Source: Phyllobates terribilis (Eukaryota). From it: a stretch of DNA of 64,000 nucleotides. How positions within the stretch are numbered: the first letter of the stretch is position 1; each line of letters starts with the position of its first letter. The position numbers and the translations under genes were made by a program. The DNA is taken from assembly GCF_046119375.1 (NCBI RefSeq), contig NW_027362764.1, positions 734,142,001 to 734,206,000 on the forward strand. The letters run 5' to 3'. The notes beneath the pieces are model-generated. The model saw only the letters and a list, made by a program, of their open reading frames with translations, searched no databases and had not been told where the DNA came from. This document shows, in pieces, positions 1 to 64,000 of the stretch.

Positions 1-321
1 CTTCTGTAGGATCTTTTGATCCCAATTCCCACCTCTGTCTGGAGGCCTGATTCTATCAATGCCTACAAATCGCAATCAGTCTAGGTTACCACTATGAACA
101 TTGTTAATATGATTGTACAATTTGTACAAAAATGATATACCCCGTCCTTTGGCATAGCCTTTAAGGAGCTCACCAAGGTATATAGGGACCAAATTATGTC
201 ATGGTGGGAGGTGCAAAGCTTGGACAATTATATTAGATCAGGAAGAGAAGAGTTCTCAGCCAAATATGGAGTCAGTCACTACCTTCAAAGAATATAAAGA
301 AGCAAAAAACAGCATTACTAC

Positions 322-1616
322 TGACTCGCCCCCTGGGCCGTGGGGCACGCGGATCCGGGCATTAGGGAGACGCTGGGAGTAGTAGTGGCGGCCCGGTCCC
401 GCGGCTCAGGGTGGTCAGACCAATGGTAGTCTGCTACTGTACTTTAGATAGTGTCCGACTACGCCACCCGTGGATTTGCGGTCATTAGGAACCGCCGCTG
501 CAGGGCAGACCGCTGGGGCTGATGGTGGGTGCAGCTGAGGTGGTGTGACTCCCCACGGGAAGAGTGCAGCCCCAGGGCAGTGTAGTGGATGGTGGGAGTG
601 ATGGTGGTGAGAGTCCCAGTACCGGTAGTGCTGGAGGCGCAAAGGAGCACACAGACAACAAGTTACAGTCCAGGGTCTTTACTCACAGTTCATGTGCTCC
701 GGGTCACTTCGGCACCAGTAGTGACCGCCCGAGCCGTGCTGCGTCCACCAGGTGTGGGGCTCGGTCAACTCCCAGGCAGTTCAGAAGTATGGCTCAGGAC
801 CCCCTTTTGTCCTTTCTCTGGCCTGCCTCACCAGTGACCCACTTTTGTCCAGCTGCCGCGGACTTGTGCGGTTAAACGTGGGCCCTGTCCTCCGCTGTCC
901 TATATGGTGCCTTCCTAGCAGGTTTGATGAGGTGTCGCACCAATAAATGATCACGACGACCGGTCTTTGGCTGAGGGAAGTTTCTCCTCCACCAACTTGG
1001 GATCCGGTACCCTTAATCTGCCTGACCCTTCACCCTGTATTCTCGTGGGTTCTTAGGGTCCCTTCCACCTTCTTGTTCCTGAGCCCTTCGGTTTCTCTGT
1101 CTCTTCTTCTCCTTTTCTGTTCCTTCCTGTTCCTTTCTGTTCCTTTCTCTTGGAGCTGGGATGAGACGCAATCTCAGCTCCCCTTCACCTCCTCCTCGGC
1201 CTCTCACAAGGCCCTCCTGGAGTAGAGCTCCTACAGAGCCTCTACTCCCTGTCTTCTCCTCTCTGGACAGAACCTAGATCTAAGATGGTGCCCACCTTTT
1301 ATACCTCCCTCTGACCATGAGCCCAGGTGACCAGCAACCAATGGGCTCCTTCCTACGCTCAGGAACCAACCCCTATTTGCCCCTACAGCACTGGGTGTTC
1401 CACCCCCCTCCCCACTCCAGACAGGGACATAGTCGGTCGTGCCTGCACTTCTGTCTAGTGAGAACATCGTTGAGCTGTCCCTCGGAAATGGGGTGTGTGT
1501 GCTGTATGCAGCCTACTGAGCCCTGGTCCATACTCCATCCTTACCCGGGAGTGGAATATCACACCTCTGGTAGAGGTGCAATACCCCTGTAGCGGCCGAA
1601 CCCTCGGGGCGCTACA
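322..1616 (-). mobile_element. Solo LTR (Gypsy-like, 4-bp TSD), 1295 bp
   Basis: Starts TG (TGACTCGCCCC) and ends CA (GGGGCGCTACA) with imperfect terminal inverted repeats. Flanked by identical CTAC at 318-321 and 1617-1620. TATAAAAG on the minus strand at 1296-1303. No internal gag/pol. Confidence 0.8.
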
Positions 1617-1639
1617 CTACCATACTTAAACAACGGAGG

Positions 1640-2110
1640 TACTAGATAGATAGATATGAGATAAATATATCGATAGGGGATCGATAGGGGATAGATATGA
1701 GACAGATGATAGATATGAGACAAATAGATGATATGAGATATAGAGATGTGGTATAGATAGATGATAGATAATAGATAGAAATAAGATAGATAGATAAATG
1801 ATAGATATGAGATAGATAATAGATAGATATAAGATGGATAGATAAATGATAGATATGAGATATATAATAGATAGATATGAGATAGATAATAGATATAAGA
1901 TATTTAAATGATAGATATGAGATAGATGATCGATAGATATGAGATAGAGGGATAGATATATAGATGAAATACATAAATGGATATACAGTATATATGTGAT
2001 ATATGATAGATTAATAGAGATATTAGATAGATGTATCAATAATTTCATATCTGTCTATTATCTATATATAATCTTTCAATAATTTCATATCTGTCTATCA
2101 GTGTATCTCA
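1640..2110 (+). repeat. Degenerate (GATA)n-derived simple repeat
   Basis: Continuous GATA/GATAGA/GAGATA motifs on the plus strand. Confidence 0.95.
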
Positions 2111-2829
2111 TCTCTAGTTATCTTATCACACATCCACGCTAACAAAAAAACAGATCACACATACAAAATCTGAATAATCTGATTGATATTGTGCCGGTCC
2201 TACGGATATCACAGGAGTCTCCCTCAGACACAGTCATATATAAGGTAACGGGCAGTATATAAAGGCATATGTGTTCAGTGATTTCATTAACAAAGCGGCT
2301 GCCATGCTGAGCCGTCTGACTGTGAGCGGAGCCTCTCACAATACCACAGTGAACTCCCGTGTCCATAGCAACAGTAACTAATTCCCTTTTCTCCCCAATC
2401 ATGGTGGTAATTCGCTCCCATGGCCTGAATCGCTTATACACACACAAAAAAAAAAGTTTGAAAGACTTGAGCGAGCCAATGGCCGGGCCGCTGATCTGCT
2501 AATAGGAAATAATCTGCGGCTAATACACACATTCCAGGGCAGACGGGTGTTTTTCTAATGCTTTGTTAGACGGGCCTCTCTCCAAAGAAAGCAAGGTAGA
2601 GAATAGGAAACAGGCGGCCATTAATACTCGCAGAAAGCTACCTGCTCACAATTAATAATGCTGGAAACGTGCTGCTACTTGTACGGATTACAAGAAAATG
2701 ACAAGATTCATGGAAACTAACAAGTAGTGATTTATAGGTCTAAACACAGGCGGGGGCAATACACGGGAAAAATATCTATAATATCCTATGCATAGCAATC
2801 AGTATAGGTACAGAACATCCATCTCACCA

Positions 2830-4078
2830 CCATCTGGTCATCATCCTGCATGTGTGCCGCCTATTATCTATGGCTTCTGTAGTACTTATCTATTTTATAT
2901 CTATCTCTCCCCCTCATCCATCTATCTGTCCTATCTGATCTCTGTCCTATCTATCCATCCCATAACTATTATCTATCCATCCATCCATCTCTCCATCTTC
3001 CATCGATCTAGTTATCGTTTTAGCTCTCGATCTATTGTACCTATCATATATCTGTTTATTGTTCATTGACTATATCCATCTATTTAGTCTATCTGTACTG
3101 TGTCTTTATATGCAAATATAATATCCATCCGATATATCAATCATATCTATTCAACCATCTACCATATCCATTGATCCTATCTGTTTCTGTAGTTTCTATC
3201 TCTTGTATGACTATCATGTATTTATCTCTATTTCTATCTTATGTATCTGTATCTACAGTATTTATCTGTTATCTCTCTAAATATCTATTGACAATATCTC
3301 CCAATTCATCCATCCATCTAATGTATCTATCTACTGAATGTATCTTTCTATCTATCCATCTATCTGTTTATTGACCATATCAATCTTATAGCTATCACAT
3401 ACAGTGCCAGCAAAAAAAATCTTTACATGTAAAATCCGCATCATGATTTCACTTCTTAAAAGTGCACACAATGAAGGAGATAATCAAAAACTATATAATA
3501 GCAAAACTGGCTTAGTAAAATGTAAATATCAATAATAATTAATTAAAATACTAATTGTAACGAAATATCCACAATAAAACACTTGACCGTTAAGATTTTG
3601 TGGTTTCGTTGAATTTGTAAAGATTTTTTTTGCCGGCACTGTATCTCTCTCATATCTGTCTTGTATCTATCTATTTATCTACAGTATCTGTCTCAGATCT
3701 ATCCTTCCATTATCTATGTATGTATCTATCCATATATCTATCTCATATTTTTCTAATATCTATCTAGCTCATATCTATCCATCTAATACTGTATCTATCT
3801 ATATCTATCTATCTACCTCATATGTATCTATCTATCTATCCCATATCTATTATCTACCTATTTCATATATATCTATCTATCTCATATCTATCTATCTATC
3901 TATCTCATATCTATCTTTATATCTATCTTTCTATCCTTCTATCTATATATCTATCCCATATCTATCTATTTATCTATCTTTCTATCTCATATCTTTCTAT
4001 CTATCGCATATGTATCTGTCTCTCTATTATCTATCTATCTATCTCTCTATCTATACATTTCTCTCTCTATCTATCTAA
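2830..4078 (-). repeat. Degenerate (TATC)n simple repeat, interrupted by a MITE
   Basis: TATC/TCTA/CATC-rich tracts at about 2830-3400 and 3645-4078. Confidence 0.95.
3402..3641. mobile_element. Tc1/mariner-type MITE, 240 bp
   Basis: TIRs CAGTGCCAGCAAAAAAAATCTTTACA / TGTAAAGATTTTTTTTGCCGGCACTG. TA target duplication at 3400-3401 and 3642-3643. Confidence 0.9.
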
Positions 4079-4204
4079 TTTACTTGCTGAAGGGAAGAAT
4101 GTAGAAAGAATTAATGGTCAAAGAGAGATGAGCAGATCCTTTCGCGCAGCCCCAGTCCAAGGTCCAGGTCGGTGCTCTTGGCCGTGGCAGAAGTTGCACA
4201 AATT

Positions 4205-4335
4205 TCCTTACTTTCCGGGACTCCATATCCGACTTATGGTTAGACGAGCCGGCAATATATCATCTATACGCTGCACAGATGACGTCACGACGGGCCGGTG
4301 AATCAATCGCGGAGCACGGGAACCCGGAAGCTCAG
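4205..4335 (-). promoter_or_regulatory. Candidate CpG-rich promoter / first exon
   Basis: Local CpG enrichment, CRE TGACGTCA near 4280 and ETS core CCGGAAG near 4324. On the minus strand ATG GAG TCC CGG AAA is followed by GTAAGG (donor at 4211). No homology recognised. Confidence 0.22.
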
Positions 4336-5510
4336 GAAATTGTGCAGCTCCTTCCAGGGCCAGAGACAGCCCACCTGGACCGTGGACTGGGCTTCTGTGA
4401 AGCGATCCGCACATCTTTAGGGCCCAAAGGGGGCAGCAGCTTTTGTTATAAAAAGTAGAATATAAAATCCAAGAGATCATTATATTCTGAAGCACCAGAA
4501 ATAGTTAACAGCAGGATACGGTAATGTCGTGGTGGATCCTATAGTGACTTCACTTGTATTATATTTATGGTATATGTGTAATCACCAAAGACCACAATTA
4601 TACTCCGTATAATAAGACTGCATAATCATTCTAGAGCCTCCATGCTAATGGTTTCCACATAGCAAAGAATAAAACAAACGGAAAAATATGATTAAAACAA
4701 GTTCAATAAAGAGTATGTTATTAAGATGACCATACAGACCATCTTAATCGCAGGTGGAGCGTCACTTTAACATTTACAAGCTCCACACCTTCAGTGGCTG
4801 TACAGATTACGGAGGTTGTTGAGCCGCATTTCTGGGAGGCCAAAACAATGAAGGTTATCCCCGGCTCCAAGCAGGTGTTACCCATTATGATTACTATATG
4901 AGGTACATACGACAAGGGAAATCCTAGCTGCTCCCTACACCCTGCAGGAATGCAGTTTAGCTTCTCGGAATTAACCCTTGCTTGCACATCAGAAAGTGCA
5001 AACCGCTCATGTATAATTAACCATTGGATCCTGTAAAGCTAGAAGATCCAGTCGGTTGTCATTACTCCTATCTGTCTGATATGGGGTGGACCCTATTCTC
5101 ACTAAAGTATGATTAATAATTGATATGAACTCCAAAGCCTCATTGCATCACATTGATTGTATCGTCCAGCGGCATCAGAAATAAACCGTTCAGAATTACA
5201 TATTTTTCATTTGGCACAGGAGACTAAACCCCCGTATAGCACCAAGTGCCGTCCTGTCTGATCCTCTGTAGTGTGAGATCAGGATTACCGGAAAGTAAGG
5301 CTAAAAGGAAACTGTCAGCACGATTTTACTACTGAAACTAGTGGCAGTATTATTCCTAGTACAACAATAAAAAGGGTATTTGTTCCCTAGTAATGCCCAT
5401 GTGCCAGCGCTGAAAAATCAAGTTTTGGAAGACAATGCACGGAGGCTCATTTCATTTGGCTTCAAAGTTTAATTTCTCAGCACTGGCATAACAGGTGATG
5501 CATACTGTAA

Positions 5511-5708
5511 GGTCTCGGCTCCACTATCAGTATTCGGTCAGTATTTTTTCTCAGGAGTGGGTGATAAATGCAGAATTGGTGACTTGTTTCTATTATACCT
5601 TTTCTCTGATTGTTCCTCACCTGGTTTTGGCTCCCACTCCTGAGAAAAAATACTGACCGAATACTGATAGTGGGGCCGTGGCCTAATACTGATAGTGGGG
5701 CCGTGGCC
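5511..5708. mobile_element. PIF/Harbinger (Tourist-like) MITE with duplicated right end
   Basis: Long inverted arms (...CCACTATCAGTATTCGGTCAGTATTTTTTCTCAGGAGTGGG / CCCACTCCTGAGAAAAAATACTGACCGAATACTGATAGTGG...). TAA/TTA flanks. Terminal 25 bp tandemly duplicated (5661-5709). Confidence 0.75.
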
Positions 5709-6070
5709 TTACTGTGAAATTCTGATGATCTTTGTGCCCTGTGATGACCACATATGACAAATCTGATGGAAGCAAACCTTAAAGGAGTTGTCCACTAATA
5801 TGTCAACCCTTTCTCAATCATTTTGTTTCACCATGTAAAATAAAAACAGCCTGTACTCAATTACGGTGCTGGTGCATTTCTAGAAATGTCTACAACGGAT
5901 CTCCCAGAGCTCATGTGACACTTTTATGTCACGTGAGCCCTGGTGCCAAACAGTGGTCGCCAATGGACCGCTTCAGTCTCATTTTGTTTGGACGACACTG
6001 ACATCTGGGAGAAGTCAGAACTGCTTCAGCTCTCTCCCTTCCTCCAAGGTGCTGTGAAAACAAAATGCCA

Positions 6071-6476
6071 CTCATACTGCTGTCCACCTTGTCTTTCTGA
6101 TCGAATACTGGCGATATAAGGGGTGCTTAGGTAAGAAGAGGCTGCTGACACTGCTGTATACCTTGTATTTTTGATCTAATGCTGAAAATACCAGATGTGC
6201 TAAAAAAAAGAAGAGGCTGTTCACACTGTTGTCCACCCTGTCTATATGATCTAATACTGGAGATACCATAAGTGCTGAAGTAAAAAGAGGCTGCTCACAC
6301 TGCTGTCCACCCTATCTATCTAATTCTAATACTGGAGATGCCAGAGGTAAGAAGAGGCTGCTCACACTGCTGTCCACCAATTGTATCTGATCTAATACTG
6401 GAGATACCAGGGGTGCTGAGGTAAGGAGAGGTTGCTCACACTGCTGTACATCCTGTCTATCTAATCTAATACTGAA
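6071..6476. repeat. ~72-bp tandem repeat, about 6 copies
   Basis: AAGAGGCTGCTCACACTGCTGTCCACC...CTAATACTGGAGATACC recurs at about 6136, 6211, 6285, 6353 and 6425. Confidence 0.85.
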
Positions 6477-7735
6477 GAATGCTTACATTTGACTACAATC
6501 CAGCTACAATTCATTTTTAGCTGGATCAATAAACAGTCTGAACAAGCTTTTATGTCTTGCCCAAAAATTGGAGAGCAACTGGATCCTTTTTCTGGTCATC
6601 TGTTAACAGATCCGCTTAAGTATTGTGCATGCATAAAACAATAGAAAAATGAATCCATTAGGAAACTAACGTGTGCATCCGCTTGTGCTTCGTAACGGAT
6701 CCATTTATTTATTTTTTTTAAATATTGTATTCATTAATCCGTTACAAACGAATGGACATTTGAACATAACTTTAAAGTATATGATATAGGTCAGGCCATC
6801 TCCAGGTCACTACGGTTATTACTGGCACTTTGTACTGCACATGATCTCAGGCACCAGTCCAATTAACATTCTAGGGGACGGTAACATCAGGAAAACAAGT
6901 GTGACTAGTCAATTAAAGATAGTTAGGAAAGTAGAAGTTTATTAATTCTTCCTTTTCGTATTTTTTTCCTAACCCTTTAAAGGAAAAGTATTACCACCCA
7001 TGCATTGCTTTTACAACTTTCACTTTAAAATCGTCAGAAACAAATTCTTGCTGCTGCTCATTCATGATCCTGAGCATTTCTCCATAATTAGAATCTTATA
7101 AGCGTTCCAAAACCCTAAATAATAGCATGCCTGAGACGTTAGTTGCTCAACTCCAGGCTCATAAAATGCATAATAGTCTTCAGTGTCCTTGGTTTATTGT
7201 TTTGCTCAAGATCCTTCTTTATTTTGTAACACACAAACCACAATCTCGCCTCTTCGCCTTTGTGAGATATGTAACTGTTCTTTGTTCTCTTTTATAAATC
7301 GTTAATGATAAAAGGTTTAGGAAACAGTTCTGTGAACTACGGGAGGGATGTTACTAATTGGTAAGATAGAATCATATTTCTCTGTATGTATTTTAATGAG
7401 CGAGACCTAGCTTTCGGTTCTAGGATATGAACGTTAATTGTTTTTCTTTGGATTGACATCTGTTGATGGGCTAGACGGAAAGCAGCAAAAAGAGGAGAAA
7501 GAAGTAGCTTTCAGAAAAGTTGACAGACTCTAAGGGAGGTAAAGTCACTGTTTTTTAATTCAGTTCCTATCTAAGTGAACAACATAAATATTCAAAAGAT
7601 AAAAAAGGGCAAAAATAGCATTCCTACAAAAGAATACTGGATAACGGCCCATTAAAAATTTTTTACACAATTATTTCCAACATCAAAGCTGAATGATACG
7701 TATCAACATTTGAGATGCAAACTTTTTGACATATA

Positions 7736-8258
7736 GTCTGTGTGCCCACTATGCGTTTTTTAAGCGTTTCCGCAGCGGCAAGCCAGGACAGATCGCTAAG
7801 GACACCGGGGGCCATCAGAAGGTAAGTATAATGTTTATTTTTTACCATTCTTTTATGGTCACACTATATAAATTCATGCCGGTTGCATGGATTTGTATAG
7901 TGTGACCAAGTTGTCAAGCACTTTCCAAGTGATGCTAAAATCGCTTGGAAAGCGCCTGACAACCCGCATGCGGAAATAAATGTGAAGAACGCTTCACATC
8001 CGTATGTCCCTGGCAGGAAAAACGCATGTACAATCCGCATGTACAATCCGCATGTACAATCCGCATGTACAATCCGCATGTACAATCCACATGTACAATC
8101 CGCATGTACAATCCGCATGTACAATCCACATGTACAAACCGCATGTACAATCCGCATGTACAATCTGCATGTACAATCCGCATGCGTTTTTTCTGCCAGG
8201 GAGATGCAGAAACGCTCAGGAAAAATCCGGAGCATTTCTGCATCGTGGGCACTTAGCC
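7736..8258. mobile_element. Harbinger-type MITE containing a 13-bp minisatellite
   Basis: Termini GTCTGTGTGCCCAC / GTGGGCACTTAGCC followed by TTA. Confidence 0.65.
8025..8180. repeat. 13-bp minisatellite (CATGTACAATCCG) x ~12
   Basis: Direct tandem units. These account for the MYNPHVQSACTIR-type ORFs. Confidence 0.95.
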
Positions 8259-8533
8259 TTAAACCCCGACCCAAAAACACTCATGAATTTACCTTAAACT
8301 ACTACTTTAGCAAAACCATTCCTGGAGAAATTAGGAGTCTTGGCAAGTGTTCAAAACTAATCAACTCAGCTTCATTTAAATGTGTCCTGCTCACCTATGG
8401 TAATATTTTCATAGGGGACAAGGTGGAGACATGATTGGCAATATCCCAATGAAGGTGTGGATGGATATCCCAAATCATGGAAAACCTAAAAGTTTTGGTT
8501 TCTTTGCAACAAACTTTAGAATACTGTTATTAA

Positions 8534-8827
8534 AGAGGTTGTCCACTACTTTTCCATTGATGACCTATCCCAAGGATAGGTCATCAATGTCTGATCTGCC
8601 GGGGTCCGACACCTCCGTCGATCAGCTGTTATCTGTGTTGGTGGCGGGCGGAAGTAATCACTTGTGGAGCTGACCATCTTTTGATTGTGGCAGCTTCAGG
8701 GTACTACACATCCGCCTCGTATTGATTTGAATAGGAGTCGGATGTGTAGTACCAAGAATCAGCGCAGCTCGGCAAATGAATAATTCTGAAGGATAGGTCA
8801 TCAATGTAAAAGTAGTGGATGACCTCT
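8534..8827. mobile_element. T2/Kolobok-type MITE
   Basis: TTAA at 8530-8533 and 8828-8831. TIR AGAGGTTGTCCACTACTTTT / AAAAGTAGTGGATGACCTCT. Confidence 0.85.
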
Positions 8828-9859
8828 TTAAAAGGGACTATGCGGGACTTTGCTAATTTTTTTTTTTGTTTAGGGCTAAGAATTTACCAGCAGGTAGTTG
8901 CTAACTACCTGGTCGTTTTGTCCAGCAATGATCTCTGCCGGTTCACAGTGGTCATGGATTGCACCTACCTCAGTCCGTGACCACTCTGAACTGGCAAAGA
9001 TCATTGCTGGACAACTCCTGCTTCCAGTGACGGCATGCCGACAAAGCAGTTTCTTCTCTTCCACTCCGCTCTGTCGACAGAGCATCACTGCTAACATTAT
9101 GCTGATTGACAGCAGGCTCAACAATGCCTAACTGTGGGGAGCCGGCTATTCATCAGCAGAACATCGGTTGTGACGCCCCGTTGACAGAGTAGACGAGAAG
9201 AGAAATAGCTGCTCTGTTCATGTTACTCTGTCCCCACCTGAGCAGAAACAGATCGTAGATGGACACAACATGCAGATAGCTGAACCAAAACTACCTGCTG
9301 GAAAGTTCCTATCCATATACAAAAAAATAATCAACATCTAAAATAACCCCTTTAACTTCTATTCCAGATAATTAAAAATTGGCAAATTTGAAATACATTT
9401 AGGCCTATATATTGAGTCATTTATTGACTAATTTGACACCCACATAGCGTCAGCAACTTTCAATATTTCGTAAGCACAGGAAATTGCATTGCAGTAACAA
9501 TAAAAAAAATAATTTTAGAAAGAACTGATAACTACCTCAGTAAACTCTATGATGTGTTGACCTTACAGTACATAGCAGGCTTAGCTCAACCACACATTAA
9601 AATTTGGCATCTTAGACGCATAGAGATCTGGTAGGTTCTACGTAAATTGCAAATGTAGCATGAATATAATTTATCAAACTCTAACATTCCAGACCTTTCT
9701 GTGTTCTTTTGGAAAGCTATTAGTTTTTGAATAAGACTCATAACTGTGCTTCCAGATGCCATACCTAGAGTTGTACCTATAGTCTATTCTTCCAGGAGGC
9801 CATACCTATCTGAGTAGGACCCACAGCTGTTCTCCTATAGATATTGATGCTGAGTAGGA

Positions 9860-10030
9860 GGCGCTATAGTTCTGTTCTTCCAACAGGTCATAACACTGTG
9901 GGACTTAAAGCTCTGTTCATTAAGAAGGCCATGACTACCTGAATGGAACCTAAAGACAGATTTTACTAGGTGGCCATAACTGAATGGGACCTTTAACTCT
10001 TCTCTTCTGGAAGGCCTTTTCTTATCAGCT
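9860..10030 (+). pseudogene. Possible decayed DIRS tyrosine-recombinase fragment
   Basis: Frameshifted pieces LWDLKL and VAIT...SGRPFLI resemble, from memory, the PWDLNLVL and VAITS...PFLI blocks of amphibian DIRS recombinases. Multiple stops. Confidence 0.3.
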
Positions 10031-10181
10031 TGAGTGTGAGCATTGCACACACTGATCTTCAAAATTAAAGTAGCTGTCCCTGCAGTAAACATTACATGGA
10101 TCAATTCACAATATTTCCCATTACAGGTATTAAAAATTGAGAAAAATAGTGACTTCCTCTTACCGAACCAAGAACTAGTGG

Positions 10182-10232
10182 AAACGTATGCTCATTACTC
10201 AAAACGTATGCTCATTACTCAAAACGTATGCT
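10182..10232. repeat. 20-bp tandem duplication (AAAACGTATGCTCATTACTC x 2.5)
   Basis: Direct exact repeats. Confidence 0.9.
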
Positions 10233-11458
10233 TATTCCTATTGCTCACTCTGCTGAATCCTCATACCTTTTCTCATTCGTAGCAATCTTCTGTTCCCCTA
10301 CACAAATGACTTCTACACTGGTCAATTAAACACTAGAGCCTGAGCAGTATAGCAATATACCACATACAAATATTAACTAATGAGCAAGCAAGTATGGGGA
10401 TGTAGTACTATTTCTTGTCACTGTGCCAGACTCCGTGGTACAATTATTTTTTAACTACTAAATCAGAAGGAGTACTTACTGGAGACTATATTCCCAGATG
10501 CCAGAGGGGGAAGGAGACTGATTTGTGTCAAAGTTTAGCAGAAGAGCGGGAAGTTAAAAAGATATAGAGAGCATACAATGGTTGCAGAGTTTTGCGCAGA
10601 AAACAGAAATGGTCCACCTGCCTATTCATATTGTCACAGATTAGTGGTGGGACTAATGGGGGACAAAGAGCGGGAGAAAATAATATGGTTTTGAATGTGG
10701 GAACAGTGATAAATAGTTAAATAGTGGTGAACATTCTTTTGTAAACTTTTAGCTAAACTAGATTTCTTTGAAAACCCCTGAACTTCCAGTTATCAGGTAC
10801 GTATAACCTGACTTAGGATGTTAAGACGAATCTACCAGTATTTATAACAAAAAAAGAAAAAAAATGTTAAAAGAAAGGTTTGCTTTACTGCCTTGTACAT
10901 TTATGTATAAACAAATGATCTATGTCTTTATAGATACAGATGATAACTTCCATACTTTTCCTCTTGGCTTGATATATACTTAGATGACTGGTGCATGACG
11001 AACAGAGAAAAAAAATAACAAAAAACCTTTGCATTACTCTTTTGGGTGTTATGAGTAACACACAGATTTTATCCCAAAGATATCTTTCGTGACTCATCTC
11101 CTTTTATAGGAAAGGAATATGGGCACACTATTGGGAAAACATATATTTTCTAGGCTTTGAAGGACACCAGAAGTAAGGTTGCCCAACAATTGCCCAATAA
11201 TATCTGTGGCCAACCTTGACCGTAATTGTGTTGCTCAAGACACGGGATGTCATAAAAAAAAATCAACATTGTAGACAGAAAGTTCTGACAAAGGGGGTTA
11301 TTGAAAGTAAAGTGAAAAGAAAAATCAACAACTCTCCCAAACCAACAATTTTTTCAAGTTATGTAGTCCCTGTTTTCCAGAAATTGGTCATATTCTACAT
11401 CACCTCATCCCGGATTCAACAAACTGCTTTCATCAGAATTTTGGCAAAAATGGTTATA

Positions 11459-11750
11459 GGAACTTTCATCACCAGCAGTTCGCCCCCAGCAATTTGCCCC
11501 CAGCAGTTCGCCCCCAGGTACATTTCGCCCCCAGGAAGATTCGCCCACGCACGTTTCGCCCACGCACGTTTCGCCCACGCACGTTTCGCCCACGCACGGT
11601 TCGCCCCTGGATCGAGGTGAACTGGGGGCGATATGTGCGGGGGTGAAATGTGCAGGGGCAAAACATCCTGGGGGCCAAATGCTGGGGACAAAACGTGCGG
11701 GGGCGAAATGTACCTGGGGGCAAACTGCTGGGGGCGAAACATCCAATTCC
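11459..11750. mobile_element. Foldback-like element built from 15-bp subrepeats
   Basis: Left arm of TTCGCCC(C) repeats (CACGTTTCGCCCACG) mirrored by a right arm of GGGGCGAA repeats. GGAA...TTCC ends. No TSD found. Confidence 0.6.
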
Positions 11751-12059
11751 CAGCAAAAATATGTTTGACATTTCAAAAATCATTTCTGTTCAACTTATAG
11801 TTGTGAAAAAAGTTTGTAATGTTTGGGTTTTATGCTTCAACGGCCAGCTCTTCTAACTTTTTGAAAACTGGGCAGAGCTTAGCCCGTAGGGTATGTGGCC
11901 AAATGTGGCTGACAAATTCATCATAATTTACACCAAAAAACTGGTTACAACTAAAAAAACTGGTTGCAACTAAACTAAATTACAACAGATATGGTCTCAG
12001 ACTACAGTACATTTCTCACAGTGGCACATGGCAGCTGAAAAATGTGCAAAATTCATTAA

Positions 12060-12765
12060 AGGAAATCTGTCACCCCCCTTGTCACTTATCTGACCTCTAA
12101 TATGGGCATATAGGTGATAGAAATCTAAATCTGTACATTCCTGTATGCCTCATATTAGAGGTCTTGTTGCTGTGAAATGTCTTTTTATACATACAATACT
12201 ACAATAATATATGTGTTCCCTCTCCGGGGCCCACAAGAAATCGCCACCTCCTGTGTGAATTACAATGTTTCCCCCCTCCCCTGCATGTCACAGTGCCCTG
12301 TGATGTGCAGTTGCGGTGGTCAAATCCCATGCATTTCACTTTTTACAAAAGGCACACTTCTTCCTCTTGTCTTTGGTCATAGTACTGCTGGGATCTTGTG
12401 CGCAGGCGAGTCACGGTGACTTCCCGGCGCCTGCGCACAAGATCCCTGCAGTACTATGACTGCATAGTACATAGTACAAGTGCGCCTTCTGTAAAAAGTG
12501 AAGTGCGCAGGCACACAATTTGGCTGTACTTTCAAGTCACAGGGCACTGTGACGTGCAGGGGAGGGGGGGAACATTATAATTCACAGGAGGCAGGGATTT
12601 CTTGCGGGCCCCAGGACGGGAATGCACCAGAAACTTGTAGGAATAAAAAGACATTTCAACAAGACCTCTAATCTGAGGCATACAGGTTTGTAGAGATTTA
12701 CATTTCTATCACTTGTATGCCCATATTAGTAGGTCAGATAAGTCCCAGGGGGTGACAGATTCCCT
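12060..12765. mobile_element. T2/Kolobok-type palindromic MITE
   Basis: TTAA flanks (12056-12059, 12766-12769). TIR AGGAAATCTGTCACCCCC / GGGGGTGACAGATTCCCT. Arms complementary over most of the length. Confidence 0.85.
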
Positions 12766-14879
12766 TTAAGAAGTGCATGACTTCTACTGCAGGAAATTTG
12801 CTGGCTCCAGCTAGTTTAATTTGCATAAATAGGCAAAAATCCGTACCACCATATTACACAACTTAGAAGGCTCACATGATCTCGGGCGTGAACATACAGA
12901 CTTCCCAATAATGTGTTGCAGCTATCACATATTATCACACTATCTATCATAGCCAGTATAAAAGCCAAGGAAAGGAATGCAGCGCAGCAACCATTTTGGT
13001 GTGATTTGGATTCTGGATAGCAAGATGTTACAGCTTACAACTTAGCAATAGAAATAGGGAAAAAAAAGCAAAAAAATGCTGAATATAATATGCAGATAGT
13101 GTGTGAGACCAACTAGAAGCGAGGAAAGGTTACCAGTGAAGATAAGTGAACCTAAACTGGAAAGTCCTCCTGGAAGTTAACTTTACAGTTCGAGGAGAAA
13201 AAGCGAGAGAGGGATTTTAGCGCCAAAGTGCGGGTCCCCATTGGTTTCTATGGGGTTTAGGTTCAAATTCGGGTACAGTTTTGGTGCCCAAACCGAACTT
13301 TGGATTTAAGTTCGATCGAACCTGAACTACCACGGGTTCGCTCATCCCTAGTTACCATTCATTTATCCAGAGCCATACATGTGCAAGCTACTTTGACATT
13401 ACTAAGGTTGTGTTTGCATTAAAGAACTTGAAAGGGGTTGAATAATGTCCTAGAGGACCTCAAGGTGTTACATATGTCTTTTCAGGGCATTTGGAGCACC
13501 TGTGACTCTCTATGAATTTATTAGCCGAGAATCAAATTTTTGAGAAAAATTTGCCAACGCTGGTAAATTCAAATTTGGAGTAGTTCGATCATTTCTAATC
13601 GGGGCTAATGTGTTAGAAATACAACTTCAATTCTGAATAAGACGCAAGAGATTTCTCCTAAATCTGACAATAATTGAAGTAAATTAATTCCTCACCTTAT
13701 TATAGGCAATGTAGAGGAGTTTACTGAACCAGGCTGGCACATCAGTTCAATGGCAGCCTCTGGGTGGAAGCCAAAGCAATTTACAATTAATTACAAAAAC
13801 GATGTTCAAGCATTAGTGCCACTTAAAAATTTAAATTGGAGTTGCAGTAGAGTTAAAGAAGTCACCACTGTAACATCCATTGAGAACATGTGTTGTATCA
13901 TTTTAAGATATGCTCAACGGCTTTCAACATCTTGGCACCAAGACAAAGTTCACAACAGCAAATCGGCAATAAATATGCTACTTTCCCCCAAAATACTCAC
14001 AACTGTGGAAACAATGTCACACTACAATTTAGCCTGGGATGCAAATTAGTCCTGGCAAATTTAGAACAGCTGCCATATTAAATCAGGTTCATAAATTATT
14101 TCCTTTGACAAAAATGGACATTCGAAATATTATCGAGCCTCGCACACATGTAAGGTATTTATTTATGGGGGCTGTAAGTATTCTGTACAGGTCAATGAGT
14201 CAAAATGGATGAAATGGTACTTTGCACACATAACCGAGTTACAACAGTCAACCAAGAGTCATCTTCTTGACAACTCTATCTTAAAGGGTTTGTCGGGATG
14301 AGAAAACTGGTTTTCTATTACTTTATTAGGTAAAACATGGAGAGCGGGGTTTCCTTCAGGATTCAGTATCTCCTACATAATCTATAAGAGAGAGCAGCTA
14401 TTAAAAGCAGATTTGGCTCTTGAGGAACCAGCTCGTCATTGCATTACAGAGACTTCCCATTTATTTCAATTGGAATGGTGTAATACTTGCATTCTCCTGC
14501 GGGTGTGCTGTAGGGAAACAAACTCTTGCTGCTGGGTCCCAGCTGATCATTGTAGGCTGTAGATGAGATCAGCCCAACATTAAGGGACCCTTGATTGTTT
14601 GGTGGTTATTGGTAAAAATTGCAGGTCAAAGCGCTATTATTCTGTTTTTTTGTTAAATGTATGTTTTAAAGATTTTTGTTAAAATTTATATATTTTTTCA
14701 TATCACAATCTGCATAAAAAAATAGAAATCTTACATTTTATACACATGGGCTGGAGCTATTTAGATTCACACTTTCTGTTCTGTACAAAAGACTTTCAGA
14801 AGTCTCATTATTATCACAGGCAGCATTACAATAACACAGCTGATAATAACACAGAAACCAAAACTCACAATAGAAGTAA

Positions 14880-15400
14880 CAGATCACCTCCTCCTCCTGT
14901 CCAATGACCGATAACACCTCTATATACAGTAGATAACACAGGATCCACCATTCACACTAGGGGATGTCACAGCTCACCTCCTCCTCCTCTAGTACAATGA
15001 CTGATAACACCTCTATATGCAGTAGATAACACAGGATCCACCATTCACAATAGGTGATGTCACAGCTCACCTCCTCCTCCTGTACAATGACTGATAACAC
15101 CTCTATAAGCAGTAGATAACACAGGATCCACCATTCACAATAGGGTATGTCACAGCTCACCTCCTCCCCCTGTACAATGACTGATAACACCTCTATATGC
15201 AGTAGATAACACAGGATCCACCATTCACAAAATGTTATGTACAGGAGGAGGAGGTGAGCTGTGACAATGACTGATAACACCTCTATATATAGTAGAAATC
15301 ACAGGATCCACCCCTCACAATGTCACAACTCACCTCCTCCTGTACAAAGACTGATAACACATCTTTATAAAGTAGATAACAAGGATCCACCATTCACAAT
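14880..15400. repeat. ~90-bp tandem repeat (6 copies) inside a MITE-derived region
   Basis: GGATCCACCATTCACA recurs at about 14941, 15034, 15124, 15214, 15304 and 15383. Confidence 0.9.
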
Positions 15401-15417
15401 GTGATGAATCATGTCAG

Positions 15418-17870
15418 CAGGGGTGGATTAAGAGTAGCCAGGGCCCCGGGCAGTTTAGAAGGCATGCCCCCACCCCCCCGGTACCTGATGTATCACGTGA
15501 CATGTCACATGATCCCCCTTTGATAAATCATGTGATAGTTCATGTGAGTAACGTACAGCTGCTCTAGTGCAGATCTGTAAACGGAAAGACAAATAGCGGC
15601 ACGCTGAGCCCTATATAGCTTCCTATATACAGTATGAGTACCACGTAGCCTCCCATATACAGTAGGAGCTCCACGCAGCCATATATATACACAGCATGAT
15701 GCCGCACGTAGCTCCCCATGTACACCATGAGGATGCACAGTGCTCCCCAGATAAAGCATGAGGAAGCACGTAGCTCCCCAGATACAGCATGAGTCCGCAC
15801 GTAGCTCCCCAGATACAGCATGAGGCCGCACGGCACTCCCCAGATACAGCATGAGGCCCCACGGCGCTCCCCAGATACAGCATGAGGCCGCACGTAGCTC
15901 CCCAGATACAGCATGAGGCCGCACGGCACTCCCCAGATACAGCATGAGGCCCCACGGCGCTCCCCAGATACAGCATGAGGCCGCACGTAGCTCCCCAGAT
16001 ACAGCATGAGTCCGCACGTAGCTCCCCAGATACAGCATGAGTCCGCAGGGCGCTCCCCAGGTACAGCATGAGGCCGCACGGCGCTCCCCAGGTACAGCAT
16101 GAGGCCGCACGGCGCTCCCCAGGTACAGCATGAGGCCGCACGGCGCTCCCCAGGTACAGCATGAGGCCGCACGGCGCTCCCCAGATACAGCATGAGGCCG
16201 CACGTAGATCCCCATGTATAGCATGAGGCCGCACGTAGCTCCCAAGATACAGCATGAGGCCGCACGTAGCTCCCAAGATACAGCATGAGGCCGCAAAGCG
16301 CTCCCCAGAAACAGCATGAGGCCGCACGGCGCTCCCCAGATACAGCATGAGGCCCCACGGCGCTCCCCAGATACAGCATGAGGCCCCACGGCGCTCCCCA
16401 GATACAGCATGAGGCCGCACGGCGCTCCCCATATACAGCATGAGGCCCCACGGCGCTCCCCAGATACAGCATGAGACCCCACGGCGCTCCCCAGATACAG
16501 CATGAGGCCCCACGGCGCTCCCCAGATACAGCATGAGGCCGCACAGCGCTCCCCAGATACAGCATGAGGCCGCACAGCGCTCCCCAGATACAGCATGAGG
16601 CCGCACAGCGCTCCCCAGATACAGCATGAGGCCGCACGGTGCTCCCCAGATACAGCATGAGGCCGCACGGCACTCCACATGTACAGCATGAGGCCGCACG
16701 GCGCTCCCCAGATACAGCATGAGGCGGCACGTAGATCCCCATGTATAGCATGAGGCTGCACGTAGCTCCCCAGATACAGCATGAGGCCGCAAAGCGCTCC
16801 CCAGAAACAGCATGAGGCCGCACGGCACTCCCCATGTACAGCATGAGGCCGCACGTAGATCCCCATGTATAGCATGAGGCCGCACGTAGCTCCCCAGATA
16901 CAGCATGAGGCCGCACAGCGCTCCCCAGATACAGCATGAGGCCGTACGGCGCTCCCCAGATACAGCATGAGGCTGCACGGCGCTCCCCAGATACAGCATG
17001 AGGCCGCACGGCACTCCCCATGTACAGCATGAGGCCGCACGGCGCTCCCCAGATACAGCATGAGGCCGCACGTAGATCCCCATGTATAGCATGAGGCCGC
17101 ACGTAGCTCCCCAGATACAGCATGAGGCCGCACGGCACACCCTATGTACAGCATAAGGCAGCACTGTGCTCCCTATATACAGTATGAGGCAGCACGTAGC
17201 TCCCTATATACAGTATGACACTGCATACAGTCACAAACACACGCAGTCATGCACACACACAGTCATGAACATGCAGTCACGCACATGCAGTAATGTATAC
17301 ACATGCAGACTTGCACGTATACGGGTCACAGAAATGTGCACACACACACAAACATATACAAAGGCACATATAGGCACAAACACATTTGAAAAACGAAAAT
17401 ACATATAAACAGACATATCACACATACATAGATAACACAATGATATCTTAACACACAGACACACTGTGTCACACACACATGCGCACGCACGCGTACGACA
17501 CTCACTATCCCCCTGCACGGCTCCCGTCATCCAGCTCCTCTGCGGTAGTAAGTAGCAGTGCAGGGCACACTGCGTGACGTTACGTTAGCAGACATGGCCA
17601 CGCACAGGGCCGTGTCTCCAGCTGTGACATGGCCGGGCCAGCACACAAGCAAAATTACAGGTGCAGTGCAAGCCCAGCCGAAGAAGAAGCAGGGGCCCTG
17701 CGCAGCTGCTGGGGGAGCGGCCCGGGGACCCTCCGGCTCAGCCCGCCCCTTCCTGCCGGAATATGTGTGCCGCATTAGCGCCGCACACATTATAATGAGG
17801 GCAATCTGGCCATGGGCCCCCCGGAGCCTCGGGCGGTAGCCCAGATTGCCCTCATTATAATCCGCCTATG
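15418..17870. mobile_element. Non-autonomous hAT-like element (2.45 kb) carrying a minisatellite
   Basis: Imperfect TIR CAGGGGTGGATTAA / ATAATCCGCCTATG. 8-bp TSD CATGTCAG (15410-15417) / CATGCCAG (17871-17878). No transposase. Confidence 0.75.
15628..17215. repeat. 31-bp GC-rich minisatellite, about 50 copies
   Basis: Unit TACAGCATGAGGCCGCACGGCGCTCCCCAGA with variant units. It produces 31-aa periodic ORFs in all three minus frames. Confidence 0.97.
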
Positions 17871-19520
17871 CATGCCAGTGTCCCAGCCCCTGATGACGCC
17901 GCACGGTGGAACATGTTGGGGGGACATGTGCTATAATACAATTTGTCCTATTCTGCTATATAAGTGGTGGCACCCCGGGGGTGTCGTCAACTGAACTAAT
18001 AGACCATAAAATCAACAAGTCATATGCAGATTAGGGACAATATTTTAATAATCCCCAAAATTCATTTTAAATACAATTAATAATAAAAGGTTTTATGACT
18101 TGCTAGAGAGGGATTTAAATATGGGGTTCTCCCCTTTTTGTTAATTTTGAAATATATATACATATATATATATATATTTTTTTTTTTTTCTCATATAAAT
18201 CGTGATATGAAAGATTAAAAAAAACATTACCAGCTAGTTGATATGTATTTTTTAGAAACCAGTTTTCCCATTAGGTATAAAGACCCCTTCACGTTAAGAA
18301 GAATCTGAATGCATCCCCCCGACCACAACGCCATATTTTTCTATTGTACTATCGGGGATAATGTAGAATATCTATTACACTGATACACTTCAGTATCGCC
18401 CGCCACTCTGACGCCTACTGTCATCTTTTCATGGATCAAGAGCGATGTGGATATATCCTGAGGATCCCGAGCAAGGTCAATATGTTTACTGAAGCGGACA
18501 TCAATTTACAGAAATTTCCATGCAAGGTAACCTTTGCCAATGGCGGTAAAGACTGCTGACTGGGAGATTCCTGTATCTGTTCAGCCATAATTACATGTAT
18601 GTAATAATATGTACAAGTGCAGAGAAGCTTCACCCATCTCCCCTGAAAGCCTTGAAAGATGGCCTACTGAAGAAATTACATGACACGGTATGGACTTCCG
18701 AAATGCAGTGACAGCAATGCTGCTCAAATACCTTCGAATAGAAGGGATTGTATGAAAAGGTTTCCTCTGTAGATGGCTATCTGCAAGTCATTTCCCCAAA
18801 TCCATAGCTGCAGTGGAAACAATGTATGCAATGTGATTATGTGCTCAGACAGCTTTGTGGTGAGCGGAGGCATTAATGTGCTCTTATTGTACAGTGTTCT
18901 GGAGTCAAGGATTTATAGGGCTTTTCATCATAACGGGGAGAGAAAATATGTATCGAGTTCCTGGAGTGAGAGGGTGGCTGGAGCTCCTTTCCTTGTTCAG
19001 AAGAATGGTTGGCACTTTCCTGAACATCTGCTGGTTCAGCTCTTCGCATGTTAAGACTCCATCATGAATGAACAAAGATCTTTTTTTGCATCTTTTTACA
19101 GATTATTTTCATTATGCCCTTCTATTTTAAGAACTGACTATTTTTCTTAAGACACTAATATGATCAGAACCAACTAATTTAGATGGTAGTCTTAACTGTA
19201 AAGGATATCCGCTTCATCAGTAGGTAGGGTTCCTGATCTATCCATGCCTTCTGCTTTTACACTACAGCTCAGATTGGCATCTGTACACAAGCTCCCCAGG
19301 ACGTGAGTGCACATGGCAAAAGGTACCGTTAAAAGCAACCGGCCATGTGAAAAAAAGGTATTAACTTTCAGATATGGGGTTAATCATGCTGCACTGAAAG
19401 CAGGAATGCTGGGAGAAATATTCCTCACGGCAACCGCCGGCTTTCAGTCATAGAGGCATGGCTGATGCAGTTTCAGTCACCATTCAATACATAGTGAGCG
19501 TCAGCTGTAACCACTCCCTG

Positions 19521-19828
19521 GCGCCACCGCTACAGAGCCGGCTCAGCAGCGCCACCGCTACAGAGCCGGCTCAGCAGCGCCACCGCTACAGAGCCGGCCC
19601 AGCAGCGCCACCGCTACAGAGCCGGCTCAGCAGCGCCACCGCTACAGAGCCTGCCCAGCAGCGCCACCGCTACAGAGCCGGCCCAGCAGCGCCACCGCTA
19701 CAGAGCCGGCCCAGCAGCGCCACCGCTACAGTGCCGGCCCAGCAGCGCCACCGCTACAGAGCCGGCTCAGCAGCGCCACCGCTACAGAGCCGGCTCAGCA
19801 GCGCCACCGCTACAGAGCCGGCTCAGCA
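19521..19828. repeat. 28-bp minisatellite x 11
   Basis: Unit GCGCCACCGCTACAGAGCCGGCTCAGCA, within a MITE-derived segment. Confidence 0.95.
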
Positions 19829-21751
19829 GTGACTATTGAACCTCCCACATCATGACTCATTACTGCACGCTATGAGGACACTCTGGTGCCAGGAGTGGAC
19901 AGTCATGTGACCGCAAGTATGTGATTTGCACACTCCTGGCCACATTCCAACTAGACGTGCATTGAGCAAGGCCGTACACGTCTAGTCAGCACGCAACCGC
20001 ATGTGTGCAAATCGCCTGCAGCTCCCAGCGCTGGAGAATCTTCACAGCGATAAGTGCGCGGGATGTGAGAATTCACAAGTCTGCAGTCACATACATTGAC
20101 TGCAGACCTGTACCCTAAGACCAGACAAGCCCTTTAAGTAAATAAAAATGCAAGTGAAGTGTCCTTATCCTTTAAGGTACATCTCTGCTTGACTGCTCTA
20201 ATAGAAATGTTGTTTAAAGGGAATGTGTCATCAGAAACTGACTTACAGTTTAAATCAAGTTTCTAAGTCTAATATTTTTTTGAAAATTGTTTGTTCATTG
20301 TATTTATTTTTTAATATCACAATCTGTATTAAAAATATATAGATATAGAAATCTTTACAATCGCCATTGGGGCTATTTAGACTATGTTTTTTACAAAAAA
20401 AAAATTCAGAGGTTTCATTATCATCACAGGCAGATCTGCAATGAGACAATTGTTAGCATAGAAACCACACCATTCAGAATAGGCGTTGTCACAGCTCACC
20501 TCCTCCCTTCAGAGTGACTTTTGCACATGCTCATTAGATTCTTCAATACAATGAAATAGTATGGACTTGAAATCAACAATTTTTCAAATAAATATTTAAG
20601 TAAATATAATGTATGGAACTTCTGCTGTTTGTTTTTGAATTTATGTTTATTTCTACTACTTTTTTATATTTTTTAAATAAAGCTTTTTTTTTTCTTTTTA
20701 GAATATATATATTTTTTAAATTGTTACAAAGGTGTTAACATAATTCACTATTATTTCCTCTTAAAGCTTCTGGAAAGAATAAAAGACCGTCACTTTGGAT
20801 ATAACCCGAGCTATATCATATTTGATACGATTGTCAGCGTTAAATCCGTTCCGCTCTCATACAGAGCACGGTAAAATGATAGCCCACTCAGAACGCTATC
20901 CCGAGAAAATCTCAACTTGTGCAAAGAACACACTTCTCAACTTAGAGAGCTCAAGATTGAAACTCGGTCTATTTTCCACTTAGATGGGTCTTATAATAAC
21001 TGTTGCCCTGACAACTCAATGCGAGTCAGCCACTGCCATGACAATATGACAAATTTGCACAAACAGTAAATGGTATTTTTACTTTATTTATCGATTGCTG
21101 CTAAGGAAACGAGCTGTTATTTATCTCTGAAGTAACACATTATACCCCGCGATCATTGCCATGTCAGGACAAATTAGAGTCGGAGCAGCGATTGTAGCCG
21201 CAATTGTAAATATTTAGGAAATTTGTGGGAATCTGGGAATAAATCAACAAAGGCTTTTCTCCTTTTCCATTTACTTTCGGTGACATTTCCTTCCCATGGA
21301 AATGGTGAAATAAACTCTTTCAATTTCCTGTAAATTGAAATCGGTAGCATTTCTCTGGGTTACCGTTGAACTGTTCCTACTGACTTCTTGCTTGAGTGAC
21401 GGGGTGAGCGCTCGACACGCCAGACGCTGATATTGGAGAAAATGAACCAGAGTCTTGGGTGCTACTCGGTGTCACAGCTTTGAGATGTAGCTAGAGATTG
21501 CTGGATAATACTGCAGCTGTAATTTATGTAGTGGATTACCAGAAAAATGACCCTTCCTGTTCCCAATTTCAAAAGGGTTGCCAAGGGTTAAAAAAAAAAA
21601 AAAAAAGCAAACACATCAAGAAATGATATAAATGGTATACAATAAAAAAGAACAAACAAATACTCCACTAAAAAATCTACCAGCAGGGTTCGTCCCAGTC
21701 TTTGTTTACTGAGCTGGGGTGATCATGTGTTATACATCCAATAACAATGCA

Positions 21752-22266
21752 TCATAACCACTAAGGTCAATGATTAGCTGCAGCGGTCAACTGCATGTGC
21801 AGCAAGTAAAATCAAGAAGAATGGACGAAGATTGGAAATTTAAAGAGGGAGTATCATTTATTTTTCATCTCATACTATTTCCTGCTAGAAAGTTTTTTTT
21901 TTGTAGTTTAGTTCTTTTTCTTTCTCCGTCATAACCACTAAGATCGATGATTAGCTGCAGCAGTCAACTGGACGTGCAGCAAGTAAGTCAAGAAAAACGG
22001 ACGAAGATGGGAAATTTAAAGGAGAGTATAAATTCTTTTCATCTTATACTATTTCCTTCTGGAAAGGTTTTAAAGTTTAGTTCTTTTTCTTTCTCCGTCA
22101 TAACCACGAAGGTCAATGATTAGCTGCAGCGGTCAACTGGACGTGCAGCAAGTAAAATCAAGAAGAATGGACGAAGATGGTAAATTTAAAGGGCGAGTAT
22201 AATTTATTTTTCATCTTATACTATTCCCTGCTGGAAGTTTTTTTTTTCTAGTTTAGTTCTTTTTTA
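21752..22266. repeat. ~170-177-bp tandem triplication
   Basis: TCATAACCACTAAGGTCAATGATTAGCTGCAGC... starts at 21752, 21929 and 22098. Confidence 0.9.
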
Positions 22267-22843
22267 TGCTATGCAATGCCTTTTATTTATGGAACTGAGA
22301 AATATATATATAAAAAATAATCAAGTACTAACTTGAATGTATGCTGTTGACGATTTTACATGTTATATATCAAACATAATCTACATATAAAGTTGAGTAC
22401 CTTTGTATACACATTACGTCTAATTTTGTACTAATTCTCACAGTTTTGCCGGTTGTTACTGGAACTCGTCAACCTCTTGTTGTCAGAAAGTAAGAAAAAC
22501 ACAAGAGGCAGCGGGCACAAGAAGAATATAACTGGGGCGCTACTAATACTATGCAAAAAAACAACTGTATAAAGCAAAGAGAAAAAATGCATAGTGCACA
22601 CTAACTAATATATATATATATATATTTATATATATATGAAGTTACTGAAACAGAAAAAAAACACTGACAGATACTTATAAATATTTAAAGGGTACAAGAA
22701 AGTACACGCAATAAATAGAGGTATAGTTAAAATAATCCAAAAGGATAAACCACTTGTTGTCAGGCACACCCCTAAAAGCTTCAATGGGATTTTATTCATA
22801 AGGTCGGTCTCGCACGTAGAACATTCACGGTCAAAGTACGTAC

Positions 22844-22956
22844 CGCGATGTCTGGATCGGCCATGGTTCTCCTGACCCAAACTCAACAGCCTCATATACG
22901 CCTTTGAGGTTTTTGACTTCTGGTCAGGAGACCCATGCCCGGTCCAGACATGGCGA
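22844..22956. other. ~110-nt imperfect hairpin
   Basis: ATGTCTGGATCGGCCATGGTTCTCCTGACC...CCTCA pairs with TGAGG...GGTCAGGAGACCCATGCCCGGTCCAGACAT (39/47 identical to the reverse complement), with a 10-nt loop. Confidence 0.75.
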
Positions 22957-24506
22957 GCCATCCTTGGATCGTGAATGTGGTAGAAGTGAAAACAACATAA
23001 TGCCGGAGATCGTTAGAATACTCTACATTGTCTATGGAGATATCAAGCTAGATGAGAATGATTGGTGATTTCAGATCTGAAGGCTGAAACTGTGAATGCA
23101 GCCCTGGAATTTACTATTGGCATTTAGTCAGTCGAAATTTTTGATCACTGTACACATATTATATTATTCATGTATTTCTTGCCCAAAATAGGAATGAATC
23201 CCAACATGTGTATTCTGCATGTGATTAATGTTGTGGGAATAAAATAACAAAAAGTAAAAATGAACACCAAAGTAATATAATAAAACACCTTTGATATATT
23301 GCAGTGCAATATAACTATGATTCAGGATGGAAGGATTGCAGAAAGAGGCTCGGCTGTAGAGATGTAAGCTTCATTGATTCTCCTATACTTTAAAGGGCTC
23401 CTAGGGGGTGGGGCTTCACATAATTGGCCAATCATTTTGTTTTCTTTTTAAACTGTGAAAACTGTTTAGTACAAAATGTGGAACAATAAGTATTTTAAGT
23501 TACAGTATTGTACATATCATTGTGGGACAACAATGGGGGGTGAAGGATTATAGAAAAGGAAAGCAGGGTCCTTTGAGGCTTTAATATAGCACACAAATTT
23601 TTTTTAATAGTTTTCTATTAAGAAATGATAGAAATGTACATGTTAACTGTGTGTGTTGTATTGAGTGTGCAAATGTTAAAATGCCTTTTTTACTCTTTAA
23701 ACTTTTCCATATGAAAAATATTAATAGTAGCCACTGTAGCGAGTGACATTACTAAATATGGCTTAAAGCAAAATAATTTCCCATTCACTACACAATACCT
23801 CGGTGCACCTGCACACGCCACGGCACCTGCTTATTCTCAAGAGCAAAATAAATGGCAAATCAGTTTGCTGAATACCAAATACATTCTTCCAGGCTTTGAA
23901 GAAAGATTGTATTTCTTTTTGCATTTACTGTAGCTTATATATACATAAGTGGAGATTATTTTGCTCACCTAAAACATAGCATTCTAAACCGTCCCATAGT
24001 TTAATAATCTGACCATCGACTACAATCATTAATAATAATCACTAATCCAACTGAGGCTAAATTTCATCAGACAGGACAGACAACAGTCATTTCAAGACCT
24101 GATAAGGGACAAAAAAAATATCTGCTGCATAGAGAATCATTTCCATGCCCATAAATTTCGGTTTACAAGGGTAAGACCAAGCGCCACAGTTTTGGCATGG
24201 TCAATGCGGGTCAAAAAAATGTGTGAGGTTGATTGAATGTTTTAAGTTTTCTTTTCTTTGCAAAAAAAAAAAGATTTAAAAAGAGACATAATTCAGTGAT
24301 ACATGTCTTAGAGGTTCAATGTAATGCTTGAGCACAGAGACAAGAATGGTGGAGACATGAAAACAATAAAAGTGTCCTATTTTTGAAATAAATATTTAGT
24401 AGTGGCAAGATACTACATAAGATAAACCCAGGAAAATCATGAAAAAATAAATAAAATAAAAATAAAAAACCACCAGTGACCATTAGGTGACGATACAGTT
24501 GTTTAA

Positions 24507-25005
24507 AGGGAACCTGTCACCTTGCAAAACACTATTTACTTGCAGATATAGGGTTCATTTTCAGGTCAATAGCATTATAATGCTGCCTGGTTGCATTACT
24601 GAAAGTGCGGCTATCGGAAGAAAATTAACTTATTTCCGCTGGCTTTCAGTCATGGGGGTGTGAATGGAAAGGCCGCAGTCTCCACGCACAGTAACACCAT
24701 CTATGCTGTGAGCGGTGGGTATAAACAAGCGCCTGAACTTTGCTGTAGAGCCAACTGTCAAAGTGTCAGGGCTTTCTTATGTCCGTGGCTCACAGTATAG
24801 TTAGGGGTGCTGTAAGCAGTGATTGTAGCCACTCTGTGCACGCCCCCATGACTGAAAGCCGGCGGCTCCAGGGAGGAAATAAGTTAATTTTCTCCTGGTT
24901 TATGGGCTTTCAGCGAGATGGCAGGGCAGTTTTGTTACACTATTTACTTGCATACTAACCCTAAATCTGCATGTAAATAGCTTTTTCCGAAGTGACAGGT
25001 TCCCT
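24507..25005. mobile_element. T2/Kolobok-type MITE
   Basis: TTAA flanks. TIR AGGGAACCTGTCAC / GTGACAGGTTCCCT. Confidence 0.85.
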
Positions 25006-25129
25006 TTAAAGTTCAGTTGTAATAATCTGTATATTACACTGCGCAGGAACCAATTATACTAACCTGGCTACATTATATAAATGGAATAAATAACAAACCC
25101 GCTAAAGGGATATCTAAAATTGAGCTTAA

Positions 25130-25516
25130 AGGGAATCTGTCTGAGGTTTTTGCTACCTCATCTGAGAGCAGCCTGATGTAGGCAAAGAGACCCTGAATCC
25201 AACGATGTATCACTTAGATTACTGGGTGCAGCAGTTATTACACAATCAGAGCTTTCAGATTTAGCATGAAGCAGAGCTAAGAAAGCTTACCCCGCCCACA
25301 CCAGGCTCTGAATGTACATCGTCTATAGACAGTGAGCTGCTTATCACAGGAGGGGGCGTTGCCAGACTAGTTCAGCAATGTTAATTTCTTAGCGATAAAT
25401 CCTTCATAGTCGGTAAACAACAGCACGTTGTTTGACACATCCCTGAATTCTGTGTTTCAGCCTCTATCCCATGATGTCTTCAGATTACATAGTAAAAACT
25501 TGCCGACAGATTCCCT
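25130..25516. mobile_element. T2/Kolobok-type MITE
   Basis: TTAA flanks. TIR AGGGAATCTGTC / GACAGATTCCCT. Confidence 0.85.
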
Positions 25517-28500
25517 TTAAGGGCTGAATAGTTTTAAAAGATAAATTTGTACTTTTGTTATTTTTCTCTTCAACACGAGGGACTGAAAAAAGTGTTATGA
25601 GAAGGTGACCCAGGTCACCCACCTACAGCTGTATGTATTGTGGGAGTTGAGATATTGTTTGATACTAGATGTCACTTATCCCTGGCCTAAATATAGTACT
25701 TACAAGGAAAGTCCTTCCACAGACAGAGGCTGGACCTAGTCCTTGTCCCATAGGACTTAATTAGGTTGTATAATGAATGTCATAATGTGCCTATAAAAAT
25801 CTAATCAGGTGCAACTTTATCATCAAGGTGCAAACCCAAATGATGTCGAAGTTTCTCTCAATAAGTCATAGGGATAACAACATTGTCTCAGGTCCACACT
25901 GACAGTCACTAGCAATCTTAAAGGGTCATACTCACTAACTCTAAAGTGCAAAGCTATCAATATCTCTAGAGTATACAACAGTTTCTGGACATTCTCAGAC
26001 TTTATAAATCCTTTCTTACCTATAAGTGATTTTGTTAAGGACTCTAATCTCTCTCCATAGTCAATAAATTATTGTGATATGCTAGAAAAACCCTCGACAG
26101 GCTGCAACTCCCATAACAACCACTGGGTGGCCATATATGGACACATATAGTATAAACATCTCCTGACAGAGTATCACCTATTATTTTTTTTTTCTATTTT
26201 AAGACAGTCATCTCACCACACTCATCATACTTCACGTCAGCTAAGCCTTTGGAAAAAAAAAAAATACTCTACTCTTCCTTTCCTATCCAAAATGTCTCCT
26301 TAAGGAGAACAATAGAGTGAATTCAACAAGTGCAAGATAATTAGAGTTCAACATCTGATGCAACAGTCGAGACAAAGGAAAGCTTTAACACCGGGCTGAT
26401 GTGTTCAATGTTCTAAGTACTTCCATGTATAGCGTTGGCTTGGTAGAAACCATAAGCTGTAACAGCTCCGCACTATTATATAACTATTATCCGACAGAGT
26501 AAACACTACGGCAAGCGCCATTGTTTCTTATAATCGCGAGTTATGAATAATTTGGCTCATTAGGAGAGAAGGTCTGCACTTTTCATATACGCTGCTCGCC
26601 AAAAAAAAATCTGCAAAGTCAAAACAGAACGTCAAAATAACAGAAAACTTTACAGGGTCAGGTTGTTTTAATTCCCTCCAGCAGTGAAGCTTCTGTTGAA
26701 AAAAACAAAACGGCAAAGGAAGAGTAATAAATACTTGGTCCGCTGTATAATGTAAGACCGGTAGACAGAGCACTGAACCCTGCACACAAGTCCCATTGCA
26801 GTTAAAGGCCTATTCTAAATAACAGCTTCCTATATATAACAGACGATTCTGCTCATTCACTTTTTTCCATCTTCAGTATGCTCCAGTTATTATCTGTATG
26901 AATTATCGCCGTTCTCCAGACAGATGCTTTCTCCATATACGGTATTGCCAAGCAGCTGGAAGGATAAAAAATAAAAAAAGACGAGCTCCTTGACACAAGT
27001 GTGCCCTGCCTATTATATTACTGATACATCTCAGGGACACTTAAGTCAAGAACAAGTCAATATTCATGATGTACGTTTTGATCGGTCTTGTCAAATCAAG
27101 ACACCTTCATACTTGCCAAAATGTGGAGTAGCTCTTGCCATGGAGGAACTGGTTTGCCTAGCCAAGCATTAATTTCTCTGGTCAGCTTGTAATACTACAT
27201 TTCTCCTGTAGTGGCCACTGTAGCGTTTATATATTATGAAGCTACACCCACTGATCGCCCTGATCAAGATTAGACAACTCATTTAATGAATAAGTTAACA
27301 TATAAAAGTAATAAAAGTAAAGTATATATATATTTTTTTCTTTTTGAGATCAAAAGGGCTGTTTACACTGTGGCATCTTTGGTGAATTGCGTCCGTACAG
27401 GTTTTACACATTTTTTTTTATTTTTTTAAATGCTATGGCCATATATTAGAAGTCAGTGTTGAGCACACGATTTGTAGGACCCACGTCGTTATCTATGGCC
27501 ACTGGACTGAAGCACTTCATACCTTCTGCTATTTGTGGCATCTGCGGTGCATCTTAGGCGATTCGACATATCCATGATGTTGCTAACACCCACTAATCAG
27601 AAGCGAAGCTGGAGATGCAGGTAGTGAAGGGTTGATAGCATTCTTATCCGGCAGCCACGGTCAACCGATGTGGCTTCTGGACCAAGGTCCTGTGCATCTT
27701 TTTACTGAACTATGTTAGTAAATCATTTTAGCTGAGATACTAGTAGTTGTCCATTCAGTACTTGCGGCCATTTTCGAAAAATTGGCAAAAGGAAGTACAT
27801 TCATACTGGTGGACATCTTTTATTTATATGTTGTTCAAATGTGAGTAACTAATATTGGAACCAGGAGTGTTGATGTGCACAGAAACTGTAGATGTATAAT
27901 ACGTCCAAAACTTATAGCAAACAAATGGTTAAGTGCAGAGTTGTATGCCATCAGCAAACAGATGGTCAATGGCATAAACACTGAAAATGATCACACAAAA
28001 TTGTTAACTATTGGCAGAAGTTATGAAAAAACAAATGAGATACTAGATTGAAAAAAAATTTCAAATTTTTGCAGTGTTTTTTAGCGTGTACAGCAGCAGA
28101 ATAGCAGAGAAAATTTTTTGTTACTCATACAGCAGACAAAAGGTTAACCACAGGTCAGCAATGGTGAATAGGCAACAAGATATTAGTCAGGGAATTCTAA
28201 TCTACCATAAATGTCTAAAACTTGATGTACACACTAGAATTGTGGATTTGTAGCTTCTTATGGGTCCATTACCTATTCCAATGTGCCTCTGATTTTAATG
28301 CAATGCTTCAAGGCGGTAAGAAGACACTGGCGCTATAGGCATATTTCCCAACTTTTCAAAAGTCTACTGTATATCTACTGACAGATTGTAACACATAGTA
28401 CCACCAAATTTCTCAATCCATGCCACCTTTCCAGCAGGAAATTCCCTATTGCCACCCTCAAATGTGGCCTCAGAACTAGGAAAGTGTTGAGGGAGCACAG

Positions 28501-30373
28501 CATTTTCAGGAAACTTCTGCAGCACTTCCAAGAGGTCTCCCCTTTTTCTCTGAGCCTTCTGGACATGTCAATAGAGTTGACAATTAGGCCTATAGTTCCA
28601 GGGACGGACATATTATTGGTGCAAGAGATAAGGGGGGCCATTTTGACCTTCAAAGCAGGTGGAATTGTGCAATATGAGAGCTAGTGGACTGCAAAGGACC
28701 CATATATTCTTCTTCTTGAACAGGGGCTCTTTTCTGTCTGTGTCCGCCAGTGTATTGGTCTGTAATATAACTGTGAGCACAGAGGTCATCGACTCATTGG
28801 AGGATATCCATCTATTTTCTTCTACTTGACCTGCAGTCTCCGCATATAACCATGGAACCCATCATCAACAGATGGGGCAGTAATGTCAGTCCATGCCTCA
28901 TAACTAGTCACAGGTTATTAAACGCCAGGCAAATACAATACGGAATGACAACTTGGCATGTGCCAATCCTGCATAGGGCAACATTAACACTTGAATATTC
29001 ATGATCAATCTGAATGCATGGAAGGATCTCAGGGATGGGACTTCCTATGAAACCAGAACTAGATAAATGAAGTTCCATCTGTTTCATCATTGTGATATTG
29101 TAGAACGATGGAGAGAACCATTTACCATATGGAAGCAATAACCGCCATAAAAGGTCATTAAAAATGATCATTCTGATGTCCGAATACACATTGTATAGCG
29201 ATGACTATGTGCCATGCCCAGAAAACTATTTCTTGCCTCCCATTCGAAAAAAAAAAAAAAAAATGCTTGTTCCACTATCTGTCTATGGGGGAAAATGCAA
29301 AGCAATAGCTCGGAGACTCGGTAGAGTAATATTGTATGGATTAAGGAATTTATGTCATCCGGTGTAAAATGAACCAGATGCCGTCTCACTTGTTTGTCTG
29401 AAGCAATTATACACGGTATGTAAAGCAGTAGTGGCCAGTTACATAGTTCACAAATAACCCCCGCTCTCCACAACGTTTTGGAGGTTAATTATTAAATGGT
29501 TGGAGCTGAAAGAAGTCTACTGCTTCCCCGCGCCAAATTAAGCTACAACTCCCCAATTTCAGCTGTCTGGAAAATCGGTAATGCATATTATTAGCATAGT
29601 GAAGGCTGATTGATTGCATTCATTACCCAGACAGCCTTCATCACACGTGGAATCAATCCATAATGCACATATTGCAATCCATGAATGCACCTAGACAGAC
29701 TGCGCTGAGCCATTCACCTGCTATTACCGTCAGTGCATTCCTCAGACCGTGGAAACTACAGGGGGGAGAAGAATAACAAGCTGGGAATGTTTTCCTTAAC
29801 TCAATTACTCTTTTTTTTTTTTTCTTTTTTCCGGCTACAGTCCGCAGTCTCTCGCGATCCCTGATTAATGAATGGAATGATAGAATAACAGTAAAGACTG
29901 ACACATTCACAGGCACTAAGATGTAATGTAGACATAGAGAGGTAGTAAGCAGCAACATGACAATCACCGCTGTGTGGCTGTTCCATAGGGAAAACATGTG
30001 CTTCCTACGTTATGTCAGTAGTTGTAGCTCGCTAAACCTGGAATGCAGCATGACAAACCCCAAGGGTACAGTGATCGCTGTTATAACATCATCCAGATTA
30101 CTTACCAGGACCCCAATCTCTTGTAGCTTGTGGGATATTAACAAACACAAACGATGAGGCTAGGTGCAGATCACCGTATGTTCCCTCATTCAAGAAAATC
30201 GGGTCGATGATGCAAATCACACTCTGATCTGAGATTGATCACTGTTTGTCCGATTCTCTTGGATGAGGAGAAGATGGAGAAAAAAGAAAATTTCTCTATT
30301 TTCTCCATTCTATCAGTCTATGGAAATTGGACTGCACTCAGATGTCATCCGAGTGCAGTCCAATGGTTTCCAC

Positions 30374-30460
30374 CAGGGCTGTGGAGTCGGTAGGCCAAAC
30401 CTCCGACACAGACTCCTCAATTTCCATGACACCGACTCCAACTCTGACTCCACAGCCCTG
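30374..30460. mobile_element. 87-bp hAT-type MITE nested in an older MITE
   Basis: TIR CAGGGCTGTGGAGTC / GACTCCACAGCCCTG. 8-bp TSD GTTTCCAC / GTTTCTAT. Confidence 0.8.
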
Positions 30461-31139
30461 GTTTCTATGCACTCATTGACTTGCATGGCCAAATGTGATC
30501 AGAACATCAGATGTCCACCAAAAAAAACAGACATGTGAACGGCCCCATGGTGACGGGCACTATCATACTCGTCCGATTATTATGGCTGTCTGCGCGAGCC
30601 CTATCATGGATCTACGCCGGACGGTTTAAGTGTAGGATATAGCATTTACAATAGTGATAACTGCCTGGAATATCATTTTGACCCCAGCGCAAAGTTCTAG
30701 TAATGTCATGAAATTCCTGGTGCCACTTGTGCACCATCGTATCTGGAGATGCCAACAGCTGGAAAGCCACATATTGCTCCCGAGCCACGGATTTAAAGCT
30801 TTAGGGGGTTTTCCAGCTGTAACAAAATATCCTTATATATGTTTAAAAGAGAAATATATACAACTTACTAATAGACCTGAATTATCTCCAGGTCTCCAAA
30901 CATCAGCACCGGTCCCACGTACTGGTAACTCTACTTTCGACAAGAATGAGTATCAACAGTACTGCTCATTTCAAGAGCTAAGCCGGCCTCTTTATCTGTC
31001 ATGGCTGATATGAAGACAGAAAGGGGGGCTGGCCTTGCTACTGAAATTAGTCAGCTCCTTTACACACATCAAATCTACGCCAGAAATGGAGCTGCTGGGG
31101 TCCAGCGACCTCCACAGTGTGCAAAGCAGTCATCAAAGC

Positions 31140-31333
31140 AAAAGGTGGCTACTTTGAAGAACCTAGAATATAAGACCTATTTTCAGTTGTTTCACACTTT
31201 TTTGTTAAGTATATAATTCCACATGTGGTAATTCATAGTTTTGATGTCTTCAGTGTGAATGTACAATTTTCATAGTCATGAAAAAATAGAAAAATCTTTA
31301 AATGAGCAGGTGTGTCCAAACTTTTGGTCTGTA

Positions 31334-31336
<3 letters not shown>
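31140..31336 (+). mobile_element. Tc1 right terminal inverted repeat fragment followed by (TA)n
   Basis: Ends GGTGTGTCCAAACTTTTGGTCTGTACTG|TA, then a TA microsatellite. Reverse-complement homolog at 49436-49590. Confidence 0.75.
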
Positions 31337-31371
<35 letters not shown>

Positions 31372-32924
31372 TTATTTATTATATACGTACATATCTAAAA
31401 AGTATTTTCATTTTAAAGCTAGACAACCCCTTTAGGAGACTAAGCTTTCTTATGATAATCAGGAGAATAGCAGTAGAAGAACACACCAGCATCAAGTAAC
31501 ACTTCTGAAATATCCTAATTCTAAGACAACAGGTGGCAAAACATAATGGATGCCAAAACAAAGAAAATTTACTTACATGGCACATCCAAATATTTGTCTT
31601 CATCGGGTTGAAGAATTACTCCTGGCATAACGGGCAATTCAGTTTTGCCCAGAGTGGTGGACCCTCCTTCCACCCCAGGAATCTTAGTAAAAGTAATAGT
31701 ATCCATCAGATATGATGCCTGCATAAACTAGAACTATCTGAATGGTTTTCCTAATGCAAAATCTAAAGAGTCCACCATGCACTCGAGAGTTTGAACTCAC
31801 AAAATTAAAAGGGAATGCATCAGTAGGATCAGCCCTCCTAAGACGTCTATATGGGCATGTAAGTCATAGGAAGCTGAATAAAATGATACTTTTATTTTAT
31901 TGAGCCGATGTCTTATTTTAGAGAAATCCACATCTCTCCTATCTGTAAATGAGCTGTTAAGATCTATGAGTCGGATATAGATCTCCCCGAGACTCTGCCT
32001 CCAGAGATTATTTTACATGAAATGGGGCATTACCAATGTGATATGTATGGATTAGAATATAAAGACTGCCATTCTTCCAAAACAGGGGCCCAGAATAAAA
32101 AGATAAAATTAGGATGGAATCACACATGCAGTTTTTGCTGCAGTTTTTAGTTCTTGGAGTCAAAACCAGAAGTAGATTCAAAAGGATTTGGAAGTAAAAA
32201 GAAAGGATGTCTAATTCTTGCAGGATCTATTTCTGTCTCTGCATGCAAAAACGTTGTCGAAAATTGCATATGGATTTCCACCCTAATAGAAGAACAATCG
32301 CAAGAAATTCTGTGTTGGTGTGCACAGTGTTAATATAAAACACCTATATGACCTTGGCGTACTTTGTTTGCTCGCTTTGCAGTAAACACCAGCTCCTGCT
32401 CCGGGCTTGTCTGTTGTTCATTCAATCAATCACCTTTCCTCTGCGCTTGTCACTTTGTTCCAGTTATCAATATTAGATAATTCTACCTACTGTGCCAAAG
32501 GAATACATCTATCCCATTGTCTCGGTGATGAATGTCAAGGTTATCAGTATTACAGGCTTAGCCCACACTGTTATGAAGTGATACTACATGACAAAATTAC
32601 ACTCAGGGGTGCCGTAGTAATAGCACGGTGTATCATTTAAGAAAGTGATGCGGCCGGCACAACGTATTATTAAACATATCGGTTTGTGGATATTTAAACT
32701 TAGAAGAGTCCTTGCTACCTCCGAAGAAAATAATAGTAATGCTATAAAGTGGTCCCACATTTATAATTAAAGGGGTCTCCAACAATTGAACAACTAATTC
32801 TCAGTGACCTCTATATATTAAATGAAAATAAATGCAAAAACATTCAATCAGCCAAATCACACCCCCAGTACCCAATGTAAAATGAGAGGGTGCTTCCAAT
32901 ATGCTTCAGTACAAAGTCGCATTA

Positions 32925-33303
32925 GATGATTCAAAGAGTATGGTTCCATGCAGTTATGAGACTTTATTTGGACAACGCGTTTCGGAGTTGATCTAACTCC
33001 TTCACCAGGTACAAAAAAGCAGGGAGCATCCATTAGACTTTTATGATGAGTACTGATGACTTACCAGCACCTTTTACTTATTTATTGTTCACTTTCTGTT
33101 AATTTTTATTATTCTTTCATTTTTTTTCCTACAAGTGTCTTATTGACCATGTGATTTGATTACTATATAATCGCATCCATTATGAAAATCTAATGGATGC
33201 TCCCTGTTTTTGTACCTGATGGAGTTTGATCAAATCCGAAACGCGTTGTCCAAATAAAGTTTTTCTTTTTTAACTGCATGTGACCATACTCTATTGAATC
33301 ATC
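32925..33303. mobile_element. Penelope-like (pLTR-type) fold-back unit with two divergent degenerate hammerhead motifs
   Basis: ~120-bp inverted arms (GATGATTCAAAGAGTATGG... / ...CCATACTCTATTGAATCATC). Each arm contains a hammerhead-like motif followed by AATAAA. Confidence 0.65.
32969..33012 (-). ncRNA. Degenerate minimal type I hammerhead ribozyme motif (A6G)
   Basis: Minus strand reads CUGGUGA-A-GGAGUU-agauc-AACUCC-GAAA-CGCGU-U. Perfect 6-bp stem II and palindromic ACGCGU stem III. The partner at 33212-33251 (+) has CUGAU but lacks GAA. Confidence 0.6.
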
Positions 33304-33490
33304 GGGGGGGGTCCAAGTGAAACAGAATTTGTTGTATTTGTGTTGAAGCATACTCCATATTGGAGCCTGAAATTGTTTAGGTTCAGGGCGTGGAGCAGTA
33401 GCCAGGCTTATTGATTGATTTTTTCAACCACTACTCCAGTACATTTTTTTATTATAGCGCTGGAGTGGTGCAACTAATCAAAAGTCCACT

Positions 33491-34146
33491 TGTCACAATG
33501 TGACGGTATGAAGGGAGAGGGGCGTAAAACGGTCTTGGAGCTGGGACCTTAACTGTCCCTGTCCCAGGGGTACTCCTGATGGTAGAGAGACCTGGGTCTC
33601 GTACCTTGCTTTGCACCCTGTTAAAACCCTAATCTGTCCCCTCCCTCATCTCATGAGGCATGGGACAGAACTGTAAGGGAAACAATACAAAAAGACAGAC
33701 AGGGGGAACTGAAAACCACTATCATACAAAAACAGTCACCAAAAATAGGGAGGAAGATAGGAAAGGGGAGGAACAAACCAAATAGGAATAAGGTCAAGGA
33801 GATAAACACTCAAGAAGCTACTGCACACAGAATACTCCAGCAACTACCCCCAACTCTAACACTACACAGCTCAACACTTCCAAGAAGAAGATTCTTTCAC
33901 TGGCAAGGAAGAAACGCCCAGAGCCAGTATATGTAGGGAGAGGAAATGATATCAATGGCAACTGCAGCTGAGAGCAACAATGCTGTATGTTCCCAGACAG
34001 CATGGAAAGAGTCCTTAACCCTTTCAGCACTAAAGGAAAGGAGATACATTTAAAATAGGACACGAGTCACACCGTCTCCAAAGGGGACATGCGATTCATT
34101 ACCCATTGTGGCCTTCTAACTTCAGGTCTCCCAGGAAGACGTGACA
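33491..34146 (-). mobile_element. Solo LTR, 656 bp, inserted in an older MITE
   Basis: TGTCAC...GTGACA termini. 5-bp flanks CCACT / TCACT (4/5 match). Orientation inferred from base skew only. Confidence 0.6.
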
Positions 34147-35809
34147 TCACTGCCCCTAAAGTTGTACATACTAGACACCATCTTCAGCTCTTCCCGGCGC
34201 CGTGCCACCATATTGTTACCACAACTTCTCACTGACTGGAAGTCAGAGGTAACGGTCACAACCTCTCACTGCAAGTCTATGAGAGTCTCGTTTTGGCCTT
34301 GTTCTGGCTCTCTTAGCCTTATATTGAGTTGTGACTTCGAGATCACCCAGCAAACACTGGAGCGATCCGGCAGGTCACAAACTGCTGGAAACCAACCGGA
34401 GTAGCGCCAAAAAAAAGTTGAAGAAATATAGTGGGTTTTCCTATAGTTCACTTCCACATTGTTTTATGCTTCTGATCCAAAGTATACAGAAGACTTTTTG
34501 GGCTTTCTGACTTTCAGGATGCTTCTTGGAAATGTTGACCACCCACTATATCCAGCTAGGAGTGACGAAGAAGCGAAGAAACAGAAGGATGAAAACATAA
34601 ATTGAAAACTAACAGTAAATAAAGTCGGGCTTATCTTTGCTTTCTACAGGTAGGAAGAAACTGTTTTATTTTTTTTATTTTTTTTTTCATTGCAATAATA
34701 ACTTTAAAAGGGATATTTTAGCAAGTAAACATTTTAAAAAAAATAAAGAAAACAAAATAAAAAATGCAATACTCATCCCAACCATCATCTGCCTCTCCTG
34801 TTTAAACCCTACCAGGTCCTGTACTTCCAGATGGCTTACTAACACAAGGACATGTGACCCCAGCAGCCAATAACAGACTGAAACAAGAGTCTGGCAGGGA
34901 GACTTGCTGCATCAGACAGGAGAGGTAGAAGATCGGTGGGGTGATTATGGCATTTTTTTTTTCTTTAACCCCTTTACCCCCGAGGGTGGTTTGCACGTTA
35001 ATGACCAGGCCAATTTTTACAATTCTGACCACTGTCACTTTATGAGGTAATTACTCTGGAACGCTTCAACGGATCCCCCTGATTCTGAGATTGATTTTTC
35101 GTGACATATTGTACTTCATGATAGTGGTAAAATTTCTTTGATATCACTTGCGTTTATTTGTGAAAAAAATGGAAATTTGGCGAAAATTTCGAAAATTTAG
35201 CAATTTTCAAAATTTTAATTTTTATACCCTTAAATCAGAGAGATATGTCACACAAAATAGTTAATAAATAACACTTTCCACATGTTTACTTTACATCAGC
35301 ACAATTTTGGAACCTAAATTTTTTTTTTTATTAGGGAGCTATAAGGGTTAAAAGTTCACCAGCGATTTCTCATTTTTCCAACAAAATTTACAAAACCATT
35401 TTTTTAGGGACCACATCACATTTGAAGTCACTTTGAGAGGTCTTTATGACAGAAAATACCCAAAAGTGACACCATTCTAAAAACTGCACCCCTCATGGTG
35501 CTCAAAACCATATTCAAGAACTTTATTAACCCTTCAGGTGCTTCACAGGAATTTTTGGATTGTATAAGAAAAAAATGAACATTTAACTTTTTCACAAAAA
35601 TGTTACTTTACACCCAATTTTTTTTTATTTTCGCAGGGGCAACAAGAAAAAATGGACCCCAAAATCTGTTGAGCCATTTCCCCTGGGCACGCAGATACCC
35701 CATATGTGGGGAAAAACCACTGTTTGGGCGGACGGCAGGGCTCGGACGGGAAGGAGCGCCATTTGACTTTTTGATTGTAAAATTTTCTTGAATAATTAGT
35801 GGACACCAT

Positions 35810-36660
35810 GTTGCGTTTAGAGAGCCCCTGTGTGCCTAAACATTGGAGCTCCCCCAAAAGTGACCCCATTTTGGAAACTAGACCCCCCAAGGCACCTATC
35901 TAGATGCATAGTGAGCACTTGGAACCCCCAGGTGCTTCACAAATTAATAAGTAAAAATAAAAAAGTGTTTTTTTTCCCATTTTTTCATTTTTACGAATCA
36001 ATTTGTGAAGCACCTAGGGGTTCCAAGTGCTCACTATACATCTAAATAGGTGCCTTGGAGGGTCTAGTTTCCAAAATGGGGTCACTTGTGGGGGAGCTCC
36101 AATGTTTAGGCACACAGGGGCTCTCCAAACGCGACATGGTGTCCGCTAACAAATTGGAACCATGTCGCGTTTGGAGAGCCCCTGTGTGTCTAAACATTGA
36201 AGCTCCCCCACAAGTGACCCCATTTTGGAAACTAGACCCCCCAAGGCACCTATCTAGATGCATATTGAGCACTTGGAACCCCCAGGTGCTTCACAAATTG
36301 ATTCGTAAAAATGAAAAAGTATTTTTTTTTCCAGTTTTTCATTTTTACAAATCAATTTGTGAAGCACTTGGGGGTTCCAAGTGCTCACTATGCATCTAGA
36401 TAGGTGCCTAGGGGGGTCTAGTTTCCAAAATGGGGTCACTTGTGGGGGAGCTCCAATGTTTAGGCACACAGGGGCTCCCCAAACGTAACATGGTGTCCGC
36501 TAACAATTTGAGCCGATTTTCCATTCAATTTGTTAGCGGACACCATGTCGCGTTTGGAGAGTCCCTGTGTGCCTAAACAGTGGAAACCCCCCACAAGTGA
36601 CCCCATTTTGGAAACTAGACCCCTCAAAGATTTTATCAAGGGGTATAGTGAACATTTTGA
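35810..36660. repeat. Five ~135-bp modules in alternating orientation
   Basis: GTGACCCCATTTTGGAAACTAGACCC in direct orientation (about 35861, 36214, 36597). Its reverse complement GGGTCTAGTTTCCAAAATGGGGTCAC lies between them (about 36060, 36414). Confidence 0.9.
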
Positions 36661-36720
36661 ACCCAGAGGTACGACACAGAATTTGATAACATTAGGTCAT
36701 CATATTGAATAAGTTGTCAT

Positions 36721-37017
36721 TAGTCTTGAGCTCAAGTGCTCGCTACTTGAGTTTGCATCGGGTACTCAGGTATGCACCATGTACTGCATGTGCTCGAGTG
36801 ACATGCTCGAGTCCCTGCCCTGCATGTTTCACCGCTATTAGACACCCCAAAAAAGACATGCAGGGATCGCTCGTGCATGGCAGGCAATCCCCGCAAAGTT
36901 TTTTTGGCCGCGAAGCATAAGGGGCGGAGACTAGAGCATGTCAAAAACCCACGATACTCAATGCATACCAGAGCACCCGATGCAAACTCAAGTAGCGAGC
37001 ACTTGCGCTCAACACTA
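36721..37017. mobile_element. hAT-type MITE nested in the piggyBac-like element
   Basis: TIR TAGTCTTGAGCTCAAGTGCTCGCTACTTGAGTTTGCATCGGG / CCCGATGCAAACTCAAGTAGCGAGCACTTGCGCTCAACACTA. 8-bp flanks match 5/8. Confidence 0.75.
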
Positions 37018-37067
37018 GTCACCATATCGTCATCTTTTTTTCTTACTTTTGAAAAAAATCCCAACCC

Positions 37068-37232
37068 CATCACAACCCTAACCCCAACCCTAACCCCAAC
37101 CCCAGCCCTAACCCTAGCCCAACCCTAACCCTAGCGCAACCCTAACCCTAGCGCAACCCTAACCCTAGCACAACCCTAACCCTAGCACAACCCTAACCCT
37201 AGCACAACCCTAACCCTAGCACAACCCTAACC
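37068..37232. repeat. Telomere-like 17-bp repeat (CAACCCTAACCCTAGCA)n
   Basis: CCCTAA hexamers alternate with CCCTAG. Located inside the piggyBac-like element. Confidence 0.9.
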
Positions 37233-38928
37233 CGAGAGTTTATTTTTTACGCCGTTCCTCGTGAGGTATAAGTGATTAGACAACTTTATGCTTCCGGTCG
37301 GTGCGATTACAGCGATACAAGAATCATATGGGGTTTTTATGATGGACAGCTGTCACACACTAAAAGACGCATTTATTGTAAAATCTAGTTTTTGCATCGC
37401 CATATTTTTCCATATTTTGGCCGACAGAGTCATGTGATGGCTTGTTTTTTGCGGGATGAATTGATGTTTTTATTGGTGCCATTTTCAGGCACGTGACATT
37501 TTTTGATCACTTTCTGATTTTTGGGAGACTGAATAAACAAAAACCAACAATTCAGGAATTGTTTCTTTTTTTTTATTCTACTCCGCGTGTGGTAAACTTG
37601 ATATGGTAGCTTTATTCTTTGGGTCAGTACGTTTACAGCGGTACCATATTTATATCGTTTTTCTATGTTTTGCACTTTTACATAATAAAAGCAATTTTAT
37701 AGAAAAAATTATTTTTTAGCATCGCTTTATTCTGAGAGCTATGACTTTTTTATTTTTCGGCTGATGGAGCTGTATGGCGGCTTGTTTTTTGCGGGACAAG
37801 ATGATGTTTCCAGCGGTACCATTTTTAATTATATTCATCTTTTTGATCGTGTGTTATTCCATTTTTTGTTTGGCGTTATGGTGATAAAGCATTGTTTTTT
37901 GCTTAGTTTTTTTTTTTTTTTTACCGTGTTCACTGAAGGGGTTAACTAGTGGCACAGTTTTATAGGTCAGGTCGTTCCGGACGCGGCGATACCAAATATG
38001 TGTACTTTTATTTTTTTTGGTATTTTTTTCAGAATAATATTTATTGATGGGTACATTATATTTTTATTTTTGGTGGATTATTGTTTTTTATATTCTTACA
38101 ATTTTTTTTTCACTTTATGACAGTTTTTTTACTTTTTTACTTTGTCCCACTATGGGACTTTCACTTTTTTTACTCTGATCGCCTGCATGGCACAGGGATG
38201 GAGCACCATCCCTGTTCCATGCAGGCTGTCAGCGCTGGACAGGGAGAAGATAGTTTGGAAATGCTCTGCGCATGTCCAAAAAATCTTCCTGCTGTCTTGT
38301 GACCCGGATGTTGTCATGACGACATCGGGTCGTCATGGCAACATCCTGGAAGCCGCGGCAGACAGCGCTGGAGGCCGGAAGAGGAGGTGAGTATACGATC
38401 ACCACCCCTTAGCCACCGCAATGCTGCGATCGACTTCGGGGGTTAATGTGCTGGGAGCGGTGCGGGACCACTCCCTGCACATAGCCCCGGGTGTCAGCTG
38501 TGACAATCAGCTGACACCCGGCGGCGATCGCGGCCGCACCGCTCGTGTGCGGGCGAAATCGCCAGGGCGTATTAATACGTATCTGGTCCATAAAGATCAG
38601 GGCACAGATACGTATTAATACGCCCTATGTCGTAAAGGGGTTAAAATATTATGAGCCTTAAGTAAAATAAATAAAATCTTCACAAGACAAGCATTTTAAA
38701 ATTGTTTGAGTGTTACATCGGCAAAGTAATTGAATTTTAACAGGATGGTGACTTGGTGAAAACCACTATTGAGGTTTTTATGAATCGGAAATTTTTCACA
38801 TCTGCTTTGCAGAAAACCAACAAAAAATTCAGTCCTATTTTTTATGGATTTTTTTCAGGGGGAGGGGTTAAAATGAAAAAAAAAAAACATGGTGCTCACC
38901 CATCCTAGGACCTTACCAGACTGCTTAA

Positions 38929-39389
38929 AGAAGTTGTCCACTACTTGGACAATTCCTTGTCATACCCCACACATTTGGCCCCGATAAAATAAAAAAACTT
39001 ATACTCACCTCCTGTGCTGGCGCCGTTTTAGCTGTGTCGACACTCGCGGTCCCGGGGTTCCTGTGAGGTTTTTGTGACAGGTGACCCCGGCACCCAATCC
39101 ACGCTGGCATCACTGTCCCCGCCTTCATACAAACTGAACAAGAAGAGAAAGTCAGCGATCAGCTGCAGCCTGGACTTCCTCTTCATGTTCAATTCGACAG
39201 AAGGCGGGGCCAGTGACAACGGCATTGATTGGGCGCCAGGCTCCACGTGTCAGACGGGAGCCCCAGGACTGTAAGTGCCGACACCGCTGGAACGACCGCC
39301 AGCACAGAAGTTGAGTATAGGTTTTTTTATTTTATCGGGGCCAAATATTTAGATCAAGAAGGGGTTTGACCTAGCACTGGACAACTCCT
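38929..39389. mobile_element. T2/Kolobok-type MITE
   Basis: TTAA flanks. TIR AGAAGTTGTCCA / TGGACAACTCCT. Palindromic interior. Confidence 0.8.
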
Positions 39390-41387
39390 TTAAGCTGCTT
39401 CAGCGACGCACACGATTGATGTCAATGACATCCGTCATCTTAACTCCGCATAGCCTGCTTGGAGGACCATGAAGCTGCAGGAGATGCGGAGTAAAAATTC
39501 AGATGAGGGTCTAGGATAGATGGGCATAATGTGATATATTTATTTTGTAATAAATATTAATTTTAATATTTAATTTTTATGCTTTGTTTTCTGAAAAGAC
39601 CTCAGAGCATAATAAACATCTTTTCAGATCAGTCGGGAAAATTTCGAATTGCACCAAATTTTTTTTTCAGATCAAATCTGCCCGAAACAGATTTCAGTAA
39701 ATTCGCTCATCTTTACTTATTGGCCTCCAGGGTCTGCACATTATTGGGACTAGGTTAGTCTTATTTATGCCTTCATCTTGATTAACTGGGCAATATGGGA
39801 AACTATATTATCGGCAGTCCTAGAATATACTCTACTGGGACCTCATACACAGATCTGTGTTATATAGGTCTAAAAAAACAATTCCTGACGACAGAGTATC
39901 ACAAAGTCCTTTTTTTTTTCCCCAGCCGGTCATCTGGTAACATTTATCTCAAGATATGTCGAGCCATAAGGAAAGGTAAAGAAAGACATCTGCACTTTTG
40001 GTCTAATGTAAATTAAATAGTGGTAGACATTCATGTCAAGGCTCTTTAAATCATAATCCAATTATTTAGTAAATAAAATATTAATTTATATGTCTCATTA
40101 TAATAGTAACATATAAAATATCATAATCATAAAAATCTAAAATAATATTCTTCCTGAATTCTCCAGGATTAGGCATCTGGCCTTTCTCTTAGTTACACCA
40201 GATATTTTCGTTGAAGCTCCAGCCTTCCAACCTGTACATCTTCACATCTGTTTCATTAATTACTTTCATATGATCATTAACGAGAACACCACTTTATGAC
40301 ACCATAAATCATTTTGGATAAATTAAGCAGTAATATGTGTTATATACATAAGGCAGAATTCCTTTAGGGGGGAAAAAAAAAAAAAAAGTCAATTTTTTTA
40401 TTTTTCATATTTGTTTTAATTTTTATTTTTTTTTTTTTTTTTCATATTTGTTTTAATTTTTTTAGTTTTTTTTTATTTTTGTGTGCGTTACTAAATAAAA
40501 TTCTGGAAAAAAAAAAAAACACATGTTGTCTTTTCCCCAACAGATTAACCTTCGCTCACTCTATTTCCATTTAGATGGATATTTTTTTTTTTCCACTCTC
40601 GACTTTGGTCGGCAAGTTACTCCACTAAAACGCTGCTGCAACCATTCTGAGCGAAAGATTAATGAGTAACCACAGATATATTTTTTTTTCCCGGCGAAAT
40701 ATGACAGTTCGTTTACATAATTAGGACTCCTTTTTCTGATGTCAAGTTAATTAAAATAAAATCTGCCTGGAAATTGCTCTTTTTTAGACGTAAAAACTAA
40801 ACACAGAGAGCTATATTCTATGTATTACTATTTTTTTTCCCTTTTTTGTTGCTTTGTAGAGAACAGTAATATTAGTGCCATCCCCTGGATACTGAGAGAC
40901 TGCATGTGGGATTTTATCAGGACCCTGAAGAAGAGTCATTGCGATGGCTTCTATTCATCGGGAAATATGTCAGACTAAGTGTTCAGGCTGCTTTTTAATT
41001 TACTCAATTTATCATGTCTTTGCTCCCCCAGAGGCTCCCAGAGAGGCATTTTTTTGACATGCTGAGAGAGTCAAATGCATGCTGGTTATCCTTTTGGCTG
41101 TGAAAAAAGAATCACTAACCACAAATATTATAGTAGAACTCATCCCAACAGGAATCGCACGGAGAAAATTATAAAGTTATTTCTCAATAAATACAGATAA
41201 ATTGCTTTAAAAGTTTTGTCTGTTGAAGATGAAAGTCGCAACTCCCACAAGAGGACTATGAACTCTTACACATGGACCAATAATTGGTGAAGAACGATCA
41301 TTCCCGATCATTGATCTGTGCAACTATGGCAGGTTGAGAAGAAAGTGGGGGAAAAGGTAATTCTTCTGCTGTCCTCCAGCTGGCAAG

Positions 41388-41949
41388 TGTCATGGGTGTG
41401 TCAGAGGTGACAGTAGCCCTGCAGTTGGTTTCAGGAGATCTCTACGTTTGGCATTACAGACATCTTCTTAGAGGCTGTCTCTAGGACCCAGCGGCTACCT
41501 TCCACTGGCTAATTAACACCCTGTCTGGGTGTATAAATACCTGCTGTGTTTCTGAGGGAGGTGCCGGCGATATTCATTACTACATGTGAAGGCTTTAGCA
41601 AGAGCAGTACTTCGTCCTCTCTGGAGCTTGAGGACGTGTGCGCATTTGTCTGGATTCGTCTAAAGCGAAGTTATTTCCCCTGTTTGTCCACCCTTGTTGT
41701 CTATAGTGTTTAGTGGAGATCGACTAGTGCTCATCTCCTCTTTTCCCTAGCCTTAGCCATACGCCAGGGAAAGACAGGGTGAGGCACGCATGCAGCGATT
41801 GGTGAAGAGCCAATAAATATGTTAGGGGAGACAGGGCGATGCTAGATCAACCTAGGAGGTCTCCACTTCCCCCCCTTTCCCTAGGGTCTGGGCTCTCTTT
41901 CCCTCTTCCCTTTGCGGTGCACTAAGTCTTTCCCGCACCTTGCGTGACA
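41388..41949 (+). mobile_element. Solo LTR, 562 bp, 5-bp TSD
   Basis: TGTCATG...CGTGACA termini. Perfect TSD GCAAG (41383-41387, 41950-41954). TATAAA at 41532 and AATAAA at 41812. Confidence 0.85.
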
Positions 41950-44575
41950 GCAAGACCACCCAACCGTTTGTAGGAGGCACTGCTCAATCATCAGTACGGG
42001 TTGGTTACCCTTTCAAGAATTGAATAACCTCTAATATTAATATCTGATAAATATGACTACTTTTCAGATCATCTACAAAATTCCAACATTTCAATGTCTC
42101 AAGACGGGACATTAAAAGAAGACCTTTCAATGAATTTTTAATTCAAATCAAGAACCTTCTCCAATTGGCGCTGCTCCACTGATTCTGGAACGGTTTTCTT
42201 TTTTCTCTATTCTAAAGGTATGCCCCTCCAGTAATAGAGGTGCAAATATCTTCTTCAACCAATTGGGTGCACACCAAAGAACTTCTCTGTGGGTGCGGCT
42301 GTGTTTTGATTGGCCAATATAATAAAAAATGCCCACAGAGAAGTTGTCCGGAATACGCCCAGCTGGTAAAGAGAAATTATGCTTCTTAATTATGAAGGTG
42401 TAACTTTGGAACAGAAGGGCACAAAGGAAAGAAAAGAAACGCTGTTTCAGAATGAGTGAAACAACAGCAATTGGAGGCGATACTAAAGTTTTCATTAAAA
42501 TCCCGTTAAAGGTCTTTAAGCGAGGCTGCCTCCTGGTTTATACAGGCCCTTGGGGAACAGAGTCCCAATGGGCCCATCTTTGCTTTAATTTTTCCTCTTT
42601 GTCTTGCAAGAGCTATTTTTTTTTTGGGGGGGGGGTTGATGGCATTAATTGAAGACTTCATTATTAGTATCATTATGGGGTCATACGAGTTTTGAATCTC
42701 TATCATCTTTTATTTATTTTTTTGGTTGGTTGTCACTTTGATATTTTTTTGGTCTCATTTAAATGTTCACCATATGGGATAAGTATAATGATAATTAATT
42801 ATTAGGAGAGTTATACTTGTGCCAATACAAATTTGTTAATTTTTTTTTTGGGGGGGGATTTTATTTTTCCGTAATTTTATAATTTTTTTAAATACTTTCC
42901 ATTGTTTTTTTTATTTTATTTTTTATTTATTTACCAAGGGAACTTTAAAATGCTATCACTTTTACAATACACTGCAATACGATAATAGTGCAGTGTATTT
43001 TAAAACTACCAATCTCTTATGACGCCTCAAACATAGCATGCCTGTGGTCCTTTGGTTGGCCCCTAGCCACCATGGCAATGCCAACAGCATCCCGTAACTG
43101 CTTTATGCAGAAAGGGAAGCGTGATAGGAATTACAAGAGACCCCTTCCCCCATTTCCAACTTTTTAAATGCAGTTGTCTCAATTTATGGTGGCATCAAAG
43201 GGATTAAAATGCTGTAATCACATCTAGCGCTGATCGCAGAAGTTATAGTCCGATGCTGGCTGTGTAACACATCTGGAACCCATGTTGTTTGGTGCGGAAG
43301 CCATACATGCAGCGAGCACATCTACCAAACATATACTGCACGTTGACAATGTAGATCTGGGCCAAGTGTGACTCCTAGATGTAGTGGGCCCTGACACTTG
43401 CCCAAATTTTACAGGTGCCGATGACGACCCTGCTTTTAATCCTCGCCTCCTAATTTTTGGACAGGGATTACATAGCTGAGCTGAATTATCATTTTGAATA
43501 ACAAGATTCAACAGCGTATTAAAACATTAAAGAGGAAGTTAATTTAATTTCAGAACAATTTACGCTACAGATTTCCAGTGTGGATTTCACTGAATGCAAA
43601 GCATGGGGTAAAATTTGTGGCAAATCTGCGTTTTCTGAGACAAAATCCACACAATTTGGTGCAGACTTTGCCTATGAGGATCAGTCACATGAAGATGTTC
43701 CTTAATGCATTCTCTATTAATTATCACAGAACATTCACAAATTCAACTCTACTAAAGTCTGACACATCATGAGATTAAAAGTCCCTTTAAACAACAGCGG
43801 TTGGGTCCAAACTCTCAGACCAGATCCAGCACATGACCAGTCATGTAAGAAATCATACCAGCTGGTTTCCATGGATCGTACGTATCAGGTATTAAATGCA
43901 AACATTAGATTATTGCAGATAAAACATGATTTTGGCTGGAGACACCGTTGTCTTGTTCGGAATGGCCAGGATTATTTTTCAAACTCTTGGCCTGATAGTT
44001 ATTTCTGTCTATGCCAAATGATACTCAGGATAAAGGTTTTCCAGCAAACTACTGAAATGTCAGCAATGACTCAAAAGCGGCTGATTTAGGATGAGCGTAA
44101 TTTGGATTTAGACTATAATAAAATACACATTTTTTTCCATCTGTTATACTGCAAGAAACATCATCTGTTACAGGGCGGTCAAGTCAGTGTTCTGGTACAC
44201 GGATGTAAATTGGGCAATAGGGCCCTGAAATGACGATTCCATGCCATTTGGCAGGCAAATGCGTTACTAAAGGGTCTACATGGCATATTGTGAATGCCCT
44301 CTTTTACCCTCTGTGATATAACAGATGGATCCCCATCACCTGGTTTATATCTACTGTCAGATACATATTTATGAGCATATTTTAAGTTATTTCAGTTTTA
44401 GCTCATTGTATGTAGCAAATCGTACATTAATTTACAGACTAATACTTTGTATGGAGCATTAAGCGTCATCAATATGAAACCCTCCAAAAACACAAAAATT
44501 ATGGGTAATAAAGATTGTGATTTTTGGCAAAGAGGTTGACTTGTTCCCAAAGCATACAATGTAATTCTACATTAA

Positions 44576-45134
44576 AGAAGTTGTATGCTACTTTATATTA
44601 CCCCCCTATGTATCCCCCCCAGGTCCCTAAGATTTTTGTAAATATCTTCTGTTGCAGATAATGCCTGTGAGCAGCGCTATCGGTGGCCGCTCACAGGCAT
44701 CACGTGACCCAATGCTGACGTCACAACAAGTGAGGCGTGACTCAGCGCTGGGGTCCCCGTGGTGGCTGCTGGGTTGTGGGAGGGGATACTGCCCATGTCA
44801 CACCCAGCATCCACCGCGCGCTTTCCCAATGAATGGGGAGAGGCAGAGCGCGCGGTGGATGCTGGGTGTGACGCGGGGGGTGGGAACCCCACCCACAGCC
44901 TGGCATCCACCTGGAATGCGGAACAAAAAGACCCCCGGCTGCTGCCAGCACTTGTCGTGACATCAGCGGATGTCAGAGCCGGCTGCAGCCGGGGGTCATG
45001 TGATGCCTGTGAGCGGCCAGTGAAAGCGCCGCTCACAGGCATCATCTGTAACATAAGGTATTTACAAAAAGTCTTAGGGCCCTTGTGGGGATACATTGGG
45101 GGGGGGGGGTAATATAAAGTAGTGTACAACCCTT
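44576..45134. mobile_element. GC-rich palindromic T2/Kolobok-type MITE
   Basis: TTAA flanks. TIR AGAAGTTGTATGCTACTTTATATTACCCCCC / GGGGGGTAATATAAAGTAGTGTACAACCCT. Same family as 58660-59112. Confidence 0.85.
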
Positions 45135-45471
45135 TTAATAAAAGGGGTTAGGGCCAATGACAACACCTGATGAACCCGGGAAAATAAATTGTGACAGTGG
45201 CATGTAAGAATTTGGAAATGGAGTACAGGTGTCCTGTGACCCATTACACTCCCGCAACATGATTGGGCGGTACTGATTATATTATATATATATTCACATA
45301 TAGGAAAAAGAAAACAACAAAGCAGCATCAGTGCACCACTGCAGGTGCAAACGTCAGGATGCACTGGCAATCAGATCCCAAAATATAAGTAGCAGAATAG
45401 GAAGCACGTCCTTCGATAAAACTTAGAGAAATATTTATTGTCCAAGGTTGCTACGGTTCACCTATTTCTAA

Positions 45472-45505
45472 CTTGAGAAAGGCTCAATGTTAGAGACGAA
45501 CTATC
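45472..45505 (+). ncRNA. Degenerate hammerhead-like motif with U3-A8 core
   Basis: UUGAGAA-A-GGCUC-aauguua-GAGAC-GAAC (one A lost), followed by an AATAAG-type signal. A partial inverted copy of the downstream arm lies at about 45429-45458. Confidence 0.4.
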
Positions 45506-45803
45506 GCAAACTTTGGGCATGCAATAAGTATTTATTTTTTATGGTATATCACACTACAAAATCCTCCCACATATGTGGGTTTTTGATTGCAAAAAGATTT
45601 GTTATTCTGCACACTTAAAAAAGTAAATTTTCCTAACAAATTCATTCAAGACAATGTTGAAAAAATGGGTGCACCCCAATGAAAGTCTTAGGAGCAAAGA
45701 TAAAAGTTTAGATTACAAAACTCTAATGATCAAGAATTCAACCACAGTTGATGATAAAAGGCAGTTATGTAACAAAATCCCTTCCCAGTTCATGCTATCA
45801 GCA

Positions 45804-46596
45804 ATGGCACAACATGGAAGAGAAATGCCACAAGACCTGAGAAAGAAAAAAAATTCTTTACACAAGTAAGGTGAAGGCTAAAAGAAAAACAGAAAAGCTT
45901 TACTGATCAGTTAAAATACTGTACCAAATATGATGCAAAAATTTAACAAGGATGGAAAAGCAATTTCCTCACAGAGATATCCAGACCGATCACAGAAGTT
46001 AACACCTAAACAAGAGCGTCTTCTGATGAGAAGGGTTGAACAAATCAACATGCAAGTTCACTGTAGTTAGCTAAAGATGTAGAATGCCAAACCGGGGTGC
46101 GTGTTTTCCATGATTCAATGCAGCATACAGTATAGAGTAAAGGCATGCACAAAAAAAGCCTGCCTAGAATTTGGCAGAGCCCATGAAGACTACTGGGACG
46201 CTATCTAAAGTGATGAGACCATGATAAATGCTTCAGAAACTGATCGCTTCAAAACTGTATGGCGTCGCAAAGGTGAGGCGTTCAAAGAAAAATGCATGGT
46301 GCCTACAGTGAAACATGGTGGTGGCAGTATCCTTATGTGGGGCTCCATGTGTGCAGTTGGTGTAGGGGAGCTACATTTCATTGATGTACTACTCTATATT
46401 GAAAGAGAAGATGCTGTCATCACTCCGTGCCCTAGGTGGATGTGCACTTTTCCAACATGATAATGATACAAAACATATCTGTTGCATTTCTCAATAAGAA
46501 CAGTGTTAAAATGATTCAGTGGCCAAGTGTCTCATGATCTGACCCAACCAAACACCTATGGGGAATTCTGAAGAGACATGCTGCCATCACTCTCCA
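45804..46596 (+). pseudogene. Tc1 (DD34E-type) transposase pseudogene
   Basis: MAQHGREMPQDLRKK start, then SDET, VWRRKGEAFKEKCMVPTVKHGGGSILMWG, FQHDNDTKH, WPS and HLWGILKR motifs, with stops, frameshifts and deletions. Confidence 0.92.
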
Positions 46597-48088
46597 GTGG
46601 GCGGTCTGATTAGTCAATGGCAGCCTTCTTTGTTGAAGTATGTGTGCAGAATTAGCTGTCAATCAGTAATTAGGACTGCCCACTGAACTGCTCAGGTCCT
46701 TCTGCTTTGCAACCTGCTGACCATAGATTGAGATGCATATTTAGTGAGACAGGTTCCCTTTTTATTTGGCTTTGGCTGTTTTTTTCCCTGTTGTTTTTTT
46801 TATTTTTGTGTGAAGTATTGATACACAACTGATGGATCAACTGGTAACTAAGAACAGATGTTCACGTTTTATCCATTACATGGACATTCTGAATACATAA
46901 GTAAAATACGAATATTTACATCATTACACATCAGATTGAACGGAAATAAAAATATGCAGAAAGCAAACTTCTACTTGTTTAAAGGCATCAAGAGAAAAAT
47001 CAAAGTAAGGCTGCTTAAAACCAACGATGAATTAATCCAGCCTGACAGAAGAAGATAAAAACAGCAGCAGATTCCAACTATAATGAAAACTCCACTTTTC
47101 CTGAAAGCTACAAATAGTAAAGGCTATCAAAAGAGAAAAAGAAATCTGGAAATTTCGGAATTTCAATTTTCAGTTGTTTAACTCAGCTAATCTTCGGCGC
47201 TCCTACGACAATGAATGGTGAGGCCGTGCGCATACGATCGACCTTCTCTCCATACAACCGAGGATCGTTAGACTTCCAATTTTCGGGATCGGTGAAGGCC
47301 ACGATGATTGGAACCCCAGTGATCACAAGATTATCACCCTATCCTTTAGATATGAGAACTTTCAAACTTGAGAAGGCTCTTTTAATCAAAGTTGTCCAAA
47401 CACTATTGGTCACAACTTATTTATTGAAAAATGGTGGAATTTTTGAATACTGATCTAAAATACAGGGCCACCATAAGAGACAGGTGCCTCATCCAACAAT
47501 TCTAGAGTGCATAGACTGGCTTTTACTCCAACTTATAGAAGGCATTATAATAAAGCAGGCCCCTTCACACTAGACCCGCCTGACAGATTCATGGGTTACA
47601 TGTGTTGATTCTATTTTTATTTCATCCGAAAATTCCCCAGCAGAAATGAACCTCGAACTCTCTCTTGGTAAAACCTTAGTAAAATGATGCAGTGGTCAAG
47701 AGGTCAGCGACTATTTTACAGAAAAACAGCCAGAGAGAACCAGGTGGTAACAATTATCATTTGCCATTTGTTCCCCCCAGTATTTCCTCTAATTTCATCT
47801 CTGACAAGTTAAACTTTCCATGATGTGTTTTTAGTTAATGCACTAGTGTCCACCGAGGATGAAAATGCCACACAATGAACAATCAGAAAGCAGCAAGTTC
47901 TGGGAATGTAATTATTTCTCCTAAAAATACTACATGAGAAAATTGGTTAAATTAAATTAAAATTGGTTCAATTATTTTTTTTAAAAAAAACTAAATATAC
48001 TGTATATCAATGAAAATGGAAAATATGGTTGAACGAAGCTGCATGAGATGTACATTCATTAATACATAATAAAATAATCAACTATTAA

Positions 48089-48442
48089 AGGGAACCAGTC
48101 ACTCGATTCATGTTGACCGAAGCCACGGGCAGCATGAATCGGATCCTGGGTGCACAATTGCAGCCAGGTATGTTTTTGTCTAAAATGCTCCAACGAGTCA
48201 GAGGAAATGTAGTTTTGGACAGATTTTTTTCCTTTGCCCACATATGGGGGAGACCCATCAAGCACCTGGAGCTCGACTAGTCCCTTATCTGCCTCATAGT
48301 CCCTTGCCGGCTCTTCAAGCTATATATTTTCTGAAGCACCAAAGCGTTTCAAAGAAAAACATACCTGTCTGCAATCATGCAGCCAGGTTCTGATTCATGT
48401 TGCCTGTGGTTTGGGCAGCATGAATTGAGTGACCTGTACCCT
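48089..48442. mobile_element. T2/Kolobok-type MITE
   Basis: TTAA flanks. TIR AGGGAACCAGTCACTC / GAGTGACCTGTACCCT. Confidence 0.8.
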
Positions 48443-48801
48443 TTAAATATGTACCCCCAAAATAAATTAAAAAAAAGCTTCCAATGTCTTTTTCTATCAA
48501 AAAGTTTGGCCTCATGTACAAGACTAATGATTTATAATTTCTAAGGTGTCCATGTGATAGACATGTGTGTCAAACATCATATGGTGGCACAAGTAGTGGC
48601 TATGGATCCAAAAAATAAGGAAAGACCGAAACTCTCTACCATTTGGTAGCAATACCCTTACATGGTCAGTCCATTCCTCCATTACTGTGAAATCAGTGTT
48701 TGAATTAATATGCAAATGAGGCTGAAGTGCTATTTGTAGATCTGAAGCCTCTGTCACTCCAGGTCAGGTCTATTCCCTGCCCAGTCTCGCTTCCTGCTTA
48801 A

Positions 48802-49228
48802 AGGGGTTGTGCACTACTTTCACATTGATGCCCTATCTGTAGGATAGGGCATCGAAGTATAATCGGCCGGGGTCAGGCACCCGGCCCCCCCCCCCCGCCG
48901 ATCAGCTGTTATCGGTGTCAGCGGCGGTGGCCGCCGGCCGGAAGTCCTTACCTGCGGTGCTTGGCCGTCAAGTTGTAGTGGCCACCTTGGAGTACTGCAC
49001 ATCCGCCTCCTATTAAACAGAATAGGAGGCGGATGTGCAGTAACAAGTGCCGGCCACTGCAACTTGACGGCCAAGCACCGCAGGTAAGCACTTCCCACCG
49101 GCGGCCGCCGCTGCCGGCACCAATAACAGCTGATCGGCGGGGGTGCAGGGTGCGGGACCCCGGCCAATCATACATTGATGCCCTATCCTATGGAAAGGTC
49201 ATCAATGTGAAAGTAGTGGACAACCCCT
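48802..49228. mobile_element. T2/Kolobok-type palindromic MITE
   Basis: TTAA flanks. TIR AGGGGTTGTGCACTACTTTCACATTGATG / CATCAATGTGAAAGTAGTGGACAACCCCT. Confidence 0.9.
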
Positions 49229-49288
49229 TTAACTGTCAGCTCCTTTGCTCGAAGGTATACAGCATAGAGGCTGTCAGTCAAGCAGTAT

Positions 49289-49435
49289 NNNNNNNNNNNN
49301 NNNNNNNNNNNNNNNNNNNNNNNNNNNNNNNNNNNNNNNNNNNNNNNNNNNNNNNNNNNNNNNNNNNNNNNNNNNNNNNNNNNNNNNNNNNNNNNNNNNN
49401 NNNNNNNNNNNNNNNNNNNNNNNNNNNNNNNNNNN
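49289..49435. other. Assembly gap (147 N)
   Basis: Run of N characters. Confidence 1.
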
Positions 49436-49590
49436 ACACACCTTCTCATTTAAATTTTTCTGTATTTTCATGACTATGAAAATTGTACATTCACACTGAA
49501 GGCATCAAAACTATGAATTAACACATGTGGAATTATATACTTAACAAAAAAGTGTGAAACAACTGAAAATATGTCTTATATTCTAGGTTC
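49436..49590 (+). mobile_element. Tc1 left TIR fragment abutting the gap
   Basis: Reverse complement of the 31140-31336 Tc1 end, lacking its first ~21 nt. Confidence 0.75.
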
Positions 49591-50566
49591 TACACACACT
49601 TTATAGAAAAAATATTTGATAAATAAATTTAATATAAAACCTCATTTAAACAACAAGTCATTTTCTGATGACACATTTCTTTTAATATCTGCAATAATTG
49701 ATGTGTAATAAATTGGACCATTTATGGTAGATAAGCTATGCATTTCAGATGCACTAAAAAGTAGCAAAGTGACATTTCTGAGAAAGCTGAAAATCCTTAG
49801 TGCTGGCATTATCAGGCAGTCTAGACAGCAATCAGACAGACGTGAGTGAAGACGTTCAGAAAACAAATGGTTACTGTCAAACGTTACTGAGATGTTGGTG
49901 TATTCGTCATATATCCCGGGGTTATGTGTATAAACTGTTTCATCCAACCTGAAAAACCAGTTAACAGGAATCATGCGAAAGAGCTAAAATATGTCCATTC
50001 AATACACGTCACCTTTCATAAATCTCCTCTGCAAATCACTATTGACCATATTCCGGCTAATGCAATTCTATTGTTGTGCTGTGTTCTACTTTACGAAAGA
50101 AAAAACTAAACCGATCATGTAGCACTTTCTCCTCCAAGGCTCCTGGAATCCGCACTATACCTAGGAGATAGCGGGTGGGTGTGGACCAGGGTTAGAAGCC
50201 CTGACCGCCAATGTATTGCACCACAGCTTCCTTTAGACATCAAATAGCACATGAATGGCAGTTATCAGAAGTAACCACAGGGCCACATAGCAAAACATAA
50301 GAAGGGGCCACATTCTACCACCTCTGCTTTATTTCTTTCTCTTCTTCTTTAATTATTCACAATAAAAAGTAACTGAAAAAGTGATGCTTAGGGACACCGG
50401 TGATCGGTAATGGCACCTGTCATCAGTACAATGAATCTGTCTTCGGTAAAGGCACCGGACATCAATAAAAGCACCTGCCAGCAGTAAATGCCCCTGTCTT
50501 TGGTAATAGCACCAGTGATCAGAACAGGAATGGCACCAATTCTCAACATCTACTCCAGTGGTCTTC

Positions 50567-50727
50567 ACAGCCCCGGCACGAGTGATGTGCACAGCCCCGG
50601 CACGGGTGAGGTGCACAGCCCCGGCACAAGTGAGGTGCGCAGCCCCGGCACAAGTGAGGTGCGCAGCCCCGGCACAAGTGAGGTGCGCAGCCCCGGCACA
50701 AGTGAGGTGCGCAGCCACGGCACAAGT
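50567..50727. repeat. 24-bp minisatellite x ~7
   Basis: Unit GCAGCCCCGGCACAAGTGAGGTGC. Related degenerate units recur at about 51078-51120. Confidence 0.92.
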
Positions 50728-50803
50728 CATGAGCCCAGTCCCAAGAAAGACTTGGCACTCGCTTCTTTACATAGATTGAAATATTTTATTGTTCATAGAA
50801 ATT

Positions 50804-50850
50804 CCAGATTCAAAACGTTTCGGTCAGTAAGACCTTCATCAGTCATCTGA
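50804..50850 (-). ncRNA. Minimal type I hammerhead ribozyme motif
   Basis: UCAGAUGA-CUGAUGA-A-GGUC-uuacu-GACC-GAAA-CGU-U-UUGAAUCUGG. Intact core, 4-bp stem II, palindromic ACGU stem III, bulged stem I. Confidence 0.75.
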
Positions 50851-50919
50851 TGACAAGTGTCTGAGCAGTGGATACTGCAGACACCTTTCCAGTGCTACCT
50901 GCTGCAGTGTAATCAACTC

Positions 50920-50966
50920 CCAGATGACTGATGAAGGTTTTACTGACCGAAACGTTTTGAATCTGG
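50920..50966 (+). ncRNA. Minimal type I hammerhead ribozyme motif
   Basis: CCAGAUGA-CUGAUGA-A-GGUU-uuacu-GACC-GAAA-CGU-U-UUGAAUCUGG. Core at 50928-50934, GAAA at 50949-50952. Stem II retained through a U-G wobble. Confidence 0.75.
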
Positions 50967-53367
50967 AATTTCTATGAACAAAAAAATATTTCAATCTATG
51001 TAAAGAAGCGAGTGCCAAGTCTTTTTTGTACTGTTTAAAGGATTGGGGTCCTACTTGTGCAGTGTTTGTTATCATAATGAGCACAGTCCCAGCATAAGTC
51101 ATGAGCACAGTCCCGGCACAAATGATCAGTAACTGCACCATTTACTCAGTATAGTTGCTACACCTGTTTTCAATAGTCACACCAGTGACCAACAGTCACA
51201 GAAGTAATCAGCAGTTGCACCTGGATCAGTGAATGTGTACCCTTGGCTACTGGACCCTATACCAGCCCCTATGCCTAGTAGCTAAACTCATGTCTATAAT
51301 TTTCCATTAAGAACAGAGCCTGCCTTCGAGGAGCTGCAATATGTTTTGGCAGCAGTAGTGCATCATGCAGTGCTATTCTCGTTATCAAAGTTACGTAAAC
51401 CATTACAGAACCCCAATGGACCAAATTTTATTGTGTTCAGTTGGGTGCCATTTGGATCCATTATATAATGGCTCCATAACAGGGTTGTGGTTTCCATTGT
51501 GAATAAAAGCCATGATACAGGATTGAACATTAGCTGGCCATAGACATGAGATATCTATCTGCAGATCATTTGAAGAGCCATCCTCTTTTAGAAGCATCTG
51601 ATGTTAATCTTATGTTTATAGCAATCACATAAATCTGACCAAATATTAACTGGATCTGTCAAGTGGTAAAATATCTGAAGTCCATAGCCTGCTTCACTAC
51701 TCTGCCTCTTTAGGTCTCTTACTTTATGCATTGCTATCAGCTCTATAGATCTGGCATTACAGGATGAACAATAAACTAGAAAAAAAGAACGGCAATGGAC
51801 GTGTTAACCATGGGGTCCTCCTAGAATCACTGATCGGTGCTCTGTACAGATGACATGAGATTATGCAGGACTATTTAATGTCTTCATGAAATGCAACATT
51901 CATTATCAGGAGACATTTCCTTTGATCTGAACTGGGAATTTATGAATTGTGATAAAACGGACCTCCAAGAGACGAAGGTCATCCATGGTGATGGCACAAA
52001 TATTATATATCGATATATACAATATACATATATTCTGAGTCCATTCTACATAACCACATACAATATCTGAGCACTTTATCTTCTCCTACAGTGAATAATC
52101 AAATAATATTTTAAATCCGCTAACTCCGAGAGAGGCGACAGTATGACCATTAATCATAGTGCCGTAGTCTAACTCATCATGGACTGGTAACTCCAATTTA
52201 TAGGTCGATAAGTCTTGACTAAGCCCCGTTCTCCTGTGTCAGCACATCTGCAAACTGCTGCGGGTCCGTTTATAAATTATCTACAGAGGCAATGCTATAT
52301 CCCTTTTATACACGGCGCCCACATACACGACTGCTCATGTGGTGAACACGGCATAATAAAGAGATGATGTATGGGAGTTTGCATTAACTCTTAGATAGAA
52401 GAAAAAGATGAGGAACCATCGGTTTTGCCAATAGGTCTGTAAGTATATTTAGATTCCCCATGATATATCGATTCTGGGGCGTCTTTTCACAGAACTCAAA
52501 ATCAAAAAATATTAAATTATTTAACCAAATTAAATAAATGCTGTAAAAATATATATTTAAACACCAAAATTGTAATAAAAAATTTTCAAAACATGTTATG
52601 CCTTTCCAAATGGTACCATTAAAAACTAAAGCTCGGCAGGTAAAAATAAAACCTTATGCATGTTTATAGGACTTTTTTTTTTTTTTTTTACATTTTTCAA
52701 GCAGAAGATGCTATAAAAAACTTTTTCCTGAAAAGTCTTTTGAGTCGCTTTTTTTTTTGGTCGCTTACTGAACGTTTTTCAGACGGTTTTGGTCGCCATA
52801 AGTTTTTTGGAGGCTATTACAAACTCATTTTTACTGTCGTTTTCATTGAATAATGAAGAAACAGCTAGCGTTTTTTTTTAAGCAAAAACAATGGCAAAAT
52901 GATCCAAATAACACTTCTTTCGGATGTCTTTTCAACTTTACAATATGAATGAAAGTGAATGGTTAAGTATAGAGCATCTTCCGAGCATGAAACACAAGAA
53001 TAGTCAGGTCATTTCTTTTAACCGATTTTCATTTTTAGAAAGCTGAAGAGACGTTCAAAAGCCTGAAAATATGAAGTTGTTTTTACATAGAAACGCTTAT
53101 GTTTATTATTTTGAGCATTTTCTGATAGTTTTTTCAGACAGTTTCCGTAGCAGAATCCACCTGAACAAGACGTCGAGTGCATATAGCCGTACGCAGCTCC
53201 ATCGAGGGGAGAAAACAAAACAAAAAAAACATAGGTCTCATAAAATGGCAACACAAACAATAATGAAACATACAAGTCTGGAAATGCAGTCATCATACTG
53301 ACCTAGGTCATTTTTACCGCTCAGTCAACACGGTAAAAACAAAACTCAAAAAGCAATGGAATCCAAG

Positions 53368-53824
53368 GGGTAATATTTCTCCTTGCAGAGAGTGACATGT
53401 TAAGCATGTCACGGTGAGGAGACTTTTAAAGCCACAATGCTTCTCTGGGAAATATGCAAACTGTCTCTTCAGAGAGGAAGAGAACTAGAACTCTAGTGCC
53501 ACCTATAAGAAGTAGCAATCCTAAAAGTCAATAGTGACCCTTTAACGAGCCTTATCACATGACTTAGGATATAAGCCAGAACTAGAAACTCAATTTGCAG
53601 ATACTGTGTTTTGGGGTACTGCCCCTCATCATTGCAAAGTGTGAGTTCTGGTTTAGCTGGGTGAGTTGTGTCAGACCGGTATCTAAGGGGTAACATTTCT
53701 CCTTGCGGAGAGTGACATGTTAAGCATGTCACGGTGAGGATACTTTTAAAGCCGCAAAGCTCCTCTGGGAAATATGCAAATGGTCTCTTCAGAGAGGAAG
53801 AGGACTAGAACTCTAGTGTCACCT
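53368..53824. repeat. Two ~137-bp direct repeats spaced 320 bp apart
   Basis: GGGTAA(T/C)ATTTCTCCTTGC...GAACTCTAGTG(C/T)CACCT at 53368-53504 and 53688-53824. Confidence 0.85.
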
Positions 53825-54847
53825 AAAGGAAGCAATGGAGGAATTTCAACCTTATTTGGAGTATTTTTTTTTATTTAATTTTTAAGTACATTATATGCTA
53901 TAATGAATGGTGTCGTTCAAAACTACAACTTGTCCTGCAAAAAAAAACAAACCCTCATATGGCTGGGTCAACAAAAAAATAAAAAACGTCATGGCTCTTG
54001 TAAGGTGAAGAGGATAAATCTCTTTGTCCAGTATGGTATAAAAACAATAAAACATTATTCACCTATTTAAACCCCATCATTCAGGTGACTGCTGAGCGAA
54101 TCACTGGCCTTAGGGGAGACGCTCACATGTATGGCACATGACTAATAAAGCCAATGATTGGCTGCAGAGGTCACATGAATGACGATGCGATGTCATTGTT
54201 AAAATGACTACTGGGGAACCAGCAAATGGGAAGTGATGGAACAGAGTGGGATAAAAAGGTGAATAATGCTTATTTTATTACCTTTTACAATTTCCTGCCT
54301 TCTACCACGATTTTGGATAGGTTTGGACAACATAATTTAATACACATAATTTTTGATCGTCTTTTCCCAGTCCTGTCCTATAACAGATCTTACAGAGGAA
54401 ATACCAGTCTGTCCATGCACATTAAATCACCTAATAGTAAGCAGAAAAGGAAGGGGTTAATATTGCACTAAAAGCATCTGAAATATTTTTTTTTCCACAG
54501 GCTTAACCTACAATGTAAGTGTATGAAAGCTTCTACAATCGGGGCTAGAATTATAAAGACACACCTATGTTTATAGAATACAGATATAATGTAGCAAATA
54601 AGCCACACGTAATGTGAAGATCTGTGAGATATCGGTACTAGGAACAAGTTCACACTTGTGACATTATAGGGATAGAATAAATAGGATGTTCTGATCTAGT
54701 ATCTATTAAATAATAGAAAGATATGAGATAGAAAGATAACAGATAGACAGATATAAACAGATAGATAATGTGATAGATAAATGGATAGATATCCGGAAGC
54801 AGCACCAGCTGAAAAATATGTGTGTGGATGATGGGAAATATTAAAAC

Positions 54848-54958
54848 TAAATGGAGGCAGCACACCAACAGGCTAAAGTGCAATATTAGTGGATTTTTTC
54901 AGCGACATGGGCCAATAGAGTCCACTAATCTTTACTGTTGGTGTGCTGCCTCCATTTA
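54848..54958. repeat. 111-bp inverted repeat next to a GATA tract
   Basis: TAAATGGAGGCAGCACACCAACAG / CTGTTGGTGTGCTGCCTCCATTTA is a perfect 24-bp pair, plus inner ATTAGTGGA / TCCACTAAT. Confidence 0.85.
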
Positions 54959-57070
54959 TTTATATTAGATAGCGAGATATATAGATTTCTCAGGTGAATT
55001 TGCCACTCGACATAAGCAAAATGTGAATGTATCATTACATATGCAAGTAATAGTACAATGATTTATTGATCTATATCATAAGATAAGAAATCCACCTTTA
55101 GGCGACTGTTACACTAACACATGAATTCCATGTTTAGAATTTCCCTCCGAGCAGAAAAATATCAGAGTCACAACATAAATCTATTTGTCATAACAAACTG
55201 CTATTGCTTCTATATAAAACCTATGTCCGATTCTGCTCCTTGCAAGTTAACATATGGTTAATTTCTACCATTTCCCTTAGATGTCTTTATAAAATAGATG
55301 TTCCTTCAGAAATCACACCAAGCTTCATTTTTCACCCGGTATATGGGGAAATGAGGATCAGAGCTGAGTTTTTAGCTGTCAAGGTTTGTCATCAATACCA
55401 TCTTACGAGAGTTCTCTACAGAATGGATTTAATTCAATGACCTTTTATCTTTTATTGATTTACTCCATTTTCCATTTAGAATAGAATGATGCATTCATGG
55501 AAACAGATTAAATATTCCTCCGCCGTAGTGATATCACATAAATGTGTAATGCCTGCCGTAATAGACCACGCAGAACATCCAGTCTAAGGTCACATGGAAT
55601 AATCAGTATCTCCAGCGAAAATTTGTTTCCACCCAACATCATTTCTGACCTATATTCACCACGATGACCAAAGAAGCAAACCGGTCCACCCCTGGATGAC
55701 AGTAATGTGCATACTTTTAAAGCAAAAATGGTAATGGTGATCCAAAGATGTCCTATGAGAAACTGGACATCCAAAAAGTAATTAAATGCTTTTACAGAGG
55801 GTGAAGATACCAGGTGAAGGGCGCTCTCACGGTAGCAGGAGTAATCAAATTACCAAATAAGTAAAAAGAATAAAATAAACTCTTATTTAGAAACACATAT
55901 ATATCCGAGACACATCAAATGAATGAATAATTACTAGCGATGAGCGAGTATGACACATTAACCCTTTTGGCGAACACGCTCGGGTGCTTGCCGAGTTTTT
56001 TGCAGTGCTCGGCGTTTCATTCATTGTCACTGCGCCTGCAAGTGTCACGACAATCAATGAAACGCCGAGCATGCTAAAATACTCGGCGAGCACGCTCTTT
56101 AAATAGAGGACTCTAAGTGGATTAAATTCCCTCTGTTATATCCAAATGCTCTAAGAGAAAGTATGGATAATTATAAGAGTATAAATAGTATTTGATAATT
56201 ATGAGACTATAACTGCAATCTGAAAATAAAGTGAAGTATAATTGTAATAACAAATGTAACAGTCGTAATAACAATGCCTACACTCCTACAAGAATGTTCG
56301 CACTTTTTATCTAGCTCATGAAGAACTCAAGCTGCTATGACAATAGTACGTATAACAGCGCCTGAATCCTGGAGCTTATAAATGCCGAGCGAGGTTAATG
56401 GAAGAAAAAAGTATATATACTGTTTCATGAACATAACACCAATTGTAGCACAGGTGAGAAAGGTACAATTCAAAGTGATCTTTAACTTGACTGTGGCACT
56501 GAAATGTTCCTCTAAAGACTGCTGCCGAAAATTGCCTCAGTTCCAGTCCATAAACCAAAAGAATGATAAAAATTCAAAAAAGTGTTACCTCATTTGTCAC
56601 TACACAGTTTTTGGCCCAGAGAGGTCTTTTCGATAGCATCGGAGAGGGTTGTATTTTTGCAAGTAAATTAATGTCAAAATAGAAATGTGAGGGGACATTC
56701 AAGGACACAGATAAAGAAGATTACACAGTACAAAACAATAGAGCGGGATCGACCACAGGATCCCCAAAGGCACAGTATTTGCACCTAAATCGAATATCAA
56801 GATAACAAAAATAAGGTGAGGTTTTATGTACCATTCAGATATTAACTTTAGCAGATTATTATGGAAAAACTACACTTTGTGATGTATATAGGGAGGGGGT
56901 GCTTGAGTTTTAGTTGGAGTGTTTCTTGCAGAAAAATGGAAATTGCATGGCTATTAGAGATGGGCAGATCAATCCACAGAGAATCAAGTTGTAGTTGAAT
57001 CCCCTGAAATTTGTGGTTCCACGTGAATTTGAATACTTTGAGAGTTAGAGAAAAAAACCTTCTTCGGCAC

Positions 57071-57414
57071 CAGGGCTGTGGAGTCGGAGTTGTGGAGTCG
57101 GAGTCTGTGTCCATTTTGGTGGAGTCAGAATCTATATAAATAGACCGACTCCCGCTCCTAAAATATATAATAAATTGGGTGCAGTAGTTCAATGCAGTTT
57201 GTGGGGAATATTTTTTCATAAGAATTTGGGAAAGTTATGAAATGTCCTATAAATGTCTGTCCTATTTCTGATCTAAGGGTCTAGACTTTTAGCTGAGATG
57301 AATCTGTGCTACAGTAAATTTATCACTTAAACATGAGCCATGTATGAGGGAGTCAGAGTTGTGGAAATTGAAAAGTCGGAGTCGAAGGTTTGGCTTACCG
57401 ACTCCACAGCCCTG
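57071..57414. mobile_element. hAT-type MITE nested in an older element
   Basis: TIR CAGGGCTGTGGAGTCGG / CCGACTCCACAGCCCTG. TSD TTCGGCAC / TTTGGCAC. Confidence 0.85.
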
Positions 57415-58115
57415 TTTGGCACCATTTTCCACACTAGTGAAGCATCAGAGAATGGGCAAATATAATTTTGCGTGGCCAAGCAGGCTTTCCCCATAATGGC
57501 CAGCAGCTATGATATCACATTTCAGATTACCGAGTGGATTATCATAATTTGTACAGTGATTTTCAGTAGACCACTAGGTCATCAGTGACCAACGATTCCC
57601 AGGAGAGCACAGTTGGGCACAATTCTAGTACTATGTACGAAAGAGATGGATGGATGGATGTGACATAAGCTATTCTGATTGGTGAATTCTGTGTTATCAG
57701 CTGAGTATAGAGGTGTCACTGTAATCCTGCCTCTGATGATACTGAACCTGCTGTAAGCTTTTCCTGAAAAGACAGGAAGTAGGAGTCTAAAAAAGCCTCA
57801 GTGGGGAATTTTTTTTCTTTTTCATTAAAGATTATGTTCTGAAAACAAAAATGCCAAAACTTAAAATCAACATGTAAAATAAATATCTGATTTAAGCATT
57901 AGGTAATTTTCTGATTATTCCGTTTAAGTTCCTGCTTTATGTCTGTAAGTATAGTGGGTGGTCCTAATCAGTAATCAATATCCTTTCCTATATGACTGTG
58001 AATACAGATATAGGTTTCATAATAATGTCCTCTTTAAAAATAAGACATTTACAATCACAATCAAATATATTATATATACACTGTATGTATACATATATAT
58101 CTATATATATATATC

Positions 58116-58148
<33 letters not shown>

Positions 58149-58444
58149 TTCAATTTATTAATTTATTTCAATTTTAAAGAATTTTCATTTTTTTATTTAA
58201 CTTATTATTTTTAATTTATATATATATCTTTACACACACTCAAAATAAAAAAATAAGTTAAATAAATACAAAATTGAGGTAATTGAAATTGAAAAAAATA
58301 ATAAATCAATACATTTTAGATTAGGAACTATATAGTGAAATTTATCACAACAGGTTATATGAGTAACCGTACACTTGGACACGCCACAAAAGAAGCTTAT
58401 TTGCATCTTATTAAACGATTTATTACATATATTTAACACCGTTT

Positions 58445-59392
58445 TATTTCGCAAGTGCTCGAAATGTCAACCATCAATGTTGCAACATTTCTAGAACCTA
58501 TCCACTACTCTGACACACAGTATTACAGAAATTCCGATCTGCATCAACGTGCATAAGTGCTGCCAAGAGAAAGTCTTTTAATTTGTCCATTATCTGGGGC
58601 TTCTTCTCAAAAACCTTATTCTTTACTATACCCCCAAAAAAGAAATCAACTGGTGTTAAAGAAGTTGGCCACAGCTATCGCTGGCCGCTCAAAGGCATCA
58701 CGTGACGTCACGACAAGTGACGCGTGACTCAGCGCTGGGGTCCCCGCGGTGGCTGCTGGATTGTGGGCGGGGTTTCCCTGCGCGTCACACCCAGCATCCA
58801 CCACGCGCTTTCCCGATGAATGAGGAGAGGCAGAGCACGCGGTGGATGCCGGGTGTGACGAGCGGGGTAACTCCGCCAACAACCCAGCATCCACCGATGG
58901 AACGCAGAAGAGGGACCCTCGGCTGCAGCCTGGACTTGTCGTGACGTCAGTGGATGTCAGAGCCGGCTGCAGCCGGGGTCACGTGATGCCTCTGAGCGGC
59001 CAGTGATAGCGCCGCTCACAGGCAGTATCTGCAACATAAGGTAATTACAAAAACACTTATGGGCCCCGGGGGGATACATTGGGGAGGGGATAATAAGCAG
59101 TGGACAACCCCTTTAAGTCGAGTGAACGTGGCCATTCAATGCTACCATGCCATCCGATCCAATACTGTGGGAGGGTATTGTCAAGGTAGTCCCCTACTGC
59201 AAACGCATGATGAGTAGGTGCCCCATCTTGTTGGAAGAGTCATGCGGCAAGGGTAGCCTGGGATCCGCATCATGAAACATGTTTAGGTAATTGTTATTGT
59301 CTACAGTATGCATGCGTCAATGTCTATGTGTATCCAGAGAATCTCACAAAATTTCATTGATTTAATTTTATGCCTACTTTTCGGCCACCTTG
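58445..59392 (-). pseudogene. Internally deleted Tc1/mariner element of DD41D (rosa/Visitor)-like type, split by a MITE
   Basis: Removing 58660-59112 and one TTAA restores the frame FQQDGAPTHHAFAVGDYLDNTLPQYWIGWHGSIEWPRSLDLTPVDFFFGGIVKNKVFEKKPQIMDKLKD. C-terminal HFEHL is present. Mariner-like terminus CAAGGTGGCCGAAAAGTAGG with TA at 59393-59394. Confidence 0.85.
58660..59112. mobile_element. T2/Kolobok-type MITE inserted in the DD41D-like transposase
   Basis: TTAA at 58656-58659 and 59113-59116. Homologous to 44576-45134, with a left-arm deletion. Confidence 0.85.
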
Positions 59393-59518
59393 TATAAGGT
59401 AGAGATTACTAGTCACCATAAGTTGATCATCTGTATTCTGTGCTACCATATGTTGCCCCATTCCTTATCTGACACTGGACCTTGAACTGAAAAAAGTTTC
59501 ATTAATGCTTTGACTCAC

Positions 59519-59563
59519 CTTGCGAGTATCTAACAAGCATCCCTCAGATTTAATTATTGCTTT
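59519..59563 (-). other. Candidate 45-nt symmetric exon (KAIIKSEGCLLDTRK)
   Basis: Acceptor ttgtcttgtcAG and consensus donor AAG|GTGAGT. Only the phase-0 frame is open. No protein recognised. Confidence 0.2.
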
Positions 59564-60150
59564 CTGACAAGACAACATAATAGGAATCAGGCTTACCCAG
59601 GCAAAGTCCCCAGCGGCATGTTCAATTACTCAGGTTGTTCTTTCACACTAGAGGTCTGAAAGGTTGCTAATTTAACAATGTCAGAAAATAAACATAGGTA
59701 TCTACAACACTTTAACCTATGACCTTCATGTCATGGAATACAGAGGAGAAAAAGTTATGGATTTGGTTCATGGAACATCTAACCGCCCTCCAAAATTCCA
59801 TATTCAAGGGAAAATATGATTTTAATAATAGAAACGTTGATAATCTGAAAAAAAAAAAAAGTGATTTCAAATAGAATATATATAAAAAAACGCAGATTCA
59901 AAATCATGAAAGAAATCTTCCTGAAAAACATATTTTATGCCTCCTAAAACATATCTTCACAAAAAAAATGACTTCCTCAAAAATATATTCTTTAAAAAAA
60001 AAATTGGAAAAAAATTAAAGAATCCCCCAGAAACAAATACAATAAAAACAAGACTTTCAGTAAAATGAACTCCTTTATAGAAACAAATTTTAAAACAAAA
60101 CCATCCCCCCGAAAAAGCACATCCTATAAAAGTGTCACACTAATACTCCA

Positions 60151-60190
60151 TCCCCTGCTGAAGCTGAAGATGCGGCGAAACACATCAAGG
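60151..60190 (+). ncRNA. Decayed solitary hammerhead-like motif
   Basis: CUGCUGA-A-GCUG-aagaug-CGGC-GAAA-CACAU-C. A6C change. CACAU is the expected CpG-decay product of CGCGU. Confidence 0.4.
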
Positions 60191-61257
60191 TGACATATTT
60201 AGTGTGCATTTTATCCAAAGAGTGTGTTAGGCATGAATCTTCGTTTGAGGGCATTACAAACTGCAGACCCCTAAAAGGTGCCGATTAGGACAAAAGTCAC
60301 CAGAAATCTAACTACTGTAAACTATTTTAATTGTTCTTGATCCTAAATATTCAAATGATAATAATGATTATGGCTTTAATATCTAAGAATTAAATGTATA
60401 ATAAAACATTTTAGTTGTCTGTGCGCGAATGGTTGTCCTATTTATAAAAGGGATTTATACCCTTTTATTACATTTTTGTATTGCATTCTAAATATATCAA
60501 ATTTGCAGAATAAAAAAACATACACAATAATAACGAATAAATAAATGTAAAACTATATACTGTACATATATTTTCTCAGCTAGTGCCTTGTTTCAGGTTA
60601 CAAAATGGGCAAAATCTCTGCAACACACGTCCTTGGATACAAATAAAAAATTATATTGTATAGGATATCACTTTACCAAACTGTAAATTCAATCCTATAC
60701 TGTTTTTTTAGGTTCTTTGTTTTACCAGAGTCTAGAAAATAAAGCTCCTATATGAGCATCGGTTTATTTCTTCCCCTTTTAAAAAATGCTTTGACAAGTT
60801 CCACTTCATGTTGGCAACACTATTTTCGTGAGTTATCACTATGAAGAACACACACAATATAATTAAGCAAGGTCATTTTTCACCAAGGAAACCTCTTAAT
60901 GTAAGAAAGAGAGCATTATCTATCAAAGACAAAGGCTGCAGCAAAACAGCAGAGCAAATGAAGCACCTTATTTAGAAAAAATCTGTTACTGCCTAAACCC
61001 GCTTTTAATTATGGATCAATCTGCAGAGAAGATCCACACATCTGTCCGTATATCCAGGATCATCTTAATTTTAGGCTTTTAAATGGAATCTGTAACTAGG
61101 ATTTTGCTATATAATCTGACAGCAGCATAATTTAGAGGCAGATGCCTTAATTCCAGTGATGTGTCACTTACTGGGCTGCCTGCTGTAGTTTTGATAAAAT
61201 CAGTTTTATCTGCTGCAACTTTACAAGATTTCTGAATGTCATTTCCTTTTTTGTGAG

Positions 61258-61327
61258 TCTCCCCAGGACTTGAACCCACAACCTACAAATTGCAGGCAGG
61301 AGCTAATGATATTGAACCACAGGCTCA
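61258..61327 (-). mobile_element. Decayed tRNA-derived SINE head
   Basis: Minus strand has B-box-like GGTTCAAGTCC (61266-61276) and a degenerate A-box about 30 nt upstream. No intact cloverleaf. Confidence 0.45.
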
Positions 61328-61594
61328 AGTTCTCTGAATGCTGAGCTCTGTATAAATGAAAGTGAAGTCAATTTATGTCATAAAGAGCATTGGTGATGAC
61401 TCCAGGACTGGACACCAGAGGCCCACACTCAGGACCTTTTACTTGGAGCACCAAATATCTCAGTGCCTGTGAATGCCACTTGGTATCTGCATCCTTGCTT
61501 TTAACCAATACTCAAAGTTACATTATGGGTATATCCCATGCACCATTCCGTATCCAGTTGAAATTTGGTACAGCCCCTCCACTGGGTTGTAGAA

Positions 61595-61851
61595 ACTACA
61601 CATAATCCAAGGATCCAAGGCACCGGATATTCTCCTTCCAAAAAGATTTTTTATTGACACCAGTATAGACACAGCAAAAACAGTAATGTTTCGGCCATGC
61701 GGAGCCTTTATCATGCACTTTTTTTCTTGGCTTGATAAAGGTCCTGCGTGGCCGAAACATTGCTATTTTTCCTGTGTGTACACTGGTATAAATAAAAAAT
61801 CTTTTTGGAAGGAGAATACCCGATGCTTTGGATCCTTGGGGTACGTGTAGT
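61595..61851. mobile_element. Penelope-like fold-back unit with two divergent hammerhead-like motifs (U3-A8 core)
   Basis: ~120-bp inverted arms (CCAAGGATCCAAGGCACCGG... / ...CGATGCTTTGGATCCTTGG) with a ~16-bp spacer. AATAAA lies downstream of each motif. Confidence 0.7.
61728..61765 (+). ncRNA. Hammerhead-like motif with compensated U3-A8 core
   Basis: UGGC-UUGAUAA-A-GGUC-cugcgu-GGCC-GAAA-CAU-U-GCUA. 4-bp stems I and II. Stem III is ACAU (non-palindromic, likely decayed from ACGU). Confidence 0.55.
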
Positions 61852-63138
61852 ACCCAAAGTTACGTTAGCAATCAAAGAGTCTTGAAACACCCTCATAGGC
61901 CTATAAAGAAAATGATGATGGAAAAGAGAAAGAAGAAAGAAAAGGAGTACAAAGAGGAGGAGGAAGAAAAGAAACCAAAATTATATATTAAAAAATACTG
62001 GAGTTTGAAAAGTTGAATAGCTTTTTTTCCCCATTCGCTTTGTTAGCTTAGATCAGTCAGTGCTCTGGTTACAAAATTTAAGCATTATCAATACCAAATT
62101 ACAGCCGCTGAAAAGCAAAATCCCTTTTTATTCTCTAAACCACATCAGTAGTCAATTTACTGACTAAAACTGTTTCTTTATCTGTCAAATCATCAAAAAC
62201 TTTTAGAGTGGGTGTCTGCATCACACGTAAATGGATCTCTAATCACCAGGTATTTACCAGTCCGTCACTCAAATATGACTGAAGATCTTTTTACGCTCTT
62301 CAGCTGCCCATTGTATACAATGCCTATGTCAAAGCCGAGCCCGAGTCAAGTCATATAAAGCACCTTCTCCTGTAGTTCGTAAGTTCCTTTCGTATACAAA
62401 CTTACAATTAAAAAAAATAATACTGATTCCTAGGTGGGACAATTTCTGTACCATTTTGGCTTCATTCATAAAGAATCTATTAGAAAAAACTTTAAAGTAG
62501 TATGTGCATCATACGCTAGAATCGTTACGAGACTGCCAACAAGCCACTCAGCCTTGTCTAGGGTACTTAGATCCAGGGAATGGCAGCAAATTAAATCTTT
62601 GCCATTGGTAAGCGAAGGTCAACCCACAGTATAAATAAAATTGGAGCACTAGGAAATACATTCAGACCTCATAAAAGTCTACAGGTGGCGTATAAGAGCT
62701 CCACACAACTCCGTTTGATGAAGGTACCGTGGTTTACAAAACCTATTTTCAAATACTCTATTAACCCTATTAAGAATTTCGGAGTTAATTCAAGTCCCCT
62801 GTTCAGAACCCTTATTTGATTAGTCAGAAAAGAGTTCAGTAACAAAGAGCCCCATTCTTTAAAGGATCCGTCATGTGTGATCAAAATGACAGCCGGTTGA
62901 TTTCCAGAAAAACAGTGACCACTTAGATCACACCTAACTCCTTGTTGAGGAACCATTCATAATTAGAGGCTATATGTAGTTAGGTGCTACATGTCCATGG
63001 ACTATGGATCATCTGGCTTCTCTTCCAGAATCTAAACCTAATACATTTCGTCAGTCAATCACTCAGCATTTTATAAAACTCCTCTTATCGTATGGGAAAT
63101 CAGAAAGATAGAATGCACATTCTCCTTGAGGCTATTAA

Positions 63139-63530
63139 AAGGGATTGTCCAGGACTTTAACAAGGATATAAATCATCAATGTCTGATCGGTGGGGTTGTG
63201 AAACCCAGCGCCTCCTGCGATTAGCTGTTCCCGGTGTTGGCGGCAGCCGGAACTGCTCAGTTGTGAAGCTCCATCAACGAAATAGTGGCTGCAGTCGGGC
63301 ACTGCACATCCACCCCCTATTGATTTGAATAGGTGACAGATGTACAGTACACAGCCATGGCCACTATACAGTCGACGGACTTATGTTGTGCAGCTCTGTA
63401 ATTGAGCAGTTCCGGATGCCATCAACACCAGGAACAGTTGATTGGCGGGTTGCCAGGTATCGCACCCCCACTGATCATACATTAATGACCCATCCTAAGG
63501 TCATCAATGTTAAATTTCTAGACAAACCCT
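63139..63530. mobile_element. T2/Kolobok-type MITE
   Basis: TTAA flanks. Degenerate TIR AAGGGATTGTCCAGGACTTTAAC / GTTAAATTTCTAGACAAACCCT. Confidence 0.75.
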
Positions 63531-63746
63531 TTAAGATCTGTGAATTAGGGAATCTCTACTCCTTAGATAGAGAGGAGCAAGCAGCCACTAGAAACCCTAA
63601 TGGTGGCTTATCTCCTGGAAAAACAAAGGGATCAGGCAGGTAAATTCAAACAGCCTGATCCTTTTTTCCCCTGAGGTCATCTGTTAGGATAGAAATAGGA
63701 TACCCCCATAGACATTAGATAGCTGCCTGGTCCTGCCAAAATCAGT

Positions 63747-64000
63747 AGAATCACAGAATGTTAGAGTGGAAGGGACCTCCAGGGTCATCGTGTCCAACCC
63801 CCTGCTCAATGCAGGATTCACTAAACCATCTCAGACAGATGTCTGTCCAGCCTCTGTTTGAAGACTTCCATTGAAGGAGAACTCACCACCGTTCATGACA
63901 GCCTGTTCCACTCATTGATCTCCCTCACTGTCAAAAAGTTTTTTCTAATATCTAATCTGTATCTTCTCCTTTTCAGTTTCATTCCATTGCTCCTTGTGTA
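63747..64000 (-). mobile_element. CR1 LINE 3' end (ORF2 C-terminus, 3' UTR and tail)
   Basis: Minus frame TRSNGMKLKRRRYRLDIRKNFLTVREINEWNRLS*TVVSSPSMEVFKQRLDRHLSEMV*, followed by an ATTCTGTGATTCT tail typical of CR1. Confidence 0.93.

Follow-up and report, generated by a model that had tools for sequence, protein, structure and literature searches.

The fold-back element at positions 50743-51078 of the window, the whole 64,000-nt stretch of Phyllobates terribilis DNA analyzed here, is best read as the product of insertion by a Neptune-type Penelope-like element (PLE), dead on arrival, with two cDNAs of the 5' end of a spliced mRNA joined head to head; we give this reading a probability of about 0.8. 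It is built from a unit of ~250 nt, numbered here on a single-arm reference copy, which is the pseudo-LTR (pLTR) plus tail of such a retrotransposon. Both arms of the window element are precisely intron-less, like most short copies of the family, and so were most likely reverse transcribed from a spliced mRNA, at its 5' end. This spliced form of the unit had been overlooked in the first-pass annotation of the window.

The element contains two inverted arms of 108 nt (50742-50849 and 50921-51028), 97% complementary with 3 mismatches and separated by 71 nt. The inverted repeat folds with -198.9 kcal/mol (z -31), a value reached by 0 of 200 shuffles. Two inverted arms with outward hammerhead motifs had been described in the first-pass annotation, and their presence is upheld here. 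Its size of 279 bp, however, needs revision to 336 bp, as the plus-strand arm extends ~46 nt beyond the end noted earlier, and a one-sided tail and a 15-bp target site duplication (TSD) had been missed. The left TSD copy (50729-50743, plus strand) has its final base in common with the element end and the right copy (51077-51091, plus strand) its initial two bases; there is 1 mismatch between them. The element itself consists of inverted unit positions 177 to 71 followed by direct unit positions 8-250 minus a 22-bp deletion, and is without an ORF. The inverted, 5'-truncated pLTR copy (50743-50849, minus strand) ends at the "short" reverse transcription start site and has its exon junction between 50844 and 50843. 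It is followed by an 8-nt head-to-head junction (50850-50857), the last 6 nt of which are, by reading, the reverse complement of unit positions 6-11. The direct copy, on the plus strand, comprises an exon 1 part with a 5' hairpin (50858-50926, unit positions 8-76), an exon 2 part reaching to the short end (50927-51032, unit positions 77-182), and the one-sided pLTR tail (51033-51078, unit positions 183-250). There is no intron between 50926 and 50927, and 63 of 67 aligned bases of the exon 1 part are identical to exon 1 of an ORF-bearing copy. One pair of the 5' hairpin shows a two-sided change, in 5 rows. The tail carries the 22-bp deletion, between GTGCA repeats, and ends at the "long" start site. 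Three rare variants are common to both arms, one of them private to the window. The insertion target, outside the element, was a host 24-bp minisatellite (6.7 copies at 50568-50727, plus strand), with more units on the far side at 51077-51125, much as the first-pass annotation had placed it. Elsewhere in the window, nested inverted repeats at 48798-49232 and 48117-48415 (arms of 97-99 nt, 74-88%) resemble MITE-type hairpin repeats, and positions 1-111 weakly match, on the minus strand, a GIY-YIG stretch of a PLE by tblastn (E 2e-5), the match continuing past the window start.

We searched the genome of the species itself (10.6 Gb) for further copies. Scoring the best 40 of 346 candidates gave at least 91 matches, and pattern searches gave at least 34, 44, 47, and 46 exact matches. 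Altogether there were at least 120 distinct matches (58 two-arm copies, 52 single-arm copies, and 10 copies of one tail-only fragment), a count that omits loci found later and in which copy numbers are lower bounds from a partly motif-selected sample. The tail-only fragment, 66 bp long (L052-L057 and L070-L073, on C12, C46, C62, C70, C130, and C691), lies within a host repeat that later multiplied at least 10 times, with near-identical flanks. No head-to-tail array of the family occurred among the 120 matches, only a few two-copy tandems. In one tandem (L064:1968-2235), an unspliced fragment (positions 76-158) adjoins a spliced copy (1-184), which perhaps reflects a single event that involved two distinct RNAs. 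Contigs of other samples, drawn from four sequencing runs, lack 260 nt at the host-repeat site of the reference copy, in agreement with the boundaries of the unit. Runs X8 and X10 yielded high-depth contigs with a different fold-back copy and its flank (L074:4647-4989, G000:C3:473.15M); this copy is a possible source of double-stranded RNA, if our guess that these contigs derive from RNA is right.

The outer ends of the two-arm copies are fixed and their inner junctions are not. The inverted arm ends at 174-191 in 48/58 copies, the direct arm ends at 239-250 in all 58, and in 49 one arm reaches position 8 or less. Inner junctions were distinct in 52 cases; the repeats comprise four copies whose arms are both complete, a segmental duplicate, and two other pairs. 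The junction of the window element was unique. Against our reading, the independent insertions L059 and L066 have an identical inner junction. The two-arm boundaries whose sharing the first-pass annotation proposed to test are common to the copies at the outer ends but not at the inner junctions. Its expectation for an integration by-product, that copies would be termini of full-length elements with random breakpoints, is largely borne out, with variable inner junctions but fixed outer ends. A fixed fold-back or MITE does not fit the 52 distinct junctions, the asymmetric tail, and the variable TSD. Arms were nonoverlapping in 9/58 copies, as in twin priming on a single RNA. When two-arm copies were collected blind to the tail (n = 38), 33 were long plus short, none was short plus short, 1 was long plus long, and 4 had an eroded end. 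The long-plus-long copy is not counted because its end is ORF-bearing, so that a long end is matched with a short one in all 33 tail-blind two-arm short copies whose ends are both intact (binomial 2e-10 for an independent, even choice). Eighteen single-arm copies end at ~180 too. All 21 two-arm copies in which both ends were anchorable have TSDs of 10-16 bp, mostly 13-15; unlike them, most single-arm copies showed none in the search (TSD in 8 of 52 rows), which also counts against our explanation.

The link to the parent came from two copies that continue beyond position 250 into common sequence. In ORF-bearing copies the unit is followed by reverse transcriptase (RT), a CxxCxxC linker, and GIY-YIG, in that order. 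A decayed full element (G000:C11:261.396-261.405M) comprises a 5' pLTR, RT, CxxCxxC linker, GIY-YIG, a long 3' untranslated region, a 3' pLTR ending at ~181-185, and an inverted arm ending at ~250; it thus has one long and one short end, together with a 13-bp TSD. A second ORF-linked copy (C3:346.132-346.137M) is 96% like the window subfamily over positions 76-250, and a further one lies at C1:193.881M. Close copies of the element body are few. Only three close copies bear an ORF, all of them decayed, and the lack of an intact, active parent among the close ORF-bearing copies of this genome is a point against our reading. The decayed ORF downstream of the unit shows YIDD and GIY-YIG motifs. 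Pfam returned GIY-YIG with E 2.8e-4 (21.6 bits, just below the cut-off of 22.6) and RVT_1 with E 0.01, and tblastn against other PLE ORFs in the genome, run with stop-free domain stretches, gave E 2.5e-33. The ORF fragment has 56 longer relatives, mainly frog RT/GIY-YIG proteins, with PF00078 and GIY-YIG names among them. The PLE character is also seen in the one-ended tail, the TSD, the succession of RT and C-terminal GIY-YIG in one ORF, and, in the C11 copy, pLTRs that flank the ORF in both direct and inverted orientation. Ahead of the endonuclease lies a Zn-finger-like CX2-5CxxC linker, accompanied by a CCHH motif, as set out for Neptune in the available text of PMC8557442; the parent is placed in this clade from domain order and linker, not from a tree, and is to that extent a putative Neptune.

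Many GIY-YIG-bearing PLE families share this genome (at least 150 matches among the best 150 of 4370 candidates scored), and neither the 30 fetched GIY-YIG matches of these 150 nor 15 longer regions from other PLE families adjoin this pLTR. L200, with an RT fragment 240 bp after the unit, was rejected as the parent because the unit there inserted into an old ORF and has a TSD to itself; the locus (L200:4937-5290) is a two-arm copy of an older subfamily, lying where a decayed PLE ORF encodes RT and flanked by a ~16-bp TSD. A contig end past position 250 was rejected as element body, since it maps to one fold-back locus plus host flank. The family was provisionally taken as nonautonomous, a view dropped once ORF-linked copies were found. 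Another Neptune-type family (L179:2733-6301, G000:C2:357.85M) has a 5'-truncated ORF between ~700-bp inverted repeats, which carry one minimal hammerhead apiece on opposite strands, and no similarity to the 250-nt unit. Several other PLE families form head-to-head ORF pairs with arms 96-99% identical (L175-L191, e.g., C5:542.31M, C11:194.37M, and C3:846.24M), in which the hammerhead descriptor gave no match.

ORF-linked pLTRs contain a GT-AG intron (793 and 749 nt) with a pyrimidine-rich 3' end between positions 76 and 77, within hammerhead stem I; an alternative stem I can come from the last bases of the intron. They also have a TATA-like TTTAAA 30 nt ahead of position 1, which lies outside the short copies. 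Position 1 would accordingly be a putative transcription start, and splicing is likewise deduced from genomic copies. Both window arms join exon 1 to exon 2 precisely, and in most short copies the exons are joined exactly and the copy ends at about position 1, although one short copy (L152) starts ~25 nt upstream of it, contrary to what our reading predicts. Exon 2 starts numbered 117: exon 1 is joined to 95 of them, an acceptor precedes 10, and 12 were other; by eye, this last group consisted of 7 joins with mutations, 3 truncated cases, 1 intron that has a deletion, and 1 false match. The acceptor-preceded starts came from 4 ORF-linked and 6 short copies. All four ORF-linked pLTRs that still hold the junction are thus unspliced, and the six unspliced short copies indicate that splicing is not required for short copies to form. 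Unspliced pLTRs are 93-100% like the spliced copies of their own subfamily and 73-78% like those of other subfamilies. In a tree of exon 2 (87 rows, 100 columns), intron-bearing pLTRs fall in three subfamilies, next to spliced copies, and a single clade was rejected (p-AU 7.5e-6), from which it follows that spliced copies arose repeatedly, once or more in each subfamily.

A PLE insertion scheme reported for Anolis accommodates these features. In vitro, according to the available text of PMC11167929, reverse transcription starts inside the RNA at two sites that delimit the tail, where the pLTR borders the ORF, and both strands are cut and extended on uncleaved RNA as template. On a spliced mRNA, at its 5' end, the same scheme would give intron-less copies with a hard 5' end and two 3' ends and, where both strands are primed, head-to-head fold-backs with variable joins. 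We suggest that the PLE protein would bind the spliced mRNA where the 5' pLTR meets the ORF, that both target strands would be nicked ~15 bp apart, and that reverse transcription would begin at two internal sites, each serving one strand. The two cDNAs would extend toward the mRNA 5' end, and repair would join them head to head. The ribozyme pair would be a passive consequence, silenced by the hairpin if transcribed. The long-plus-short pairing, the nonoverlapping cases, and the shared variants point to one coordinated event, probably on a single RNA, although the shared variants of the window arms could also come from later gene conversion. Two further points weigh against our explanation: the start sites were used without strand preference in vitro (PMC11167929), and the tail of ~68 nt compares with 30-40 bp in print.

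The same PLE origin could hold if the short copies came from intron-less nonautonomous masters, SINE-like solo pLTRs, one per subfamily, that were mobilized in trans, with fold-backs arising at integration. Short copies far outnumber ORF-bearing ones (~110 sites versus 3-4), their 5' and 3' ends are fixed, and Chlamydomonas has nonautonomous PLE partners (PMC8557442 and PMC9977147, in the parts available). Such masters would, however, have the TATA-like box outside them. As spliced copies track the intron-bearing pLTR in each of three subfamilies, exact intron loss would have to be repeated, and when 300-bp flanks of one arm per copy were compared, 31 upstream and 86 downstream, none was shared save one host-repeat pair. 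We therefore regard masters as unlikely. It is also possible that the inverted arm arose when a single cDNA primed itself or snapped back, or on an antisense template as proposed in PMC3846280, and not by target priming on two strands. Palindromic 5'-end junctions are common, four copies have both arms reaching position 1, and the window arms share private variants as copying of arm from arm would give. This leaves unaccounted for a second arm that ends at ~180, the same site as in the 18 single-arm copies, as well as the nonoverlapping pairs. A sense GT-AG intron, moreover, would not be spliced from antisense RNA, so the spliced state of the head-to-head copies disfavors the antisense-template model, as far as PMC3846280 sets it out, for this family. 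Snap-back and antisense copying thus also seem improbable to us.

The first-pass annotation had raised the idea of a separate fold-back ribozyme retroelement, alternating between a double-stranded RNA hairpin and a conformer that cleaves. Two matches to the core pattern CTGATGAAGG-N-ACCGAAACG lie in the window (50816-50842, minus strand, and 50928-50954, plus strand), against 0 expected from 100 shuffles, one per arm and pointing outward. The minus-strand motif (50805-50849) has C3 at 50842, G12 at 50821, and N17 at 50814; the plus-strand motif (50921-50965) spans the splice junction, with C3 at 50928 and N17 at 50956, after which cleavage is predicted, just where the first-pass annotation had put it. 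The features are those of minimal type I hammerheads (CUGANGA, GAAA, UH, helix II with G10.1-C11.1 and an extra base, and palindromic helix III), and the attribution to the kind found in Penelope pLTRs was correct. Rfam hammerhead models, the suggested check, did not respond: nothing passed gathering thresholds, and none of 8 matches up to E 10 was a hammerhead family. Matches to miRNA families were discarded as generic hairpin scores far below cut-off. Such minimal motifs have been detected with a custom descriptor (PMC4209133, available text). Two cores that fit the consensus, arms 97% complementary, and stems and core that are the best-kept block when subfamilies are compared would suit a distinct element; the last feature is also consistent with selection in parents only. 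Yet the window junction is unique among 58 two-arm copies, both ribozymes are spanned in 17 of these, and both cores are kept in 2. CpG sites in the core are decaying, with G12 kept in 86% of 104 arms against a column mean of 96%. The triplet is GUU in both window arms and GUC in the family, the T occurring in 2/104 arms, both of them the window's; this change lengthens a self-complementary stretch across the GAAA core (duplex of -8.5 versus -3.1 kcal/mol). The forced catalytic fold costs 40.8 kcal/mol relative to the hairpin at each of four transcript lengths, and the antisense arm is transcribed first, whichever strand is read. For these reasons, ribozyme function at the window locus is unlikely on the folding models, and the proposed switch finds no support. 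A lone unit folds no better than shuffles (z -0.23), and covariation is weak (17 rows, 1 pair with a two-sided change, a score reached by 12 of 500 shuffles). We consider a distinct element highly improbable, given inner junctions that vary and a unit that serves as terminal repeat in an RT plus GIY-YIG element; the other option in the first-pass annotation, a residue of inverted Penelope integration, matches the data.

Twin priming of L1 uses two primers at one staggered cut and gives a 5' inversion with a microhomology join; its inversion point is variable and its parts do not overlap. In the family described here, by contrast, both start sites are fixed and the arms usually overlap. Closer likenesses are found among PLEs with an endonuclease (Pen2a_Av, PMC3846280; scheme in PMC8557442), which, in the text available, have a head-to-head inverted 5'-truncated pLTR, a one-sided tail, a TSD, and a junction palindrome. 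The window element differs in having no ORF between the arms and precisely spliced pLTR copies, and the family in its ~68-nt tail and in a long-plus-short pairing that is quantified here. Opposite-strand minimal hammerhead pairs 100-700 bp apart were noted in truncated PLEs (PMC4209133) and are alike in being minimal type I with an extra base before stem II, G10.1-C11.1, and palindromic helix III; the available text of that paper describes no genomic spliced copies and gives no mechanism for the pairs. Anolis Poseidon (PAc, PMC11167929, in part) resembles our family in two internal start sites with the tail between them, where pLTR and ORF adjoin. That system is in vitro, whereas ours is of the putative Neptune clade, known from a genome, with a spliced template and start sites apparently paired one per strand. 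Non-LTR retrozymes (bioRxiv 10.64898/2026.07.22.740005, as available) are similarly short, noncoding, pLTR-derived, of type I hammerhead, and present in amphibians, but form head-to-tail tandem arrays, whereas the copies here are dispersed, single or head to head, with TSDs and fixed, nonpermuted ends.

The window feature is real and a known kind of object. Already in print, in the texts available, are opposite-strand minimal hammerhead pairs (PMC4209133), an inverted pLTR with one-sided tail and TSD (PMC3846280 and PMC8557442), two start sites (PMC11167929), and a 5' untranslated region intron of PLEs (PMC2377424). In D. virilis, the 3' terminus of the intron maps to helix I, and the ribozyme thus has a spliced and an unspliced form (PMC4209133). 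What is new here is the spliced origin and the paired start sites. Precisely spliced pLTR-only copies or fold-backs, or twin priming by PLEs, were not found in the accessible literature; papers by Arkhipova (2003, 2005, and 2006) and Repbase may already mention spliced pLTR copies.

Alone, the two-ribozyme hairpin is ordinary Penelope debris, and the interest sits in the family behind it. Such fold-backs are also an annotation hazard, as they can pass for MITEs, miRNA precursors, or ribozyme switches. The family bears on two matters in the PLE literature, as far as it was available: the retention of introns, the significance of which is stated to be unknown (PMC8557442), and the proposal that intron retention and head-to-head inversions are due to an antisense template (PMC3846280). 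It is an even bet, in our judgment, that one PLE ribonucleoprotein follows two parallel routes, with spliced mRNA leading to 5'-pLTR dead ends and unspliced RNA to full-length, intron-keeping copies, the start sites being paired in each integration. On the spliced side, only short promoter-less copies, single or fold-back, would come from the internal start sites, and every integration would pair two start sites, one per nicked strand. If true, this would account, on a sense template as opposed to antisense self-priming, for inverted pLTRs, for the one-sided tail, and for the keeping of introns, and the splice choice would also select the hammerhead stem I. The ~100 precisely spliced, sense-derived pLTR copies that exist alongside intron-keeping ORF-linked ones, together with the strict long-plus-short pairing, yield predictions testable in the existing in vitro PLE system. 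They offer a genomic clue to how PLEs build inverted ends and why full-length copies retain the intron.

What the first reader, a model, noticed from the sequence alone, without database searches (positions are those of the whole stretch)
61595..61851. Hammerhead-like fold-back with a compensated U3-A8 catalytic core
Seen: the right arm reads UUGAUAA instead of CUGAUGA, so positions 3 and 8 both change, while stem I, stem II and GAAA are retained. The left arm is an inverted copy (AUGAUAA). Known: C3-G8 is a Watson-Crick tertiary pair in the active hammerhead fold, and U3-A8 is a tolerated compensatory variant. Inference: the double change suggests the ancestral family was selected for cleavage, and standard CUGANGA pattern searches would miss it. 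Stem III here is ACAU, so this particular copy is probably dead.
Basis: partly seen in the sequence, partly recalled or inferred. Interest (0 to 1): 0.7.

Follow-up and report, generated by a model that had tools for sequence, protein, structure and literature searches.

The report
Dead Penelope-type fold-back with variant hammerhead
This is an old, decayed 325-bp insertion of a frog Penelope-type retroposon, made of two head-to-head copies that each carry the small U3-A8 form of the hammerhead ribozyme motif; this ribozyme form was described in 2014, so the finding is real but ordinary.

Summary
The region 61595-61851 is a 122-nt-armed inverted repeat. Its right arm reads UUGAUAA-A-GGUC(loop)GGCC-GAAA-CAUU on the + strand, and its left arm carries the mirrored AUGAUAA copy on the - strand.

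It is not chance and not a MITE.
- My minimal-hammerhead descriptor found no hit in 100 shuffled windows.
- The element runs 61526-61850, with a 69-nt one-sided tail.
- It is flanked by a 17-bp target duplication matching 15/17.

Contigs from public DNA runs of this frog and a second organism show hundreds of relatives.
- No alternative letter at position 3 or 8 is among the differences displayed.
- Stem II position 10.3 is C in about 85% of relatives, which restores a C-G pair.
- Stem III reads ACGU in about half of relatives.

All of this matches the minimal hammerhead of Penelope-like elements (Cervera & de la Peña 2014). That paper describes the bulged base after A9, the G10.1-C11.1 pair, the palindromic 15.2/16.2, the U3-A8 covariant and pairs on opposite strands. 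The layout also matches the known Penelope insertion structure: inverted 5'-truncated copies with a tail at one end.

This copy is dead. Stem III is ACAU in both arms, the left arm has A3·A8, and the arms differ by 14.8%.

The scan has noted this kind of element before on other DNA of the same genome. Interest is low.

The parts
61509..61525 (.). Left copy of the 17-bp target-site duplication (TACTCAAAGTTACATTA)
   Evidence: Direct repeat with 61851-61867, 15/17 identical; both differences are transitions. Family contigs begin right after it, at 61527.
61526..61594 (-). One-sided 69-nt tail: the 3' extension of the minus-sense copy, with no counterpart on the right arm
   Evidence: Contigs of relatives from three DNA runs align continuously from 61527 across 61595 into the left arm (table 8). 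A tail at only one end is a published Penelope-like-element trait. A 5-bp stem-loop (UGUAG-UUU-CUACA in sense) sits at the arm/tail boundary.
61595..61716 (-). Left arm: a 5'-truncated copy in minus sense (hammerhead module plus about 90 nt)
   Evidence: Inverted repeat. Against the right arm it has 18 mismatches in 122 (13 transitions, 5 transversions, no gaps).
61685..61714 (-). Left hammerhead-like core, broken: A3 opposite A8, U at 10.4, ACAU stem III
   Evidence: Read. It fails the descriptor.
61717..61729 (.). 13-nt T-rich spacer at the head-to-head junction
   Evidence: In one search (table 7), loose ends show other family copies joined head-to-head at the same GC just 5' of the core.
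61730..61850 (+). Right arm: a 5'-truncated copy in plus sense, ending 89 nt after the predicted cleavage site
   Evidence: In an Anolis Penelope element the reverse-transcription start lies about 85-92 nt downstream of the hammerhead cut site.
61732..61761 (+). Right hammerhead-like core: U3-A8, bulged A after A9, G10.1-C11.1, 4-bp stem II, GAAA and U17 all present; stem III is ACAU (not palindromic)
61851..61867. Right copy of the 17-bp target-site duplication (TACCCAAAGTTACGTTA)
   Evidence: The flanks beyond it are single-copy (depth 7.7 in run X1 against up to about 2,700 inside the element).

Best explanation
The element at 61526-61850 is one old, non-coding insertion made by the retrotransposition machinery of a Penelope-like element (PLE) in a poison-frog genome.

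Structure. Two 5'-truncated DNA copies of the same short RNA module lie head-to-head between a 17-bp target duplication. Each copy is a minimal hammerhead at its 5' end followed by about 90 nt. One copy carries an extra 69-nt tail. That layout gives the 257-bp fold-back.

The hammerhead-like core. It is the PLE-type minimal hammerhead in its U3-A8 form. In the parent RNA this motif is thought to act as a dimer through a palindromic ACGU helix III, assisted by the element's protein, to process multimeric transcripts. This step is inferred from the literature and was not tested here.

State of this copy. It is a relic. Both arms read ACAU, the left arm has A3 opposite A8, and stem II carries C-to-T decay. 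In any read-through transcript the core would be locked in a -162 kcal/mol hairpin. No present function is expected.

Shown here: the anatomy, the target duplication, family membership and the family letters. Inferred: priming on both DNA strands as the origin of the inversion, and the ribozyme's role.
For: Anatomy
- Inverted repeat. Target duplication matching 15/17 and abutting the right arm.
- Family contigs start at 61527, exactly inside the left duplication. The flanks are single-copy.
- The arms differ by 14.8% and the target duplication by 11.8%. This fits two copies that were identical at insertion.

Motif
- The descriptor gave 0 hits in 100 shuffles.

Family
- 279, 201 and 174 contigs from three DNA runs lie on the stretch.
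- U3 and A8 show no displayed variant. Position 10.3 is C in about 85%. Position 16.2 is G in about 50%.
- CpG sites show symmetric decay.

Architecture in the literature
- An inverted 5'-truncated copy next to the element, a tail at only one end, and a bias for insertion into microsatellites.
- The PLE protein nicks and extends both DNA strands, starts reverse transcription internally about 85-92 nt past the hammerhead cut site, and leaves an optional tail.

Independent link to PLEs
- Loci L031 and L060 carry the same divergent fold-back arrangement.
- Among well-paired cores, U3 accompanies A8 in 5 of 9 cases, against 2 of 53 for G8 (Fisher p = 3.6e-4). The inner stem II pairs covary.
Against: - No PLE ORF with this tail was found in the window. 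The link of this frog family to an autonomous PLE therefore rests on motif, architecture and unchecked scan notes.
- The tail is 69 nt, against the 30-40 bp reported for other PLEs.
- Rfam gives no hammerhead hit. It also misses the canonical-core motifs of the neighbouring fold-back, so that blank says little.
- Loose ends show other copies joined head-to-head at the same GC. The fold-back could therefore be inherited rather than made anew at each insertion.
- The table of differences left 47 weaker rows undisplayed, so minor variants at positions 3 and 8 cannot be excluded.
- No cleavage was tested.
Confidence: 0.8

Rival explanations
1. The whole fold-back is itself the propagating non-autonomous unit (an ORF-less miniature with inverted pseudo-LTRs, copied as one piece), rather than being created by two-strand priming at this insertion.
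For: (table 7): contigs from the run labelled RNA show another copy with the reverse-complemented core (GGGCCTTTATCAA) joined to the T-rich leader at the same GC as here. The asymmetry is the same. Earlier scan notes list many such fold-backs in this genome (unchecked).
Against: - Most family contigs diverge just upstream of the core (61721/61728) into heterogeneous sequence. Their consensus agreement is only about 0.5, rather than the reverse-complemented core expected for inherited fold-backs.
- Arm divergence (14.8%) is about equal to target-duplication divergence (11.8%), as expected if the arms were identical at insertion.
- A reproducible junction can also arise if the template RNA has a fixed 5' end.
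Confidence: 0.12
2. A cut-and-paste MITE whose resemblance to a hammerhead core is coincidental.
For: It is a near-perfect hairpin. Only generic miRNA-precursor models match it in Rfam, all below their gathering scores.
Against: - The 17-bp target duplication is longer than the 2-10 bp of the cut-and-paste superfamilies (from general knowledge).
- The inverted repeat is not terminal on the left, because the 69-nt tail belongs to the family.
- The descriptor gave 0 hits in 100 shuffles.
- The core is the best-conserved and most abundant part of the family.
- The same core module sits in an unrelated fold-back 11 kb away.
Confidence: 0.03
3. A dispersed monomer of an amphibian non-LTR retrozyme / satellite-2-type repeat, which produces circular RNAs.
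For: Such repeats are abundant in this genome according to scan notes. A 2026 preprint argues that animal retrozymes derive from PLE pseudo-LTRs. One contig from organism B shows a 46-nt back-step around the core.
Against: There is no tandem arrangement here. The motif is the minimal type, with no helix III loop and no loop-loop contacts, unlike the canonical type I motif of retrozymes. The unit is inverted rather than head-to-tail.
Confidence: 0.03
4. This very copy is still functional, either as a self-cleaving RNA or as a hairpin source of small RNAs taken over by the host.
For: In the right arm, U3-A8, G12-A14, stem I and stem II are all intact. The long hairpin resembles miRNA/siRNA precursors.
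Against: - ACAU cannot form the dimer helix III: it would leave two C·A mismatches.
- The hairpin sequesters the core.
- None of the 8 contigs from the RNA-labelled run is 95% alike or more to this locus.
- The arms decay at the same rate as the target duplication.
Confidence: 0.02

Closest known systems
Minimal hammerhead ribozymes (min-HHR) of Penelope-like elements, U3-A8 covariant (Cervera & de la Peña 2014, PMC4209133)
   Same: Shared features: core boxes, an unpaired nucleotide between A9 and 10.1, the G10.1-C11.1 pair, a short helix I, no helix III loop, ACGU-type palindromic 15.2/16.2 in the family, U3-A8 in place of C3-G8, occurrence as pairs on opposite strands, and thousands of dispersed copies in amphibians.
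   Different: This copy has lost the 15.2/16.2 palindrome (ACAU). Its left twin has A3 opposite A8. The link of this frog family to an RT/GIY-YIG ORF was not shown here.
Penelope-like element insertion architecture (Craig et al. 2021, PMC8557442; Frangieh et al. 2024, PMC11167929)
   Same: Heavy 5' truncation, an inverted 5'-truncated copy forming an inverted repeat, a tail at only one end, and a 3' end about 89 nt past the hammerhead cut site (85-92 nt in the Anolis element).
   Different: The tail is 69 nt, against 30-40 bp. No ORF is present at all. The element is only 325 bp.
Second fold-back in the same window, 50742-51028
   Same: Same layout: divergent cores at the inner edge of each arm, and a one-sided extension of about 63 nt. 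The core module aligns.
   Different: Its core is canonical C3-G8 with ACGU. Its arms are 97% complementary, so it is younger. It has a 71-nt spacer and no similarity to this element outside the core. It sits inside a 24-bp minisatellite.
Amphibian non-LTR retrozymes / newt satellite 2
   Same: A hammerhead that works as a dimer, and a probable Penelope relationship.
   Different: Those are head-to-tail tandem units with canonical type I motifs and circular RNAs. This element is an inverted pair of minimal motifs.

Membership tests
PLE minimal hammerhead (min-HHR) | Conserved core boxes N3-U-G-A-N-N8-A ... G-A-A-A, with positions 3 and 8 able to pair (C-G or U-A) | tested here: met
   Right arm: UUGAUAA ... 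GAAA with U3-A8. Left arm: A3 opposite A8, so not met there.
PLE minimal hammerhead (min-HHR) | Unpaired nucleotide between position 9 and 10.1 | tested here: met
   The A at 61739 is present in both arms and in both arms of the 50742-51028 fold-back. The feature is listed.
PLE minimal hammerhead (min-HHR) | G10.1-C11.1 closing pair and a helix II of at least 4 bp | tested here: met
   GGUC/GGCC with one U-G pair. The family has C at 61742 in about 85% of depth.
PLE minimal hammerhead (min-HHR) | Palindromic 15.2/16.2 (ACGU-type helix III for dimer formation) | tested here: not met
   This copy reads ACAU in both arms. Relatives have G at 61759 in about 50% of DNA depth, and in all four contigs covering it in the RNA-labelled run. 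The feature therefore holds for part of the family but not for this copy.
PLE minimal hammerhead (min-HHR) | Cleavage-site nucleotide 17 is not G, and helix I of 4-5 bp | tested here: met
   U17 at 61761. UGGC/GCUA is predicted in the arm folded alone.
PLE minimal hammerhead (min-HHR) | Self-cleavage of dimeric RNA | not testable with these tools
   Needs transcription and cleavage assays. Published min-HHRs cleave weakly.
Penelope-like element (insertion product) | Sequence shared with an element encoding RT plus GIY-YIG endonuclease | not testable with these tools
   There is no such ORF in the window and the rest of the genome is not searchable here. An analogous U3-A8 core lies next to an RT + GIY-YIG ORF in L006.
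Penelope-like element (insertion product) | Inverted 5'-truncated copy, a tail at one end only, and a target duplication | tested here: met
   against the descriptions. The tail length (69 nt) is longer than published.
Rfam hammerhead families | Match to a curated covariance model | tested here: not met
   No hammerhead model matched at E up to 10. The control shows the same blank for the canonical-core motifs at 50814-50956, so the models do not cover this minimal class.
Cut-and-paste MITE | Terminal inverted repeats at both ends and a short fixed-length target duplication | tested here: not met
   The left end is a 69-nt non-inverted tail, and the duplication is 17 bp.
Non-LTR retrozyme | Head-to-tail tandem units with a canonical type I hammerhead | tested here: not met
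   There is no direct repeat of the unit, and the motif lacks a helix III loop.

The most novel reading that the evidence does not exclude
About half of the relatives carry A at 16.2 (ACAU), and no matching excess of U at 15.2 was displayed. The other CpGs of the core decay symmetrically. If this reflects a sublineage that kept transposing with a broken helix III palindrome, then hammerhead dimer cleavage would be dispensable for Penelope-type retrotransposition in vivo. That would extend the in-vitro result of Frangieh et al. 2024.
Probability: 0.15. Interest if true: 0.45.

Novelty: new member of a known kind. Interest (0 to 1): 0.15.

Why it matters
It matters little on its own. The element is a clean, dated example of a Penelope-type fold-back insertion carrying the U3-A8 minimal hammerhead. 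It shows that ordinary CUGANGA searches and Rfam models undercount these motifs in amphibian genomes.

It has two practical uses. First, such fold-backs should be annotated as Penelope-derived rather than as MITEs or miRNA-like hairpins. Second, the apparent ACAU sublineage offers a cheap genomic test of whether ribozyme integrity is needed for transposition.

Tried and rejected
- Rfam at E up to 10 on the element gave only generic miRNA hairpin models, all below gathering score. The same search on the neighbouring canonical-core fold-back also gave no hammerhead. I therefore dropped Rfam as a test.
- blastn of both fold-backs against the window found no further copies.
- ORF and Pfam scans of the window found no reverse transcriptase or other informative domain.
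- A look-up of earlier scan notes by sequence returned nothing.
- A PDB sequence search of the L006 ORF returned nothing.
- Dimer cofolding of the natural arms did not separate this element from the 50742-51028 fold-back in a useful way, because stem II swapping dominates the prediction.
- I rejected the MITE, retrozyme and live-ribozyme readings for the reasons given under the rival explanations.
- I built no family consensus. Only per-position letters reported by the reads tool are used.

Full report
**What is there**

The stretch is an inverted repeat with arms 61595-61716 and 61730-61851. The arms are 122 nt, 85% complementary, and separated by a 13-nt T-rich spacer. As RNA it folds into a single hairpin of -162 kcal/mol, z = -20.6.

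On the + strand the right arm reads as follows.
- U3 U4 G5 A6 U7 A8 A9 at 61732-61738.
- An extra A at 61739.
- Stem II GGUC/GGCC at 61740-61743 / 61750-61753, around a 6-nt loop.
- G12 A13 A14 at 61754-61756.
- A15.1 C15.2 A16.2 U16.1 at 61757-61760.
- U17 at 61761.

The left arm carries the mirror image on the - strand. There position 3 is A, giving AUGAUAA, and stem III is again ACAU. Folded on its own, the right arm forms stem I (UGGC/GCUA) and stem II around an open core.

**More than chance**

I wrote a descriptor from the published features of minimal hammerheads. It requires:
- positions 3 and 8 as C-G or U-A;
- an optional bulge after A9;
- helix II of 4-8 bp closed by G-C;
- GAAA;
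- U16.1;
- a nucleotide other than G at position 17.

In 64 kb on both strands it finds only three sites. Two are the cores of a second fold-back at 50742-51028. The third is the right arm of this element, and only when the 15.2/16.2 palindrome is not required. One hundred shuffled windows gave no hit.

Rfam gave no hammerhead match at E up to 10. It also misses the canonical CUGAUGA cores of the second fold-back, so that blank is uninformative for this minimal class.

**True limits and nature of the element**

- A 17-nt direct repeat, 61509-61525 and 61851-61867, matches 15/17, and both differences are transitions. It abuts the right arm but lies 69 nt left of the left arm.
- Contigs of public DNA runs of the same organism (X1, X5) and of a second organism (X9) were laid at 80% likeness or more. 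They begin at 61527 and run across 61595 into the left arm. The flanks have single-copy depth: 7.7 in X1, against 1,350-2,720 over 61722-61789.
- The element is therefore 61526-61850, 325 bp. It consists of a fold-back plus a one-sided 69-nt tail, between a 17-bp target duplication.
- From general knowledge, that duplication is longer than the 2-10 bp typical of cut-and-paste transposons, and one end is not an inverted repeat. That excludes a MITE and points to target-primed reverse transcription.
- The arms differ at 18 of 122 positions (13 transitions, 5 transversions, no gaps). That 14.8% is close to the 11.8% of the target duplication, as expected if both arms were identical when inserted.
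- The insertion is old. It is also present in a second individual, with identical contigs on both flanks in X5.

**The family**

laid 279, 201 and 174 contigs from three DNA runs. The core and its proximal 70 nt are the most abundant part.

| Place | Position in motif | This copy | Family contigs |
|---|---|---|---|
| 61742 | 10.3 | T | C in about 85%, restoring a C-G pair in stem II |
| 61759 | 16.2 | A | G in about 50% of DNA depth, and in all four covering contigs of the RNA-labelled run X13 (ACGU) |
| 61747/48 and 61753/54 | CpG sites | CG | symmetric decay, 17-26% |
| 61736 | N7 | T | variable (C in about 22%) |
| 61732 and 61737 | 3 and 8 | T and A | no alternative letter among the 40 displayed differences |

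Each displayed difference reaches about 17% or more in some run. Another 47 weaker differences were not displayed. The family therefore keeps U3 and A8.

I did not build a consensus. These are per-position letters reported by the tool.

**Comparison with the literature**

Cervera & de la Peña 2014 describe minimal hammerheads in the pseudo-LTRs of Penelope-like elements. Their description includes:
- the G10.1-C11.1 pair;
- a short helix I;
- a palindromic 15.2/16.2 for dimer formation;
- a natural U3-A8 covariant, with about 1,300 hits in Schistosoma;
- pairs on opposite strands 100-700 bp apart;
- about 9,000 motifs in Xenopus tropicalis.

Craig et al. 2021 describe the insertion structure. 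It shows strong 5' truncation, an inverted 5'-truncated copy adjacent at the 5' end that forms inverted repeats, a tail often at only one end, and a bias for microsatellites.

Frangieh et al. 2024 studied an Anolis element.
- Its protein nicks and extends both DNA strands.
- It starts reverse transcription internally, about 85-92 nt downstream of the hammerhead cut site.
- It leaves an optional tail between two start sites.
- It inserts equally well with hammerhead mutants.
- The ribozyme there needs the protein to cleave.

In this element the right arm ends 89 nt after U17, and the other copy carries the tail. The match is close, except that the tail is 69 nt rather than 30-40.

**Independent evidence gathered here**

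A pattern scan of metagenome contigs returned 123 cores of this build, from what looks like host DNA in host-associated samples.
- The two inner stem II pairs are formed in 81% and 70% of 102 distinct cores. Shuffled partners give 44% and 42%, with maxima of 60% and 58% in 500 shuffles. Six pair types occur.
- Among cores with both pairs formed, U3 accompanies A8 in 5 of 9 cases, but G8 in only 2 of 53 (Fisher p = 3.6e-4).
- In L006 a U3-A8 core with ACGU lies about 520 nt upstream, on the same strand, of a 909-aa ORF. [quoted passage not shown]
- L031 and L060 carry divergent core pairs inside 141-nt and 93-nt inverted repeats, the same layout as here.

**How it most likely works**

In the parent RNA the motif would pair with a second copy through ACGU to form an extended helix III. 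It would then cleave after position 17, probably assisted by the element's protein. This is inferred from the literature.

The fold-back most likely arose when both nicked target strands primed cDNA synthesis on the same short RNA and the two products were joined head-to-head. This is also inferred.

An alternative is that the fold-back is inherited as a unit. Loose ends show another copy joined at the same GC just upstream of the core.

This copy itself is inert.
- ACAU leaves two C·A mismatches in the dimer helix.
- The left core has A3 opposite A8.
- Any read-through RNA would lock the core in the hairpin.
- The 8 contigs from the RNA-labelled run come from other copies. None is 95% alike or more.

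**Verdict**

However, this is a known ribozyme variant in a known kind of retroelement insertion. Earlier notes of this scan record many such fold-backs, with 14-17-bp duplications and U3-A8 cores, elsewhere in the same genome. One follow-up note led me to the 2014 paper, which I then read myself. Novelty is limited to a new family member in a poison frog. The only open point of interest is whether an ACAU sublineage kept transposing.

Noticed in passing
window 50742-51091 (fold-back 50742-51028; cores 50928-50956 + and 50842-50814 -): A second, younger fold-back of the same class. Its arms are 108 nt and 97% complementary, with a 71-nt spacer. Its cores are canonical C3-G8 with the bulged A and ACGU, and both pass the descriptor. 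It has a one-sided extension of about 63 nt on the right. It sits inside a 24-bp minisatellite (50568-50727), which fits the published microsatellite bias of Penelope-like elements. The flanking repeat units make its target duplication ambiguous.
   Followed up: partly
Read-laying run X13, record 12: A 4,103-nt contig of depth 250, from a run guessed to be RNA, contains a relative of the core in head-to-head arrangement with ACGU and U3-A8. Some family member may therefore lie inside an abundant transcript. It is not this locus.
   Followed up: no
window 61758-61759 versus family: Relatives split about 50:50 between G and A at 16.2, with no displayed C>T at 15.2. The other CpGs of the core decay symmetrically. 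This suggests a sublineage that spread with ACAU.
   Followed up: no
L006:8238-11515 (-): An apparently intact Penelope-like element ORF of 909 aa (RVT_1 plus C-terminal GIY-YIG). It is preceded by a U3-A8 minimal hammerhead and a long run of a 6-nt repeat (CCCTAG units). It lies in a eukaryotic contig of the metagenome collection, next to a homeodomain ORF.
   Followed up: partly
window 15505-17164 (-): Three overlapping ORFs of 513-549 aa, in all three frames of one strand, in a G+C-rich (59%), strongly AT-skewed block. Pfam finds nothing meaningful. This is probably a low-complexity repeat rather than a gene.
   Followed up: no
window 61669-61777: The inner part of the hairpin matches the Rfam mir-942 model letter for letter over UGUUUCGGCCAUG / the reverse strand (33 bits, against a gathering score of 100). 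It is below threshold and is probably a generic hairpin match.
   Followed up: no
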